Shown here: positions 1 to 64,000 of the stretch, in pieces
How positions within the stretch are numbered: the stretch's first letter is position 1
Layout of the letters: every line of letters starts with the position of its first letter
Assembly (NCBI GenBank): GCA_048940645.1
Contig: JBHLOI010000011.1
Location: 18,204-82,203 of the forward strand
Reading direction: 5' to 3'
Origin: Promethearchaeota archaeon
GTDB taxonomy: Archaea; Asgardarchaeota; Lokiarchaeia; Sigyniarchaeales; SOKP01
DNA: 64,000 bases
Program-made: the position numbers and the translations under genes
Notes under the pieces: model-generated
Databases searched by the model: none
What the model saw: only the letters and a program-made list of their open reading frames with translations
What the model was told of the DNA's origin: nothing

Positions 1-444
1 TTTGAACCTTTACATTTATCATTTGCAGCACACTTTAAAAAAGAACTAGAACTTACAGAAAGGATTGATCCTTTCTGTGTAGATGAGGCTGTAAATGCTG
101 TTAAAAGAATTCAAGATGCATGTGAAGCATATGTGGCAACTGGTGGTTGTATATTTGGTTTTTGGTATGCGACTGAGATTTCTCCCTGGGTGAATGCGCT
201 AAATGCAATAACAGGACGATTATATACAGTTGAAGATTGGGTACAAATTGGTGAGAATCTATTCAATATGAAACGAGAATACAATTTACAATGTGGTATC
301 ACAAGTAAAGATGACTCTATAGGTTCAAGATTCTCTATTCCTATTCCAAAAGGGGGGACTAAGAAGAATGTACCTCCTTTAGAGGATATGGTGAAAAAAT
401 ATTATAAGATGCGGAACTGGGATTCCGAAGGAAAACCATTTTAA
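1..444 (+). CDS. aor: Aldehyde:ferredoxin oxidoreductase, C-terminal part (5' truncated by window)
   Basis: Frame open from base 1 (FEPLHLSF...). AOR C-terminal motifs GENLFNMKREYN...DD...RF and YY..RNWD..GKP. Confidence 0.85.
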   Translation, partial: FEPLHLSFAAHFKKELELTERIDPFCVDEAVNAVKRIQDACEAYVATGGCIFGFWYATEISPWVNALNAITGRLYTVEDWVQIGENLFNMKREYNLQCGITSKDDSIGSRFSIPIPKGGTKKNVPPLEDMVKKYYKMRNWDSEGKPF

Positions 445-478
445 ATTTTTCTTTTTTTTAAAAAATTGAGAATGCGCT

Positions 479-2461
479 TTATATTTTAACAAAAAGGTGT
501 AGAGCGGCCCCTACTCCAAGTGCATTTGATATTACCGCTGAAAAGAATAATTGAATAATATTAAATGAACTAAAAATCACAGCACCAAATGATTTGGTAT
601 ACTGAAATATAAGTGTATTTTGAATAACTACTATCAGTAATATTATGTAAGTAAAAAGCACAGAAGGGAAGAAAATCCAAGACCATGTTAAAGACATTAA
701 ATTTACTAGCACGTATATCGCTATGATGATAGTAACTTTAGATTTTAATCCTTCATTTTTAAGAAAATTTAATTGAGGGTAAACGACTTTTCTAAATAAA
801 ATTTCTATTGAAAAATAAATTGGAAACACTGTGACTGAACCTATAAGGAAGTTAATGTAATTAGAAGGCCACATAAAAGCAAATGGATAAGAATAAGAGA
901 AGATTAAATATAATATTATAAAATATAAGGAACATACTAAAGAATATAAAAAATATTTATATTTTACCTTGAACTTGAAAAGATTTTTGAAATCAGTCTT
1001 AATATCTTTTCTCTCTGTGCTTTTCAAATAAACTCTAAAACCTATAATCGTGAAGGTAATTGTTATTGCTGTTAAAATAATAAATACAATACTTATCGGT
1101 AAAATATAGGTGTGTATTGGATGAGTTGGAGAAAAAGAAAAGATAAAATAAATTGAAATAAAATAAATTGAGTATATTACCAATAAGATAAGAGTCCTTA
1201 AACTTACTTGAGTTGTAAGAAGTTCTTTAAGGTTGATTTTTCCCACATCTTTTTTATATTTTTTCAAATAAATAGCCGATTCAACTATCCCAAATAGCAA
1301 GATGATATTTAAGGAGGCGAGAAAAATACCTGGTAAACCAAATATCCTTTCAAATATCTCCCAATTTAATATGAATGCTGCCAAGAAGAAAATGATTTTT
1401 ATTACTCTGAAAACAATTTTAAGTTTGGATAACTTTTCTTCTACGCTAGGTTTGAATAGTCTACTTGCCATTTCTTTAGTTTCTGATTCGTGATTGGTTT
1501 GTTGATTTTTAGAGAAAAATTTTGCAGAATAGGAAATTAATAACAAGCATATTAAGAATAAAAGCCCTAGGGTGAAGATTATAACTATATAATTAACCAT
1601 AAAAGTAATTATAATAGGACCATTAATTGTTTCTGATCCAAAGAAATTTTCTTCAAACCAATTAATAGATTCAATGATTACAATATCATCAAGTAATTGA
1701 TGTCCTCCTCCTATTAGTGGATGCGTAATTTTAATTACTTCACATCCAGTTAAATTTTGAGCAACACCTGCCTGATTTTCGAAATTCAATAACTCATCAT
1801 GTTCATGCATAATTATGAGTAAATTATGAGTGTTTGTAGTATTCATAAGCTGAGCTGGTACATATTTGTTATAATCGCTTGTCTCAAATATCCCTACTTC
1901 TTGAGGATCAAAATTTACAAGTGGAGCCCATGCTACGGTAACATTGAAACGAAGATCTAAAGCTTGATTCATAAGTACAACCATGCCCCCTAAAGAATGT
2001 CCTATTAAACCAATCTGAGAAGAGTTGACATTAGCATAAAATGGTAAAGTCTCTAATTTGTTTAATAGGTTGGAGCAAGCTAGAGCTAAAGCAGGAATTC
2101 CACTCGGATCAATATCTGAAATACTTCCTCCACTTTCACCATGTCCATGGTAATCAAGTGCGGCGACATAAAAACCCCTTTTAGTGAACTCTATGGGAAC
2201 CCTTAAATCAAAATCTCTCTGACTCCCAAGTCCATGACAATAAATAAGTAATGGTCTATTATTTTGGAAGTCTAAAGTCTTTGAAGGGTAAAATAAATTG
2301 GCATATAATGTTGAACCACTGGATTGGAATTCTATTCTTTCATACTTAGAATAGCTCAGATTTTTATTAAAATGTAAATATATTAATAATCCTGTTAATA
2401 ATCCTATTAAAATTAAAATTCTCTTAAAAAATTTGATATCTTGTTTACTTATCTTATCCAT
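479..2461 (-). CDS. Alpha/beta hydrolase with N-terminal anchor and multi-TM C-terminal domain
   Basis: HGLG oxyanion motif, DYHGHGES, nucleophile elbow GHSLGG; about 10 hydrophobic helices C-terminally. Confidence 0.8.
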   Translation of the reverse strand: MDKISKQDIKFFKRILILIGLLTGLLIYLHFNKNLSYSKYERIEFQSSGSTLYANLFYPSKTLDFQNNRPLLIYCHGLGSQRDFDLRVPIEFTKRGFYVAALDYHGHGESGGSISDIDPSGIPALALACSNLLNKLETLPFYANVNSSQIGLIGHSLGGMVVLMNQALDLRFNVTVAWAPLVNFDPQEVGIFETSDYNKYVPAQLMNTTNTHNLLIIMHEHDELLNFENQAGVAQNLTGCEVIKITHPLIGGGHQLLDDIVIIESINWFEENFFGSETINGPIIITFMVNYIVIIFTLGLLFLICLLLISYSAKFFSKNQQTNHESETKEMASRLFKPSVEEKLSKLKIVFRVIKIIFFLAAFILNWEIFERIFGLPGIFLASLNIILLFGIVESAIYLKKYKKDVGKINLKELLTTQVSLRTLILLVIYSIYFISIYFIFSFSPTHPIHTYILPISIVFIILTAITITFTIIGFRVYLKSTERKDIKTDFKNLFKFKVKYKYFLYSLVCSLYFIILYLIFSYSYPFAFMWPSNYINFLIGSVTVFPIYFSIEILFRKVVYPQLNFLKNEGLKSKVTIIIAIYVLVNLMSLTWSWIFFPSVLFTYIILLIVVIQNTLIFQYTKSFGAVIFSSFNIIQLFFSAVISNALGVGAALHLFVKI

Positions 2462-2530
2462 CTTTATTTAATTTTAGATTTCAAAATATTTAATATTTTT
2501 AATTTCGTATGATAGAAATATGACGATTAG

Positions 2531-2546
2531 GGTAAAATTATTTAAA
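2531..2546 (+). promoter_or_regulatory. Canonical archaeal BRE-TATA candidate for Rab-like gene
   Basis: GGTAAAATTATTTAAA: purine-rich run followed by TATA-like box. Confidence 0.4.
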
Positions 2547-2621
2547 CTCCTCATTTTACTAACAATTTAAGAAAAAAAATAATTACTTTTCGATAAAGGT
2601 AGATTAAGCGTATCTTTTAAC

Positions 2622-3158
2622 ATGTCTGACGAAACAAAAAGACAATTAGTTTTTAAACTCGTTGTTCTAGGAGATAGTGCAGTAGGTAAAACCTCTCTAA
2701 TAAATCGATATGTAGAGCATACTTTTGAAAAAGACTACAAACCTTCATTAGGAGTTGACATAATAATTAAAGAATTAGATATAGAAGACTTGAACGCGAA
2801 GATTAGATTAATTCTTTGGGATATTGCAGGTCAAACTAAATATGATCTCTCGCGTAAATTGTTTTTCCAAGGATCTCAAGGTGCCTTATTAGTATATGAT
2901 ATAACTAGACCAAAAACATTTGAAAATATTGACAAAAAGTGGCTAAATGACCTTAAAAAATTTGGAAAAAAAGAACTTGTATATCTATTAATAGGCAATA
3001 AAAATGATTTAGAAGATTTAAGAAAAATACCCACAGATACAGGGATAGAATTAGCGAACAAATTAAAAGCTAGTGAATTCATTGAAACGAGTGCTAAGTC
3101 AGGTGAGAATGTTGAAAAAGCATTTGAGAATTTAGTTTATGCGCTCATGAAAAAATAA
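2622..3158 (+). CDS. Rab-like small GTPase (Asgard type, no C-terminal CaaX)
   Basis: G1 GDSAVGKT, G3 WDIAGQ, G4 NKND, G5 ETSAK. Confidence 0.95.
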   Translation: MSDETKRQLVFKLVVLGDSAVGKTSLINRYVEHTFEKDYKPSLGVDIIIKELDIEDLNAKIRLILWDIAGQTKYDLSRKLFFQGSQGALLVYDITRPKTFENIDKKWLNDLKKFGKKELVYLLIGNKNDLEDLRKIPTDTGIELANKLKASEFIETSAKSGENVEKAFENLVYALMKK

Positions 3159-3160
3159 AT

Positions 3161-3406
3161 CTATTTGATAAATTCCTTCATGACCATATGAGTGTTAGAT
3201 TCCTCAATTCCTTGAATCATATCAATTTTATCTGCAAAAATTTGATATAATTCCTCAGGTGTTTCTACAACTATTTCGGCTAAAACATCATAATCTCCCG
3301 TTAAAGACATAATTTTAGTGATCTGGGGAACTTTTTTTAATTCTTCAATTACCGGTTTTATTACACTTATCCCTAATTTACATAAAATAATTGCCTTGAT
3401 TGTCAT
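3161..3406 (-). CDS. Stand-alone Lrp/AsnC ligand-binding (RAM) domain protein
   Basis: 81 aa, LTGDYDVLAEI...I.GIEESNT pattern. Confidence 0.85.
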   Translation of the reverse strand: MTIKAIILCKLGISVIKPVIEELKKVPQITKIMSLTGDYDVLAEIVVETPEELYQIFADKIDMIQGIEESNTHMVMKEFIK

Positions 3407-3424
3407 AATTTTACTCCTCCTTTT

Positions 3425-4747
3425 TTATTCAATTGATATTTTTTGAATTTTATTGATAAATAAAATATCAATATTTTCAATTTCTTTTAATGGTTTTAAT
3501 CGTCTATTTACAAGATTATAGAAATCTTTAATAGAAGTTATTTTTACATCTAAAAATAAATCATGTTTTCCAATTAAAGCGGAAATCGATGTCACCCCAT
3601 AATACTTAAACACTCTTATCGCAACCTTTTTAATTGAACCTTTTTTTATTTTTAGTAGTAAGACGGCATGAACCAAATTTTTTACCTCATGAGAGTATCT
3701 AAGAATAAAAGTAAATGCTAGTAGAAAAATTACTATTATCAATAATTCATAAGGAAAATATTCATTTACAAAGATGACAGCAAAAATAATAGAGCCCATA
3801 GGATCAATTAAATTTAAAATACTGCTCCATTGACTATAAGTTAAATTTTGAGATTTCCAATTAACATTAGCAATAAAGACGAAGAGGTATGGGATAATTG
3901 TTGAAAAGATTATTAAAAAAATAATCTCCCATCTACCTAGAATGAGTAAAAGAATCCTAAATTGGCAAAAGAAAGTAGATACTTCATAAGTCAGATCAGT
4001 TTCTACAGGTAAGAAATATATGATGAATGCAAGTGGTATCATACAAACTACTCCTAATAAAAATGAAATTGCCATTTTAATGAGAAATCGAGGTATTTTA
4101 TAATCCTTATTTTTATTAATAATGCTAATTTCTTCCGTTGAATACGCATCTCTGTTAATAACTATATAAAGAAAAGAAATGGAAATACTAAAAATTAGTA
4201 AATAAATTATCCCATTTAACATGATAGGTTTCCCTTTTAATGTAGCTCCGGTATTTCCCACAAATATTAATATTATGATTGAAAATACTAAAATTAATAT
4301 ATACAATACCTTGAATATGTCAAATTTCTCAAAATTTACCCCCTTTTCATAGAATGCAATGAAAATTACACTTAAAAGAAACCCAATCATCGTAAATGTA
4401 ATTGAAGTAGTTTTTAACGTTAAAAAGAAAAATATAATGTTTAGAATTACTCCAAAAAATCCTAAATAAAGGTAATATGATATGTTTTTTATGTCAAAAA
4501 ATCTTCTGTTCTTATGAAATAGATTTTCAAATAGAAATCTAACTGAAATTGATCTCCTTTGTGTAAATCTATTGTTAATTAATACTAGAATTAGAGCTAG
4601 AATTAATAATACAAATCCGGAAATCAGAAATCTCAAAAATATAACCATAATAATTGAAACTTCTATGAATAAATCAGATACTATTATTGGAATAAAGCTC
4701 CATAATAGATTTGCCAAAATTATATTGATAATTAGCTTGTTTTGCAT
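3425..4747 (-). CDS. DMT/EamA-like transporter fused to C-terminal Lrp/AsnC ligand-binding domain
   Basis: About 10 TMs with LLWSF...FLRF and LIDP motifs; tail ALIGKHDLFLDVK...IENIDIL resembles a RAM domain. Confidence 0.7.
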   Translation of the reverse strand: MQNKLIINIILANLLWSFIPIIVSDLFIEVSIIMVIFLRFLISGFVLLILALILVLINNRFTQRRSISVRFLFENLFHKNRRFFDIKNISYYLYLGFFGVILNIIFFFLTLKTTSITFTMIGFLLSVIFIAFYEKGVNFEKFDIFKVLYILILVFSIIILIFVGNTGATLKGKPIMLNGIIYLLIFSISISFLYIVINRDAYSTEEISIINKNKDYKIPRFLIKMAISFLLGVVCMIPLAFIIYFLPVETDLTYEVSTFFCQFRILLLILGRWEIIFLIIFSTIIPYLFVFIANVNWKSQNLTYSQWSSILNLIDPMGSIIFAVIFVNEYFPYELLIIVIFLLAFTFILRYSHEVKNLVHAVLLLKIKKGSIKKVAIRVFKYYGVTSISALIGKHDLFLDVKITSIKDFYNLVNRRLKPLKEIENIDILFINKIQKISIE

Positions 4748-4897
4748 TATTTCAAATAAATTTTTAGAGTCAACATTTTAGATGTAATAAATAAAGATCA
4801 TAGAATTTCCTATAATTTGAATATTTTTGTTAAACATAAATCTACTAAAACTAGTGTCATTCCCATCTATTTCCCAACTCTCTTTAGAGTAAAAAAT

Positions 4898-4910
4898 CGA
4901 AAACTTTAAT
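4898..4910 (+). promoter_or_regulatory. Canonical BRE-TATA candidate for rocD
   Basis: CGAAAA-CTTTAAT matches a purine-rich BRE plus TATA. Confidence 0.45.
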
Positions 4911-4967
4911 CTTAAATAAGATTTTTAATTTAATGAATTTCTAATAAAAATAGATGTGTGAAATTTT

Positions 4968-6227
4968 ATGCCAAGTTCGAAAGAATTTATCGAAATGGAC
5001 CACGAATATTGTGCTCACAATTATCATCCAATTCCTGTTGTAATAACGAAAGCAGAGGGGGTTTGGGTATACGATCCGGAGGGTAATAAATATTTGGATT
5101 GTTTATCTGCCTATTCAAGCCAAAATACTGGACATTGTCATCCTGAAGTCATAAAAGCCTTAAAAGAACAAGCTGATAAAGTTACGCTTACTTCTCGTGC
5201 ATTTCATAATGATATGATGGGACCATTTTTAAAGAAACTATGTGAGATTGTAGGGCCTCATATTAATGACCCAAATATATCTGGAATTATGGCATTACCA
5301 ATGAATACTGGCACTGAAGCAGTAGAAACAGGTCTAAAAGTTGCCAGAGCATGGGGATATATCAAGAAAAAAATCCCAAAAGATCAAGCCCAGATTATAA
5401 TCTGTAGAGATAATTTTCATGGGAGAACGATTACAATTGTTGGTTTTAGTACTGATATTTCTGCTGTAAAATATTATGGAAACTTCGGACCTTATACACC
5501 AGGATTCACGATCATTCCCTATGGAGATGCTGATGAATTGGAAAATATTATATTAGAAATAGGTCCAGAACGAGTGGCTGGTTTTCTCTTTGAACCTGTA
5601 CAAGGAGAAGCTGGTGTTAAAGTTCCTCCAGAGGGATATATTAAAAAAGTAAGAGAAATCTGCAGTAAACATAATGTTTTAATGATCGCGGATGAAATTC
5701 AAACTGGTTTTGGCAGAACTGGAGAGCTATTTGCATGTGATCATGAGAATGTAAAACCAGATATGCTTTTATTAGGAAAAGCTCTTGGAGGTGGTGTATA
5801 TCCTGTATCTGGAATAGTAACAACTAAAGAGATTGTTGGACCTGACGTAATTAAACCAGGAACCCATGGAAGTACGTTTGGAGGTAATCCTTTAGCATCT
5901 GCTGTTGCTATGAAATCTTTAGATATTCACATAGAAGATCACTTAGCAGAACGCGCTAAACAACTTGGTGCTTATTTTATAGATGGACTTAAAAAAATCG
6001 CAGAAAAAGAAACAATTGTACCTATAAAAGAAATAAGAGGTAAAGGATTACTAATGGCAATAGAATTTTCAACAGAAGCGAGACATATTGTAGAAATGCT
6101 AAAAGATAATGGAATTTTAGCTAAAGATACGCACTCTACTACCATACGCTTTGCTCCACCTTTAATTATTACGAAAGAACAAGTAGATTGGGCTTTAAAA
6201 GTCGTAGAAAAAGTACTTGTAAGATAA
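4968..6227 (+). CDS. rocD: Ornithine--oxo-acid aminotransferase
   Basis: AHNYHP, LTSRAFHN, EPVQGEAG, DEIQTGFGRTG, PLP lysine in LGKALGGG, HGSTFGGNPLA. Confidence 0.93.
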   Translation: MPSSKEFIEMDHEYCAHNYHPIPVVITKAEGVWVYDPEGNKYLDCLSAYSSQNTGHCHPEVIKALKEQADKVTLTSRAFHNDMMGPFLKKLCEIVGPHINDPNISGIMALPMNTGTEAVETGLKVARAWGYIKKKIPKDQAQIIICRDNFHGRTITIVGFSTDISAVKYYGNFGPYTPGFTIIPYGDADELENIILEIGPERVAGFLFEPVQGEAGVKVPPEGYIKKVREICSKHNVLMIADEIQTGFGRTGELFACDHENVKPDMLLLGKALGGGVYPVSGIVTTKEIVGPDVIKPGTHGSTFGGNPLASAVAMKSLDIHIEDHLAERAKQLGAYFIDGLKKIAEKETIVPIKEIRGKGLLMAIEFSTEARHIVEMLKDNGILAKDTHSTTIRFAPPLIITKEQVDWALKVVEKVLVR

Positions 6228-6301
6228 AAAATCCGCTTACACACTATTTAAAATTTCCAAAAAAAAAAGATTTAAATAATTATAATGTTCTAAAATTTAA
6301 A

Positions 6302-8767
6302 TTAAAGATAATATATAAGATATTTCATAGACTCTGCTATACTCCTAATTTCCCAGTAATCATATCGCATTGGCTTGTATGTCCAAGTTTCATACAACAT
6401 TAATTGATCATAAGCATGAGGGCTCAGCTCCATGTATCCATTTATGAATCCACTTTGACCTGGTGGAATAACATTCATTGCATTAACCGTATCATCATAA
6501 ACTGACCAACCTCTTGTTTTTATCATTTCTACAACTTGGTTGTATGTTCCACGATTCATAGAATGCATTACAGGGGACGGTAATGCTCCCTGCGCTCCAA
6601 ACCATGTTTTCATAACTGGTGTAAGCCATGTATCCATATCAGGTCCACGTTCACCTATTAAATATGTGAGTGCATCCTTTAATACTTGATTAATGACGTC
6701 ATTTTTATCTTCGCCATTGAGATAATCATAATATAAAGGTAATTTTGAAGCAGGGCCATCAAATACGTGGATCAATTCACTAGTTCCTCTCCCCACTCCT
6801 GCGGGAAGGTCATCATCAAACACAGCGTTATCAATTCTTCTATACCACTCATCAAAGATTGTTAAGCCAGGATCGTCATAAGTAGCGGCAGGATCGGGAT
6901 AGCGTGGTAATTCAATATCATTATAATGATGATTCCATGCTTCTAAATAGGGTAATGCTGCTTGAATATCTGGATCAACAGAACTACTGGCAGCTGCTAT
7001 TAAATCATCTAATAAACTCATCGCTGGAATATGGTTATAGCCAGCATCCATATTAATGCCATTCATATCCTCGTATGTATGTTTATCCTTCATACTTAAG
7101 AGATCCTGTATTCGTTTAACACGATGTCCTTCACCCCAATCAACTTCTGCATAAGGCCAATTAGCTATTGGTTTATTATTCCAATTAGCAAGAAAACCTT
7201 CTTCAGGGTTAAGGCATTTTGGCATATCAGCGAACCCCCCTATACGTACCCATTCTTCTTCTCCAGTACCCCATAATGGAAATCTATCATCGATAATTCT
7301 TCCATCTTTACCTGTTACAGGCTTTATAGGGAAGTATCCAGAATGGCAATATGCTATATTTCCATATCTATCTGCCCAATAGAAGTTATGATTTGGTTGG
7401 ACCGTAGCACAAGCATCAAAAAAGTCCCAATGTGTTCGTGCTTGTTGAAAAAGAAGCCATCCCTCTTCAGCCTCAAGATCGTTTAAGTAATAAGGAGTTT
7501 TCATGGTGAAAGCTAAATGGTTATCTTCATCCTCCCCAATAATAGGCCCATGAATGGTACGTCTAATATCAAAATCTACGTAAGTCGCTTTTCCAGGGCC
7601 ATAAATTCTTTCGGTTCTTACATCCATATCCTCCCATACACCGTTATACAAATATTGGTTATGATTGTTAGGATTTAGAACTTCAATGTAAGTATCCATT
7701 ACATCTGAATTGCCAGTCGTAGAAGTCCAAGCTCCATGAGTGCTTACTCCAATCAGTATACAAGGAACCATAGGCATCATCATGCCAACAGCATTAATTC
7801 CAGCTCCGTGTAACCCTACTTCCATAACAATTTGAGGAATTGAGTGTCCCATTTGAGGCCCTCCTACTTGAAGCGCATTTCCCGATTCAGACTTAATTGG
7901 ACTAACTATCCACGCATTGCTTCCAAATGTAGTAGGTAATCCTAAAGATTCGAAGAGTTCAGTTTGTCCCATTTGAGCTTCCTCATAATTACTCCATACT
8001 TCATTTATATTGCTTGAAGCCTCAAGAATGCTACTAACATCATTTAAATCACCAGCAAACCAATTTACCTCTCCCATACACTCGCCTCTGATTGATGTTT
8101 CCGACCCAGGATCGTTTTGTGGGTATAGATCATTAAAGATACCCCATGCATCCTCTGGTCCATATCGGTTCATCAATGACTCTAACGCTGCAGCATACCC
8201 AAGCTCACCACCTCCACAACCTCCAAATCTCCATGCCATCATAGACATGATAGCTACACTATCTTCAATTGTCCAAGGTTCAGGAAGGAATCCAAATGCT
8301 AAATATTCAAGAGGTATCTTTGAAAGATCTCCCATCATAAGAGCCTGCAAAGCTTCATTGATATATGCATTCATCCCATCAACAAATGCTAATAACATCT
8401 CTTTAAGTTTTGCTTGTGGTTTAGTTGGAACCCATTTATTAAAAATTTCTAATAATTCTGCTCTACTATATCCTAGTTTTCTGGTCTGTAAATCCTGTTC
8501 TATTGTAGCTAAACCGAGTTCTGCAAGGCTTCCAAAAGCATTATGTCTATAAAGTTCTGCCTGCCACAGTCTATCTTGTGCCGTTATGTATCCGCATCCA
8601 AAACCCAATCCTTCTTTTGTTCTTGCGAAGACATGAGGGACGCCATAATTATCTCTTATAATTGTGATTCTATCATAACTATAAGGATATGGTTTAACAG
8701 GAGTTATTGATAAAATTGTGGTTAGAATCAATATTGATAATAAATATGCTAATTTCTTTTTATCCAT
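6302..8767 (-). CDS. Penicillin acylase family Ntn-hydrolase, secreted
   Basis: Signal peptide; RDNYGVPHV, AQDRLWQ, beta-chain start GSNAW, NWNNKP. Confidence 0.9.
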   Translation of the reverse strand: MDKKKLAYLLSILILTTILSITPVKPYPYSYDRITIIRDNYGVPHVFARTKEGLGFGCGYITAQDRLWQAELYRHNAFGSLAELGLATIEQDLQTRKLGYSRAELLEIFNKWVPTKPQAKLKEMLLAFVDGMNAYINEALQALMMGDLSKIPLEYLAFGFLPEPWTIEDSVAIMSMMAWRFGGCGGGELGYAAALESLMNRYGPEDAWGIFNDLYPQNDPGSETSIRGECMGEVNWFAGDLNDVSSILEASSNINEVWSNYEEAQMGQTELFESLGLPTTFGSNAWIVSPIKSESGNALQVGGPQMGHSIPQIVMEVGLHGAGINAVGMMMPMVPCILIGVSTHGAWTSTTGNSDVMDTYIEVLNPNNHNQYLYNGVWEDMDVRTERIYGPGKATYVDFDIRRTIHGPIIGEDEDNHLAFTMKTPYYLNDLEAEEGWLLFQQARTHWDFFDACATVQPNHNFYWADRYGNIAYCHSGYFPIKPVTGKDGRIIDDRFPLWGTGEEEWVRIGGFADMPKCLNPEEGFLANWNNKPIANWPYAEVDWGEGHRVKRIQDLLSMKDKHTYEDMNGINMDAGYNHIPAMSLLDDLIAAASSSVDPDIQAALPYLEAWNHHYNDIELPRYPDPAATYDDPGLTIFDEWYRRIDNAVFDDDLPAGVGRGTSELIHVFDGPASKLPLYYDYLNGEDKNDVINQVLKDALTYLIGERGPDMDTWLTPVMKTWFGAQGALPSPVMHSMNRGTYNQVVEMIKTRGWSVYDDTVNAMNVIPPGQSGFINGYMELSPHAYDQLMLYETWTYKPMRYDYWEIRSIAESMKYLIYYL

Positions 8768-8844
8768 TTAAAAATTTCACTTTTTTATTTTTTGTTTTTT
8801 CTTTTTATTAAATTCAGATTTCACGAACAAGTTTGTCGATTAAA

Positions 8845-8860
8845 TATTTAAACTTTACTC
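8845..8860 (-). promoter_or_regulatory. Canonical BRE-TATA candidate for penicillin acylase gene
   Basis: Minus strand GAGTAAAG-TTTAAATA. Confidence 0.45.
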
Positions 8861-8964
8861 TTAGAAGCTTTGCGTCAAAAAAATGAAAAAATTTAGTGTT
8901 TTTATCACACTAAATTACTTTTTTGGTAATATAATAGAAATTTTTATCCCAAAAAGTAAAAAGA

Positions 8965-9870
8965 TTAAATATAGAAATGCGTGCCAGCCTCTCCTTCTAA
9001 TGCTGCTTTAATTTTTTCAATGGACGTTATAATTGCTTGTTCACCTCCACTTTCTAAGAAATTAATTAACGCCTGAACTTTCGGACCCATACTACCTGGA
9101 GGAAAATGTCCTTCTTTCATATATTTTTTAGCTTCCATGATTGATAGTTTATCGAGATATTGAAAATCTATTGTCCCATAGTTTAACGCAACTTTTTCCA
9201 CATCCGTGGCGATTAATAAGATATCTGCACCAATTTGTTCAGCTAATTTGGAACTTGCTAAATCTTTATCAATCACAGCCTCTACACCATTAAAACGATT
9301 ACCTTCTTTGACAACTGGTATTCCCCCGCCTCCACAAGCAATAACAATAAAATTTTCTTCCATTAATTTTTTGATTTCTCTTCGTTGTACAATCCTTATT
9401 GGTTTTGGGGAGGGTACTACACGTCTCCAACCTTTTGAAGTTTTTACAAAACCAGGTTTTTTACGTTTGTATATTGGGCCAATTGGTTTAGTTGGACGTT
9501 TAAATGCGCGATCATTTGGATCAACTTCTACATATGTCAAAACTGTTAAAAAATATTTTTCAACATCCATTCCTAAATGCATAAGTTCTTCATCTAATGT
9601 AGATTCGATAAGAAATCCAATTTGTCCTTGGGTTTCTGCGACTAAAATCTCTAAAGGCATTTTAGATACTTCAGATGTAGCTTCTTGTTGAAGCAGAAGT
9701 GCGCCAACTTGTGGGCCATTCCCATGCGTTATTATTATATTATATTCCTTTGACAATTCAGCAATTTGTTTAATAGGAGCTTTTAGATTATTTAGCATCT
9801 GTTCTGCAGTTCCTATCTCCCCCGGCTTAATAAGAGCATTTCCTCCAAGGGCAACTATTAAAGTTTTCAT
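8965..9870 (-). CDS. arcC: Carbamate kinase
   Basis: ALGGNAL, THGNGPQVG, PTKPIGP, WRRVVPSP, GGGGIPV, VIDKD, GSMGPK. Confidence 0.95.
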   Translation of the reverse strand: MKTLIVALGGNALIKPGEIGTAEQMLNNLKAPIKQIAELSKEYNIIITHGNGPQVGALLLQQEATSEVSKMPLEILVAETQGQIGFLIESTLDEELMHLGMDVEKYFLTVLTYVEVDPNDRAFKRPTKPIGPIYKRKKPGFVKTSKGWRRVVPSPKPIRIVQRREIKKLMEENFIVIACGGGGIPVVKEGNRFNGVEAVIDKDLASSKLAEQIGADILLIATDVEKVALNYGTIDFQYLDKLSIMEAKKYMKEGHFPPGSMGPKVQALINFLESGGEQAIITSIEKIKAALEGEAGTHFYI

Positions 9871-10033
9871 CGCATATGGGTACTGAAGAATTTAAAATTT
9901 AATTACAGATATTATATTTTACTGTCCAAAAAAATAATTTAGTCTTTAAGTTTTTAAAAATTTTATGATTCTGAAGAGTATAAAATTCCCTCATTCCTTT
10001 TATAAATCCTTCTCCTCATTCTCATCATCCCAA

Positions 10034-10048
10034 TTTTTTCTTTAAATA
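10034..10048 (+). promoter_or_regulatory. T6C-TATA element
   Basis: TTTTTTCTTTAAATA in a divergent intergenic region, 53-62 nt before the 10094/10103 start. Confidence 0.7.
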
Positions 10049-10093
10049 TCCTCATAACTTCACATTATTTATCATAAAAAGTACAAATTTGAG

Positions 10094-11179
10094 TTGAAAA
10101 TTATGCAACTAGTAGAAGTTATAAGGGATATACAAACACGAATTCTAGAAAATCCAGATGAAATTATGAAATACATTCAAATTGGCATAAGTATCCCTAT
10201 ATTGCCAGAATTTTGGAAATATATGCGAAGTGATTTCGAAGAATACAATGCCAAATCGATCATTCTCGAAGAGGAAGTAGGTACAGAAACATTTGGAAAG
10301 ATGACCGATAAAGTAATTGGTCATACATTAGTCTATAATGACGGTGGGGATGTCTTATTTTTTGGATTTTTTAGGGTAATCGATCATGATCCGCGAAATA
10401 TCGAGGTTTTAGTAAATAGAATAATTGAGTATGCTCGTGAAAACGATTTCACTTCGATTCGAGGCCCCATTAATGTACCCACGGTCATTTTTGGATGGGG
10501 TTTTATGGTTGAAGGGAGTAGAAAAGATTTATTTATCGGCTCACCAGTAAATCCCCCAATTTATCAGAAAATGTTCATGGAAAAGGGGTTTACGATAAAA
10601 TTTCAAGAGGATAGATATTGGATGCCTGCTATGAAAATGGATCCATACCGTAATCCTGCTTTAAAAAAGAAAGGGGTAAATTTTGCAGAATATGAATTTT
10701 CCAATCCAGGGTTAGAAGGGATGATGCAAATCAAGGATGAGTATATCGAAATCCATGCAGACTATATGCCTCCTTCGGCAAAAATTACTCCCAAAGCATC
10801 AAAAAACTTTGATAATATTGTGGATTTCGTACATAGATATGGGACTAATTGGATGATGTGGATTGTGCGTCATAAAGCAACTGGGCAGCTTGCAGCCTGT
10901 GGTTACGTAATTCCAGATGTATTCCATAAAGACAGAAAAGGAGAACTTGACTCGATTAGCTTTCATGACTGGGTAGTCCATCCTAACCATCGTCGTAAAT
11001 ATCTCTCCATGCTAATGTACGGAGAAACTTCATTACGAGCAAAAGACCGAAAAACACCTCACTATATAAAACGGGGTTCATGGCCAGTGGGAGCTGACAA
11101 TATTGCCAATGCCAATGCTGCTAAAAAGATGGGCGGAAAAAAAGATAGAAGCCATGTAATATTACAATTGGAGTTATAA
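10094..11179 (+). CDS. GNAT-fold (YghO-like) N-acyltransferase
   Basis: FFGFF...RGPIN...GFMVEG...NPPIY...GF pattern; C-terminal VHPNHRRK and N..AN..AKKMGG acetyl-CoA-type motifs. Confidence 0.6.
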   Translation: MKIMQLVEVIRDIQTRILENPDEIMKYIQIGISIPILPEFWKYMRSDFEEYNAKSIILEEEVGTETFGKMTDKVIGHTLVYNDGGDVLFFGFFRVIDHDPRNIEVLVNRIIEYARENDFTSIRGPINVPTVIFGWGFMVEGSRKDLFIGSPVNPPIYQKMFMEKGFTIKFQEDRYWMPAMKMDPYRNPALKKKGVNFAEYEFSNPGLEGMMQIKDEYIEIHADYMPPSAKITPKASKNFDNIVDFVHRYGTNWMMWIVRHKATGQLAACGYVIPDVFHKDRKGELDSISFHDWVVHPNHRRKYLSMLMYGETSLRAKDRKTPHYIKRGSWPVGADNIANANAAKKMGGKKDRSHVILQLEL

Positions 11180-11227
11180 ATTAATTAGATTTTTTTTTAT
11201 TTTTATTTTATTTAAATTGTTATATAT

Positions 11228-11563
11228 TCATTCTTGATCAATTTTCTCTTTTAAACCATGATAAATAGTATTAATCCTTCCTCCTATTTGTTCTAAAAAT
11301 TCATTTCTTTCTTTTAGTTCTTTTAGCAACCTATCTGACGTTAAATTATGATGGGTATCATTTTCTAGCCTAACATACGAGGGGAAAAACTTTAATAGAT
11401 CCTCTTTCATTTTGATACGAGATTTTAGAATATATTCTCGAAGCTGCTTCTCGCTAATCTTTCCCGAAACTGCTTGATTAATAATGAGCTTTAATTTATA
11501 AAACTCCTCTTTTTTTAATAATACATCATCTAAAGCATCTTCTAATATGGTACTTATTTTCAT
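11228..11563 (-). CDS. Hypothetical protein, last gene of the 16836-11228 operon
   Basis: 111 aa ORF 7 nt downstream of the 1234 aa gene. Confidence 0.65.
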   Translation of the reverse strand: MKISTILEDALDDVLLKKEEFYKLKLIINQAVSGKISEKQLREYILKSRIKMKEDLLKFFPSYVRLENDTHHNLTSDRLLKELKERNEFLEQIGGRINTIYHGLKEKIDQE

Positions 11564-11570
11564 AGTATTA

Positions 11571-14500
11571 TCACCTATTTAAAAATTTTTTTAAGCTGAT
11601 ATACCAATCATACACCAAATTATACACTTCATTAGCTAAATGTTCCTGATTACCTGTTCTTAGCTCAATTTGCTCACACCTTTCGAATAAGCTTAATAAA
11701 TCATCAGCATAGAAAGGAAATCCTTGAATATCAGAAATTAGCTTGATAAACTCAACAACATTTTTTTTAGTAATTTCATTCTCAGGATGATAATAGTGAA
11801 GATAACACCTCTTAAAATAATCTGATAAAAACACTTTTAACATTTTAAGACTAGCAATAAATTGTTTATTTTCGATAAAATAGTTAATATTAAATAGATT
11901 TCGTAACATTTTTCCGTCAAAATTAAGCGTAAGTACGTTCTTAAGTCTTATTTGAGTTTCATGTGATAATTTAGGTGTTAAAAATCGGGGAACTCCAGAT
12001 GATTCCTTTTTAATTACATTAAATACAATATGACCCGGATTATTTGATTTCGCTTCATAATATTCCTGTATTGCTTTCTCATAAGCAGGACCAATAATTA
12101 GACAAGTCCTTGTAGATTGGCCACCTCCCGCAGCTCTGGGATGGTCTTCTACTAAATAATCATATCTTCGTAAAATTTCATAAATAGTATCTCGGATTAT
12201 CATAATTTGTTTTTTATTTTGAGAATAATTTTGAGAAATTTTGGGATGTAAATATTCCAAGAGCAATTTCTTTATTTTTTTTTCGTACAAGCCAGCAACA
12301 TTTTGTACAGCTTTTATTTGTTTAAAAAATCTAATTAATTCATTTCGATATTCGATGTATTCCCCTAAATCTCGTTCAAGCTTAGTTTTTTGAGCCAAGC
12401 TTAAAATCTTTTTTTCACTAAATTTCAAATCATAACCTAGGGTATCCATATGATCTACAATTTTATTATATTCCAATGGTTTCGCATTATTCACATCATC
12501 AATCAGGAGTATTACTGGAAATGACTGTTCCACGTCCGAACGTTTCATAAGTATTTGATTATGCTTTAAGTTTCGTAAGAAATGGATTTGATAATTCTCA
12601 TTCCTTGTGGAACTATAATATCCCGTCCCATGTAACTCATTTAAGTTTAACAGATTTGATAATGTGGCAATATCGCGTGAATCTGTGGTCCGAAAGGTCA
12701 CTAAATTGCTCAAAAATTTATATATATTAGGATGTAAATAGCGAATCTCATTTGCAGAGCAAATAATACCAAAGTTCTTTTCTTTTAAGGGATCAAAAAA
12801 CTTATCTATTAAACCATAATTTGCCACTTTATCTAAGTAGGCATTCTCAAAAACGATATCAACATGAGGGAGAAAAATAAATTTAGAGAAATATCGGGGT
12901 GAATTCTCACAGTAGCGGATTAATTTTGAAAGGACCAAAAACATAAGGTAACAGAGCGTTTTATAATCCTTTGAAATAGAAATATCTACAATAACCGTAT
13001 GATGAGTAGTGATGAATTCATGTACTTTCACTATATTCTCATCTGTAGTATGCAAAAACGTTAAATCTTCTTGAGAAATATCACTTAGAGTAGAGAGCAA
13101 TCCCTCAACAGTTGCATTTTTCTCATATTCTGGTTTGTGCTGAAGATCAATCTTTGCCAAATTTAAGTTTCCCCCATATTGACGAATACTATTTTTAAAG
13201 CTGTGCATAAAACGCTCATCTTTTCTAAAACTCATCGCATATGCCTCAAACATATACTCTAAATACTTGATATTATCATTTTCATAGGGAATTTCAGAAT
13301 CAAACGGATCTAGCGTAAAAGCCTTTCCTAATTTAAAATATAAGATATTCTGTTGAAACTTTGTATTTTCAAAGTAAGTTAGCAATCTTGACCATCTCCC
13401 GGTAAAATCAAAAATAAGGCAGGGGATTTCCTTTTTAATAAGTTCAGCAGCCATTTTCATATTAAGTAGTTCTCTATTAAAGTTTGTACCATTTGTAATC
13501 AATAAAGAATGAAGTTGTTCAAACAAAAATCCTGCTGGAACCTCTTCTCTCAATGTTTCTGTGTTTAAAGCGCGTCCAATTTCAATAAAATTGTCTAAAT
13601 GTAAGGGAGTATTAAACTCAGTTGCAATCTGGACATCTATTCCTTTCTTTAGTTCATTTGGGATGGTAATAATGCTTATAAGTGCAGTTCCTTGATACAC
13701 CACATGCCACAGGTGGGAGCCATTAGAATAAATATTATTGTTTTTTACCAGCTCGCATTGGAAACCAGATTCTAATAATTGTTTTTGAAGTTTGATCAAT
13801 TGAAATCTTTTAAAATTAGTTCGGAAGGTTTCCAGGAGTACAGTTCCCGCTTTATATAGCTGTTTATTAATGATGGATATAGATTTCGTGGAAACATGTT
13901 GGGTAGGTACACGAAATGAAGTTGAAAGTGAAAAAATTGATTCCCAAATACCACCACGTCTATCTAACCAATTATATCTATCCTCATCATTAAGTAACCG
14001 TCTTACGATGAAATTCCTTACTTTTTCACGAGTCTCCTTCGCATATTTCTTATCCACCTCAGCAAATGAAAGTGGACGGGAAATTGCTGTATAGGTAAAA
14101 GGTAGTTGATATCGGTTTACTCCTGAGAAAAATTTACTGAATGAACCAAATGGAGGCTTTAAAACCTTATTTACGGTGTACATTTTTATTCCGATTAATT
14201 CTTTGTTATCCATATGGGCAAAGAGAATATCAGGGATACGATTGGATAGAAAAAATCTTACATTTTGAAAGGGATCCACAACACTAATCTCTTGATAGTT
14301 AAAAAATTTTAAAGAGAATAGTTGAAAAAAGATGTTTTTCCACCAAATAATCAAGAGCACGGGGATGAAAATTATATTAAACATTATAATAAAAAGCATG
14401 GGAAAAGAAAGAAGTACGAAGTATGTATTGAAGATTACTAATAGTAGTGAGCTGAATATTGTTCTGAGTAGTGTAATTCTTTTACTAAAAGTGTTTAGAG

Positions 14501-15275
14501 TAGTTTTTTCAATAGAAACATCATTAAAGTCTTCTTGAAAAAGAGAAGATCTGATCGCGCCAATTATAGCATTACTTTTAAGAGATGTGACATGAAAATG
14601 ATGGTAATCGGAAGCAAATAAAGATTTAAGTTTTGCTCCGTAATGAAATAATTTTTCATTTAGTTGTCCAATTTTACGGGAATTTAGCGTCCCTTGTGTA
14701 GAGCTAAATACAACGATATAGATATAGGTCTTGAATGCTCCAGATCTTTTTTTGGTATGTACTACTTGATAGGTGAAGGGGACATACTCATTAATATCTG
14801 AAAATGCTTTTAAGAAATGCATTAGAGAGGGATGTACATTTTCAGCCATCACCCTAATAGAAAAGATTTTCATTCCAACTGTAAGAAGATCTTTATAATT
14901 TGTATAATACAATGTGCTTTGATCTTCCTTTATCTGCCAAAAAATGATATCCTTAAATGGATGGAACGTGGATTTCCCTCTCCATATAAAAAATGCTTCA
15001 TAAAAAACTAAGGAAAACCCTAACTCCAAGATAATTGTTAGACCTATTGTTAAATATAGGTTATTGCTCAAAAAATATGTCCCTATCATGAATAAAAAGC
15101 CAAAAATTAAGAGAAATATAGTCTTGCTTAAGGAATACTTTATGGAGATATCTCTCCGAGAAGGTTGTTTTTCCCAGATATATTGATATTGGAGTGATGA
15201 TTGAGAAGAATTCTTTTCTTTTTTCTTAGCAACTAATTTCTTTTCATGCAAATATTTTGTATAAAATTGGACCAT
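11571..15275 (-). CDS. Membrane-anchored VirB4/HerA(CedB)-like P-loop protein with degenerate Walker motifs
   Basis: Two TM-pair+domain repeats, then HSLLITNGTNFNRE (Walker A position), CLIFDFTGRW, FIFLPHVD (Walker B position), GIICSANEIRYLHPNI..LSNLVTFR, in HerA/VirB4 motif order. Confidence 0.65.
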   Translation of the reverse strand: MVQFYTKYLHEKKLVAKKKEKNSSQSSLQYQYIWEKQPSRRDISIKYSLSKTIFLLIFGFLFMIGTYFLSNNLYLTIGLTIILELGFSLVFYEAFFIWRGKSTFHPFKDIIFWQIKEDQSTLYYTNYKDLLTVGMKIFSIRVMAENVHPSLMHFLKAFSDINEYVPFTYQVVHTKKRSGAFKTYIYIVVFSSTQGTLNSRKIGQLNEKLFHYGAKLKSLFASDYHHFHVTSLKSNAIIGAIRSSLFQEDFNDVSIEKTTLNTFSKRITLLRTIFSSLLLVIFNTYFVLLSFPMLFIIMFNIIFIPVLLIIWWKNIFFQLFSLKFFNYQEISVVDPFQNVRFFLSNRIPDILFAHMDNKELIGIKMYTVNKVLKPPFGSFSKFFSGVNRYQLPFTYTAISRPLSFAEVDKKYAKETREKVRNFIVRRLLNDEDRYNWLDRRGGIWESIFSLSTSFRVPTQHVSTKSISIINKQLYKAGTVLLETFRTNFKRFQLIKLQKQLLESGFQCELVKNNNIYSNGSHLWHVVYQGTALISIITIPNELKKGIDVQIATEFNTPLHLDNFIEIGRALNTETLREEVPAGFLFEQLHSLLITNGTNFNRELLNMKMAAELIKKEIPCLIFDFTGRWSRLLTYFENTKFQQNILYFKLGKAFTLDPFDSEIPYENDNIKYLEYMFEAYAMSFRKDERFMHSFKNSIRQYGGNLNLAKIDLQHKPEYEKNATVEGLLSTLSDISQEDLTFLHTTDENIVKVHEFITTHHTVIVDISISKDYKTLCYLMFLVLSKLIRYCENSPRYFSKFIFLPHVDIVFENAYLDKVANYGLIDKFFDPLKEKNFGIICSANEIRYLHPNIYKFLSNLVTFRTTDSRDIATLSNLLNLNELHGTGYYSSTRNENYQIHFLRNLKHNQILMKRSDVEQSFPVILLIDDVNNAKPLEYNKIVDHMDTLGYDLKFSEKKILSLAQKTKLERDLGEYIEYRNELIRFFKQIKAVQNVAGLYEKKIKKLLLEYLHPKISQNYSQNKKQIMIIRDTIYEILRRYDYLVEDHPRAAGGGQSTRTCLIIGPAYEKAIQEYYEAKSNNPGHIVFNVIKKESSGVPRFLTPKLSHETQIRLKNVLTLNFDGKMLRNLFNINYFIENKQFIASLKMLKVFLSDYFKRCYLHYYHPENEITKKNVVEFIKLISDIQGFPFYADDLLSLFERCEQIELRTGNQEHLANEVYNLVYDWYISLKKFLNR

Positions 15276-15281
15276 AACTTA

Positions 15282-16148
15282 CTATTCCCCTCGCTTAAAT
15301 AATTTGCGATAGATAATAAAGAGAAGTAATGCTACCCCCAGAAAGGTAATTAGATACATGCTTAATACAGATACTAAATGCTGAAAGACTAACGACTCAT
15401 ATATGATAACAGCGTCTAAGAGAATGAAGACTATCACCCCCCCTAGAAGTAAATATTTAAGGCTTACCTGCTGAGAGATTTGATAATAGATATTATAAGT
15501 CAATTTTCCCGTAGCAGAAATACGTCCTTTAGATTTGTTTTTTAGAGAAGATTTTAATCTATTTAACTGTAAAGTTTGTTCAAAAGAATCTTTATTAAAG
15601 GAATCCTCCATTGACTTTCGTAATACTTTTTGTTTTTGTGCGATTTGTTGAAAAAGAAGAGATTTAACACGATCCCGATGATTAATTTTTTTCTTTCCTT
15701 TATTTGTTAAATATGAAAAGAGGTTTAAATCTGAATACTCATGCATATCTTTTGCTTCAAATGATTTGTATACGTTTGGAACATCAATCTTTCGTATTTC
15801 ATAATAAATTTCATAAAGTTCTTTGATATGATTATAGGGTAGGTCCCCTCTGAGCTTCATAAATAAAAGTTCTATGGTTTTTAGTGATTCGACAATTTCT
15901 TCAGGAACAATAATAACTTGTACAGATTTATAAAAAATTTGATTGATAAACTCGATATATTCAAATAAATGTTCATATTCAGTTTTTTTTCGGGCACGTA
16001 TTCCTAACTTAGCACTTATTTCATCTACTTTATTACTAATTAAGATTAGGCCTACTACTGCCAATTTTTTATAATTACCGGTAGCTTTGCATAACCGTAT
16101 TAAATTTTTTAGTTTTGAATCAGATAATTGAATATTCATTTTTATCAT
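15282..16148 (-). CDS. Hypothetical protein with two C-terminal TM helices
   Basis: 288 aa, tightly coupled in the operon; hydrophobic hairpin at C-terminus. Confidence 0.7.
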   Translation of the reverse strand: MIKMNIQLSDSKLKNLIRLCKATGNYKKLAVVGLILISNKVDEISAKLGIRARKKTEYEHLFEYIEFINQIFYKSVQVIIVPEEIVESLKTIELLFMKLRGDLPYNHIKELYEIYYEIRKIDVPNVYKSFEAKDMHEYSDLNLFSYLTNKGKKKINHRDRVKSLLFQQIAQKQKVLRKSMEDSFNKDSFEQTLQLNRLKSSLKNKSKGRISATGKLTYNIYYQISQQVSLKYLLLGGVIVFILLDAVIIYESLVFQHLVSVLSMYLITFLGVALLLFIIYRKLFKRGE

Positions 16149-16149
16149 T

Positions 16150-16836
16150 TCACCTTTTATAATCCTTTTTATGTTTATCTAGCTTTAGCTCCTCTTCTCT
16201 GATATATTTATCAAAATCCAGAGGTTCTTGAATTTTTTCAAGATAACGGTTAATTAAGTTTTCAGGAGAGTATGATTCCTTCTCGAATGAGTTTAACGTA
16301 TGGTAATAAAATATGGTATAAGGAAATAAAAGAATAAATCCAATTATTTGTATTAAATACCCAATATGAATTGTGTATAGAAATTGCACTTCTAGATTAG
16401 GATCATTCTGTTCTATAAATGGGAAATACAAATTATTTGGAAATAAATACCAAATAGGGTATATAAAGATATAGAAAGCGGTAAATAACACAGTGAAAAT
16501 GTGAATATATGCATAAAACCGTAATTTTTGAAATGGATGATCCTTCTCAATATCTTTAAATAAAACGCCAAATATAGAGAGGATTACCGATATAATAAAC
16601 AAAATTGTCATTGCAAGAGGTATAGAACTATTTTTTGGTTTATACAGTTCATTAAATATTGAACCAGAGGCAAATACAGGACTGTACCAATCAAAAAGTG
16701 GAGTATAACTCCAATAAATAACTTGTTCTCCTTCTATATTAAACCCTTGGAGAACATACCAATCTAAAAACAATGAAATTACAGCTAACACTAACCCAAT
16801 TACAAATAATTTCCTAAATATACTTTTTATTTCCAT
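16150..16836 (-). CDS. Membrane protein (about 4 TM), first gene of operon
   Basis: Hydrophobic helices; T6C-TATA element upstream. Confidence 0.7.
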   Translation of the reverse strand: MEIKSIFRKLFVIGLVLAVISLFLDWYVLQGFNIEGEQVIYWSYTPLFDWYSPVFASGSIFNELYKPKNSSIPLAMTILFIISVILSIFGVLFKDIEKDHPFQKLRFYAYIHIFTVLFTAFYIFIYPIWYLFPNNLYFPFIEQNDPNLEVQFLYTIHIGYLIQIIGFILLFPYTIFYYHTLNSFEKESYSPENLINRYLEKIQEPLDFDKYIREEELKLDKHKKDYKR

Positions 16837-16869
16837 ATTGATTATCCCTTAGTAAGGCTAGGTTGTAAG

Positions 16870-16884
16870 TATATAAAGAAAAAA
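16870..16884 (-). promoter_or_regulatory. T6C-TATA element
   Basis: Minus strand TTTTTTCTTTATATA, 41 nt before ATG 16836. Confidence 0.7.
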
Positions 16885-16891
16885 TCACTAC

Positions 16892-18598
16892 TTAATCATC
16901 TAAAAAATCCCCAAATCGAGCTATATATTCTGATTCTATTTCAGATTTTCCTTCTTTCTCATGTTCAAATAGCTCATTGTAATCATGTTCCGTTTTTTCA
17001 ACCAAATAATTCTCTGCCTGTTTTTGTTCAATCTTGGTCAATACCTTGTGAGTAGTTATTTTACCAAAGCATTCATACCCAAATTGCAGCATGAGTTCAT
17101 CGGTAAGCTCCTGGGAAATAATCTCTAAACTGGTATCATCCAAGGATAATGCCCTCTGATGATGTGGTACCAAGAAACCATTTTTAATTTCGCGCTGTTT
17201 CACCCTAAAAGTATAATAGAGATATCCAATCATTCCTGCATAGACTCCCAATATTCCATAACTTAAACCAATAAATGTCTGTAATAAAAATCCTAACTGT
17301 GATAATGCAAGAGTTATCATTAATGCCCCAAATCCCACAAAGGGTATCGAATATTGGCGTATCTTTTTTTGAAAGCTTTCTTCAACCTTGTATAATCTCT
17401 TTTCAGGGGGTTCCTCATGGTTATATTCTTCAATATTATAATATTTCTTTTCTAGAAAGCGTATTAATCTAGTCAATTGGTTAGTCTCTATGAAATGAAT
17501 ATTTGAGACCCTCTGAAAGGCAAAAGGAAGAGATTTTTCGATAAACTGTATAGCAGAATTGGAGATAAGGATTGGATCAATATATGGTTTAAATTGAGTT
17601 TGTCTAGAATATAGTGAGACGTCTATTGAGGTACTTTCACTTATGTCCATTTCTACCATGAGATACTTTTGAAGATAATGGAATATCTGTTTACGCTGAG
17701 TTATATTTTCTATTAAAACTTGCTGAATTTGTCTTAATTCCTCGATCCAAGTATCTAATTGCATATTTTTCTCCGATAATGAGTGAAATTTTACCTTTTG
17801 TTCTGAGACAATCAAATTATCCTCTATTAAATTAACTATTATAGGGCAAATTAATAAAATGTTCTTAGAGTTTTGCGTTTCAATAGTTTTGATAATAGTG
17901 AGATCAATATTAGAAAAGATATTTTCTAACTCCTTGCCAATTTGAGGGAAGATGTGAAACCCTTCACCTATTACTTTTTTACTGATTTTTTGGATGAGAA
18001 TATCTTCTTCTTTCAACTCACCCTCAATGGAAATCTTACTAAAAATATTCTCTTTTTCTATATCAATTTTGGCTGCTAGTATTTCTTCCTTCCTTTCCAA
18101 TCCCATTTCTGTTTTTGTATATTTTGAAAGTAAACTTTGATGTGGGTAAAAATATTCATTAACATCCAAATCAGTTTCATGAACATATCCCAAATACTCT
18201 TTAGCTGCTTTAACAAATTTTTTAGCAGTTGCTAGGCCAATCCCTTCTACGGTTGCCAATATTTTAGGAGAAGCTTTGGCAAGTTGGTCGATAGAATTAT
18301 ACCCAGCTTCCTTTAAGTTTATGGCATGGATAGAGTCAATGCCATTTACTTCTGTCAAATCATTTTTATCTTCTTTGATAACTGCTATTTTAGGTTTACG
18401 AGAAGTTAGGTTTGCCTTTATATGATTTGTAAATATTTCGAATTTAGGCTTCCATTCAGCATCAAGTTGCAATTCTGCTTCCTTTAATCCTCTTTCGGAA
18501 AACTTTATAGCTTGTTCTATATCTCCAGCTTCCATAGCTTGCTGTGCCATATTATAGATATATTTTAAATCCCATTTTTCATCAATCATATTTTGCAT
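16892..18598 (-). CDS. HhH DNA-binding domain protein with C-terminal TM hairpin
   Basis: DLTEVNGID...LKEAGYNSIDQLA...VEGIGLATAKKFV (RadA N-domain-like double HhH); two TM helices around aa 418-463. Confidence 0.7.
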   Translation of the reverse strand: MQNMIDEKWDLKYIYNMAQQAMEAGDIEQAIKFSERGLKEAELQLDAEWKPKFEIFTNHIKANLTSRKPKIAVIKEDKNDLTEVNGIDSIHAINLKEAGYNSIDQLAKASPKILATVEGIGLATAKKFVKAAKEYLGYVHETDLDVNEYFYPHQSLLSKYTKTEMGLERKEEILAAKIDIEKENIFSKISIEGELKEEDILIQKISKKVIGEGFHIFPQIGKELENIFSNIDLTIIKTIETQNSKNILLICPIIVNLIEDNLIVSEQKVKFHSLSEKNMQLDTWIEELRQIQQVLIENITQRKQIFHYLQKYLMVEMDISESTSIDVSLYSRQTQFKPYIDPILISNSAIQFIEKSLPFAFQRVSNIHFIETNQLTRLIRFLEKKYYNIEEYNHEEPPEKRLYKVEESFQKKIRQYSIPFVGFGALMITLALSQLGFLLQTFIGLSYGILGVYAGMIGYLYYTFRVKQREIKNGFLVPHHQRALSLDDTSLEIISQELTDELMLQFGYECFGKITTHKVLTKIEQKQAENYLVEKTEHDYNELFEHEKEGKSEIESEYIARFGDFLDD

Positions 18599-18621
18599 AC
18601 ATAGAATAAGTTTTATGTTTA

Positions 18622-18636
18622 TATTTAAAGAAAAAA
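18622..18636 (-). promoter_or_regulatory. T6C-TATA element (leaderless spacing)
   Basis: Minus strand TTTTTTCTTTAAATA, 31 nt before ATG 18598. Confidence 0.75.
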
Positions 18637-18649
18637 TTTTTTCTATTTC

Positions 18650-20131
18650 CTAAGAGACTATCTTAATTTTCTTTTTTCCTTGTATAGTTTTAGTTTTTGT
18701 CAGATAGTGGTTGATCAATTCATTCTTTAACTTTTCTGCTGCTTTTTCAATTTCACTTGCTGTCATTTCTTCAGTCTCATGTCCTGCATACTTATCCCAA
18801 GGAGAATCTGTCATAGAAATTTCTTCTTTTTGAAAAATTTTAAGCCCCCAACGGTTAGGATTTTTCCAATAGGGAGTTCCTGGAAATATTTGCAAGATTC
18901 GAATATCAGCAATATCCATCCCTGCACCATCTAATTCGAAAATTAAATCTTTTGTTTCTTGTACTGACTGCCAATTTTCTCCTGGTAATCCTATAACCCA
19001 CGAGCTACCACATAATAAGTCATACTTTTTTGCTGTCCCCACAGCATTGAATAAGTTTTTCACATGTTGATAACCATTACCATGATCCTTACCATTAAGT
19101 TTTTTCAAGACTTGAGGAGAACCAGATTCAGCCCCAAACCAAACAAAAAACGGATCAATTTGCTTTGTAAGTTTGGCAATATTATCAGTAAATAAGTCAG
19201 CTCGCGTTTCAAACATCAGTTTTATGTCTATTTCTGCGTTTTTATACATTTCTACAAACTTACTTAATCTTTGCTTGTTAAGAGTAAACGTTGAGTCTAC
19301 TAGGTATCCCCCTTTACATCCATATTCATCTAATATTTTAAGTTCTTGTCTTAAATTGCTTAGCGGTCTAAATTTTGCTTCTAATCCCCAAAAGTTTGCA
19401 TGTGCACAGAATGGACAATTAAAGGGACACCCTCTTGATGCTTGGATGTTGCAAAAGTGATTATCTTTCATGTAATCTGTAATACATAATCCCTCAAAAT
19501 CATAGGGCGGTATTTTGCTTAAGTCTGGTTCTACAGCATAATAAGGAGAAACATTTATCTTTCCTTTGCGAGTTCTAAAGCAAAAACCTTGGATATTTTT
19601 TCTTTCATTTAACAAAGGATGTTGGATGTATTGCTGAATAGCGACTTCTGCTGGACCTCGTATTAATTGATCAATTGATGAGTGTTTTAAGAAAAAGTCA
19701 GGATACATCGATGGTAATATTCCACCAATCATCACTGTTGTAGCCTGATTTACTTTTTTAACAATATTAGCATACCTAAAAGATTCATGAGCAGCTTCAG
19801 GGGAACCAATCGTCATCCATACTTCATTATAATCAATAGCTCTAATTTTTTGTTCAATTTCATCATCATTAACATATCGTTTTGTTGCATCCAAAATGAA
19901 AGGAATATGATGAGTTTCGACATTACTTTGCTTAGCGATTGAAGATAGCTGAGCTAAACCTAACGGTATTGAATGCAAGCTAGTAAGACGTAATCGATAT
20001 TTCCGATAGATTAAACCTATAGCGTAAATCAATAAATTATTTTTGCTTTTATTTTTTATATTTTGATCTTTGGTTAAAATTTCAAGTGGAGTATTGATAG
20101 GTTCTAAAAGTAACACATTCTTAAGTTTCAT
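18650..20131 (-). CDS. B12-binding radical SAM protein
   Basis: PLGLAQL and GG...S N-terminal cobalamin-binding domain; SRGCPFNCPFC; GAESGS; IGLPGE; FPGTP. Confidence 0.9.
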   Translation of the reverse strand: MKLKNVLLLEPINTPLEILTKDQNIKNKSKNNLLIYAIGLIYRKYRLRLTSLHSIPLGLAQLSSIAKQSNVETHHIPFILDATKRYVNDDEIEQKIRAIDYNEVWMTIGSPEAAHESFRYANIVKKVNQATTVMIGGILPSMYPDFFLKHSSIDQLIRGPAEVAIQQYIQHPLLNERKNIQGFCFRTRKGKINVSPYYAVEPDLSKIPPYDFEGLCITDYMKDNHFCNIQASRGCPFNCPFCAHANFWGLEAKFRPLSNLRQELKILDEYGCKGGYLVDSTFTLNKQRLSKFVEMYKNAEIDIKLMFETRADLFTDNIAKLTKQIDPFFVWFGAESGSPQVLKKLNGKDHGNGYQHVKNLFNAVGTAKKYDLLCGSSWVIGLPGENWQSVQETKDLIFELDGAGMDIADIRILQIFPGTPYWKNPNRWGLKIFQKEEISMTDSPWDKYAGHETEEMTASEIEKAAEKLKNELINHYLTKTKTIQGKKKIKIVS

Positions 20132-20164
20132 TTTGATACTTCTCAGAAAGTTATAGTAATAGAT

Positions 20165-20190
20165 TTTTTTCTTTATATTTAAAAGAAAAA
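20165..20190. promoter_or_regulatory. Back-to-back overlapping T5-6C-TATA elements (imperfect palindrome)
   Basis: TTTTTTCTTTATATTTAAAAGAAAAA between divergent genes 20131(-) and 20271(+). Confidence 0.6.
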
Positions 20191-20220
20191 TTAAGTTCTC
20201 TCTTCTTTTTCATTAAGATG

Positions 20221-20235
20221 TTTTTTCTTTATATA
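20221..20235 (+). promoter_or_regulatory. T6C-TATA element
   Basis: TTTTTTCTTTATATA, 43 nt before ATG 20271. Confidence 0.7.
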
Positions 20236-20270
20236 TCTTAAATCTAGTAAATTTACTGAGGTTTGTATAA

Positions 20271-20576
20271 ATGGGTGTAGAACCGTTAAAAGAAAATGGC
20301 AACATGAAACCTATTCCAAGAAAGATTTTTAAGTGCCCATTTTGTGGATTTTTAATTGAACTTGAAGTGGATCGTACATTATTCACACGGTATGTGAGCG
20401 AAAGCCACTTTTTGTATCCCCACTTGCATATTCATGGCAATCCACTTCATGGAACCCTCTGTTATTTGGATCCTAACATGGCAATACGAAATATTGAAAT
20501 TATCAGAAGTATCGAGATATTCAGGAGTTCCGATACATTCCAACAACTACTAAATAAATGCTTAAATCAGTTATAA
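20271..20576 (+). CDS. Small metal-binding protein (CxxC plus HxHxHGxxxH)
   Basis: CPFC...HLHIHGNPLH; SD-like GAGGT upstream. Confidence 0.65.
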   Translation: MGVEPLKENGNMKPIPRKIFKCPFCGFLIELEVDRTLFTRYVSESHFLYPHLHIHGNPLHGTLCYLDPNMAIRNIEIIRSIEIFRSSDTFQQLLNKCLNQL

Positions 20577-23116
20577 TAAAGATAGGTGAGCTTATTACTC
20601 TTTTAAATTTTACTAAAAAAGGTGAAAATGATGTTGAGCACCATAAAGAGGAAATTTTCAATTATATCCATGACGAGCGAATTCTACGAGTATTATTTGA
20701 ACAAAAAATTTTTCAGCTAAGAAATATCCAGAAAAAAGCGATTGAAAAGGGATTGTTTTTTAGAAAATCATTTCTAGTATGTGCTCCCTCAGGATCTGGC
20801 AAAACTATGATCGGAGAAATTTGCGCATTCCAAAACATTTTTAATAATTATGGAAAGTCTGTATATTTAGTCCCCTTTAAAGCCCTGGCTACAGAGAAGT
20901 ATTACTATTTTAAAAAATATTATAGCAGGTTCAATGTAAATATTGAGTTATCCATAGGAGATTATGATATAGATGATTCCGTATTGGCTAAAGCAGATAT
21001 TATTATCACTACATATGAGAAAATGGATTCAATTCTTCGCAATTTTTATGATAAAGAGTGGATCCATGATATATCTACAGTGATAGTAGATGAAATTCAT
21101 ATCATTGGTGAGTCAGATCGAGGTCCACGACTTGAATCACTAATTGTGCGGTTAAATGAATTCTTAAATTACCCCCAAATTATCGGACTTTCAGCTACCA
21201 TAGCCAACTCTCAATTTTTTAATAGCTGGTTATCTTCATTAGGGAACAATACTACACTTATTCTATCTAATGAGCGACCTGTACCTCTACATTATCAACT
21301 GAAAGTTACTCAAAATAAAGATTCTACCATTAAAAAAATTATTAAAAGCACGTTAGATCAAAAAGGTCAAGTGCTTGTCTTCCTAAATAAGCGAAAGTCT
21401 ACCCAACAGACCTCATTTCTACTAAAAAATGTAGTAATAAATCATATTGACATAAATAATCTTGATAATTGTAAAAAATTAGAGAAATCCTTAGAGGGGA
21501 TCAAGGGAGGACATAAGGAACTCAAAAAAATTGTAAAGTATGGATTGGCATTTCATCATGCTGGATTATTACCAAAAGAAAGAAAGTTAGTCGAGGATAA
21601 CTTCCGGAAGGGAATATTGAAAGTAATTTGTAGCACTACTACGTTAAGTGCTGGGATTAACACCCCTGCAAGAGTCGTGATTCTTAGGGATTTTAAAAAA
21701 TACGTCATTTCTGGGCATAACATCAAAAATTTTTCAGGGTATTATGAAAATGGAGATGGTTTTTCCTATTTTAAACCCTTCTCAGCAAATCAAGTATTTC
21801 AAATGTTAGGGAGGGCAGGTAGACCTGGACTGGATGCTGTTGGCTATGGGATTATTTTGGTAAATAATGTGGAGGAACGGAACTGGATTGAGGATAAATA
21901 TTTCCAAACTCTTTTAACTAAAGAAAGGCTTATCCCAAAGTATAATAACCTTGATTCTGGTTTGAATAAATTAAATACACTTAAAGAACAAGTGCTTTTA
22001 AGAATTTATGAGGAGGGAAATATCACAATAGATCAACTTAAATTATTTTTCGAACGTACATATTTTTGGTTTAATGTTAAACACAGAATGAATGATCAGC
22101 AAATCCCTATTGAACAATTTCTCATGATTAAGGAAATCACCCCCGAAAATATTCTCAAGCTCCATTCGGATAAGGAAAGGGTTAAAAAATTAGAATCCAA
22201 AAAAGATCAAATAAAGCTTTCGGAGATAACTAACTCTACAATCATGGGATTTATTAAAACTGCTTTTGGTGTGTTCACATGCCGATTTGATATTGATTCT
22301 GGGATTCAATGTTCCTGTGGCTTCAAGAATGGGATTTCTGATAATTTTGCCAATGATGAGTTTGCATTTGAATTTTGCGACCATATTACCTCTTTTTTGA
22401 AATACCTCATTGATGTCCCTGATCCAAGTTTCCAGAAGTACATTTCAGACATCATACCCAAATCAATTAAAAATCAATATATTCTTAATTATTTATTCGA
22501 AAAAGGGTTAATTATAAAGAATAATAATGGGCTGATTAAATGCTCTCAATTTGGTAAATTGATTATTAGATTATATCTGTATCCCGTATCTGGAGTTCTC
22601 ATTCGTCATAAATTAGAAAATTGTGCGTTAAATACTTTTCAAGAAATTATTAAAGAGGCATATGACGTTTTACGAGCAGAATATAAGGTAAGAGATTATA
22701 AAATGCTCCAACCGATTTTAGAATGGACAGATGAGGTTCCAATTGAGGAGATTTTAGAGAGATATAATATTATGGCCGGTGATTTGCATATGATCAGAGA
22801 TAATTTAGAGAGGATCATAACATTTATTGGGATTATTGCCATTCATTTAAGCGAAAATGGGTTTGATATTCAAGATGCTATGATTCGAGTATCAGAAATG
22901 GCAGAAACTCTCAAAATTCGTATTCATTATGGGATAAAAGAAGAATTATTTGACTTAGTATTACGATTAGATAACGTGGCACGAGTGAGGGCACGTATCT
23001 TATTTGATGCGGGATATCATACTGCTACTAAGGTGAAAAAAGAAGTTCCCTATATTTTGCATCGTAAAACAGGATTAGGTGTAAATTTATGTAAAAAAAT
23101 TATCAAAGGAAAATAA
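20558..23116 (+). CDS. Hel308/Ski2-like SF2 helicase with inserted SWIM zinc finger
   Basis: APSGSGKT, DEIH, LSAT, HHAGL, TLSAGINTPA, QMLGRAGRPG; CSCG...FCDH insertion; C-terminal HhH VARVRARILFDAGY. Exact start uncertain. Confidence 0.88.
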   Translation: MLKSVIIKIGELITLLNFTKKGENDVEHHKEEIFNYIHDERILRVLFEQKIFQLRNIQKKAIEKGLFFRKSFLVCAPSGSGKTMIGEICAFQNIFNNYGKSVYLVPFKALATEKYYYFKKYYSRFNVNIELSIGDYDIDDSVLAKADIIITTYEKMDSILRNFYDKEWIHDISTVIVDEIHIIGESDRGPRLESLIVRLNEFLNYPQIIGLSATIANSQFFNSWLSSLGNNTTLILSNERPVPLHYQLKVTQNKDSTIKKIIKSTLDQKGQVLVFLNKRKSTQQTSFLLKNVVINHIDINNLDNCKKLEKSLEGIKGGHKELKKIVKYGLAFHHAGLLPKERKLVEDNFRKGILKVICSTTTLSAGINTPARVVILRDFKKYVISGHNIKNFSGYYENGDGFSYFKPFSANQVFQMLGRAGRPGLDAVGYGIILVNNVEERNWIEDKYFQTLLTKERLIPKYNNLDSGLNKLNTLKEQVLLRIYEEGNITIDQLKLFFERTYFWFNVKHRMNDQQIPIEQFLMIKEITPENILKLHSDKERVKKLESKKDQIKLSEITNSTIMGFIKTAFGVFTCRFDIDSGIQCSCGFKNGISDNFANDEFAFEFCDHITSFLKYLIDVPDPSFQKYISDIIPKSIKNQYILNYLFEKGLIIKNNNGLIKCSQFGKLIIRLYLYPVSGVLIRHKLENCALNTFQEIIKEAYDVLRAEYKVRDYKMLQPILEWTDEVPIEEILERYNIMAGDLHMIRDNLERIITFIGIIAIHLSENGFDIQDAMIRVSEMAETLKIRIHYGIKEELFDLVLRLDNVARVRARILFDAGYHTATKVKKEVPYILHRKTGLGVNLCKKIIKGK

Positions 23117-23136
23117 TCTAACTATTGAAAGGAATT

Positions 23137-24114
23137 TTAAGAAAATTTTAATTTCCTTTTTCGTGTTACTAAAATTACTAAGCAAAAAATTGATAAAATC
23201 CCAAATGTAGTTATTAATGGAAAACTCCTAATATTTAAAGGCTTTTTAATTGAAAAAGTATCACTAATACTATAGAACTGTGGATGATCATAATCAATTA
23301 TTTTTATTATAAAGTTATGCCCCTCATATTCTCCAATATTCCAATTAAAATTTCCATCATTTTCGGTAAAATTATTTGTAAGTTGTTCCAAGAAACCATA
23401 TAAATTATCATGGAGTTCTATTTTAACCTTTTGTATGGGACCACTTGAATTCCAACTGATCCTAAAAATTGTTTTACTGTATAATATGTCTAAACTAGTA
23501 GGTCTTAGTATTGTTAGTTTGATTTCAATTGCTCTTAGCTTTATAAAAACATGGTCATTTTCATCCAATATAGTCTCGGCCTTTAATACTCCATTTGTAT
23601 CATATTCCCTCTGATGAATATATGTTTTATTAATCTCACTTTTCATTTGTTGAAATATAGATGAACCAACGCAATAATAGTCTAATGGGTATAGATCCTC
23701 GACTTCTTCAAGATAATCTTCTATAGGTATTGGTAAAAAAATACAAGCTTCAAATTGAATTGGATTTTTATATATTTGAACATTTTGTATGCTACCATTG
23801 TCATTAAAGTCCGTTCCATAATCCCAAAACTCAACATTTACACGCCAATAATTACCATAATCAGAAATATCCAGAATAAGTACCTTAAGTAAATCTCTTA
23901 CCCCAAAACTAGGTTCAGAACCTAAAACTTCAGTAAAAAGAGTAGAATTAAGTTCTTCAACCTCATAAATAAATTCATCACCTTCTTCTATTCCCAAAAA
24001 ATATTCTTGAGCCACTACTTCAACATTATAATAACAAAGAACTAATAATATGTTAAAAAAAGCAACTAAACAATATTTTTTTGAAAAACTTTTCATAAAC
24101 TTCGCTTTACTCAT
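23137..24114 (-). CDS. Secreted surface protein with Ig-like domain and C-terminal TM anchor
   Basis: Signal peptide; ISWNS.G.I..VKIEL...ENDGNFNW Ig-like motif; tail IRSFP-TM-RKRK resembles an archaeosortase-type sorting signal. Confidence 0.65.
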   Translation of the reverse strand: MSKAKFMKSFSKKYCLVAFFNILLVLCYYNVEVVAQEYFLGIEEGDEFIYEVEELNSTLFTEVLGSEPSFGVRDLLKVLILDISDYGNYWRVNVEFWDYGTDFNDNGSIQNVQIYKNPIQFEACIFLPIPIEDYLEEVEDLYPLDYYCVGSSIFQQMKSEINKTYIHQREYDTNGVLKAETILDENDHVFIKLRAIEIKLTILRPTSLDILYSKTIFRISWNSSGPIQKVKIELHDNLYGFLEQLTNNFTENDGNFNWNIGEYEGHNFIIKIIDYDHPQFYSISDTFSIKKPLNIRSFPLITTFGILSIFCLVILVTRKRKLKFS

Positions 24115-24280
24115 AAATCAATTATAAACTTCTGTCTCATAAAATAAACCATCACAAACTAATATAATATTTATGTTTTTGGTCCTCAAAGAATCTATAT
24201 TATTTTACTTTTTAAATGTATTTGTTTCCTCCTCTTTTTTTCCTTTTTATTGTTTCAAACTAGATATTTTAAGAAGGATT

Positions 24281-24589
24281 ATGAATGAATCAAAGGAATC
24301 TGAGGAATTCGATTGGGAAGATTATATTACAAAAAAGAAATCTCCTCAAGAATTCATGATCCGAGAATTTATTGTCTATAAGAAGTTAGGACAAAATTCG
24401 AATGAATATGTGATAAAAAAATTTGATAAGACTAAGGAACAAAATCTTGAAATGTTAAACCTTATTAAAGATATTTTGAACAATGTAGCCAATCTTACTC
24501 CTAAACAAATAATTGATTATTGTAACAGTCAAAGATACTTTATGAAACTTTATTTTAAACTAATACAGGAAGAATCTAAAAATGAATAA
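24281..24589 (+). CDS. Hypothetical protein (start revised from 24173 to MNESKES)
   Basis: AAGGA before ATG 24281; degenerate T7CC-TTTTTATT element at about 24235-24251 lies inside the longer ORF call. Confidence 0.55.
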   Translation: MNESKESEEFDWEDYITKKKSPQEFMIREFIVYKKLGQNSNEYVIKKFDKTKEQNLEMLNLIKDILNNVANLTPKQIIDYCNSQRYFMKLYFKLIQEESKNE

Positions 24590-24649
24590 ATTATTAAATT
24601 TTTAGTCCAATCGCCTTTTTTTATTCCTTCTTTGATAATCAATTTAGAA

Positions 24650-24663
24650 TTTTTCTTTAAATA
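24650..24663 (+). promoter_or_regulatory. T5C-TATA element
   Basis: TTTTTCTTTAAATA, 51 nt before ATG 24707. Confidence 0.65.
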
Positions 24664-24706
24664 AATTTAAAAATATTTAAATTTAAAAATAGTTAGTCGA
24701 TGAAAA

Positions 24707-24967
24707 ATGAGTTCTGGAATAGTAGAAAAAGATAAGGACGTTAATGTTAAGATAGATATACAAAGTGATCTTGAGTTAGAATATATATTATCTAAAATGA
24801 TTGTTCCTTTTACATATTTTTTGGAGGTAGAGCATGAACCTGATATTTATAATGGTAAAGAGTTGATTTCTTTTTCCCAAAGACATTCGACTTATAAAGC
24901 TCTTATGCTTACAGAATTTGAAGAAGCAATAAAAAACTTTTCAAAAGTTATAAAAACAAAGAAGTAG
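24707..24967 (+). CDS. Small hypothetical protein
   Basis: 86 aa ORF with upstream element. Confidence 0.6.
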   Translation: MSSGIVEKDKDVNVKIDIQSDLELEYILSKMIVPFTYFLEVEHEPDIYNGKELISFSQRHSTYKALMLTEFEEAIKNFSKVIKTKK

Positions 24968-24979
24968 ATAAAGAAAAAC

Positions 24980-25129
24980 CTAACTTTTCCTAAAGATTTT
25001 CACGGTATAATCCCAAATAGCAGGATTAGAAAACCCGTCTTCTCGAATCTCTTTTAGTACAGCCTCTTTATCCCTATCTTTTGGAGTTAATATAATGTGT
25101 TCTGTAATTCTTAATTCCTCTTTTATCAT
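24980..25129 (-). CDS. 49 aa microprotein MIKEELRITEHIILTPKDRDKEAVLKEIREDGFSNPAIWDYTVKIFRKS (not in ORF track)
   Basis: Strong SD TGAGGTG; variant element T8A-TTTATATA at 25174-25190 on the minus strand. Confidence 0.6.
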   Translation of the reverse strand: MIKEELRITEHIILTPKDRDKEAVLKEIREDGFSNPAIWDYTVKIFRKS

Positions 25130-25225
25130 ATTACACCTCATTTAGCAATTTTACTATCAAATAATTGCAGAAATATATAAATAAAAAAAATCTCTTTTTT
25201 GTAAGCAAATCCAGATGGTTCACAC

Positions 25226-25239
25226 TTTTTCTTTAAATA
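25226..25239 (+). promoter_or_regulatory. T5C-TATA element
   Basis: TTTTTCTTTAAATA, 57 nt before ATG 25289, divergent context. Confidence 0.7.
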
Positions 25240-25288
25240 TACCTGTTATTTTTAAACAGTACCAAAATCATCTGATATAAATATAATT

Positions 25289-26512
25289 ATGATTACCAAA
25301 AAAGTAGTTCCTTATATTGTACAACGGGAGGAGTTATTTCCTAACACGATAGATGAATATCTGAGAAGGCTAATCCCTCTGGTAAATGTAAACATTAATA
25401 GTGGAGCATGTTATCCATTTGAGCTGGAACATCGGTTAGGAAATACTAAGATCAATCCCTTTCTAAGAATTGCCCACCCAGATGATGCTCCAATCATAGC
25501 TGATATTTGTAAGGAAGTCTATGAGAATTCCTATCCCTATAAAGAAATGGAAGATGAGACATATGTGCGCAGCATGATCAAAAGCCCAACCAATCACTTT
25601 ATCTTATTTGAAACAGAATCAGGAGAGAATGCCGGTTGCTTCCGCTGTGCTTTGGATTTCGAGCATAAAAAAGGCTATATGGGAGGATTCATGGTGCGTC
25701 ACAAGTTCCAGAATAAGCTGGATGTGATTCGAGCAATTATGGGATCCTATATCTGGATGTGGAACTCATTTAAGGAAGATATTTTGGTATGGTATTGTGA
25801 AAATCGAACTGCCCATGCTTCTTCTCAGTATATTACCGCGGTATGCGGAATTAACACCATTGCTATCTTTCCCAATAAGGACATTTTTTTTGGACAAATC
25901 GAGTCTGATGTAATGGGAATCATTTATACCGAAAAGGTTTTACGAGAGATGAGAAGTGCTTTAGTTCCAACTCTCATTCCTTCAGCATTAAATTCATTTT
26001 TTTATTCAGATAAATTATATAGTCTCGGAAATATTAGAGTTGCCCAGCCATCTCTCAACCTGGATTTTAACTATATAAAAGGAATCTATGAGAATGTAAG
26101 GTGTGAATTTGAGGACGATAAGTATGGGTATAAACATTTTAAGTTCACAATTGCAGGAACAGATTCTTACTTTACATTCTTGCATAATACTCACATCCAG
26201 AATTTTGAGAAAGCTGATTATTCAGTCCAATCATTAGAGGAACTTTTTGTATTTATTGAATTTTTAAAAAAATTTATGAAGGAAAACACTATTCGCTATT
26301 GCGAGATGTTTATCTCAGCATATCGGCCTAAACATCAACAATTATTTTACGATGCCGGATTTCGGGCTCGAGGATATATTCCATGCTGGAACTACATACC
26401 AGAACAAAACAAATTTGAAGATTATATAGTGTTTAACTATTTTGAAGGCAATATTGAAAATATAGATTTATTACCTCTAGGATATGACCTGCTAAATTGT
26501 ATAGAAGTTTAG
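25289..26512 (+). CDS. GNAT-fold protein (tandem acetyltransferase-like domains)
   Basis: LRIAHPDDAPIIADI..EVY..SYPY, MVRHKFQNK, ENRTAHASSQ, GFRARGYIP. Confidence 0.6.
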   Translation: MITKKVVPYIVQREELFPNTIDEYLRRLIPLVNVNINSGACYPFELEHRLGNTKINPFLRIAHPDDAPIIADICKEVYENSYPYKEMEDETYVRSMIKSPTNHFILFETESGENAGCFRCALDFEHKKGYMGGFMVRHKFQNKLDVIRAIMGSYIWMWNSFKEDILVWYCENRTAHASSQYITAVCGINTIAIFPNKDIFFGQIESDVMGIIYTEKVLREMRSALVPTLIPSALNSFFYSDKLYSLGNIRVAQPSLNLDFNYIKGIYENVRCEFEDDKYGYKHFKFTIAGTDSYFTFLHNTHIQNFEKADYSVQSLEELFVFIEFLKKFMKENTIRYCEMFISAYRPKHQQLFYDAGFRARGYIPCWNYIPEQNKFEDYIVFNYFEGNIENIDLLPLGYDLLNCIEV

Positions 26513-26546
26513 TATTATAATTCTGCTGATTTATGAATTAAAAAAC

Positions 26547-27050
26547 TTACACTTTTAATAAAGTAAAATAGGCTTTTTCTGTATACTTTAAAACTCCATT
26601 TTTTATGGATCTTCTAATTAGCAATTTTAGTTCTAAGGGAGGGATATCATAATCTTTTGCTAGTATTTCAATCATATAGGCTGGAAATTTTTTATACCTT
26701 GAAGCTAATGTGTTTAGCAAGGCCTGAAATGTTAAAGTATAATCTTCCTTTTCTTTTGAAGTAAGTTTATCACTGAGTGCTTTTGGTGCAGAAAATAGAA
26801 TAAATTCATTTTCAATTGAAAATTGAGCCTCGCCCAAAGAATTTTGCTGTTGTTTCACTTTGTTTACCGCTTCAGTCATTCCATAGACGATTTCTCCCTT
26901 ATCTAAAATGTTCCTGACTTGATGAATTCTACCACAACGCAAACATTTTTTAGTTTTTTGGGTAGTTTTCACATAAGAATACTGTTGACATTTAGTACAA
27001 ATAAAAACCACATAAGGAGTTTGATCTTTTTCCCATTTTCTCTGCTCCAT
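26547..27050 (-). CDS. Zinc-ribbon (DUF1922-like) protein with C-terminal winged helix
   Basis: CTKC...KTKKCLRCG; helical C-terminus; overlaps hef stop codon. Confidence 0.65.
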   Translation of the reverse strand: MEQRKWEKDQTPYVVFICTKCQQYSYVKTTQKTKKCLRCGRIHQVRNILDKGEIVYGMTEAVNKVKQQQNSLGEAQFSIENEFILFSAPKALSDKLTSKEKEDYTLTFQALLNTLASRYKKFPAYMIEILAKDYDIPPLELKLLIRRSIKNGVLKYTEKAYFTLLKV

Positions 27051-29203
27051 TATAGGGTCTCCATTTTATGAACGTTTTCAATGATATTTTTTATTATAAA
27101 ATAGAGTTCTTCCACATCTTCTATGATAACTATTTGAATTTGGGTTTTTTCTGCAAATTCCTTAACTTTTTGTTTTATCACTCTTAATTCTCCATTTATT
27201 CGCTCGGTAAAGTCTATAAAATCCAATATGATGATGATAAGCTCATATTTGTGGTGAAATGCTTTCGCAAAATTGCACAGCTCATTTTGTAATGGTTTGT
27301 CAATACTTTCTGAAGAGTATATTTGGACAAGCACTTTCTCGTAGATTATAATATGTTCATCCATGTTGATAATGGAAAATTGAAATCCTTCCTTTTGAAA
27401 TTTCTTCCGCAATCCAAATTTAACAGGTAAAGATTTACTTACTTTTACTTTTTCCAGAAATTTTCTCTCTGTGGAAGTTTTATGGTCATGTATAAATTTC
27501 AATAATCCCGCTTGATGCTCTCGTTTTACTGGCATTGTATTAAGTGCTACTTTAGGAACTGTTTTCTCTTGAGCTTTCTGAATTACTGAAGCTCTAGGTA
27601 AAAAAGTCTTTTGTTTCCCTTGACTTTTAAGATTCACATTCATCCGTTTTAACTTATTCATTGCAATTTTCAGATAAATCTCATCATGAGTATTTTTACA
27701 ATAAAGAATTATAACTCTACCTTCTCGATGGCGAGCTGTCCTTCCTTTCCTCTGGATAAAACGTATTTCGGATGCTACCACATCATAAAATATTACCAAG
27801 TCGCACTCTGCAATATCAAGTCCCTCTTCTCCAACATTAGTACTTACTAAAACGTTATAAAATCCTTGCTTAAATTTTTCAAGAATTTCCAGTTGATTTT
27901 TTTGAGATAACCCTTTGTCATCCGTAGATTTCGTTGCCTGTCCCACAAATCGAGTGGTTTTAATACTTTCTACGGTATTCAGTTTATTCGTGATATTTCT
28001 TACTGAGTCTCGTAATTTGACAAAAACTAAAATTCGTGATCCTGGAGTGTTTTCTAATTGTTCTAAGATAATTTGTTTCAATATCTTATACTTTGGATGG
28101 ATTAAAGTTTCAGGAGTAAAATCATGATGTTTTAGTAGTTCTACATATAATTGGTATAATCTATATTCTGAAGCAAGAACCTTCACTGCTTTAGAGCTTG
28201 ACTTCTTTTTTGCATCCCCTCTCATTTTTTCTAAGTATCTAAGTAATACATCTAATCCTTGCTGTTCAATTAAGTCAATCATATGATATAAAATAAGGGC
28301 TTGAGCATTCACAGAGAGAGCAGTATACACTCCAGTCTTATCTCCATTATCATTTAATAATTTAACTAATTCTATATTTAATTTTAATAAATCCTTACGA
28401 AAAATTTTTTCTACTAATTTTTCCGCAGCGCCATCTAAGAAACCTAATTGATAAAGATATTGTAGTCGTTCTTTTAATAAATTTTTTATGACCACATATA
28501 CGTCTTCCATTAAATCTGTTAATTTTACGCCTATTTTATATATATCCATAGGCTTTAGATATGTTTTCACGTCCTGATCTGTCCTTGTTCGCGTATGAAT
28601 GTTCTCTTTGCGAATATGGAGGTTTTTACATAATTCACTAATTTTTCTTTGAGATGCTCCTGGAGATGCAGTTAATGCTAAAATATTTCCATCTGGATTT
28701 TGATCGAGATACTCATCTGCAATCAATGGATAGGGATAATCTCCAGAAGCATGATGTGCCTCATCAAATATGATTAAACACGTATTATTAAGCGAATATC
28801 TCCTTTTTACGAGATCATTTCTTAGGGTTTGCGGAGTATAAAAAACAATTTGGTGTTTAGTAAAGAGTTCTGTACGTTTTTCAGGGTTCACCTTTCCTGT
28901 AAGTACAACAAATTGTTTTTCAGGAATGGTCAATAACTTTTTAAAAGTCTCATAATGTTGATTGATTAGTGGTCTAGTAGGGGCAAGGATTATTATTTTA
29001 CTCTTTCTGGGAAAATTTTCTAAGGTATATGCTGTAACAAATACCGCAATAATGGTTTTTCCAAGGCCAGTGGGTAAAACCACGAGCGAGTTCTTATTTA
29101 CGCACTTTTTTGCAATCTCAAACTGGTATTTTCGATACTCAATATTTAATTCCTTAATAAATTCATTTTCAGCAATTTTATTATTTGAATTTGACAAGAT
29201 CAT
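27050..29203 (-). CDS. hef: Hef/FANCM-like helicase with degenerate C-terminal nuclease-like domain
   Basis: YRKYQ, LPTGLGKT, LAPTRPL, DEAHH, LTASPG, STNVGEEGLDI, QRKGRTAR; no ERKxxxD motif in the tail. Confidence 0.88.
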   Translation of the reverse strand: MILSNSNNKIAENEFIKELNIEYRKYQFEIAKKCVNKNSLVVLPTGLGKTIIAVFVTAYTLENFPRKSKIIILAPTRPLINQHYETFKKLLTIPEKQFVVLTGKVNPEKRTELFTKHQIVFYTPQTLRNDLVKRRYSLNNTCLIIFDEAHHASGDYPYPLIADEYLDQNPDGNILALTASPGASQRKISELCKNLHIRKENIHTRTRTDQDVKTYLKPMDIYKIGVKLTDLMEDVYVVIKNLLKERLQYLYQLGFLDGAAEKLVEKIFRKDLLKLNIELVKLLNDNGDKTGVYTALSVNAQALILYHMIDLIEQQGLDVLLRYLEKMRGDAKKKSSSKAVKVLASEYRLYQLYVELLKHHDFTPETLIHPKYKILKQIILEQLENTPGSRILVFVKLRDSVRNITNKLNTVESIKTTRFVGQATKSTDDKGLSQKNQLEILEKFKQGFYNVLVSTNVGEEGLDIAECDLVIFYDVVASEIRFIQRKGRTARHREGRVIILYCKNTHDEIYLKIAMNKLKRMNVNLKSQGKQKTFLPRASVIQKAQEKTVPKVALNTMPVKREHQAGLLKFIHDHKTSTERKFLEKVKVSKSLPVKFGLRKKFQKEGFQFSIINMDEHIIIYEKVLVQIYSSESIDKPLQNELCNFAKAFHHKYELIIIILDFIDFTERINGELRVIKQKVKEFAEKTQIQIVIIEDVEELYFIIKNIIENVHKMETL

Positions 29204-29208
29204 TATTT

Positions 29209-29793
29209 TTACTCTCCAGAATTAATTAATATTTTATTATCGTTAAGAATTAGTTCTTTAATTGGCTTATTCCCGCGTTGGTAAGAAAGAATCTGAACTC
29301 CAAGATCTACAGCTAATTTAGTAGGATATATTAAGCCATTCCCTCGATGTTCGAAAAAATAGGGATGGGTTCCTTTTAGTCTCTTAACTTTTTGAATGAG
29401 TTCTGAATTATTATATAAGACGTCAAATCCTCTACCAATCTTTATATGTTGGAAGTAAAAAATAATATCGCTTAATAAATTTGATTCTGCTTTAGTAAGA
29501 TTAATCTCATTAACCTCCAAATTATCTCCATCTTTTATTAGTGACTTTTTCTTCAGTGCTAAGTAAAGATTTGTGTTTTTCCTTTTTTTATACAGTATAT
29601 ATCCATCTAACTTAAAATGAAATAGTTCTTGAAACTGAAATATGAGATTTAACAACTCTTCACCCTCTTTTGGAAGCAACCCAAGAACGTCTTCTAATTT
29701 GCTAAAGTTAAAATTGGAATTTTGATGTTCATTGAATCGTTTTAAAATGTCTAATATTTCATGTAATTTTTGAATTTTCCAACTTGAGGGCAT
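29209..29793 (-). CDS. Hypothetical protein, first gene of hef operon (possible winged helix)
   Basis: 194 aa; element at leaderless spacing upstream. Confidence 0.65.
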   Translation of the reverse strand: MPSSWKIQKLHEILDILKRFNEHQNSNFNFSKLEDVLGLLPKEGEELLNLIFQFQELFHFKLDGYILYKKRKNTNLYLALKKKSLIKDGDNLEVNEINLTKAESNLLSDIIFYFQHIKIGRGFDVLYNNSELIQKVKRLKGTHPYFFEHRGNGLIYPTKLAVDLGVQILSYQRGNKPIKELILNDNKILINSGE

Positions 29794-29814
29794 CTAATCC
29801 TATAAGTCGTAGTG

Positions 29815-29830
29815 ATATAAAAAGAAAAAA
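29815..29830 (-). promoter_or_regulatory. T6C-TATA element (leaderless spacing)
   Basis: Minus strand TTTTTTCTTTTTATAT, 30 nt before ATG 29793. Confidence 0.7.
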
Positions 29831-29928
29831 TTATGGGTAGTTACAAAAATCAGTGATAAAAAAATAGATCATAATATTCATAGTAATGTAAAAAATTAAT
29901 CATCACTGAGTTTTGTATCAACCCAAAA

Positions 29929-32268
29929 TTATGAGTTTTTAATTTTTTTAAACTGTAAATGCTTTTTTGTGTTTATTGAATCCATTTTTTTGGAGGAGAA
30001 ATAAACCAAACAAATTGGACATGCGATTAAAATAACGCCTATTATTGTTGCATGAGTAAATTCACCATTGAAATCTTTAAAAAAGTTTGTATCCGCATAA
30101 TCAGGATTCGAAAAATTCTTTTCCATAAAGCATACCCAGTATAAGGCTTCATGGCAAATTTTTTTTCTCTCAATAGATAAATAAAATTCATAAAAAGTAG
30201 AATCGAATATTCCTGCTATGAGTTCTTGAATAGAACTTATCTCAAAATAGATATTTAAATCTAATAATTCTGAAATTAGATAACTGTAATATACATTCTT
30301 TATGTTTGTATAATCAAGATGCTTTATGATAAAATTCTTAATTTTAGAATCGTCTAAATCATAGAGATTAAGTAATCTTAACATATAAATGCCGAAATAT
30401 GTATTTTCAAGGGTAAAATCAAATTCATTATCTTTGCATGGACCAAAATAAAGTTCACTAGCAGTTTCTTCTACCTGATTGAGAATATACGTACTCAAAG
30501 CACTCACATCAAATCCAATATATAAAAAGTTACCTAAATTTAAATAATCTGCAAGGAGCTCCAAGGCACGGAGTGCATAATAAGTTGTTTCGAATTCGAT
30601 ACTAAAATTTTGGTATTCAACTGTAGAATGAATAAAGGAATAAGTTGGTAAAAAACCTCCATTATTTATATAATTATCATTTAAAAATTGACTTTGAATA
30701 ATTCTATTTACTATATCTAGTAAATCATGATTTAACTCGAACACTTCAAGTCTTGAAATCTTATTGAGTGTATCTAGTGCCAAAAAAGTACTTTTATGAG
30801 ATTGCATTCTTCCTATTTCATATATCCCATATGAATAATATTCAACTGGAAAGGAACGGAATATTATGGAATCAAAATTCATATTTGTACAGGATATAAA
30901 CATATCACCATCTTCTGCATAATCATAATAACAGGCACTTTCTATTAATTGGTATAGTTGAGAAATGGGAAATTCATTTATTTTATCGTCATATGCATTA
31001 ATCAATGAGTAAAGGAGTTGCAAGGAGGTATAGTCTTCTGAAAGAAGAGCGAATCCATCTAGGTAGAAATACTTTTCTAAAGAAGCAACAATCATATCTG
31101 TTTCAATGCTATTTAATCGTGAAAGTTCACCAACTTGTTCTAAAGAGCGAAGAATCTGAAAAGTATCAATTAACTCATGATATTGAATGTTTGTGGATTG
31201 CTCCCAGATGCCCCATGAATTTCTATTATTGAAGATGAATTGTGAAACATTTACTTTGGAATAATTAGAATAACCAGTTAAATAAGCCAATTCTAAGGCT
31301 AGAGCGCTTCCAATTACATCTAATTCGTTATGCTGTTTACAGAATGCTGAAAAATAGAAGTGATAATCGGATGGATTATATAGACGATTAAGATAGAGAT
31401 AAAAGTTATTAATATTAATAGAATCAATTTGATTGAATAATTCTAAACTTTTAAGGCAATAATATGCTGAAAGTAAATTAGGATCATTAAATTTAAGTGA
31501 GGAGATAATAAAATCGTCATCATTGAAGAAACCGCCAAAAAAATCGGGATGACTTCCAGTTGCTTGCAGTCCAACTATATAATCAATGATATTGTTCTTT
31601 ACTTGAGTATATAGATCCCAATTGTCTAATATATCGATTACTTTTATTGCGTAGAATGTATTATCCATAGTAGTTAATTTCAAATAGGGGGGAAGGGAAA
31701 TATCAAATTGTTTTCCAATAAAGCCGTGTCCCACAGGATTATAGCAATCCCAAATAAAGTCTATTATGCTTTGACTATCAATGAGATCCAATTTTCCAAG
31801 AATTTTCAAAGACAATACTGCATAACAATTAATCTCAAGCAAAGAGGATAAGGGATAGATAATTTCCTTGTGGGGATCACTTTCAAGCCACCGTTTTGCG
31901 TAGTTATCAATAAAAAGATTCTCATCTGATTGATAAAAAGCCATGATAAATTCAGTAATCTGAGTGGTATTAATCTCATCCAATCTGTCCAATTTATCTA
32001 AAATTTCGAGTGTATAATAAGTTGCTTGAATGGAGGGCTCATAAATCTGAGAAAAATACCCTTTTTCACCAAATTGTCCCAATTTTTTATTAAAGATGTT
32101 GTTTATCAACCCATGATATCCTAATGAAGAAGACGAGAGCCCTTCCTTCTCTGTATATGCTGCTATAGGAGGGTTATTGGAAAATCCAATAAAGAACATA
32201 ATATTCACTGTTAAAGAAACCATTAAAAGTATAGATAGTAAGTTTTTACCTTTCATTTTTATTTGCAT
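29929..32268 (-). CDS. Secreted/anchored prenyltransferase-squalene oxidase repeat (alpha/alpha toroid) protein
   Basis: Repeated TYYTLEIL / TFYAIKVI / AYYCLKSL / TYYALRAL helices with Q...GGF turns; N-terminal signal and C-terminal TM. Confidence 0.75.
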   Translation of the reverse strand: MQIKMKGKNLLSILLMVSLTVNIMFFIGFSNNPPIAAYTEKEGLSSSSLGYHGLINNIFNKKLGQFGEKGYFSQIYEPSIQATYYTLEILDKLDRLDEINTTQITEFIMAFYQSDENLFIDNYAKRWLESDPHKEIIYPLSSLLEINCYAVLSLKILGKLDLIDSQSIIDFIWDCYNPVGHGFIGKQFDISLPPYLKLTTMDNTFYAIKVIDILDNWDLYTQVKNNIIDYIVGLQATGSHPDFFGGFFNDDDFIISSLKFNDPNLLSAYYCLKSLELFNQIDSININNFYLYLNRLYNPSDYHFYFSAFCKQHNELDVIGSALALELAYLTGYSNYSKVNVSQFIFNNRNSWGIWEQSTNIQYHELIDTFQILRSLEQVGELSRLNSIETDMIVASLEKYFYLDGFALLSEDYTSLQLLYSLINAYDDKINEFPISQLYQLIESACYYDYAEDGDMFISCTNMNFDSIIFRSFPVEYYSYGIYEIGRMQSHKSTFLALDTLNKISRLEVFELNHDLLDIVNRIIQSQFLNDNYINNGGFLPTYSFIHSTVEYQNFSIEFETTYYALRALELLADYLNLGNFLYIGFDVSALSTYILNQVEETASELYFGPCKDNEFDFTLENTYFGIYMLRLLNLYDLDDSKIKNFIIKHLDYTNIKNVYYSYLISELLDLNIYFEISSIQELIAGIFDSTFYEFYLSIERKKICHEALYWVCFMEKNFSNPDYADTNFFKDFNGEFTHATIIGVILIACPICLVYFSSKKMDSINTKKHLQFKKIKNS

Positions 32269-32313
32269 AATTTTAATACAATAGATTATATTGTGATCAG
32301 AATAAGTTAGGAA

Positions 32314-32328
32314 TATTTAAAGAAAAAA
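32314..32328 (-). promoter_or_regulatory. T6C-TATA element
   Basis: Minus strand TTTTTTCTTTAAATA, 53 nt before ATG 32268; the T-run may double as the tfb terminator. Confidence 0.6.
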
Positions 32329-32361
32329 AATAGAATAAATAAAAGAAAAAAAATATTGGTG

Positions 32362-33627
32362 CTAGATTATAAGATCTCCATTAAATTGCGGAGGCCCTTT
32401 CACTTTCCAAATGCCTAAATCAAACAACTGATTATTAATAATAACAGGTTTCTCATTCTCTTTTGATGTTGAGAAATTTTCTTCAAATAGATTTTTAACT
32501 GCGTTTTTATTTACCTCACAAGAGATAAACATTGTATTATTTTCCAAGTCTCTTAACGCATAAAAATAATATTCATTATTATCATGCGGATTGAATATTT
32601 GCATCGCATTGCCTAATTCAATCTCGATTATTTCAGGAGCTATTTTTTCATTTTCTTTGAATTGATCTAATAATACACCAAGGTGTTCCATCACTTTTTT
32701 TAACAAATCAGCAGATCGTACCAAGCTTTTAAATCCAGGAATACGGAGGCGATTAAATATCTTTCTCTCTACTTGTTTATGAATAGTACTCATTCGAATA
32801 TTTAACCTATTACAAATATCACTTACTGTAATTGGATTTTCTGGCAAACAGAGAACAGAAATAGAGGTAGCCACTCCTACTACTACATCATCTTTAGTAT
32901 TTTTAATTGAATCCCATAATCTATATAGGATTTTTTTTGATTGATAATAAAAATACATTCCCAATCCAAAATGTTCGGTTAATTCCATAATTCTCTGAAG
33001 AATATACTCTTTTCGATTTCTCTCTTTATATTCTGGCATGAATTCATTAATCTGGAGCTTAAATGCTTGAAAATCTTTTTTAGAAATTTTTGCTACATCT
33101 AATAAAGCTCGCTCATCCACCGGTTTACATTCATATTTGTATGTGAAGTATATTACTATTGGAACCAATTTTTCAGGGCTTCTATATTTTGTACCATGAC
33201 CTAACTTTGTATGAATTTGTTTAAAGTTCTTTAAGATTTTACTCTTATCTGTAGCTGGGAGAGAAAGAGCTTCAAATATTCTGCCAATTTCAATAATAGC
33301 TTTTATTTCTACATTTTCATCATTACTTTTAATTGAATCAATCCTATTTAACCGTTCTAATCGATATGATTGAGGATTTCGTAATCTTTCTCGTTTGAAT
33401 CCAATTTTTGTTTTCCCAGGTGTGGCATATTGTAAAATATCTTCATTATAGGGCCGATGATATTGCATAATCTGGATGGGAAGCATTACTCCACAATCTT
33501 TACAAACAAATCCAAACTCATTTTGGATTATATCTGTTGAATTACATATATCACATCTTAACGAAGTACGCATCTCAACTTTATTTAATTGAGATTTATT
33601 ATGGGTTGCCAACTTAATCACAATCAC
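32362..33627 (-). CDS. tfb: Divergent transcription factor B (TFB/TFIIB) paralog with C-terminal extension
   Basis: Zn ribbon CDIC...FVCKDCG; cyclin repeat 1 AIIEIGRIFEALSLP...RSPEKLVPIVIY; repeat 2 HTH TVSDICNRLNIRMSTIHKQVER. Start uncertain (33627 GTG, or downstream TTG/ATG). Confidence 0.85.
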   Translation of the reverse strand: MIVIKLATHNKSQLNKVEMRTSLRCDICNSTDIIQNEFGFVCKDCGVMLPIQIMQYHRPYNEDILQYATPGKTKIGFKRERLRNPQSYRLERLNRIDSIKSNDENVEIKAIIEIGRIFEALSLPATDKSKILKNFKQIHTKLGHGTKYRSPEKLVPIVIYFTYKYECKPVDERALLDVAKISKKDFQAFKLQINEFMPEYKERNRKEYILQRIMELTEHFGLGMYFYYQSKKILYRLWDSIKNTKDDVVVGVATSISVLCLPENPITVSDICNRLNIRMSTIHKQVERKIFNRLRIPGFKSLVRSADLLKKVMEHLGVLLDQFKENEKIAPEIIEIELGNAMQIFNPHDNNEYYFYALRDLENNTMFISCEVNKNAVKNLFEENFSTSKENEKPVIINNQLFDLGIWKVKGPPQFNGDLII

Positions 33628-33740
33628 AAATTTTCTTAATTACTAAGTTAAAGAAGATGGGGAGTGGCCTTTTTAAATCTTATCCTCTTGATCAGAAATG
33701 ACTGATAGAATCTTTCTAATCACAAATTAGATTTTTCCAC

Positions 33741-33785
33741 TTATGTAAAAATGGGTAAAATTTCCATTTTATCGATCACCTCCTC
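33741..33785 (-). promoter_or_regulatory. Perfect SD (GAGGAGGTGA) plus 8-codon upstream ORF MEILPIFT ahead of tfb
   Basis: SD at 33776-33785, ATG 33767, TAA 33741-33743. Confidence 0.5.
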
Positions 33786-34039
33786 ATGATCTGAATTGAG
33801 GAAAAGTTGATATTATCATTAAAACGTTAAAATAAAGCTAAGTTTAAATCGCAAAATTGTATTAAACCCAAGATTTAGCTAATTTGGATTAACTAGAAGA
33901 TTTTAGATTTTTTACTTTTAGTAAAAGTTATTACTTTTCTTTGTGTTTAGTTTTTAGAAAGTGAAAAAAAATCCACTCCCAGTTAGCAGGAAACACAATT
34001 AAAACAATTTTTTTGACAAAAAAAATGCACCTAGAAGTT

Positions 34040-34066
34040 TAGCAGTAGGTATACCTGCTACTGTTA
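34040..34066. repeat. Inverted repeat TAGCAGTAG-GTATACCTG-CTACTGTTA in the tfb upstream region
   Basis: 9 bp stem with one G-T pair, with nested AGGTATACCT palindrome; GC-rich for this region. Confidence 0.55.
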
Positions 34067-34210
34067 AAAAAAAATTACTGGGATCAAGAAAATTAATTGG
34101 AGAAAAACTTTCTGGAATGTAAGTTGCAAATGGAAAATCTTTTAAAGAATTTTTTAAAAACAACCCGGAAGGAATAAACTTTTAACTTTCTTCTTCTTTT
34201 TTTTTTAAAA

Positions 34211-34225
34211 TTTTTCCTTTATATA
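34211..34225 (+). promoter_or_regulatory. T5CC-TATA element (leaderless spacing)
   Basis: TTTTTCCTTTATATA, exactly 29 nt before ATG 34247, divergent context. Confidence 0.75.
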
Positions 34226-34246
34226 ATTACACTTTATAATAGGATC

Positions 34247-35026
34247 ATGATATTCATTGATATGCTCATTTGGTTTTGTATTATTTTGACTATCTCACTT
34301 GTTAGTCAATTGATATATCGTTATTCTAAGGGACCTATTAGAGCATTTCTGAATGTGGTTGGCTTCATTGGAGTCTTCATTCACGAATTAAGTCATGCTT
34401 TGATGTGTATAATTTTTCGAGTGCCTCTTAGGGGCTTTTCAGTGAAATTTCGCTCACATTACACCAATGAAGTTGCCCCCCATGGAAGAGTGAAAATAGG
34501 AGAAGTGGAGCGTATATCATTTTTACAAAAGGTAATGGTATCAGTTGGTCCACTGATCATCTCTACATGGATCTTTTTATTCTGCCTTGATATAATAACA
34601 ATACAGGAAGCTGAACTTATGACCAAGATTGTCCTAGGGCTTATTATGGCGTCTCTATTAATAGGAGCAAGCCCTTCAGGGCATGATATTTACTACATGT
34701 TTTACTCATATGGCATAGATCCACTGTATTCCACCTACCAATTGTTTCTAACAGCATTAGCTATAATTATTGTTTATTTTGGAATTGATTTTTCATCAAT
34801 TGTCCTTCCCATGGAATTGTTTTACTACATTTTAGCTTTCTTTACGGTTATCGCATTCTATTTTACACTTAAATATTTTCTAAAATTTTTCTATTATCTA
34901 TACCGCCGGATATTCCACGCTTCACAGTTTACCTCTCGACAACTAACTCGTAAAAGGCATAAGCCTTATAAACCAAAAGAAGAATATTATGAGGAAAATT
35001 ATATTAAACGAGGGTATAATGAATGA
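34247..35026 (+). CDS. Membrane zinc metallopeptidase (M50-like, HExxH)
   Basis: GVFIHELSHA in a TM helix, later SVGP and SPSGHD; about 6 TM. Confidence 0.7.
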   Translation: MIFIDMLIWFCIILTISLVSQLIYRYSKGPIRAFLNVVGFIGVFIHELSHALMCIIFRVPLRGFSVKFRSHYTNEVAPHGRVKIGEVERISFLQKVMVSVGPLIISTWIFLFCLDIITIQEAELMTKIVLGLIMASLLIGASPSGHDIYYMFYSYGIDPLYSTYQLFLTALAIIIVYFGIDFSSIVLPMELFYYILAFFTVIAFYFTLKYFLKFFYYLYRRIFHASQFTSRQLTRKRHKPYKPKEEYYEENYIKRGYNE

Positions 35027-35361
35027 AGATCTTATGTTATTTTGTCATAATTATAGCCTTCATGATGTATTTTCAGAAGGAACCGATCTATACTGTCGTA
35101 ATTATAGGAATAGGGATTGGACTTTACATCTATTTTAAATCACGAAAAGGAAAGTCAGGTGTATTCGGAAAATTTCTAGGTGGTAACTCAGAAGATTCAG
35201 ATGACCGTATGAATGATTTAATTTTATTTTTCATGCTCCAGCAGATGGCTACTAATTCTTCCCAGCAACATGAATCCACAAAACAACGAGAGAAAGACAA
35301 GAAACAAGATCAAATTGATAAGATAAAGCACGAAGTTCTTGATCTTTTAGAGAGTGATTAA
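35023..35361 (+). CDS. Small membrane protein with charged C-terminal tail
   Basis: Two N-terminal TMs; ATGA overlap with upstream gene. Confidence 0.65.
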   Translation: MKILCYFVIIIAFMMYFQKEPIYTVVIIGIGIGLYIYFKSRKGKSGVFGKFLGGNSEDSDDRMNDLILFFMLQQMATNSSQQHESTKQREKDKKQDQIDKIKHEVLDLLESD

Positions 35362-36069
35362 ATGCAAGACTTTTTATTAGAAATTAAGACCTTACTTCAA
35401 TCTAGAATGCTGATATCCATTTATGGAAAATCAGGTACAGGAAAAACTTTTTTAGGCCTATATTTATTAGGTAATTTATTGACTGAAAAGGAACCATATC
35501 ATTATCAATGTATTTGGATACAAGCCTGTGAATTTTTTCCATCAAAACGACTCTCTCAGTTATTTCAAAAAGACCTTAACAAATTACAATTTCTAAGAAA
35601 TAATATTTTTATTACACCTTTGAAAAAACCATTTCTTTCTTATCAAGAACAAGCAGTTTTAATTTCCCAAATTCAACATAAAACTTTACCTCCTGAACTG
35701 AAGGTAATAATAATTGATAATATTTCACATCATTTACGATATGAAATTTCAAAATATGAAAGTATTTCAGAAAAAGTGTTTATTCTAAATGATTTTTATG
35801 AAAACCAACTATTTCCTTTAATTATGTATTGCCAACAAGAGAATATGATTCTCATATTAATTCATGAAGTGTCTTATAACCCAAACTTAAAAAAGATCGT
35901 GCCATTTTTGCATAAATTATATAACCGGATTGATAGTATTAATGTTTACCTGGAAAAAAACCTATTATCTGAAAATAAGATATTACATCTTATTTATTCT
36001 GATTATAATAATCAATTTAATTATCGTATTGAAAATCACGGCTTCCAATGGATTGAATCTCTCTTATAA
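35362..36069 (+). CDS. RadB/Rad51-paralog-like RecA-fold ATPase (core only)
   Basis: ISIYGKSGTGKT, E.FPSKRLSQL, VIIIDNISHHLR, ILIHEV. Confidence 0.75.
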   Translation: MQDFLLEIKTLLQSRMLISIYGKSGTGKTFLGLYLLGNLLTEKEPYHYQCIWIQACEFFPSKRLSQLFQKDLNKLQFLRNNIFITPLKKPFLSYQEQAVLISQIQHKTLPPELKVIIIDNISHHLRYEISKYESISEKVFILNDFYENQLFPLIMYCQQENMILILIHEVSYNPNLKKIVPFLHKLYNRIDSINVYLEKNLLSENKILHLIYSDYNNQFNYRIENHGFQWIESLL

Positions 36070-36107
36070 TATTTAAAGCAAAACTGTGTTGTTTATTGAT
36101 ATATTAA

Positions 36108-36572
36108 TTATTTTAGTGAATGATTCTCAGCTCCACAATTTAAGCATTGAAAGATCCCATGGTCCTCGTCAATATTTTTTAGGTTATTTTTTACCCCACA
36201 ATACCCACAGATATAGTTAACCCTTTCCGCTCCTAAATCTCCTATCTCTTTCTCAATTCGGAGCATGTATGTTATATTAGGTGCTGCTTCCATTTTTGTC
36301 TCAATAATTTCTTTTTTTTCTTCAATCCTTTTTCTCCTTTTTTCAATCCGTTTTCTCCTTTCTCCTTTTGTAGGAATAAATAACAACCAACCAAAAATAC
36401 TGATTAAAGTACCAACCAAAAAGAATTGAAGACCAGAATCAAATAAAATGAACTGAATTAATCCCACCAATTGAATTGGTATAGCAACAAGTAATAAAAT
36501 TACTGATATCCATAGGAATATCTTCTTAACCAAACCCAAAATACTCACCACGTTTGTGAGAATTAGATTCAA
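36108..36572 (-). CDS. Two-TM protein with C-terminal zinc ribbon
   Basis: Two TMs, basic coiled coil, CGYC...CLNC. Confidence 0.6.
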   Translation of the reverse strand: MNLILTNVVSILGLVKKIFLWISVILLLVAIPIQLVGLIQFILFDSGLQFFLVGTLISIFGWLLFIPTKGERRKRIEKRRKRIEEKKEIIETKMEAAPNITYMLRIEKEIGDLGAERVNYICGYCGVKNNLKNIDEDHGIFQCLNCGAENHSLK

Positions 36573-36697
36573 TATAAGTTTTTACAAATTTATCAAAAAT
36601 TTTAATCAGAGACTTTTTTGTTAATAATAATAATTGCGAAATAAAAATATCTGATTCAAATCTATTTAAAGCAAAAATCTCCTACTTGTTACCATTA

Positions 36698-36711
36698 TTT
36701 TTCTTTAAAAA
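36698..36711 (+). promoter_or_regulatory. T5C-TATA element (leaderless spacing)
   Basis: TTTTTCTTTAAAAA, exactly 29 nt before ATG 36733. Confidence 0.7.
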
Positions 36712-36732
36712 AGTCTACTTTTTATAGTTATT

Positions 36733-37113
36733 ATGGGACTCAATTCTAGTGATTCATTGAGAAAGGAAATTTGTTGTGTAATTTGTAATAAAAATATAAA
36801 AAAAATTGACGAAGTTTTCCAACTCTCTCACAAATTAGGAATAATATGTCAAAACTGTGTGAAAGTTTTTTCTCCTGAAGATATTGAAATAATGACCTAC
36901 TTATTTTTCATTTATGGGGGTTATTTTGGAAAATTCGATCAAAGAACTTTTTCCTTACCAGAGGCAATCAAATGTTTGACAAAGCAAGAATTTAATCCTA
37001 AAAACCGGATAATGATTGAAGATCTTAATGAAAGATTAGTCCATAAGGCATTATTACATGGAATTTCTCCAGTTAATCTAGTAAAAACGTTAGAAAACTT
37101 TTTGAATAGATGA
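36733..37113 (+). CDS. C4 zinc-finger protein, paralog of 49727..50113
   Basis: CVIC...ICQNC...FSPEDI...YGGYFG...KALLHGISP. Confidence 0.75.
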   Translation: MGLNSSDSLRKEICCVICNKNIKKIDEVFQLSHKLGIICQNCVKVFSPEDIEIMTYLFFIYGGYFGKFDQRTFSLPEAIKCLTKQEFNPKNRIMIEDLNERLVHKALLHGISPVNLVKTLENFLNR

Positions 37114-37143
37114 TATTGTGGAATTTCTTCTTTTTGTATTCAA

Positions 37144-37158
37144 TTTTTTCTTTATAAA
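37144..37158 (+). promoter_or_regulatory. T6C-TATA element upstream of radA paralog
   Basis: TTTTTTCTTTATAAA, 56 nt before ATG 37207. Confidence 0.7.
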
Positions 37159-37206
37159 TAAGGATTGTATCTAACTAGGTAATTAAAATTATAAATTGGA
37201 GTTGAT

Positions 37207-38461
37207 ATGAAAAATAGCTGATCTTAATCTTGTGAAAGGAATTAATGCTCGTCAAATAAAGTTGCTCCAAGAAAATGGCATCAGTACAGCTGAAGCTTTG
37301 GCTATGTCTCCTCATTCTATCGTATCAGATGTTGATGGTTTGGGTGAAAAAACTGCTAAAAAGCTTATTTGGAACGCTCGAAACGCATTAGGTATGACCG
37401 AATTTACCATAGCTGAAGAAATTGATGAAAATACTGAGTATATCACCACAGGCTCTTCAGAGTTAAATCGTATTCTTGGTGGAGGAATTGCCACTGGAAA
37501 ATTAACGGAGGTATTTGGACCATTTAAATCAGGAAAAACAAACCTCGCTCACACAATTGCAGTTACAATACAATTACCAGAAAAAAAAGGGGGATTAAAT
37601 GCTACAGTTGCATATATAGATTCGGAAAATACGTTTGCGAAAGAAAAGATTAAACGTATCGCCAAACGATTTGGACTTGATCCTAAGAAAGTGCTTTCCA
37701 AAATCCATCATGGAAGGATTTACAGTTCTGATCATCAACAACAGATGATTGTTAAAGCAGAAGCTTTATGTAAGACTCGTGGAGTGCGATTAATTGTAGT
37801 AGATAGTTTGATGGCCCTTCTACGAAATGAATATGTGGGCATCGGGATGTTAGCTAGACGCCAAAATGTACTCAATAACATGATCCATGCCCTATCAAGA
37901 ACGGCAGAGACCTATAATTGTGCAGTCTTGCTCACAAATCAAGTAGCTACAAAAATGGTAGGAATGTTTTCAGCTGATGATGCAATTGGAGGAAATATTG
38001 TCGCTCATGGTTGTCATTTTCGAGTGATGTTCAAAACCAAAGGATTTTCTTCTAACAATTCTTTGAAACGTAGAGCTATTATTGTGGATGCCCCAGATTT
38101 ACCTCCTGAAGAATGTGAATTTTTCATAACCAGTGCTGGTATTGCTGATTCTGATCAAGTTGAAATGCCAAAATCTAAAGAAATGGATTTTCAAATTGAG
38201 GCCTTATACGAAGAATCAAATGTTAACCAAGAAGAGGCAGTTGAGTCCAATATTGAGACAGAGGAATCAGATGAAAGTGATCTTACCAGTGTAAAGGGTA
38301 TTGGAAAAGGCACTGCTGAAAATTTAATGAACTACGGAATATCTAGTATCTCTCAATTAATTGAGTCTGATCCAGAGGACGTGGCATCAAAAATAAGCGG
38401 TATATCTTTAAAAAAGGTACAAGAATGGCAGGAAAATGCACGAGCAATTTTACAAACCTAA
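37207..38461 (+). CDS. radA: RadA/Rad51 recombinase paralog with extra C-terminal HhH domain (apparent +1 indel after ATG 37207; in-frame GTG at 37232)
   Basis: N-terminal HhH, FTIA polymerisation motif, GPFKSGKT, YIDSENTF, LIVVDS, RQ, TNQV, IGGNIVAH; acidic linker then DLTSVKGIGKGTAE. Confidence 0.9.
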
Positions 38462-38559
38462 TTCTTAGTTTTTTTCTTCTTATTTTAAAAAGGAATAAAT
38501 CGAACATTTCTTTAACAAAAAGGTTAAATAATGAGATATAATCTTTTTAAAATAGAAAA

Positions 38560-39153
38560 ATGAACATAACAAACTATGAAAAACGTAAAAAAATTGGACT
38601 CTCTTTAATAGGAATTGGAACTGGTGTTTACTTATTGGGTCTTTTTGTCTTTCGTGTCTTATTGACATATCTCTCTAATTTATATTATGACCCTCCCATC
38701 GTCCCAACATTATATTTTAATATACAATTATTACAAAATTGGAGCTTCATGGTGGGTGTTATTATTTTTTTTATTGGAGTGCCTTTTTTGGATCAGTCTT
38801 TAAGGAACAGAGGAAAAGAAAGAAGTGAATATAAAATTATAAAAAATTACCACAAAATTGGTATCTCATTGATAATAACTGGATTCATAATCCTGGTATT
38901 AGGAATTATAGGAGGTTGGATAATATCAGGTTACTACAGGGGATTGATGTCACTGACATCAAGGGTGGGTTTTGGTTTACTTTCAGCACTATTATGGTTT
39001 TTCTTACTTTGTGTTGGAATAGGTATTATACGCACATCAAAGAACATACAAAAATGGAATAAATCAAAAGTAAGTATTATTAGCAGTAGAATTATTATAA
39101 CCATTGTTATTGTTTATTTTATTCTTTTTATTCCTCTTTTTCCTCTAGGATAA
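38560..39153 (+). CDS. Membrane protein (about 5 TM)
   Basis: Hydrophobic helices; KIGLSLI/KIGISLI internal repeat. Confidence 0.6.
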   Translation: MNITNYEKRKKIGLSLIGIGTGVYLLGLFVFRVLLTYLSNLYYDPPIVPTLYFNIQLLQNWSFMVGVIIFFIGVPFLDQSLRNRGKERSEYKIIKNYHKIGISLIITGFIILVLGIIGGWIISGYYRGLMSLTSRVGFGLLSALLWFFLLCVGIGIIRTSKNIQKWNKSKVSIISSRIIITIVIVYFILFIPLFPLG

Positions 39154-39196
39154 CTCCTAGACCTCTATTCTAATATAGCATATGAAAAAAGAAAAA

Positions 39197-40213
39197 TTAT
39201 TTTTCTTTAAATTTAAAGCTGATATCACCTTTCCTGCGATAATGAAAGACAATTAACACTAAAACTCCAGTAATTAATCCCGCACCTAGGATTGTGTATA
39301 GCCCTAAATCAAGCGGTATAGAAAAATTATTTGCTATGGAGGATTGATTATCATCAGGTGACGGAGGATTACAAATCGGCCCGTTGTCCACAATAGCGTA
39401 GGCAACATTCATCCAGTCTACTTCACAATAAACCCTAATACCAATGGTGTAGGGTCCTCCTATTGCGGTACCAAATGAAAATATGTTTACACTTGCTATA
39501 GATGCTAGGGTGTCATTTTCATAAATTGCGAATGGAATAGCATTAGGATCAATAATGTTATATATTACGCCCCCTTTGCTACTTAGATTCATAGATATTG
39601 AGGATACTCTCCCAATATAAAATTTATAACTTCTATCTGTTCCAAAAAATACCTCGTGTGATATAAAAAAACCATCTGAAAAACAAGTTACCTCATAGAA
39701 AATAATATTTCCGAATTCTTGCTGAGTAATTTTATCAAACAGACAATTTACATCTTCTCTTAATATTTTTATTTTAATATTAAGATTTTCCTCAAGCGTT
39801 GCTCTAAACATGAATGTATAGTTTCCGGCAACGGCAGTCCCAAATGGAATTGAAAATTCGCCATCTATTTGGGAAATATAGGTATAAAATATTTGAAATT
39901 CCCGATTAAAGCTATCCCATAGTGTAATATTCATATAGCAACTATGGGGAGTTACCACACTTACAATAATAGTATGCATGTAGGTTCTTAATAGGTCGAA
40001 GCTTAAGGTGTATGTATCTTGTGTTTGGGTAAAGGTGAATACTTTGCAAATATATTCGTGATTGCTGGTGTGAATCCTATTGTGTGTTAAATTCCCCAAT
40101 GATTGGGAGGAATTAGCAAGCGATCCATTATCTCGATATATATTGGGTGAGGAAAGTATTAAAAATCCGCCAAGAATTAAAATATATATAATTTTTCGTT
40201 TTTTAATATCCAT
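39197..40213 (-). CDS. Surface protein with two beta-rich repeats and C-terminal TM anchor
   Basis: Signal anchor; repeats FGTAVAGNYTF and FGTAIGGPYTI; C-terminal TM plus basic tail. Confidence 0.7.
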   Translation of the reverse strand: MDIKKRKIIYILILGGFLILSSPNIYRDNGSLANSSQSLGNLTHNRIHTSNHEYICKVFTFTQTQDTYTLSFDLLRTYMHTIIVSVVTPHSCYMNITLWDSFNREFQIFYTYISQIDGEFSIPFGTAVAGNYTFMFRATLEENLNIKIKILREDVNCLFDKITQQEFGNIIFYEVTCFSDGFFISHEVFFGTDRSYKFYIGRVSSISMNLSSKGGVIYNIIDPNAIPFAIYENDTLASIASVNIFSFGTAIGGPYTIGIRVYCEVDWMNVAYAIVDNGPICNPPSPDDNQSSIANNFSIPLDLGLYTILGAGLITGVLVLIVFHYRRKGDISFKFKEK

Positions 40214-40520
40214 ACACCTCTAACTCTTTAAATTCTGATTTTAATCCATGGATAATAACGCATCTATCATAATCAATACAACTAAAGCACGGTTTATCTG
40301 TCCAAAAATAGGCTGATTGGTGTGGACGTTCTATAATAAGTATTGGAAAGTTATTTCGAGGACAATTCAAGGCAGAATTGCTGATTTTACCTTTTTTGGG
40401 TAAAGGGTAAGAAATCTTGCAGATTTCACATTTTACAAACCGCTTGTAATTACTAGTTTTATACATTGTAAGAGAGCACTTACACTTAGGGCAAATCCCT
40501 ATCTCTTCTAATTTTTTCAT
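40203..40520 (-). CDS. Topoisomerase-I-type zinc-ribbon repeat protein
   Basis: IGICPKC...KRFVKC..C...YPLPKKG...CP pattern, as in type IA topoisomerase C-termini. Confidence 0.65.
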   Translation of the reverse strand: MKKLEEIGICPKCKCSLTMYKTSNYKRFVKCEICKISYPLPKKGKISNSALNCPRNNFPILIIERPHQSAYFWTDKPCFSCIDYDRCVIIHGLKSEFKELEVYGY

Positions 40521-40566
40521 TCAAAGGTCACATTACAATAAATTTAGAATACAGTATTTTTTGCCC

Positions 40567-40581
40567 TATATAAAGAAAAAA
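40567..40581 (-). promoter_or_regulatory. T6C-TATA element
   Basis: Minus strand TTTTTTCTTTATATA, 54 nt before ATG 40520, divergent context. Confidence 0.7.
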
Positions 40582-40653
40582 TTAGAAATCATGGAGAGAC
40601 CCTCCCTTTATATAAAATACTATTTGTATTACTCTACGATTTTTCTAACCTCA

Positions 40654-40668
40654 TTTTTTCTTTAAATA
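40654..40668 (+). promoter_or_regulatory. T6C-TATA element (leaderless spacing)
   Basis: TTTTTTCTTTAAATA, exactly 29 nt before ATG 40690, divergent context. Confidence 0.8.
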
Positions 40669-40689
40669 TCCATAATCAAATATCTCATT

Positions 40690-40914
40690 ATGGTCTTTTT
40701 TGATTATTTTGATGGGTTCCAGACAGGAATTGAATTTTTAATCGCATTAGGATCAATTATTGGGTTATTAGGTCTAATCATGGGAATTATTTTTTTAATT
40801 TGGGGGGGATCTAGATTGCGATACAAAATGCTTGGAGTTGTACTTGTTTCAATTGTTCTTTTAGTAATCTGTGGATTCGATACAGGATTAAAATACTTCA
40901 CCATTTACCGATAA
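40690..40914 (+). CDS. 74 aa two-TM protein, VirB2/CedA1 pilin-like architecture
   Basis: Amphipathic N-helix, Gly-rich TM1, basic loop GGSRLRYK, TM2. The CDS is solid; pilin identity is inferred. Confidence 0.6.
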   Translation: MVFFDYFDGFQTGIEFLIALGSIIGLLGLIMGIIFLIWGGSRLRYKMLGVVLVSIVLLVICGFDTGLKYFTIYR

Positions 40915-40935
40915 GAATTTAAAAATAAAGGAGAT

Positions 40936-41301
40936 TTAATGATATCCTTGGGACGATTGTTCTCCTATCTGAAATCCCAATAACTCAAATGCTTGTCCCG
41001 TAAGAAATGCTCCTATCCACAGTAAAAGAATCCCAAAAGCCATATATTTAAGATAGATTTTTCTGTTAAAAATAGTTCCCAGAATTGAAAATCCAAATAT
41101 AATCCATCCTGCCCATATACAAAGGTCACCAAGTTTACTAAAAATGAAATGAAAAAAGGTTCCTACTTGATACTGTAAGTTTATCCCGAAGAAGGGTACA
41201 TAAATTGCGATAATCGCAAATATACCAATGAATACCCATGTAAATGCTTTCGATTTGTGTTTTCTTTCTCGAATAATATAAATTCCATCCTTTCTGGACA
41301 T
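40936..41301 (-). CDS. Three-TM membrane protein (start revised to MSRKDG)
   Basis: AAGGAAGGA SD before ATG 41301; element upstream. Confidence 0.65.
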   Translation of the reverse strand: MSRKDGIYIIRERKHKSKAFTWVFIGIFAIIAIYVPFFGINLQYQVGTFFHFIFSKLGDLCIWAGWIIFGFSILGTIFNRKIYLKYMAFGILLLWIGAFLTGQAFELLGFQIGEQSSQGYH

Positions 41302-41355
41302 AATTTCCTTCCTTTTTATGATTATTGAAAGTTTGACGAACAATAACAATGAGAA

Positions 41356-41370
41356 TATTTAAAAGAAAAA
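41356..41370 (-). promoter_or_regulatory. T5C-TATA element
   Basis: Minus strand TTTTTCTTTTAAATA. Confidence 0.6.
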
Positions 41371-41449
41371 CAGCATCTCTCTTTTTTTGTTTAAATATAT
41401 AGAACAATGAAAAATATCAAAACAAAGTTTATTGATAAATTGAGGTTTT

Positions 41450-41599
41450 ATGCCAGGTCTCCACGAATTTGATGAATATGTTTTATATAGTTGGCGTAAT
41501 GAACAAATTAAAGAGCAAATTAAAAAAAATAAACATGTTAAGCGTATTCGTAATAAAAAAAAAAAAACGAATAAAAAATTAGAGATCGGATATTCCTAG
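41450..41599 (+). CDS. 49 aa basic microprotein MPGLHEFDEYVLYSWRNEQIKEQIKKNKHVKRIRNKKKKTNKKLEIGYS (not in ORF track)
   Basis: SD TGAGGT at 41441; variant element T7G-TTTAAATA at 41382-41397. An A13 run makes the C-terminus uncertain. Confidence 0.55.
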   Translation: MPGLHEFDEYVLYSWRNEQIKEQIKKNKHVKRIRNKKKKTNKKLEIGYS

Positions 41600-41715
41600 T
41601 TTTTTTAGAAAAAGAGTGCTATTTGCTTTACCAAAAATTTTTTTACGATATTCTTTTCATATTATAATATTTTTTAAGAAGAATTAGAATGGATGTTCTT
41701 AAAGAAAAAGAATAA

Positions 41716-41729
41716 TTTTTCTTTAAATA
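41716..41729 (+). promoter_or_regulatory. T5C-TATA element (leaderless spacing)
   Basis: TTTTTCTTTAAATA, exactly 29 nt before ATG 41751. Confidence 0.75.
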
Positions 41730-41750
41730 TTTTTAGTAACATTTTTTCTC

Positions 41751-41846
41751 ATGAAAGAAGATCTAATGGATATTATTGGATTAATCGCAGCATTTGGTGT
41801 ATTGTTAGGATTAGGAATATGGTTTAGTCTTCTGGTATTTCTTTAG
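41751..41846 (+). CDS. 31 aa single-TM microprotein MKEDLMDIIGLIAAFGVLLGLGIWFSLLVFL (not in ORF track)
   Basis: Clean TM helix with GxxxG; element at the diagnostic 29 nt spacing. Confidence 0.6.
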   Translation: MKEDLMDIIGLIAAFGVLLGLGIWFSLLVFL

Positions 41847-41957
41847 GATGATATAAAATATGGGTATTTTAATAAATTTCCCAATACTTTTCACGTAAAC
41901 CCTTTCTTTTATAAATCCTAATTTTCTGTAAAGAATTTTATTTCGTTAAACCAGATA

Positions 41958-41972
41958 TTTTTTCTTTTAATA
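41958..41972 (+). promoter_or_regulatory. T6C-TATA element (leaderless spacing)
   Basis: TTTTTTCTTTTAATA, exactly 29 nt before ATG 41994. Confidence 0.75.
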
Positions 41973-41993
41973 TATAGTATTTCTATTTACATT

Positions 41994-43094
41994 ATGGGAG
42001 TAAAATTACATAATCTTATTATCCGCAAAAAATTGGATTTTTCTGATTTAGCAGGAACCATTATTGCAATCGATGCTCCCAACATTATAATGAGTTTATT
42101 TAATTTTGTCCGTAAAAATTCAGATGGTAGTCCTGCTGGTTTAATTTTAGATCGAACCCAACGTCCAATTTCTCATTTATATGGTCTTTTATATCGAATT
42201 AACTTCTATTATAGTAAGAAGATTTTTCCTCTATTCTGCTTCGATGGAAAAGTATCTGAATTAAAGAAACTCATAACTAAAGACCAGTTAAACGATTATC
42301 TATTTACTCAGAAATGGTACCAATCTGCCTTGAGGTCTGGCAATAATGAATTAGCAAGAAAAATCGCATTAAGTAAAGAGTATTTATGGCAAAACATTAT
42401 TCAAGAATCAAAACAACTCCTTAATAATCTTGGAGTACCGTATTTCGATTCTCCGGCCTCAGCAGAGTCACAATGTGCCCAGTTAGTAAGAGATAAGATT
42501 GCTCATTATTCCAATTCCCAGGATTTTGATTCTTTAGTATTTGGGTGTCCCCACTTAGTTCAGAACATTTCAAAGTCATTACGAAGAAAAGTCCACGGAA
42601 AATGGACGTATCAGAAAATTATTCCCTATAAAATTAATTTAAAAGAGAATTTACACTCCTTAGGAATTGATCAGTTTCAGTTAGTTGATATGGTCATCTT
42701 GATGGGATGTGATTATTTTCCTGGTGTCAGAGGAATCGGTCCAAAAAAAGCCCTTAATTTGATAAAAAAATTCCATTCTTTAGAAAAGGTAATATTTCAA
42801 GAAAAAAAAAGATATAATTTCAAAGCGCTTACTTCAGATTTAATTATTAAAATTCGAAAACTATTTTTACTTCCAGATGTGTTATCTTCATATTCTGAGA
42901 TCACTTGGAACATACCAAATGTACCCCTGGTTAAATCCTTTTTATGTGAGCAGCATTTCTTAAATAAAGAGCGAGTGCAAAACAATCTCAAGAAATTCTT
43001 ACGGAATTTTGAGAAGTGTAGAGAATTTTTTGTCACTCAAAAAGATAAGCCTCGTATTATTCAAAAAACATTAAATCAATACTCCTTAATTTAA
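41994..43094 (+). CDS. fen: Flap endonuclease 1 family protein, divergent paralog
   Basis: MGV, IAIDA, SHLYGL, FDGK, AESQCA, SQDFDSLVFG, GCDY.PG..GIGPKKA; PIP-like QKTLNQY. Confidence 0.88.
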   Translation: MGVKLHNLIIRKKLDFSDLAGTIIAIDAPNIIMSLFNFVRKNSDGSPAGLILDRTQRPISHLYGLLYRINFYYSKKIFPLFCFDGKVSELKKLITKDQLNDYLFTQKWYQSALRSGNNELARKIALSKEYLWQNIIQESKQLLNNLGVPYFDSPASAESQCAQLVRDKIAHYSNSQDFDSLVFGCPHLVQNISKSLRRKVHGKWTYQKIIPYKINLKENLHSLGIDQFQLVDMVILMGCDYFPGVRGIGPKKALNLIKKFHSLEKVIFQEKKRYNFKALTSDLIIKIRKLFLLPDVLSSYSEITWNIPNVPLVKSFLCEQHFLNKERVQNNLKKFLRNFEKCREFFVTQKDKPRIIQKTLNQYSLI

Positions 43095-43098
43095 CCAA

Positions 43099-43113
43099 TT
43101 TTCCTTTATAAAT
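43099..43113 (+). promoter_or_regulatory. T4CC-TATA element
   Basis: TTTTCCTTTATAAAT, 62 nt before ATG 43167. Confidence 0.55.
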
Positions 43114-43166
43114 AACCATTTTATGGAATTGGTAAACAATTCTTTTCCATTCCATATTGATGAGTT

Positions 43167-43763
43167 ATGGCAGATACTATCGCAAAAAAGTTAATGCCCA
43201 CTAGTGTTTTAGTAAAAATTCTTCTTGATTTTTCCTCAAAATCTACGGTATTGAATTACCTATTCCGGAAAAAAAGTTTCGTTGATTCCCATGAAAATAT
43301 CTTAGTTCTTTCCGATTTCACTATTAATAAAATTTCCCAAGAAGTAAATGTTCCTTTTGATACAACCGAAGGAATTATTATCCAATGTTTACTTAATATG
43401 TTTTACTTTAAACGTGCCTTAAATTGTGTTAGATTCATATGGAACAATGATATGGAAAAACTCAGGCGGAGATTAAGGGTATATTTATATAAAGCACATC
43501 GAATTGCTCCTGTGTTTGATTATAAACGAGCCAGGACAAATAGTGAAACTCTCATTACATTAATGAAGAGGAGTTGCTATTTCCCGCGATTCACTACTCA
43601 GCTTGCTTTAGTAATATATGTAACTGATGCGAATAACCAGCATAAAATCTTTGATACGCCCATTCTCCAGCGGAATCTACGAGCTTTTTGCGATTGTTCT
43701 GCATTTGCCTTTCATCGAGCAAGAAATAAGTTGAGAATAAATAATCAAGGTAAAACTTATTAG
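43167..43763 (+). CDS. Protein with C-terminal TFB-like cyclin/HTH repeat, no zinc ribbon
   Basis: QLALVIYV...LQRNLRAFCDCSAFAFHRARNKL aligns gap-free to the TFB pattern AAAALYI...TQREVAEVARVTEVTVRNRYKEL. Confidence 0.5.
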   Translation: MADTIAKKLMPTSVLVKILLDFSSKSTVLNYLFRKKSFVDSHENILVLSDFTINKISQEVNVPFDTTEGIIIQCLLNMFYFKRALNCVRFIWNNDMEKLRRRLRVYLYKAHRIAPVFDYKRARTNSETLITLMKRSCYFPRFTTQLALVIYVTDANNQHKIFDTPILQRNLRAFCDCSAFAFHRARNKLRINNQGKTY

Positions 43764-43888
43764 ATTTTTTCTGTGCTAATGGACAACTGCTTTAAAAACA
43801 TAAAAAACATATTTATTACCAAAATTGTTATATTTTGAATTTCCTTATTTTTTTATTGATAAAATAAGACAAAAAAGAGGAATCTGAG

Positions 43889-44293
43889 TTGAAGGATAAA
43901 ATTAAGCTTACATTGCCATTAGTTACTTTAAAAATATTAAATAGTCTTTGTATTCTGTTCAGTGCATTTATATTGATAAGTACTTTAAGAGCTTTGTATT
44001 TTCTCACTGCTGATCCTCCAGATTTACCCTGCCTTATGTGTGAGGGATGCCCCTGTCCACCTAGTGATTTTGTTATAGCCAGAAATTATTATCTTAATTT
44101 CTTGTTCCCAACGTTGATTTTCTCAAATATAATATTGATTGCTCTTTGTATCATTTTAATTTCAATTTTGAAATTTAAATATAGCTTCCTCAAATTAACT
44201 CTTTTTATAAAAAAGTATGGAAAAAGTGAGGATTTATTCAAAGCATATAAATCTACAATCCAATCTAATGATTTTAACCTTAAATATAGATGA
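43889..44293 (+). CDS. Two-TM protein with Cys/Pro-rich loop
   Basis: PPDLPCLMCEGCPCPP between TMs. Confidence 0.55.
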   Translation: MKDKIKLTLPLVTLKILNSLCILFSAFILISTLRALYFLTADPPDLPCLMCEGCPCPPSDFVIARNYYLNFLFPTLIFSNIILIALCIILISILKFKYSFLKLTLFIKKYGKSEDLFKAYKSTIQSNDFNLKYR

Positions 44294-44332
44294 TTTAAGA
44301 ATAATTATTCTTAGAAGTGTTTATTTAGAGTA

Positions 44333-45661
44333 TTACTTTTTCATATTTTTTAATTTTAATTTTCTCGATTTTAAAAAATTTTGAAATTCAAAATCACTTA
44401 TTTTATCTGCTTCGAGGGCTCCCGTACTTTCTAGATACTTTTTAAAATCTTTAATAAGAGAGATAACTTCTTCTTGTTTAAAATTTTCTTTAAAAATGAA
44501 ATTATTTCGCTCTAAAATAAATTCAGAATACCACCAATAAAATATGACAGTTATAAGTATAATTAGGAAATTGTTTACTAAACTAATCTGACTTTGACTA
44601 GCATAAGTTCCTGAGATTGAACCAGCTCCAATAATCATAATGATTTGCCCTTCAAAATATAAAATTGTGAATGCAAAAAGGAAAAATGATAAATTATTGG
44701 GAGTAAATATCTTAAATCTGAAAAGTTTACCTCCTAAACCCTTTAAGACCAAAATTGCTGTTAAAATCATTAAAAGAATGTCAATAACTACTCTGAAAAA
44801 ATCGAATCCATGGATTTCTGTTACTCTTCTAAACGACCAAATGAAACTAAACGATCTATACCATAAGTAAAGCCATATAAATATGTAAAATAATGAAGAA
44901 AAAACGTTTGGCGTTTCATTTTTAATGCTTTTAATAAATAAGTTAATTACTTTATAAGAGGTTATGATTATGATAATATACATTGCTATATTCCATCCAT
45001 TAAACCAATAAATTGGTTCTAATGAATCTCCTGGACTTTGAATTTCAAAATAATTTAATAATCCAAAATAAGTACTTAATTGGAACACAATTGGTAATAT
45101 TAATCCAATAGTTAAGAATACGTAACTGTATATTCTACTAATATTGGACTCTCTATTTCTAGTTATTAATATATCATTAGCTTTATTCGAAATGCTAACC
45201 ATAATTTTTCTAATAAAGAAAATCTGGATCAAATTCCACCCAAAATAAATAATAACACATGAATATGGTAGTATTATATCCCAACCTAAAAACTGAACTG
45301 GTATTTGTGAAGAGGAGCCAAAGAAGAAATAGATTAATATTAAAATTAAGCAAATTCCAAAAGTAATCATTAGGATTGTAAGCTTTTTTATGGTATGTTT
45401 TCTTTCTTTTGAGAATATTTGAGCCTCCATTTGAGGGATCATACTAATAAACATTAAGATTAAATAAGTAAGAGTAAAGGAAATGGTTACAATCAAGACA
45501 ATATTACCGATATCCTCTTTTGGATAAAGGCTAAGAACAGTAATTACAATTATAATTAAAAAAAATAAAATCGTATAAATAATATGACTATGTTCAAATA
45601 ATCTGTGAAATCTTGTTTTAATAGTTTCTTTATCCTTTATAGTATTAATATTTTCATTCAT
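44333..45661 (-). CDS. Polytopic membrane protein (about 10 TM)
   Basis: Hydrophobicity pattern; no family recognised. Confidence 0.7.
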   Translation of the reverse strand: MNENINTIKDKETIKTRFHRLFEHSHIIYTILFFLIIIVITVLSLYPKEDIGNIVLIVTISFTLTYLILMFISMIPQMEAQIFSKERKHTIKKLTILMITFGICLILILIYFFFGSSSQIPVQFLGWDIILPYSCVIIYFGWNLIQIFFIRKIMVSISNKANDILITRNRESNISRIYSYVFLTIGLILPIVFQLSTYFGLLNYFEIQSPGDSLEPIYWFNGWNIAMYIIIIITSYKVINLFIKSIKNETPNVFSSLFYIFIWLYLWYRSFSFIWSFRRVTEIHGFDFFRVVIDILLMILTAILVLKGLGGKLFRFKIFTPNNLSFFLFAFTILYFEGQIIMIIGAGSISGTYASQSQISLVNNFLIILITVIFYWWYSEFILERNNFIFKENFKQEEVISLIKDFKKYLESTGALEADKISDFEFQNFLKSRKLKLKNMKK

Positions 45662-45705
45662 AGCTCTAATAGTTAAATTATTTCGATAATATTATTTCTA
45701 ACTCA

Positions 45706-45720
45706 TTTTTTCTTTAAAAA
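45706..45720 (+). promoter_or_regulatory. T6C-TATA element
   Basis: TTTTTTCTTTAAAAA, 55-61 nt before the RPA start, divergent context. Confidence 0.65.
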
Positions 45721-45767
45721 TATTTATTATAATTTTAACTTATCTGTCTATTTATTAATATAAAGAG

Positions 45768-46694
45768 TTGATTATGAGTTCATACATGGAAGAGATATAT
45801 CAAAAACTTATTGAACATGGTTTTTCAAAAAAGGAATTAGAAAACGAAATTAATAAGAAAGCAAAGGAATATGGTGGATTTATGTCTAAGCAAGGTATCC
45901 TTTTTATCATTGCTAAAGAATATGGAATGAATATTAATTCTCCAGAAATAGAGACAGAGCTTTATCAGAAGGTTGAGGAGAATATAAACTATGATGAATT
46001 TACTATTCCTATTTCCAATCTCAAAGAAGGCATGGAAAATGTAGTGTTATTGGGTAAAATTTTAAAATATGTTCCTCCAAAAGAATTTCTACGTAAAGAT
46101 AATTCCATTGGGGCAATTTCCTCATGTATTATTGGTGATAATTCAGGGGATATAAAAGTTGTCATGTGGGATGAAAAAGCAATAGCAATGAATAATGATT
46201 CTTCTAAAGAGGGCGAATTAGTAAGAGTAATTAGTGATTATATCAAAATAAATCGAAATGGAAACCTAGAAGTTCATGTAGGAAAAAAAGGCAAGATCAT
46301 TTTAGCACCTAGAGATATAAATTCAAAGATTAAAAAAAAATTAGCAGAAATACCATATAAAAGGAAGGAATTCAATAATCATTTTTCAATTAGTGATCTA
46401 ATCAATAAATATTCGTTTATTCAAAAATTAAAAGGACAGGTTCACATTAAAAAATTCAAGGAAATTACCAAAAAGGATGGTGAAAAAATGTTTTTATTAA
46501 AGCTAATTTTGAGTGATGATACTGGATCTGTTTGTATGAATATTTGGGGTATGAACGCTATAGAAACTTTGAAACTTATTGAAGAAGGAGATCATATTAT
46601 TGTAAAAAATCTTTCTGTAAAATTCAATTCTTATACTAGTGAAAAGGAGCTTTCCTTTACTAAAAAATCTACCTTAGAAGTAGTTTCTTTTTAA
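45768..46694 (+). CDS. rpa: Replication protein A / SSB with two OB folds
   Basis: N-terminal helical domain (KAKEYGGFMS...IIAKEYG); OB folds ISNLKEG..NV.LLGKI...GDNSGDIKVVMW and LSDDTGSVCMNIWG. Confidence 0.85.
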   Translation: MIMSSYMEEIYQKLIEHGFSKKELENEINKKAKEYGGFMSKQGILFIIAKEYGMNINSPEIETELYQKVEENINYDEFTIPISNLKEGMENVVLLGKILKYVPPKEFLRKDNSIGAISSCIIGDNSGDIKVVMWDEKAIAMNNDSSKEGELVRVISDYIKINRNGNLEVHVGKKGKIILAPRDINSKIKKKLAEIPYKRKEFNNHFSISDLINKYSFIQKLKGQVHIKKFKEITKKDGEKMFLLKLILSDDTGSVCMNIWGMNAIETLKLIEEGDHIIVKNLSVKFNSYTSEKELSFTKKSTLEVVSF

Positions 46695-46767
46695 AAGAAT
46701 TTACTGAAAAAAAAGTCCCACTCTCTATGTTCTTACTTTAATTATTTGATATTCTTTTGTTCAATTG

Positions 46768-47088
46768 TTAATTTATACTTTCTTTCTTCTTTAATAATCG
46801 GTCCTTATATTGATTTGCCTTTGGATGAGTGGGTGTTATTTCTAAGGCTTTTTCATAATATTTTAAAGCTTCCTGATAATTTCCCATCTTCTCATAGGTT
46901 TTACCCAACATTACCCAACCAGTATCGTATTTAGGGTTTATAGTTAGTACTTTCATCCAATTTTCAATTGTGTTATCATAATTTTTAGAAAAAGAATATT
47001 TAACAGCTTGATGAAAGTATTTATTATAATCCTCTACCTTTATCTCCTCTTCTTCTTCATTTTTTTCTTCTTTTTTAGGAATATTCAT
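46768..47088 (-). CDS. Small TPR protein
   Basis: INPKYDTGWVMLGKTYEKMGNYQEALKYYEKALEITP. Confidence 0.8.
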   Translation of the reverse strand: MNIPKKEEKNEEEEEIKVEDYNKYFHQAVKYSFSKNYDNTIENWMKVLTINPKYDTGWVMLGKTYEKMGNYQEALKYYEKALEITPTHPKANQYKDRLLKKKESIN

Positions 47089-47183
47089 TACCTCTTAAAG
47101 TAATTTACATTGAACATTCTTTATAATTTGTATATTGGGATTCAAATATTTATAAGTATTATTGTGAATATCTCATTTTCAAT

Positions 47184-47198
47184 TTTTTTCTTTAAATA
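47184..47198 (+). promoter_or_regulatory. T6C-TATA element
   Basis: TTTTTTCTTTAAATA, 51 nt before ATG 47242, inside the over-extended 47110 ORF call. Confidence 0.7.
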
Positions 47199-47241
47199 CT
47201 ACTGCTTAACTCTTCTTATAAAATACGAAAGATGTGATAAA

Positions 47242-47775
47242 ATGTCATTTTATGTACCAAAAGTATTATATGAAAATGAAATTGCTGAAGTGCTAGATGA
47301 AATTCGATATAGCTATGGAAAGTTAACGAGAAAGGGATTTATTTACGGTCTAATTGCTATCGATCAAGATGCAAAAATTATTGCAATCGATTCACGATTT
47401 GATCGTAAATTGAATTATTGGGATTTGAGCTCTATTGGAGCAGCATTATATGGAGTTGCTCGTCAAGCTCAAGATTTCTTTGATACTCAAGCTTTAATTA
47501 GAGCCACATTGATTTTTAAAGATTTACAATTATACGTTAAATCGGTCGGTTATGTGGATCTTCCACAAAAGGGAAAGAGAGAGATCTTAGTTATCTTATT
47601 GGTTAACAATGAAGTAAATATTGGTGTTCTTATTTTACAAATGACCAAATTCGCAGAAAAAATTCGCAATGCCATTAAAAGAAACAATGAAGTAATGACT
47701 AAATTAGAAATGAATGAAGCAGAGCTTAAGAAATATCTTAAAAATCTAAAACAGAAGGTATTTGGATCTACATAA
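47242..47775 (+). CDS. Roadblock/LC7 (MglB-like) domain protein (start revised to MSFYVP)
   Basis: LIAIDQDAKIIA...LSSIGAALYGVARQA...ILVIL...VNIGVL Roadblock pattern; directly upstream of an MglA-like GTPase. Confidence 0.75.
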   Translation: MSFYVPKVLYENEIAEVLDEIRYSYGKLTRKGFIYGLIAIDQDAKIIAIDSRFDRKLNYWDLSSIGAALYGVARQAQDFFDTQALIRATLIFKDLQLYVKSVGYVDLPQKGKREILVILLVNNEVNIGVLILQMTKFAEKIRNAIKRNNEVMTKLEMNEAELKKYLKNLKQKVFGST

Positions 47776-48478
47776 GACATTTATGGAGGAGGATATCATA
47801 TTGTCAGTAGGTTCAAATGATGTAGAAGATATTAAGAAGAGTGAAATAGAAATGAGCAAGGAAACTACTCCAAAGGCTCTTAAGGAAATTTTACAATTTA
47901 AAATTGTATACTGGGGTCCGGGTGAATCTGGAAAAACAACCAATTATTTTCGATTACGTGAAAAGTTTAATGGAATAATATTAAATAAAGGAGTCTCAAT
48001 TGAAACTACGGATGGAAGAACTCTATGGCAAGATTCTATTAGAATTTCTTTCTTTCTAAATCTTGGAGATGTAAAATTCAACATAATTGCTCAGATAGTA
48101 ACATGTACCGGTCAAGAACGCTTTCTCCAAACCAGAGAATATGTACTTGATGGAGCCGACGGAGTGGTTTTTGTTGGAGATTCTAAATATCAAAAAATGG
48201 AACAAAATAAACGTAGCTTTCGGGAATTAGTAAGCTTTACCAAGAAGACTAAAATTCCTTATGTAATACAACTAAATAAGAGAGATATAGAGGATGCCAT
48301 AGCAATTGAAGAGTTTAAAAAGCAACTAGGTTTACCATCATCTGATTTTTATAAAGATGGAACAGCAGTGGTGTATCCAGTAATTGCATTAAGTGGAGAA
48401 AACGTAAAAGAATGCTTTGAAGATTTGATTATTCAGGTTATCTTCAATTATTTTAAGAATAAACTCAATCTAATTTAA
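47762..48478 (+). CDS. mglA: MglA-family small GTPase (true start may be ATG 47783 or 47852)
   Basis: KIVYWGPGESGKTTN, T.DGRTLWQD, TCTGQ, VLDGADGVVFVGDS, QLNKRD. Confidence 0.85.
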   Translation: MDLHKTFMEEDIILSVGSNDVEDIKKSEIEMSKETTPKALKEILQFKIVYWGPGESGKTTNYFRLREKFNGIILNKGVSIETTDGRTLWQDSIRISFFLNLGDVKFNIIAQIVTCTGQERFLQTREYVLDGADGVVFVGDSKYQKMEQNKRSFRELVSFTKKTKIPYVIQLNKRDIEDAIAIEEFKKQLGLPSSDFYKDGTAVVYPVIALSGENVKECFEDLIIQVIFNYFKNKLNLI

Positions 48479-48504
48479 GTTTTAATTGAACCATTATTTT
48501 TTAG

Positions 48505-49683
48505 GTGGATCCTTTGGATACGGGTTATGATTTTATACAACCAGAATTTTTAAACATTCTGTTCTTTCAACAAAAAAGCCTAGTTATAGCTCCCTATGTA
48601 GATTTGAAACATCTTCATTCTCTTGAAATTTTCACAGTCGGTTATAACGTAGTTGATTTAGATTCCACAGCACTACATAATATCAGTGAGATCGTTGAAC
48701 TAGAAAATAATAATTCTTATTCTCAAACTCCATGCTTCTTCTTTATAACTAATATTAACAGCAATCAACTTCATGAAATAATAGAATTAGATAATATCCA
48801 TTGCGTTATTAATGCATGTGAGAAAATTGATTCCACCATTAATAATGGACGTTTTGTTTTTTATAATAAAAAGAATGGATCTTTTTTAAATTATGATCCA
48901 ACTAAAATTAATTTAGAATTTGAAAAACAGCTAATTAATAATTCTAAAAATAAATCTATTTTGCAGGATAAAATTTTGCGAATAAAAAGTATTGCTACCA
49001 CTATTTTCACTGAATTGAATGAAGAATTAAACATAAATAGCCGTAAAATTTCTCAGATCCTCTCTGAATATGATCCTAAATATTGGGATAAAATCCTTGA
49101 TTTTACACGACGCTATTATAAAATTGAGATTCCTAAAGCTGATATTAAGTTCTCTTTCAACAAAAAATCAAAACATTCAAATAAAAAATCGTTAATTGAT
49201 TTCTCAGATGAGTATCATACTATTGTATCTAGCAATAAAAAACTTGGTCGTGAATTTATTCAACTACTTCATGATTACCGCAGCAGAAGAGTAAATCCTT
49301 CAAATTTAGATTTGGAACAACTATATAATCCTCAAAAACTCTATGAATATTTACGAAATAATCATTGGAAAAATGGAATTGATCGGGAATTTTTAACTGA
49401 ATGGCAAAGAATGAACAATACAAAATATACATTAGATAAGGATGATCTCTCTGATTTTTATAGAATATTTAACATTCTTAAAGTTCCTGAGGATATATTA
49501 ATCAATTTCTCAACAGAAATAATGAATTATGATGAGCCTTTTGCCAGTAACAAAGAAGTAATATTTTCAGAACAAAATAATAATAAAGACTCGCAATCTA
49601 ATTCAAATCCTTCAATTAAAAACTTCCCACAATTCAAAAAATGGGTATTAAAAAAATTAGATGAAATTGAAAAATTGCTTTAA
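48505..49683 (+). CDS. Hypothetical protein, probably co-transcribed with mglBA
   Basis: 392 aa ORF 26 nt after mglA; no motif recognised. Confidence 0.7.
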   Translation: MDPLDTGYDFIQPEFLNILFFQQKSLVIAPYVDLKHLHSLEIFTVGYNVVDLDSTALHNISEIVELENNNSYSQTPCFFFITNINSNQLHEIIELDNIHCVINACEKIDSTINNGRFVFYNKKNGSFLNYDPTKINLEFEKQLINNSKNKSILQDKILRIKSIATTIFTELNEELNINSRKISQILSEYDPKYWDKILDFTRRYYKIEIPKADIKFSFNKKSKHSNKKSLIDFSDEYHTIVSSNKKLGREFIQLLHDYRSRRVNPSNLDLEQLYNPQKLYEYLRNNHWKNGIDREFLTEWQRMNNTKYTLDKDDLSDFYRIFNILKVPEDILINFSTEIMNYDEPFASNKEVIFSEQNNNKDSQSNSNPSIKNFPQFKKWVLKKLDEIEKLL

Positions 49684-49689
49684 TTACAA

Positions 49690-49705
49690 TTTTTTCCTTT
49701 AAATA
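49690..49705 (+). promoter_or_regulatory. T6CC-TATA element (leaderless spacing)
   Basis: TTTTTTCCTTTAAATA, exactly 29 nt before ATG 49727. Confidence 0.75.
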
Positions 49706-49726
49706 AGTTTAGTTAATAAAAAAATT

Positions 49727-50113
49727 ATGATGATTCAAGAACCAATTAAAAGGAAAACAAATCTACCTGTTGCACAATGTAGAATATGTCATACTGATAC
49801 AAAAAAACAATCTAAAATCTTAAAATTGGGAAATAATTATGAGATAATTTGTAGTGAATGCTCCAAAATGTTTTCACTTGAAGACATTCATTTAATGTAT
49901 AATATGTTTACTGCCTTTGGTGGATATTTCGGGATGCTAAAAGATACTGTATCTTCTACATATAAAATTATAACCAAATTAGTAAAAGAATATGATTTAC
50001 AAGAAAAGGATTTAAAACCAACTGAAGTTGATGTAAAAGTTCTTTATAAAGCATTGCTCTACGGTATTACTCCGAGGCAGCTAATACAAGGTGTTAAATT
50101 GCTACATGAGTAA
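49727..50113 (+). CDS. C4 zinc-finger protein, paralog of 36733..37113
   Basis: CRIC...ICSEC...FSLEDI...FGGYFG...KALLYGITP. Confidence 0.75.
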   Translation: MMIQEPIKRKTNLPVAQCRICHTDTKKQSKILKLGNNYEIICSECSKMFSLEDIHLMYNMFTAFGGYFGMLKDTVSSTYKIITKLVKEYDLQEKDLKPTEVDVKVLYKALLYGITPRQLIQGVKLLHE

Positions 50114-50219
50114 TTTCTAATTAAGATAGAATTATCATATTATCTGAAAAAATTTTAGAGATCTTTAAATAATGAGAATCATACATTTTTTTTAGTAGAC
50201 TTATATCCGGTTTACAAAA

Positions 50220-50399
50220 ATGGATAAGGAATATCACTGTCCTCGATGTCAAAATCGTAATATAATTGAATATCAGGATTCAATTGAATGCCCTAGATGT
50301 GAGCTTGATTTTGATAAAAAAGATTTAACACTCTATGACGATGATCAAATTCTTTCTCTTCAAGAAAAATCAGGTTTCATTAATTCTTTTGATGATTAA
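50220..50399 (+). CDS. 59 aa zinc-ribbon microprotein MDKEYHCPRC...IECPRCELDF... (not in ORF track)
   Basis: Two CPRC motifs in an intact ATG-TAA frame. Confidence 0.7.
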   Translation: MDKEYHCPRCQNRNIIEYQDSIECPRCELDFDKKDLTLYDDDQILSLQEKSGFINSFDD

Positions 50400-50487
50400 C
50401 GACATTAAAAAATTCTTAATTGTATTTAAAAATAAAAAAATTAATTCTCTCTCTTTTATTATTAAAGTTCTTTTTTTTTAAGTTTAT

Positions 50488-50958
50488 ATGGAAAAACCAA
50501 TCTCATATTTTGATTGGAAATTACATTTTCGGAATAATCTTCCTCATAAAAATAGAAAAAAATCAGCTAATACCAAATCGATTTCTTTAAATGAATTTAA
50601 AGAGTTATTACAGAACTTTTATAAAAAAGAGAGTCTACTTAAAAGTGGAGGGATATTATCTTCTCAATTTGATTTTCAAAATTTAAATTTATCTAATGGA
50701 ATGATTATATGTACTATTAAAAATCCATCTGCTCAGGATTATGAAATTGAGATTAATAAAGAAGGCATGTATATACACCATAGATGTCAAGAATTTCGGA
50801 ATCTCAATAAATTTGAAAAATATTTTTGTTCTCATATAATACGGTTATTCTTCATATTAAAGGAAAATGATAGACAGAAAACAGAAGATTTATTAGATCA
50901 TATATCTTCAAATGACTACAATTTCTTCCCAAACATTAAAAAAAAGACAAAGAAGTAA
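50488..50958 (+). CDS. SWIM-like zinc-finger protein
   Basis: YEIEI...HHRCQEF...FCSHI (HxC...CxH). Confidence 0.6.
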   Translation: MEKPISYFDWKLHFRNNLPHKNRKKSANTKSISLNEFKELLQNFYKKESLLKSGGILSSQFDFQNLNLSNGMIICTIKNPSAQDYEIEINKEGMYIHHRCQEFRNLNKFEKYFCSHIIRLFFILKENDRQKTEDLLDHISSNDYNFFPNIKKKTKK

Positions 50959-51164
50959 AATTTTGGAATTATTATGAAATTAATTTTTCGAGTACTTTAA
51001 ATAACTTAATTAGGATACCAATTTGATCACAAATTTTCAATAGTCTATTCCTATAATTCCTACTCATTGGATGCTATTATTTTCGGAAATATGTTTCCTA
51101 CATATTTCCTCCTATTTTTCAGTTTCAAAGTCTATGACTATAGAATAAGGATAGAGTAAGACAA

Positions 51165-52715
51165 TCATATTTCAAACTTATCGTTCTTTTCTTTCTTTTT
51201 CTTCAAATTTTGCCTATCTTTTTTATCTTCATATAGTTTAACAGGCTTAGAGTAGTCAATAGGCATATCACATATCCAACAAACATTCTCTAGAGCGGTT
51301 ATTGCTCGAGCGCAATTTTCGCAATAAATAGCTCCACACTTACATATGTATGAAAATCTTAGTACTTCACCTCGACAGACTAAGCAAATTTTAGTCTCTT
51401 TGGTAATTGCTACTTTCTCCTCCCTAACATAAGCCGTAGGTATAGTAGGATTTCGAATCATACCCTTAATCTGCTCATCTAAGCGAGCTAAATCAGCACG
51501 ATCTGCCATAGAAGCACCATCACTTTCTAATTTTTGCCATAAGTCTTCCTTTTTAAGTAAATCATCATATTCTTTAGCAATTTTGATCGACAATTGAGTA
51601 AGACCAAATCTTCCAGCTACCTGTTGAGCTTGAGTTAAAAACCGTTTAGCTTTCTTCACATCAAAAGTTAATAATGATAACTTTGCCTGTAAAAGGTGAG
51701 TTTCACACAGAATCCAGTAGGACTGCTGCTGCTCACTAAAATCTATTAATTTTTGGATATATGGTTGTATCTCATCTATTATTTCAGGATAATTAGTAAT
51801 ACGCAGTTCAATAAGGAGTAAATCACAAATATTAATAATGGTAAAAATACGTTTTTTAGCCCAAACTGATTTTATACCACTAGAAATTTCTTCAGTTTCA
51901 ATAATTTGTTTAAAAATTTTTTCAGATTTAACTCTATCTTTTGAACGTAGGCTCATTTTCAACATTAAAGCTTTATAATAGCGATATAAAACGTTATTCA
52001 CTTCACTTTTATCCTTTTCTCTAATCTCACTCATTTGACGGAAGTAATAATTTGCTTCTTTAATATCACCCTTATCAAGCAAAATATCAATCATAAATCC
52101 TAGCTGATATATTAACCAAGGTTGATATTGAATTTTAATAGCTCTCTCTGCATATAATTTCGCCTTTTCATAATCACCCAAAAATTCGTATTTTTCAGCA
52201 ATATTAATAAGACTTGCCGAGGTAAGTTCTTTATTTTTACTGCCCTTTGCAAGTTCAAAAGCTTTTTTATTAAGTTCAAGAGATCGTTGAATCTCTCCTT
52301 TCCAAGTGAAAATATTAGCTTTTATTCTGACCAAAAAAGACTCTCGTTCTCTTAAATCTATTGTTGAAGCTACTTTAATTTTCTTAAAAATATCTTCTGT
52401 TTTTATCATTAAATTTTCAGTTTTACTCACATTCCCTTGCATTATATGAGAAAATGCTTGAATCAGTAAAACATCTAAATATGTGAGTAAATCTTCTTGT
52501 TTCTGACATTCTTGTGATAATTTTTCAGCATGAGCAATTACTTCTGTGAATCGACCTGATTTATAGACCAGGTTTAATTTTACAAGTTTAAAGGAAAGTA
52601 ATTCTTTAGGAGAAAAATCGTCTCTTTTTTCTAATTCTAAAACAATTTGAGAGGATTCCTTAATTTTCCCCTCTTCCATAAGCTTTTTTGCTTGAATCAA
52701 TTTTTTTGATAACAA
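51165..52715 (-). CDS. TPR-repeat protein with C-terminal RING-like C8 zinc finger
   Basis: TPR helices (GEIQRSLELNKKA, GDYEKAKLYAERA); CLVC-x9-CKC-x4-CENC-x10-CWIC. Confidence 0.75.
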   Translation of the reverse strand: MLSKKLIQAKKLMEEGKIKESSQIVLELEKRDDFSPKELLSFKLVKLNLVYKSGRFTEVIAHAEKLSQECQKQEDLLTYLDVLLIQAFSHIMQGNVSKTENLMIKTEDIFKKIKVASTIDLRERESFLVRIKANIFTWKGEIQRSLELNKKAFELAKGSKNKELTSASLINIAEKYEFLGDYEKAKLYAERAIKIQYQPWLIYQLGFMIDILLDKGDIKEANYYFRQMSEIREKDKSEVNNVLYRYYKALMLKMSLRSKDRVKSEKIFKQIIETEEISSGIKSVWAKKRIFTIINICDLLLIELRITNYPEIIDEIQPYIQKLIDFSEQQQSYWILCETHLLQAKLSLLTFDVKKAKRFLTQAQQVAGRFGLTQLSIKIAKEYDDLLKKEDLWQKLESDGASMADRADLARLDEQIKGMIRNPTIPTAYVREEKVAITKETKICLVCRGEVLRFSYICKCGAIYCENCARAITALENVCWICDMPIDYSKPVKLYEDKKDRQNLKKKKEKNDKFEI

Positions 52716-52849
52716 TTCTATTTCTCTTTAGCTTTACTCCTCTCTATAATTTCTTAAAAGATCTAAATAAGGAATTCTAAGTATTCTAAAAATTCGCTTT
52801 AATAGATATTATTATCTCAATCTTTAAAAATCTAATAAAATTAAAAAGT

Positions 52850-53782
52850 CTAAAGCTTATCTCGTAAAAAGAGCATTATTGCTTTTTGACTATGGAGTCG
52901 ATTTTCTGCTTCATCAAAAACTATTGAGTGGGGGCCATCAATTACTTCTGCTGTTTGTTCATATCCTCGCATTGCTGGTAAACAATTCATAAAAATTACA
53001 TCATCTTTAGCTATCTCTATAATTTTTGAATTAACTTGGAATGGCATAAAAGCCATTTTCCTTTCCTCTTCTTTCTCAATTGGTATTCCATAGCTCATCC
53101 AAGAATCAGTATAGATAATATCTGAATCTTTTGCTGCTTCAAAAGCATTATGCAAAACATTTACTTCAGCTCCAGTTGTTTTTGATAACTTTTCAACTTC
53201 ATCCAAAACAATTTGTTCTGGAGTGTATCCATCTCCATTGGGACAAGCAACATCCATCTTCAAACCATATAGGGCGCATATTCGCATCAAATCGTATGTA
53301 ACGTTATTATATGCATCTCCAAAATACGACATTTTTAAATTAGATAACTGACCTTTTTTTTCTTTAATGGTCATAAAATCTGCGAGAATCTGACAAGGAT
53401 GAGCAAAGTCATCAAGCATATTAATAACTGGAACATCGGAATGTTTTGCGAGATCCCAAATATCTTCTCTTTTGAAAACTCGAGCAGCAATTAAATTAAC
53501 ATACCGAGATGCAACTTTAGCTGTATCATGAATGTTTTCTTTTTTGCCAAGAGGAGAATCCTTTATCGAGTAAAATATGGCATGGCCACCTAACTGTTGC
53601 ATCCCTGTTTCAAACGAAATTCTTGTTCTCAGTGATGGTTTCTCAAAAAGCATTAATAATGTTTCGCCTTTTAATGCAGTCATGAAGTTTTCAGGATTTT
53701 TTTTAATTTCAATCGCTTTATTGATTATTTTCTCACATTCTTCTTTAGAGAAATCAGATATTTTTAATAGATGCTGAACCAT
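52850..53782 (-). CDS. argF: Ornithine carbamoyltransferase
   Basis: FEKPSLRTR, HPCQILAD, YTDSWMSYG, NCLP, EAENRLH. Confidence 0.93.
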   Translation of the reverse strand: MVQHLLKISDFSKEECEKIINKAIEIKKNPENFMTALKGETLLMLFEKPSLRTRISFETGMQQLGGHAIFYSIKDSPLGKKENIHDTAKVASRYVNLIAARVFKREDIWDLAKHSDVPVINMLDDFAHPCQILADFMTIKEKKGQLSNLKMSYFGDAYNNVTYDLMRICALYGLKMDVACPNGDGYTPEQIVLDEVEKLSKTTGAEVNVLHNAFEAAKDSDIIYTDSWMSYGIPIEKEEERKMAFMPFQVNSKIIEIAKDDVIFMNCLPAMRGYEQTAEVIDGPHSIVFDEAENRLHSQKAIMLFLRDKL

Positions 53783-53902
53783 TTCTAATATCTCAAAATT
53801 TTTTATTAATAATTATATATTAAAAAGAAAGATTAGATATAAATCAAATAAAGTTAGTCGTTACTGAGAATTAATTCCTTTAATATTGAGGAAGATCAAC
53901 TT

Positions 53903-55540
53903 TTAGACAGGGCGGCGTAATACTTTTCCTGAAAATATCCGCTTTTGTTTATTATTCTCTACAGCAAAAATTCCATTAACGATTACATAGGGGATACCTT
54001 CAGGAAACTGATGCGGTTCCTCATAAGTTGCTTTATCAATTACGGTATCTGGGTTAAAAATAACAAGATCTGCCCAAAAATCTTCCTTTATTAATCCGCG
54101 ATCGGTTAAACCTAATCTTAATGCAGGGAAAGAAGTCATTCTCCGAATTGCATCTTCTAATGTTAATAGTTTTTCTTCTCTAACGTATTTACCTAAAATT
54201 CGTGGATAGGTTCCATAAAATCGAGGATGATATTTACCAAAATTATGTCTACTTGGAAGGCCTACCCCATCTGTACCAACCATATGATATGTACCTGTCA
54301 TGATCCTACGGATGTCTTCTTCTTCCATTGTTTCAAGGGTTACAGTAGAACCACCCTTATCATCAATTAAAATTGAAAATAAGGTTTCCCACTCATCTTT
54401 CATTCCTTTAATTTTTGTAATTTCCGGAATGCTCTTCCCTTCAATATACTTCCATTTCTCAGATACAACAGAGGATAAGTAAACACATTCAAATCCATTT
54501 CTTCTGATAAAATTTTCCCATCCTTCTTTTTGGTTAGTTGTTTCTTTTTTGATTCTTTCTTGAATCATTTTTTCTTTAATACGTTCAAGTAATTTATCAG
54601 GACCACCTTCATGCACCCATGGTGGAAGTAATGCACTTAGAGTAGTCCATCCTCTATTATAAGGGTATTGATCATAAGTAATACTGATGCCACGATTATT
54701 TGCTTCAGCTATGAGTTTTAAAGTTTCCTTGCTTTTGCCCCATGAAATTCTACCTGAAACTTTATGATGAGCAATATGGCCACCTCTACATTCAGATTTT
54801 TCTACAATTTCAATACATTCTCTAATTGCATCAATCACGTTTTTTCCTTCATCACGAATATGAGAAAAGTATAATCCACCATATTTGGCAATCACTTTAG
54901 CCACATCTATGATCTCTTTAGTTTTAGCATAAACCTGAGGAGCATAAATTAAACCAGTACTCATTCCAAAGGCACCAGCTTCCATCGCTTCTATGGCGTA
55001 TTCCTTCATCTTCTCAGTTTCAACAGAAGTAGGGGGGCGATTTTCGTATCCAGGTCCACCAGCAATGCGTATATTTTCAAATCCAACCACAGGAACTAAA
55101 TTTAATACGCACTGATCTTTTTCTAATTTAAATAAATATTCTTTAAAAGTATTCCATGTATATTGATAATCTTTATAAAGAGGAATTATACGAGCATAAA
55201 ATTTTCGAAATTCTTCGACATGATCGGGATGAATGGGGGCTAAACTATTCCCACACATTCCTATAACATTAGTGGTTATACCTTGACGTATGAAAGATTC
55301 CGCTCTATTATAAATTGGCAGAATATAATCAGTGTGAGAATGCGTATCGATGAATCCTGGGCAGATAATCATCTTAACCGCATTAATCTCTCTGGATCCT
55401 TCATTCCTTATTTTTGATCTTATTTTTTTTATCTTCCCATCTTTTATTCCAATTTCTCCATGATACCATGGATTGCCTGTTCCATCAATAATTCTTCCAT
55501 TTCTAATTATTATATCAAAACTCATTTTTACATATTTCAC
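53903..55540 (-). CDS. N-acyl-D-amino-acid deacylase (amidohydrolase)
   Basis: PGFIDTHSHTD, GMSTGLIY, HIRDEG, HPRFYGTYPR, ADLVIF. Confidence 0.9.
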   Translation of the reverse strand: MKYVKMSFDIIIRNGRIIDGTGNPWYHGEIGIKDGKIKKIRSKIRNEGSREINAVKMIICPGFIDTHSHTDYILPIYNRAESFIRQGITTNVIGMCGNSLAPIHPDHVEEFRKFYARIIPLYKDYQYTWNTFKEYLFKLEKDQCVLNLVPVVGFENIRIAGGPGYENRPPTSVETEKMKEYAIEAMEAGAFGMSTGLIYAPQVYAKTKEIIDVAKVIAKYGGLYFSHIRDEGKNVIDAIRECIEIVEKSECRGGHIAHHKVSGRISWGKSKETLKLIAEANNRGISITYDQYPYNRGWTTLSALLPPWVHEGGPDKLLERIKEKMIQERIKKETTNQKEGWENFIRRNGFECVYLSSVVSEKWKYIEGKSIPEITKIKGMKDEWETLFSILIDDKGGSTVTLETMEEEDIRRIMTGTYHMVGTDGVGLPSRHNFGKYHPRFYGTYPRILGKYVREEKLLTLEDAIRRMTSFPALRLGLTDRGLIKEDFWADLVIFNPDTVIDKATYEEPHQFPEGIPYVIVNGIFAVENNKQKRIFSGKVLRRPV

Positions 55541-55550
55541 TGTAGAATTT

Positions 55551-56717
55551 TTATTTTAACTCTTCTTCTTGACAAAATTCACGTGAACCTCTAAGATCTG
55601 TTAAAATTTCATTATCTTTTGATGTTAAGTTATCAATTAAGATACGACTTATTAATTCTCCTACTCCCGGTCCTAACATAAATCCTTGCCCACACATACC
55701 AACAGCATTTATATAACCTTCAATATTATCAAATTTTCCTACTATAGGATTACCATCAGGAGTCATGGGATATAATCCCCGCCATGTTCGCCTTATCTTT
55801 ATATTTCTTAATCTAGGTAATAATCTTATCATACGTTTTGCAATTTGAGGTAAAAATGAGCTAGTTTCTCTTCTATCAAATCCTATGATGTTAGGTTTAG
55901 GAGTTAGACAGAATATTATTTTCCCTTCTTTATTTTGATAAAAATAGTAATTTTTAGAATTTCCAAATAAGGAATCTACTGCTGGTTGAATATCAACTAC
56001 CATAGTGGAGAAAAAATTCTGTACAGGCTCAGTGATACCAGCTTCATGTGACTCAGGTGTTACCGGTAAATCAGTTCCAATCATCTGACCTATATCTTTA
56101 GCATATGCTCCAGCAGCATTAACTACATTTTGAGTTTTATATGAGTTTTTAGTGGTTTTAACTCCAATTATTTTACTATTTTTAGTTAAGATATCAATTA
56201 CTTTTTCATTGAATTTATATTCTGCTCCATTATTTTTTGAATGGCGATAAAACGCATGTAAGGATAATAAAGGCGAACAATTTCCATCCTCCGGGCTATG
56301 AGTTCCCCCATACAAATTTTCTCCATTAATTCCAGGAATTAAATTTTTAATTTTTTCTGGGGTAACATAATCAATATTAAGCCCATAACCTTTTTGAAGT
56401 TTAACAGTGTTTCTAAGCACTTTTTCATCCTTTTCTGTAAAAGCCAGAAATGTATAACCACCCTGAGACCACCAAATATCATCTCCATACTTTTCTTCCC
56501 AAGTAGAAAATATCTCAATAGATCTTTGACACAACCAAATCTTACTTTTCTGGGAATGTGTGGCTCTTATACCCCCTATTGCATGCTTGTTGTCAGCTTG
56601 TGCTACTGATGGTAATATATCAATTACCAGAGTTTTTAAATTTTTTTTAGATGTCGCCAAAGCTGTTGGAACCCCTATGCTTCCAGCTCCGATAATGATA
56701 ACATCATATTCTGTCAT
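55551..56717 (-). CDS. FAD-dependent oxidoreductase, proline dehydrogenase/sarcosine oxidase beta-subunit family
   Basis: GAGSIG, VVNAAG, RTWRGLYPMTPDGNPIVG, GQGFMLGP. Confidence 0.88.
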   Translation of the reverse strand: MTEYDVIIIGAGSIGVPTALATSKKNLKTLVIDILPSVAQADNKHAIGGIRATHSQKSKIWLCQRSIEIFSTWEEKYGDDIWWSQGGYTFLAFTEKDEKVLRNTVKLQKGYGLNIDYVTPEKIKNLIPGINGENLYGGTHSPEDGNCSPLLSLHAFYRHSKNNGAEYKFNEKVIDILTKNSKIIGVKTTKNSYKTQNVVNAAGAYAKDIGQMIGTDLPVTPESHEAGITEPVQNFFSTMVVDIQPAVDSLFGNSKNYYFYQNKEGKIIFCLTPKPNIIGFDRRETSSFLPQIAKRMIRLLPRLRNIKIRRTWRGLYPMTPDGNPIVGKFDNIEGYINAVGMCGQGFMLGPGVGELISRILIDNLTSKDNEILTDLRGSREFCQEEELK

Positions 56718-56719
56718 AA

Positions 56720-58804
56720 CTATTTTTCTCCTTTCGTCTCCTTAACTTTGGCAAAAATGCCCATTGGAACCTCAATAAATAAAGGACGGTTTGTTCCTTG
56801 GTTTATCTGATTATTTAAAACACCTTCTTCACGAAAAATTCGATTAATAAGAGGTGTACATGTTTTACCTCCACAAGCACCCATTCCAGCTTTTGTCAAA
56901 GCTTTTAGTTCGTTAAAATCTCTTACACCATATCGAATCCATTTCCGTATTTCTCCAACGCTCACTCTCTCGCAACGACATATAATAATATCATCATCCG
57001 TAAGAGGAGTCTGATAATAATCTATAGGTTGGTTATAATATGCCTTTTCTAGTTTGATGCCCACAGCTTTCTTAGCTATTATTGAGGGTAAAGTAACAGT
57101 AATAAGTTGTGTTCTAGGAAATTCTGGTAATATCCGTGATCGTACTATTTCAAATTCTCCTAATTCTTCTTCATTGCCAACCACAACGACTATTTGTCCT
57201 TTTTCGATTTTTTTATCACTTAATTCAAGTGGAAAGGTAACTCGTGGGTTATTTTTATCTTTTCTATAATCAACTAAAGTTACTGCTAAGCCTGGGCACA
57301 CCGCAACACAATTTCCACACCCTATACATTCTTTCTCATCTTTGAAATAAGGTAATTGAGTGATAAGGTTATCTATCGTTTCTATTTGTTCTTGAGGACA
57401 TACGGTTGTACAAGGATTACAAGGAATTTCTTGATTACAGTGAAATAATGGAAAAATTCCTTCTTCCATAGAAATAACTTCAGTCTTAATTGGTGAAGGA
57501 GGTTTTGCTTTCATTATATTAGCAAAATTTTGCAGTTTATCTATGTCTTCATCGAAATCTATTTTCATTTCTTTCAAGATTTTCAAGGCTTCAATTCTGC
57601 CAGTAAAAATTGCTGTTGATGCTTCCGCGATCTCTTGGGCATCACCAGCCACCCACACTTTCATGTTAAATTCTTTAGCCTTTTGATAAAACTCGTCTAC
57701 TGAATTTAAACCAACAGCAATGAGTATTGTGTCACATATAAAGGTTTGTTCAGATCCTTTGATGATATTATTATCTTTATCTAATTTCCCAATGGTAATT
57801 GATTCAACTTTATTATTTCCATTTGCAGAAATTACTGTATAATTTGTGTAGATTGGAACACCCATCCTTCTAAGTTTATCTTCATGTACTTTGTATCCTC
57901 CACATTGAGATAATGCTTCAACTAATCCCACAACTTCTATTCCTGCTTGAATAGCATGATAACCTGTGATTAAACCAACATTACCTCCTCCTACAATAAA
58001 TATCTTATTAGCTGATTTCACTAAGTCTCTATTTACTAACGTTTGGAAAGCACCAGCACCGTAAACTCCTGGAAGTGTATTACCAGGAAACACTAACATT
58101 TTTTCTCTAGCACCAGTCGCCACTAGAAGATATTTTGGTTTTACCATTGCATATTCTACATTATTTCTTAAAATTCCTACAATCCCATCGCTAAAAACAG
58201 CTATAACTGTACTATTTAACCACACATTTACTGTTTTCAATTCCATGACAGAAGTTCCAAGAATTTCTGCTATTTCGATCCCCCTCTTACCTGCATAAAC
58301 ATCTTTTTGTGAGCCAAAAAATTTATGTGTTTGAAGAACAAGTTTTCCTCCTAAATGATCTTTATCATCAACAAGAATTACATTAAGACCATAATCTCCT
58401 AATATTTTAGTAGCTGATAATCCAGCTGGACCTGCGCCTATAACAAGAACATTTGCTTCAATAATTTCCGGATCTCCAATCTCCACAGGATTATCAAGAG
58501 GAGGTAAGTCTGGGAGCCCATTGCAACTTTCTATAATCATTCCTTCTTTAAGGGGCGTCATACATGCTTTAACAGGGATGTCATTTGCAATCACATTGCA
58601 TTGTGAACATTGACCATTTGCGCAGAAAATACCTTGAGGGCTTCCATCCTTTACATGATGACCAAAAATTCTTATTTTATTGAGAAAAAGAGCGGAGGAT
58701 ATAACCATTCCCTCAAAACCTGTTAATTCTCTCCCGTTGAATTTAAAATTTATTTTCTTTCTAATAGGTATTTGTAAGATGGGATGTTTAGTTAAATTCT
58801 CCAT
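56720..58804 (-). CDS. Fused 2Fe-2S/FAD/4Fe-4S/BFD oxidoreductase, proline dehydrogenase alpha-type
   Basis: CANGQCSQC, GAGPAG, ATGARE, CNPCTTVCP, CIGCGNCVAVCP, CRCE...GMGACGGKTC. Confidence 0.88.
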   Translation of the reverse strand: MENLTKHPILQIPIRKKINFKFNGRELTGFEGMVISSALFLNKIRIFGHHVKDGSPQGIFCANGQCSQCNVIANDIPVKACMTPLKEGMIIESCNGLPDLPPLDNPVEIGDPEIIEANVLVIGAGPAGLSATKILGDYGLNVILVDDKDHLGGKLVLQTHKFFGSQKDVYAGKRGIEIAEILGTSVMELKTVNVWLNSTVIAVFSDGIVGILRNNVEYAMVKPKYLLVATGAREKMLVFPGNTLPGVYGAGAFQTLVNRDLVKSANKIFIVGGGNVGLITGYHAIQAGIEVVGLVEALSQCGGYKVHEDKLRRMGVPIYTNYTVISANGNNKVESITIGKLDKDNNIIKGSEQTFICDTILIAVGLNSVDEFYQKAKEFNMKVWVAGDAQEIAEASTAIFTGRIEALKILKEMKIDFDEDIDKLQNFANIMKAKPPSPIKTEVISMEEGIFPLFHCNQEIPCNPCTTVCPQEQIETIDNLITQLPYFKDEKECIGCGNCVAVCPGLAVTLVDYRKDKNNPRVTFPLELSDKKIEKGQIVVVVGNEEELGEFEIVRSRILPEFPRTQLITVTLPSIIAKKAVGIKLEKAYYNQPIDYYQTPLTDDDIIICRCERVSVGEIRKWIRYGVRDFNELKALTKAGMGACGGKTCTPLINRIFREEGVLNNQINQGTNRPLFIEVPMGIFAKVKETKGEK

Positions 58805-58845
58805 TTGGATTCATGGGTTTTTTTAAGTTTTTTTTTAAGTTAATT

Positions 58846-61026
58846 TTATTGATATTGTTTAATAATCCTAATGATATCATCAAAATCAATACCTAATTCT
58901 CTGATTTTTTCAATTTTAGGACAGCCTTTTTCATTCCATCCTCTTTCTTTATATACAGCGTTTTGTAACTTCTCATATTGTTCCTCACGATGTTGGCGCA
59001 AAATTTTTATTTTCTCTTTAGTAGATTTAGTAGAGATATCTTCTCCTAATTCAATAAGTTGTTTATCGTATCTTTCTTTACGGCTTTCGTATTCGAGGGG
59101 AGTGACTGGCCCCATAGCTCTATAAGGAAAATTTGAGTCATGTTTTCGAAGGCCTTTACCTTGTCTAATATTAAATATTCGCTGTAAATTATAGACTCTC
59201 TCAGACATATTGATTAAATCATCTGGAGTCGATTTAAATCCTGTAACAGCAGAAAAGTATTTAGCATACCATTCAACATGGTCAGGAACTTTTGCACGAA
59301 CTAACTCTCCGGTTTTAGGATCTTTAATTGGATAGTCTGCTTGGCTTTCTGGCTGGATATCATTCCAAGGTAATTTACAGAGTCCACAAAGGCTGAACCA
59401 AGTACGCCACAGAGGAAACCAACGCAATGCTTTCGCTTTATCTTCAAATGTGGGAATAGATTGTCTTATAACATCTTCAAAAATTAACCATGCCTCATCA
59501 TGCTGAGGTCCCTTATTTGTAAGACCATATCCTCCTTGTTGTGATAGTGATTCCTTAGTAACATATTCAGAAAATTCTAATCCCTTATGTTCCATCCCTA
59601 TATCTTGGACAAATTGAGGATTTGCATTATAATTTTCAGTAAAGATTCTTTTCATTTCTTTTATTCCTTGTCCTACAACAACTCCAAAACCTTCCCCTCT
59701 AGCCATCTGATGTATTAATTCTATGGCTTCTTTAGCATTACCAAAATTGAGATCTAATCCTCCAGTAATATCTTTATTTAATATCCCTGCTTCATAGCAC
59801 TCCATAACAAAAGCAATTCCAGTTCCAACCGAGATTGTATCAAGACCATAAGTATCACAGTAGAAATTTGTCTCCAAAACCCATTTAGGATCCCATACAC
59901 CCCAATTAGAACCAACACCAGCGATCGTTTCATACTCGGGTCCATCTACTATAACTTTTTTTCCTTTGAATGGACCTGTCATGACTTCATAATCTTCAGA
60001 ATAATGAGAGCAGCTAACGGTACAACCAATCCAACATCCGTCTGCACCTTCTTTTCCTGAATATATGTTTTTCCAGACGTCTCGAGCAAAAGGAATATCT
60101 TTTCCTGATATTTCTTTATGCGCTCCAAATCTAAAATTTTCAGTAGGTAAGAGATCGGCAGCATTCATTATATCTGGTAAATGACCTGTGCCAACTCTCC
60201 TCATTTCATTCTGATGAGCATCAAGTTTCATTACCTCTTGAGTATGTTTTATTCCAGTTTGTCGGGCTGCTTCTAAATCAGCAGGATTATTGGAATTAAC
60301 TGTTGTTTTAGGAGAATGACATACTAATGCTTTTATTCTTTTATCTGTAAAAACAGTTCCAATTCCTCCTCTTCCTGCTTGCTTACAAGATGCCCAATTT
60401 CTTCCTCTTACAAACCAAGAAAAATTTAACATGCCCCACTTAGTGTATTTTGCAGCAGGACCTGTACTTACAACTGAAACACGCTGCTTTTCATTATTAT
60501 CTTCTGCATATTTCTCTGTAAGTTGCTGAGTAAGTTCATGAGAAAAACTTGATAGATTGTCTTCATCCTCAACAGATTCTATTTGTACAACACGATTAAT
60601 ACCATCAATAAAAATAATTACTTCTTTTTCTGCTTTTCCTTGAATTTCAATCGCATCAAACCCAGAAAATTTCAAATAGGGTCCAAAATAACCACCAACA
60701 TTGCTGTCAACAATTATACCTGTCAAGGGGGAAATTGAAGTTACTATTGATTTACCTGATCCTGGATAAAAAATACTTCCGCCTAATGGACCGGAAGAAA
60801 TACAAATTTCATTTTTAGGGTCATCCCATTTAACCTTTTTGTCTTTCGGAAGAGAGTTCCACATGAGCCATAAATCAAAACCTTTACCACCGATGAACTT
60901 TTCCTTCATCTCATCAGAAACAGGTTTTATAGTAATTTGATTTTTAGAAAGATCAATATACAAGGTTCTATTAGCATAACCCTTTTGAACTTCGTGAATT
61001 TCATATTTCTTCTCTGCTATAATCAT
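58846..61026 (-). CDS. aor: Tungsten-dependent aldehyde:ferredoxin oxidoreductase
   Basis: FIGGKG, SPLTG, DSNVGG, AGRGGIG, GPEYET, DTYGLDTIS, ERGW...GCP. Confidence 0.92.
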   Translation of the reverse strand: MIIAEKKYEIHEVQKGYANRTLYIDLSKNQITIKPVSDEMKEKFIGGKGFDLWLMWNSLPKDKKVKWDDPKNEICISSGPLGGSIFYPGSGKSIVTSISPLTGIIVDSNVGGYFGPYLKFSGFDAIEIQGKAEKEVIIFIDGINRVVQIESVEDEDNLSSFSHELTQQLTEKYAEDNNEKQRVSVVSTGPAAKYTKWGMLNFSWFVRGRNWASCKQAGRGGIGTVFTDKRIKALVCHSPKTTVNSNNPADLEAARQTGIKHTQEVMKLDAHQNEMRRVGTGHLPDIMNAADLLPTENFRFGAHKEISGKDIPFARDVWKNIYSGKEGADGCWIGCTVSCSHYSEDYEVMTGPFKGKKVIVDGPEYETIAGVGSNWGVWDPKWVLETNFYCDTYGLDTISVGTGIAFVMECYEAGILNKDITGGLDLNFGNAKEAIELIHQMARGEGFGVVVGQGIKEMKRIFTENYNANPQFVQDIGMEHKGLEFSEYVTKESLSQQGGYGLTNKGPQHDEAWLIFEDVIRQSIPTFEDKAKALRWFPLWRTWFSLCGLCKLPWNDIQPESQADYPIKDPKTGELVRAKVPDHVEWYAKYFSAVTGFKSTPDDLINMSERVYNLQRIFNIRQGKGLRKHDSNFPYRAMGPVTPLEYESRKERYDKQLIELGEDISTKSTKEKIKILRQHREEQYEKLQNAVYKERGWNEKGCPKIEKIRELGIDFDDIIRIIKQYQ

Positions 61027-61181
61027 AGAATTTCATTCCTTAAAGTTCTAATTGTTATATTAAAAACATAATTTTGAACTATGATGGTTTAATGAGACTT
61101 TAGAATTAAATATTATTTAAATAAATTTAAAAAAGAAATATAAAAATAGATTTACGATATTTTACTCTGATTAGGATTGTT

Positions 61182-61745
61182 TTAAATCATACTAGCTAAC
61201 TCTTTAGCCCATTTACGAATCTCATCCCAATTTCTTGAATCGTATACTCCTGGCTTTGTTTCTTTAATTCCTGCAGGGATGAAATTTTCTTTTTCTTCAT
61301 CTAAGGCTTTTCTAGAAAATTTACCCATCTGATTATAATCCCAGATACCTCCAAACATGGTCATTGATATTGGATTCAAATCATATTTAGAAGCTTTATC
61401 TTCAAGGTATTTTTTTGTAATTCTATCAATTTCATCATGCTCTCCCTTATATTCTAGGAGAGCTCGTGCACCTGACGACACAAAAATAGCCACTTTCTTT
61501 TTCCTGAGCTCACCACTGAACTTGTTTAAAAATGCTTTAGCCTTACTAGTCCACATATTAATTCTCATTCCGCTCCCAATAATAACAACCTCAAATTCTG
61601 AGATATTTTTAACTTTTTCTTCTTTGAGATTAACCACTTTTACCTCAAATCCTTCACCTTGAAGAACTTTGGCAATTTCTTCTGAGGTACTAGCTGTCGC
61701 TCCATAACGAGTACCATATGCTATTAAAATTTTGGTTTTTTCCAT
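61182..61745 (-). CDS. Flavodoxin-domain (HemG-like) protein
   Basis: IAYGTRYGAT, VIIGSG, DSRNWDEIRKWA. Confidence 0.85.
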   Translation of the reverse strand: MEKTKILIAYGTRYGATASTSEEIAKVLQGEGFEVKVVNLKEEKVKNISEFEVVIIGSGMRINMWTSKAKAFLNKFSGELRKKKVAIFVSSGARALLEYKGEHDEIDRITKKYLEDKASKYDLNPISMTMFGGIWDYNQMGKFSRKALDEEKENFIPAGIKETKPGVYDSRNWDEIRKWAKELASMI

Positions 61746-61795
61746 TTTTTATCTCTCTTTTTATACACCAATACATCTTTCAATTAGTTGAAATT

Positions 61796-63136
61796 TTATT
61801 TTAAAAATTCTATTATAAAATCATCAAGCACTTCTTCTATAGTCGGACTTTTTATGGCTTCGATATCATAGCTTACTCTTACAATTGGTTTATTACTTTT
61901 TATTAATTTTTCAAGATCTATTGGACTGCCATCAATAATAACTTCAGCTTCCGCATTATTCAGTGTTTCCTCCATATCCTTAATTTGTTGATCATTATAT
62001 CCCATTGCTGGAATTATTTCAGTAATTTGAGGAAATTCTTCAAATAAATCTTTCATTGTTCCAGTAAGATAAGGTCGGGGATCAACTATGATTGCTCCGT
62101 TATTTTTTGCAGCAACGTACCCCGCTCCATACGCCATATTTCCATGTGTTAGAGTAGGGCCATCTTCTACAACGATTACCCTTTTACCATTGATTTTATG
62201 AGTATTATCAACCATTACTATTGAATTAGTATAAATTTTTATTGCATTTGGATTGAGTTTATTTAAATTTTCTTCGACTATTTTAACATCCTCAGGTTTC
62301 GCACTATTCATTTTATTGATAACAAAAGCATCAGCATATTTTGCATTGACCTCTCCGGGATGATATTTAACTTCATGGCCAGGTCTTAATGGATCAACGA
62401 CAATAAAGAGTAAATCAGTAACATAGAATGAAATTTCATTATTTCCGCCATCAAAAATTATTATATCTGCCTCTTTTTCAGCTTCTCTAATGATTTTTTC
62501 ATAATCAACTCCTGAATAGATTACTAAACCTTGCTCAATATAAGGCTCGTATTCTTCCCGCTCTTCAATTGTACAATCATATTTATCTAAATCTTCATAT
62601 TTTTCAAAACGCATGACATTTTGTTTAACCAAATCACCGTAAGGCATTGGTTCTCGTATAGCAACTACTCGGTAACCTTTACTTTTTAAATATCTATAGG
62701 TGGCTCGAGAAACCTGACTTTTTCCACAACCTGTTCTTACAGCACAAATAGCAACTACAGGTTTATTAGCTTTAATTTGAGTGAACTTTCCAGAGATTAA
62801 CCGGTAATTAGCTCCCGCACTAAGAACTCTTGATGCCTTATGCATAACTTCTTCATGAGATACATCAGAATAAGCGAATACAACCTCATCTACTTCATAT
62901 TTCTTTATAAAATCTTCAAGTAGATCTTCTGATACCATTGGAATTCCATCCGGATATAAATCTCCCGCTAATTCTGCGGGAAATTTTCTTTCGGCCTCTT
63001 CTGTAGTACCAATGTTTTGTTCTCCTGCAATGGTAAATGCTATAACTTCATATTCGTCATTGTTTTTAAAAACAGTGTTATAAACATGAAAATCGTAACC
63101 TAACGCACCTATAATAACTACTTTCTTTCTCTTCAT
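61796..63136 (-). CDS. cDPGS-related P-loop synthetase, likely arginine synthetase (ArcE-type)
   Basis: GALGYDFH...EVIAFT...PAELAGDLYPDGIP, AVRTGCGKS, PMPYGDL, TIEEREEYEP, DGGNN, EDGPTLTHG; arginine-catabolism neighbourhood. Confidence 0.7.
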   Translation of the reverse strand: MKRKKVVIIGALGYDFHVYNTVFKNNDEYEVIAFTIAGEQNIGTTEEAERKFPAELAGDLYPDGIPMVSEDLLEDFIKKYEVDEVVFAYSDVSHEEVMHKASRVLSAGANYRLISGKFTQIKANKPVVAICAVRTGCGKSQVSRATYRYLKSKGYRVVAIREPMPYGDLVKQNVMRFEKYEDLDKYDCTIEEREEYEPYIEQGLVIYSGVDYEKIIREAEKEADIIIFDGGNNEISFYVTDLLFIVVDPLRPGHEVKYHPGEVNAKYADAFVINKMNSAKPEDVKIVEENLNKLNPNAIKIYTNSIVMVDNTHKINGKRVIVVEDGPTLTHGNMAYGAGYVAAKNNGAIIVDPRPYLTGTMKDLFEEFPQITEIIPAMGYNDQQIKDMEETLNNAEAEVIIDGSPIDLEKLIKSNKPIVRVSYDIEAIKSPTIEEVLDDFIIEFLK

Positions 63137-63532
63137 AAATGTAAACCTTTCTCATAGTATTCTTTCGTTTATCATATTATTAAATTTGAGATTTGTTATA
63201 ATAGTTTTTAAAAGTACTATGGGAATAACAACCCATTATTAAACCATTTAGGTTCAATCTTATACGAATTACATGTTTCTATATACAAGGAATTTAGTTT
63301 AATTTTAGAAGAGATCAGCATCCTTAGATAAGATAAATATAGATTTAAAGGAATAATGTTTGTAACGATGAATGATTTTGTTATTATCAATGGGGAGAAC
63401 ACTCAAATAATTGAATATTAGATGCAAATTAATTTATAATTTGTATTAATAACAATTTTGGATTCCCAAATTCTAAAAAAATAAATCAAATTCTATTCGA
63501 ACGAAATATCGTTGAAATTATTAATGTCAGAT

Positions 63533-64000
63533 TTACAATTTTCCTCCATATACAGGGAACATGCTAGCCTTTCCATAGTCTTTGATTTGGTCCACATTTT
63601 TTAAGAATTCCATATCCTCTTCAGAAATTACAAAATTCACATCTGCATTGTTTTTCATATGTGCCGGATTTGCAGTTTTAGGTAATGGAAGAAGGCCAAG
63701 CTGAAGGTCATAACGAATTGACAATTGCGGCACTGAAACACCATATTTCTCAGCAGTTTTTATAACTTCTTGATTTTTCATTAATTCTCCATGTGCAATT
63801 GGGGAATAGGCCTCTACAAGAATGCCCTTTTCTTGACAATATTGAATGAGCTCTTTAGGTGTGTTGCTTATATGCGCTAAAATCTGATTTACCATTGGTT
63901 TTACAGAGCAGAATTCAAGGATGTTATCGATGTCTGCTTTTTCAAAGTTCGAAAGACCAATGGCACGAAGTTTTCCGTCATTATATGCTTCTTCAAGAGC
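63533..64000 (-). CDS. Aldo/keto reductase, C-terminal part (5' truncated by window)
   Basis: Frame open to window end: GKLRAIGLSNF...PMVNQ, EAYSPI, LPKT. Confidence 0.9.
   Translation of the reverse strand, partial: ALEEAYNDGKLRAIGLSNFEKADIDNILEFCSVKPMVNQILAHISNTPKELIQYCQEKGILVEAYSPIAHGELMKNQEVIKTAEKYGVSVPQLSIRYDLQLGLLPLPKTANPAHMKNNADVNFVISEEDMEFLKNVDQIKDYGKASMFPVYGGKL

Follow-up and report, generated by a model that had tools for sequence, protein, structure and literature searches.

A divergent TFB of Loki-type Asgard archaea and a class of T-run promoters confined to its gene island

What does a Loki-type Asgard archaeon whose genome already encodes nine canonical TFBs (295-310 aa) do with another, very divergent one? 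The question is raised by an open reading frame in the window that we analyzed, a 64,000-nt stretch of one contig from a Promethearchaeota archaeon. In its longest form (32362..33627, minus strand), this ORF has 421 codons and begins with GTG at 33627. The true start is most likely TTG at 33612, because homologs begin with MATHN or MASLN there. (The Atlas record begins at residue 6, which matches this start.) The coding sequence would then span 32362..33612 (minus strand) and encode 416 aa, with the stop codon at 32362-32364. An earlier reading of the locus, made from the DNA sequence alone, had described a TFB paralog with several rewritten parts. The ORF exists as described in that sequence-only reading, and the HTH at 32764-32829 maps exactly to residues 267-288.

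The product of this ORF is a full-length, very divergent member of the TFB/TFIIB family. Identity to canonical TFBs is ~15-18%, and the assignment as a TFB paralog is borne out by both fold and profile. Using hhalign, we aligned the protein to the genome's nine canonical TFBs with a probability of 98.8% (E = 7.9e-16, 272 columns), and the register is kept from the ribbon to the end of the second cyclin fold. Foldseek's top matches are exclusively TFIIB, TFB, Brf1, or Brf2 (TM 0.75 by target). In VIA, the best match is the core of P. woesei TFB (1d3u_B; Z = 16.0, rmsd 3.1 Å, 196 of 201 residues, residues 98-306 of the model), and TFB and TFIIB chains score Z = 14-16.

The N-terminal zinc ribbon of TFIIB-type proteins is a polymerase-recruiting module. 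Here, a C4 ribbon (33478..33564, minus strand; residues 22-50) aligns with the TFB ribbon in hhalign, and its cysteines (C25, C28, C42, and C45) are invariant across 40 homologs. (All of our figures for residue conservation are from this 40-member alignment of the family.) Pfam's ribbon model (Zn_Ribbon_TF, PF08271) has weak matches in 35 of the 40 members, with a best E of 4.5e-5; the divergent TFB itself has E = 1.3e-3 and 18.7 bits, which is under the 29-bit cut-off. The TFIIB repeat model (PF00382) reaches its threshold for neither repeat and has weak matches in 5/40 members. In other words, the HMM search that had been suggested as a check gave a weak ribbon match below the cut-off, and did not reach the repeat model. 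The two cyclin folds are supported by the structure match and the profile match. The first (33019..33327, minus strand; residues 101-203) has an AF2 pLDDT of ~85, and comparing the family profile to PDB matches the first cyclin repeat of human TFIIB (E = 0.006). The second (32674..33018, minus strand; residues 204-318) is placed by the VIA superposition and the hhalign register. When the cyclin core (residues 100-320; alignment of 40 rows) was modeled in complex with the genome's TBP (alignment of 18 rows), the prediction had a score of 0.00 and a mark of 0.32, which argues neither for nor against binding.

We found the family in 53 of the 68 sampled genomes from one GTDB family and in none of 232 genomes of 29 other Asgard families. 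With this distribution among the searched genomes, the suggested TFB phylogeny across Asgards is not applicable. In some genomes, the gene is present in 2-5 copies, and there are also fragments that contain stop codons. In a genome from the sister family to which the cultured Lokiarchaeia belong (G213), a profile search found canonical TFBs only. (These include a 467-aa TFB with an N-terminal extension.) Similarly, the 259-aa protein encoded next to the divergent TFB had no match in four genomes of that sister family. No Pfam model covers the divergent family, which slips past Pfam's TFIIB repeat model, and public records describe its members as "hypothetical", as "DC1 domain-containing", or as generic TFIIB/Brf1 or TFIIB-type zinc-ribbon proteins. 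Our searches of the full-text literature turned up neither this family nor any Asgard promoters of the T-run type.

We then examined the residues that would contact DNA. The HTH at the BRE-reading position (32764..32829, minus strand; residues 267-288, TVSDICNRLNIRMSTIHKQVER) lies opposite the canonical TQKEISLAAGVTEATIRNRYKE without gaps in hhalign. Compared to canonical TFBs, Gln is replaced by Val268, Val or Ala by Ser280, and Arg by His283; the profile-profile alignment thus confirms the change of Gln, Val, and Arg to Val, Ser, and His that had been read from the sequence. The canonical Val and Arg (..VTxR..) are at positions that we take to contact the BRE (V283 and R286 in human TFIIB, and similarly in complexes of P. 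woesei TFB). Neither residue is kept (S280 and H283), and the HTH itself is present and in register. The family's recognition helix has the pattern MST(I)(H/Q)xQV, with five invariant residues (M279, S280, T281, Q285, and V286); position 283 varies between His and, in some members, Gln. So, the sequence changes are real, and they are not peculiar to a single gene but family-wide in the 40-member alignment.

The segment between the ribbon and the first cyclin fold (33328..33477, minus strand; residues 51-100) replaces the B-reader and B-linker and is ~15 residues shorter than in canonical TFBs. As the sequence-only reading had it, HRPYNED (residues 57-63) stands where canonical TFBs carry GPEWRAF (or SGRRAY or NERRAY), and hhalign against the canonical TFBs agrees. 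Y56, P59, and Y60 are invariant in the 40 members, and 9 of the segment's 50 columns are at ≥90% conservation. The mean frequency of the top residue is 0.62, versus 0.61 and 0.67 for the two cyclin folds. This segment has low pLDDT in the AF2 model of the monomer. To be conserved like the folded core and yet predicted to be disordered is what we would expect of a segment that folds on a partner. Because the reader/linker is so altered, normal promoter opening cannot be assumed. Both the DNA-reading helix and the segment that would reach the polymerase have been rewritten and then fixed across the family.

A C-terminal extension is present, as proposed: 103 residues follow the end of the cyclin core near residue 318. 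It comprises a variable spacer (residues 319-334) and a small domain (residues 335-421), together at 32365..32673 (minus strand). The small domain has a strand-strand-helix-strand arrangement with the motifs LGNAxxVFN and KGPP. Conservation in this region is lower (0.35). When folded alone by AF2 with 132 homologs, the domain has a pLDDT of 75.4. Searching PDB with Foldseek gave nothing convincing (best E = 0.78), and the best of 48,161 chains in VIA had Z = 3.5, with weak recurring matches to Pur-alpha repeats (Z = 2.4-3.2). In the ESM Atlas, matches by shape had TM of at most 0.45, and there were no usable matches by features.

What might the rewritten helix read? The motif TTTTTCTTTWWAWA occurs 64 times in the 3.83-Mb genome, and 16 of these 64 copies lie within a 41-kb island that includes the gene for the divergent TFB. 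The island is 1.07% of the genome, so 0.68 copies would be expected. With a looser form of the motif, 18 of the 20 island copies are 35-87 nt ahead of an ORF and in the sense orientation. In the island's promoters, T makes up 62-79% at positions -7 to -2 before the TATA box, and C makes up 67% at position -1; for the rest of the genome, the corresponding values are ~38% T and ~10% C. The T-run lies directly upstream of the TATA box, exactly where a TFB's helix binds, and its usual archaeal counterpart at this position is the A-rich element (BRE). One of the 20 island copies is just beyond the divergent TFB (32314..32330, minus strand): the next gene downstream, for a 779-aa prenyltransferase-like protein, starts 59 nt after TTTTTTTTCTTTAAATAT. 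The equivalent of this protein also has a T-run promoter in two orthologous loci (L021 and L024). On the other side, the divergently transcribed neighbor, which encodes the 259-aa membrane protein, has such a promoter at 34199..34225 (plus strand), with TTTTCCTTTATATA at 34212, 35 nt before the gene.

This promoter class is local to the island. In island-free genomes, copies of the motif are scattered, at the control level. Motif counts across whole genomes do not separate gene-bearing from gene-free genomes within the genus; because the island adds about as many copies as the genomic background already has, these counts are uninformative and only the clustering is informative. (In one genome, G267, 12 copies of the motif are on the contig that bears its copy of the gene.) Also, family members with His at position 283 of the helix and those with Gln have the same T-run-C-TATA type of promoter, so we do not see covariation between the helix and the motif.

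The gene for the divergent TFB is at one syntenic position in this island, which is ~40 kb of recombination and membrane genes: a second RadA, FEN1, an RPA-like OB protein, a Hel308-like helicase, other helicases, and membrane proteins. Gene order is identical in five distant loci, down to 47% identity, and all five have T-run promoters. (The TFB-like proteins of these orthologous islands are 47-62% identical.) Part of the family does not have the island, and of 15 sampled genomes of the family that lack the TFB-like gene, 10 are without its island neighbor as well.

If the divergent TFB controls these genes, what controls the divergent TFB? Its likely core promoter, as judged from its position, is at 33653..33690 (minus strand). 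It has a purine-rich GAGGATAAGA, then the TATA box TTTAAAAA (33677-33670), and then a box, CACTCCCCATCTTC (33666-33653), near the expected start site. Across the aligned upstream regions of 11 loci, the core-promoter block alone is conserved down to orthologs of ~47-50% identity. The gene's own promoter lacks the T-run in all 16 loci examined. The claim that the T-rich element is missing upstream of the gene therefore holds both here and in five orthologous loci, and a purine-rich BRE-like element and TATA box with no T-run fit a factor at the top of a cascade. We also considered whether the box beside the gene's TATA, ACTSSNSATCTT, might be a regulon-wide motif, but it has 10 matches in the genome and does not occur in those orthologs that are most distant; its conservation is local. 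A search of the 620-bp upstream spacer against Rfam gave only a sub-threshold match to the model of a Burkholderia sRNA.

We propose that the divergent TFB is the dedicated initiation factor of its optional ~40-kb island, that is, a switch like a sigma factor. We would put the probability of this at roughly 0.6. From the sequence evidence, we infer the binding of TBP, DNA, and polymerase, the recognition of the T-run, and the order of events. First, the housekeeping machinery would transcribe the TFB gene from its ordinary purine-rich BRE/TATA promoter, probably with control at the conserved box beside the start site. Second, the divergent TFB, which keeps the ribbon and both cyclin folds for recruiting RNA polymerase and for seating on TBP-DNA, would bind TBP at the island's promoters. 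Third, its altered helix would read the T-run plus C, which replaces the A-rich BRE directly upstream of TTTAAATA. Fourth, its ribbon would recruit RNA polymerase. Finally, ~20 transcription units, including those for RadA, FEN1, the RPA-like and Hel308-like proteins, helicases, and membrane proteins, would switch on jointly.

This proposal is well motivated, but it rests on association. Since the TFB gene and the T-run promoters are in the same island, their co-occurrence is not independent evidence; and with the association inside one island, another factor, encoded by the island or by the host, could read the T-run. A caveat is a genome from the same genus (G264; 99% complete by markers, in 110 contigs). 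We did not find the TFB-like gene anywhere in its assembly. At the junction, the membrane-protein gene and a 986-aa gene are 205 bp apart, with the TFB-like gene missing from between them. Nevertheless, the island's ORFs are intact and retain their TTTTTT(A/C)TTTAAATA promoters, which counts against a dedicated factor.

The T-run promoters that G264 keeps without the gene would also fit a divergent TFB that is a co-activator like TFB3 of Sulfolobus. Such a protein would work in trans alongside a canonical TFB, and the T-run would be recognized by something else or would act through DNA shape. The loss of the canonical BRE-contact residues also fits this explanation, but we consider it unlikely. 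TFB3 is a truncated protein that lacks much of the reader/linker and core; the divergent TFB is not truncated in this way and has both cyclin folds complete. Furthermore, the surface residues of the HTH are invariant across the family, which is hard to explain if the helix contacts nothing, and the T-run is directly upstream of the TATA box, at the site of a TFB's helix. In favor of the co-activator, not every TFB paralog works as a canonical TFB does: TFB3 cannot replace TFB and activates in trans, and it controls genes for DNA damage and DNA exchange (PMC7289017), a theme like that of the island.

A different view of the island is that it is an integrated element or its remnant, whose TFB captures the host's RNA polymerase for the element's genes, a role that has been proposed for TFB homologs in Asgard viruses and other mobile elements. 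This overlaps with our preferred explanation, and the main difference is the nature of the island. Viruses of Asgard archaea and elements targeted by CRISPR do encode TFB homologs (bioRxiv 10.1101/2021.07.29.453957), not all of the family has the island, and some genomes have the multiple copies and broken fragments noted above. Still, a mobile element seems quite unlikely to us. Pfam scans of 30 island ORFs found no integrase, capsid, or replication-initiator families, and the gene has the same chromosomal neighborhood in loci down to 47% identity. We found no sign of a viral origin either: searching 2.9 million viral contigs from IMG/VR with the family's two most conserved peptide patterns turned up no relatives.

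It is very unlikely, in our view, that the divergent TFB is a negative regulator or decoy, which would hold RNA polymerase or TBP by means of its ribbon and core, without productive initiation, and so damp transcription of the host or the island. Paralogs of archaeal transcription factors can become inhibitors (TFS4 is an example), and the B-reader and B-linker, which canonical TFBs need for template loading (PMC7289017), are replaced and shortened. However, the segment that stands in their place has not decayed and shows strong conservation. Neither a conserved DNA-reading helix nor a private class of promoters is needed by a decoy, and the gene has a fixed syntenic place beside genes that bear T-run promoters.

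We largely discount a role outside of transcription, in which the divergent TFB would be a DNA-binding, cyclin-fold component of the machinery for replication or recombination in the island, akin to ORC6 (a TFIIB-fold protein of eukaryotic replication): although RadA, FEN1, an RPA-like OB protein, and helicases are among the island's products, and although human ORC6 is among the structural matches (Z = 11.7 in VIA) and Pfam's ORC6_2nd has faint matches in 2/40 members, the better matches, which extend over the full core, are to TFB and TFIIB (Z = 14-16, versus 11.7 over 137 residues for ORC6), the TFIIB-type ribbon and conserved connecting segment make up a polymerase-recruiting module, and the profile match to the genome's TFBs is in register from the ribbon through the core.

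If the divergent TFB is indeed the initiation factor of its island, why would this matter? Archaeal TFB paralogs bias promoter choice. One with a cleanly different upstream element in a single island would resemble an alternative sigma factor more clearly than any other archaeal example. The prediction that the rewritten helix should read TTTTTTC beside a TATA box is directly testable with recombinant protein. The island's genes (the second RadA, FEN1, the RPA-like and Hel308-like proteins, and the membrane proteins) suggest a switchable DNA-handling program. Going further, a private code of T-run plus C, along with the protein's own C-terminal domain, might run a self-contained program of DNA recombination or exchange, but of this we are doubtful. 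If it were so, then the TFIIB/Brf/Rrn7 style of division of labor, in which dedicated TFIIB-like factors with added C-terminal domains each serve one class of promoters, would also have arisen in archaeal relatives of eukaryotes, and one cell would contain a natural pair of orthogonal BRE codes. The occurrence of this family in Asgard archaea bears on how one polymerase system came to use several TFIIB-like factors, and hence on the origin of eukaryotic transcription.

How does the divergent TFB compare to known systems? It shares its architecture with canonical archaeal TFBs (the P. woesei core, PDB 1D3U/1AIS): a ribbon, a connecting segment, and two cyclin folds, with the HTH in the second. 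Unlike them, it has Ser and His or Gln at the BRE contacts, HRPYN in a shorter connecting segment, and an added C-terminal domain of ~100 aa, and it is associated with T-run promoters instead of an A-rich BRE.

TFB2 and TFB3 of Sulfolobus are paralogs of the general factor that are dedicated to a program, and the theme of TFB3 resembles the island's recombination genes. We know of no distinct BRE code that replaces the A-rich element for either of them. TFB2 occupies the promoters of division genes (bioRxiv 10.64898/2026.09.06.749720) and also its own promoter, whereas the island motif does not occur in the divergent TFB's own promoter. DNA damage induces TFB3, which governs the DNA-damage and DNA-exchange response and acts in trans with a canonical TFB (PMC7289017). 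Unlike the truncated TFB3, the divergent TFB is full length and, in fact, longer than the canonical TFBs. The TFBs of haloarchaea are ordinary, are detected by Pfam, and differ subtly in their BRE preferences. Having several TFBs per genome gives haloarchaea some promoter selectivity (PMC7289017). The host genome, with nine canonical TFBs and the divergent one, also has multiple TFBs, but the divergent family is outside of Pfam's models and is tied to a compact island with a sharply different upstream element. Viruses and mobile elements of Asgard archaea likewise carry TFB homologs on accessory DNA (bioRxiv 10.1101/2021.07.29.453957); in contrast, the divergent TFB is at a conserved chromosomal position, and our search of IMG/VR with two peptide patterns found no relatives.

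In eukaryotes, Brf1, Brf2, and Rrn7/TAF1B also combine a ribbon, two cyclin folds, and a C-terminal extension, and each serves one class of promoters. In VIA, Brf1 chains score Z = 14.0-14.7 and Brf2 ~12; no Rrn7 chains are among the structural matches listed by Foldseek or VIA. Zn_ribbon_RRN7 has a faint match (E = 0.01) in 2/40 members. In Brf1, homology blocks near the C-terminus bind TBP. Neither a Brf1-type family nor an Rrn7 cyclin model ranks within the top 25 by frequency of the 42 Pfam families matched by the 40 members (E ≤ 0.1). The divergent TFB's C-terminal domain matches nothing, and its host has a single RNA polymerase. We view the resemblance to Brf and Rrn7 as one of logic and not as evidence of common descent. 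The same is true of bacterial alternative sigma factors, which are unrelated in protein family and in mechanism. There, the analogy is that one dedicated factor and one motif make a set of genes switchable as a unit.

The protein encoded by ORF 32362-33627 (minus strand, 421 codons from a GTG) is hard to recognize with standard family models. The sequence-only reading had suggested an HMM search as a check on its TFB assignment. In Pfam, the TFIIB zinc ribbon was seen, but below threshold (E 1.3e-3, 18.7 bits versus a cut-off of 29), and the TFIIB repeat was not matched; the NCBIfam score was 17.8 bits versus a threshold of 384. (The nine ordinary TFBs in this genome each have two repeats above the Pfam threshold, and six of the nine are 295-310 residues long, counted from the first ATG.) Profile comparison was more sensitive. 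When a profile of 40 homologs was aligned with hhalign to one built from the nine canonical TFBs, the match had a probability of 98.8% (E 7.9e-16) and spanned 272 columns, from the ribbon through the end of the second cyclin fold. Against the PDB, the same 40-homolog profile matched the first cyclin repeat of human TFIIB (E 0.006). The AlphaFold2 model (mean pLDDT 67.6; about 85 over residues 100-320) retrieved exclusively TFIIB, TFB, Brf1, and Brf2 down to rank 42 in Foldseek. With VIA-align, the model superimposed on the Pyrococcus woesei TFB core from a TBP/BRE/TATA complex (PDB:1d3u_B) with Z 16.0 and an rmsd of 3.1 Å over 196/201 residues; Z was 13-16 for TFIIB chains, 14.0-14.7 for Brf1, about 12 for Brf2, 11.7 for ORC6, and about 10-11 for cyclins. 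Given the profile alignment and the structural matches, this is a TFIIB-fold protein, nearest to TFB/TFIIB, and its membership in the TFB family is secure.

We then examined the DNA-binding helix. Residues 267-288 (numbered from the GTG at 33627) are TVSDICNRLNIRMSTIHKQVER and map exactly to 32764-32829; in the hhalign register they lie opposite the canonical TQKEISLAAGVTEATIRNRYKE. The substitutions proposed from the sequence are all present in this register: Val268 replaces Gln, Ser280 stands at the Val/Ala position, and His283 replaces Arg. We take Ser280 and His283 to correspond to V283 and R286 of human TFIIB, which contact the BRE (based on the complexes of human TFIIB and of P. woesei TFB). 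The B-reader is also replaced, as had been proposed: residues 57-63 read HRPYNED, there is no GPEWRAF-type motif between ribbon and core, and this stretch is about 15 residues shorter than in canonical TFBs. Beyond residue 318, a variable spacer leads to a small strand-strand-helix-strand domain with the motifs LGNAxxVFN and KGPP. Modelled alone (132 homologs), this domain reached a pLDDT of 75.4 and had no convincing match in the PDB or the ESM Atlas.

These features recur across the family, for which a word-indexed search found 374 homologs of 400-445 amino acids and an exhaustive one yielded 353 clusters (50% identity). In the 40-member alignment, the four ribbon cysteines and Y56, P59, Y60, G76, E80, R81, M279, S280, T281, Q285, and V286 are invariant, and position 283 is His or Gln. 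Judging from the alignments, the rewritten helix and the other changes are family traits under selection. Over 179 members, conservation is 0.62 in the reader/linker versus 0.61 and 0.67 in the cyclin folds, and 0.35 in the C-terminal domain. Because the reader/linker is disordered in the monomer model yet well conserved, it probably folds on a partner. In TFBs, the partner of this segment is the polymerase cleft (PMC7289017).

The sequence-only reading had also alluded to a T-rich element. We tested this and found (A)TTTTTT-C-TTTAAATA upstream of about 20 genes of the ~41-kb accessory island that holds the TFB-like gene. The form TTTTTCTTTWWAWA has 64 copies in the 3.83-Mb genome, with 16 in the 41-kb island versus 0.68 expected. 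With a slightly looser form, 18 of 20 island copies lie 35-87 nt before an ORF in sense orientation; of the 131 copies outside the island, 49 lie within 200 nt of any ORF. Ahead of the island's TATA boxes, T makes up 62-79% at positions -7 to -2, and C makes up 67% at position -1; in the rest of the genome these values are about 38% and about 10%. In archaea, the BRE normally lies directly against the TATA box, is enriched in A, and is read by TFB through its second cyclin fold (PMC7289017), so the T-run is at precisely the site the altered helix would bind. All five orthologous islands have this promoter type, and in G267 the motif clusters on the contig bearing the TFB-like gene. In three genomes without the island (G213, G183, and G159), the motif occurs only at scattered sites, with a frequency matching that of the reversed-pattern control. 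Outside the window, well-placed T-run promoters also occur near contig ends of the same genome: three within 3.2 kb on C12 (2773-5960) and one each on C117 (335) and C119 (2196), before ORFs of 745 and 599 amino acids. They could be additional island fragments or members of the regulon located elsewhere.

The TFB-like gene itself has a different promoter. Its start is more likely TTG 33612 (416 amino acids), because homologs begin with MATHN or MASLN there, an SD-like GTGAT(C) stands ahead of it in every close relative, and the public Atlas record begins at that position. In an alignment of 11 upstream regions, a single block is retained even in the most distant orthologs and consists of a purine-rich stretch, TTTAAAAA (33677-33670), and CACTCCCCATCTTC (33666-33653), all on the minus strand. 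The position of the box CACTCCCCATCTTC, close to the start site, would be suitable for a repressor. None of the 16 loci examined has a T-run directly ahead of the gene, in agreement with the earlier reading, which had suggested a place for the gene at the top of a cascade. A promoter with a purine-rich stretch and no T-run fits transcription by the housekeeping machinery and also that position. Further upstream, a block at 33730-33800 (minus strand) is kept in relatives of 62-90% identity. It has a hairpin (CCTCA...TGAGG) overlapping a perfect Shine-Dalgarno sequence, GGAGGTGATC, after which come an ATG and a short ORF (8-15 codons; MEILPIFT* in the window). It has no Rfam match. Candidate explanations are a leader peptide, a very small gene, or a hairpin that masks the SD.

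Gene order around the TFB-like gene is largely shared by five loci whose TFB-like proteins are 47-62% identical to the window's, and the window has the same order. On one side, divergently, are RadA, a 125-aa protein, a ~240-aa AAA protein, a ~114-aa protein, and a ~255-aa membrane protein. On the other side, the TFB-like gene is followed by genes for a 750-995-aa prenyltransferase-repeat protein (which four of the five loci have; neither L072 nor the P0110 contig has a call for it), a ~195-aa protein, a DEAD helicase, and DUF1922. Also encoded in the wider island, at about 10-51 kb of the window, are a Hel308-like helicase, an HhH membrane protein, a radical-SAM protein, FEN1, an RPA-like OB protein, a small GTPase, and numerous proteins without an assigned family. 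One ORF with a T-run promoter, of 198 aa (43167-43763, plus strand), has no Pfam family and, by single-sequence hhalign, resembles neither the divergent family nor canonical TFBs (probability under 1%).

Using the family profile (E no greater than 1e-10), we found the gene in 53 of the 68 genomes sampled from the window's own GTDB family; across 29 other families in the phylum, the same search found it in none of 232 genomes. Five homologs that are 45-64% identical (P0010, P0011, P0014, P0020, and P0063) carry NCBI or submitter labels of Odin-, Hod-, Thor-, Heimdall-, or Hermodarchaeota; because the genome search places the family in a single GTDB family, these labels are probably unreliable. 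Some genomes (G171, G210, G129, G273, and others) have 2-5 copies plus short fragments interrupted by stop codons. Fifteen of the sampled family genomes do not have the gene, and ten of these are also missing the neighbouring prenyltransferase-like gene (779 aa in the window). In three others, the contig terminates exactly at the expected site (G249, C8; G231, C43; G198, C177); the gene may break assemblies, for instance through several similar copies. G138 is unclear. The last, G264, is of the window's genus and has an intact junction, with the membrane-protein gene and a 986-aa gene 205 bp apart, and the TFB-like gene is absent from the junction and from the whole rest of the assembly.

We also noted TBP and TFB genes elsewhere. 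Our genome (89.6% complete) has nine canonical TFB genes versus one two-repeat TBP found; in related genomes, the number of TBP matches ranges from one to four. Outside the window (C83:2329-2550), an ORF of 417-432 aa contains just one TBP-type repeat (Pfam TBP, 75 bits), and such ORFs recur across the family beside the normal two-repeat TBP (G077, G065, G132, G057, G049, G150, G304, and G312). In the closed sister-family genome G213, a 467-aa canonical TFB (L031, C1:1308672-1310075) has an N-terminal extension of about 170 aa.

What does the protein do? We put the probability at roughly 0.6 that it is the reader of the T-run promoters, a putative role that rests on association. This is the simplest account because a fixed, rewritten BRE helix goes with a promoter class altered at the BRE position, because both are confined to one accessory island, and because the factor's own gene has a canonical promoter. 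G264 is a real caveat, and we saw no covariation between the helix variants at position 283 and the promoter motif. It is unlikely that the protein is instead a co-activator resembling TFB3. A factor serving a mobile element is less probable again: TFB homologs are reported on Asgard viruses and mobile elements (bioRxiv 10.1101/2021.07.29.453957), but we found no relatives of this family in IMG/VR. We give still less credence to a decoy. An ORC6-like role outside transcription is the most improbable.

If the protein does read T-run promoters, it is a variant of a known theme, TFB paralogs with their own target sets. Full-text searching found no description of this family or of T-run promoters in Asgard archaea. 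What sets it apart from known TFB paralogs is the sharply different upstream element, a divergence beyond the reach of Pfam, and the added C-terminal domain.
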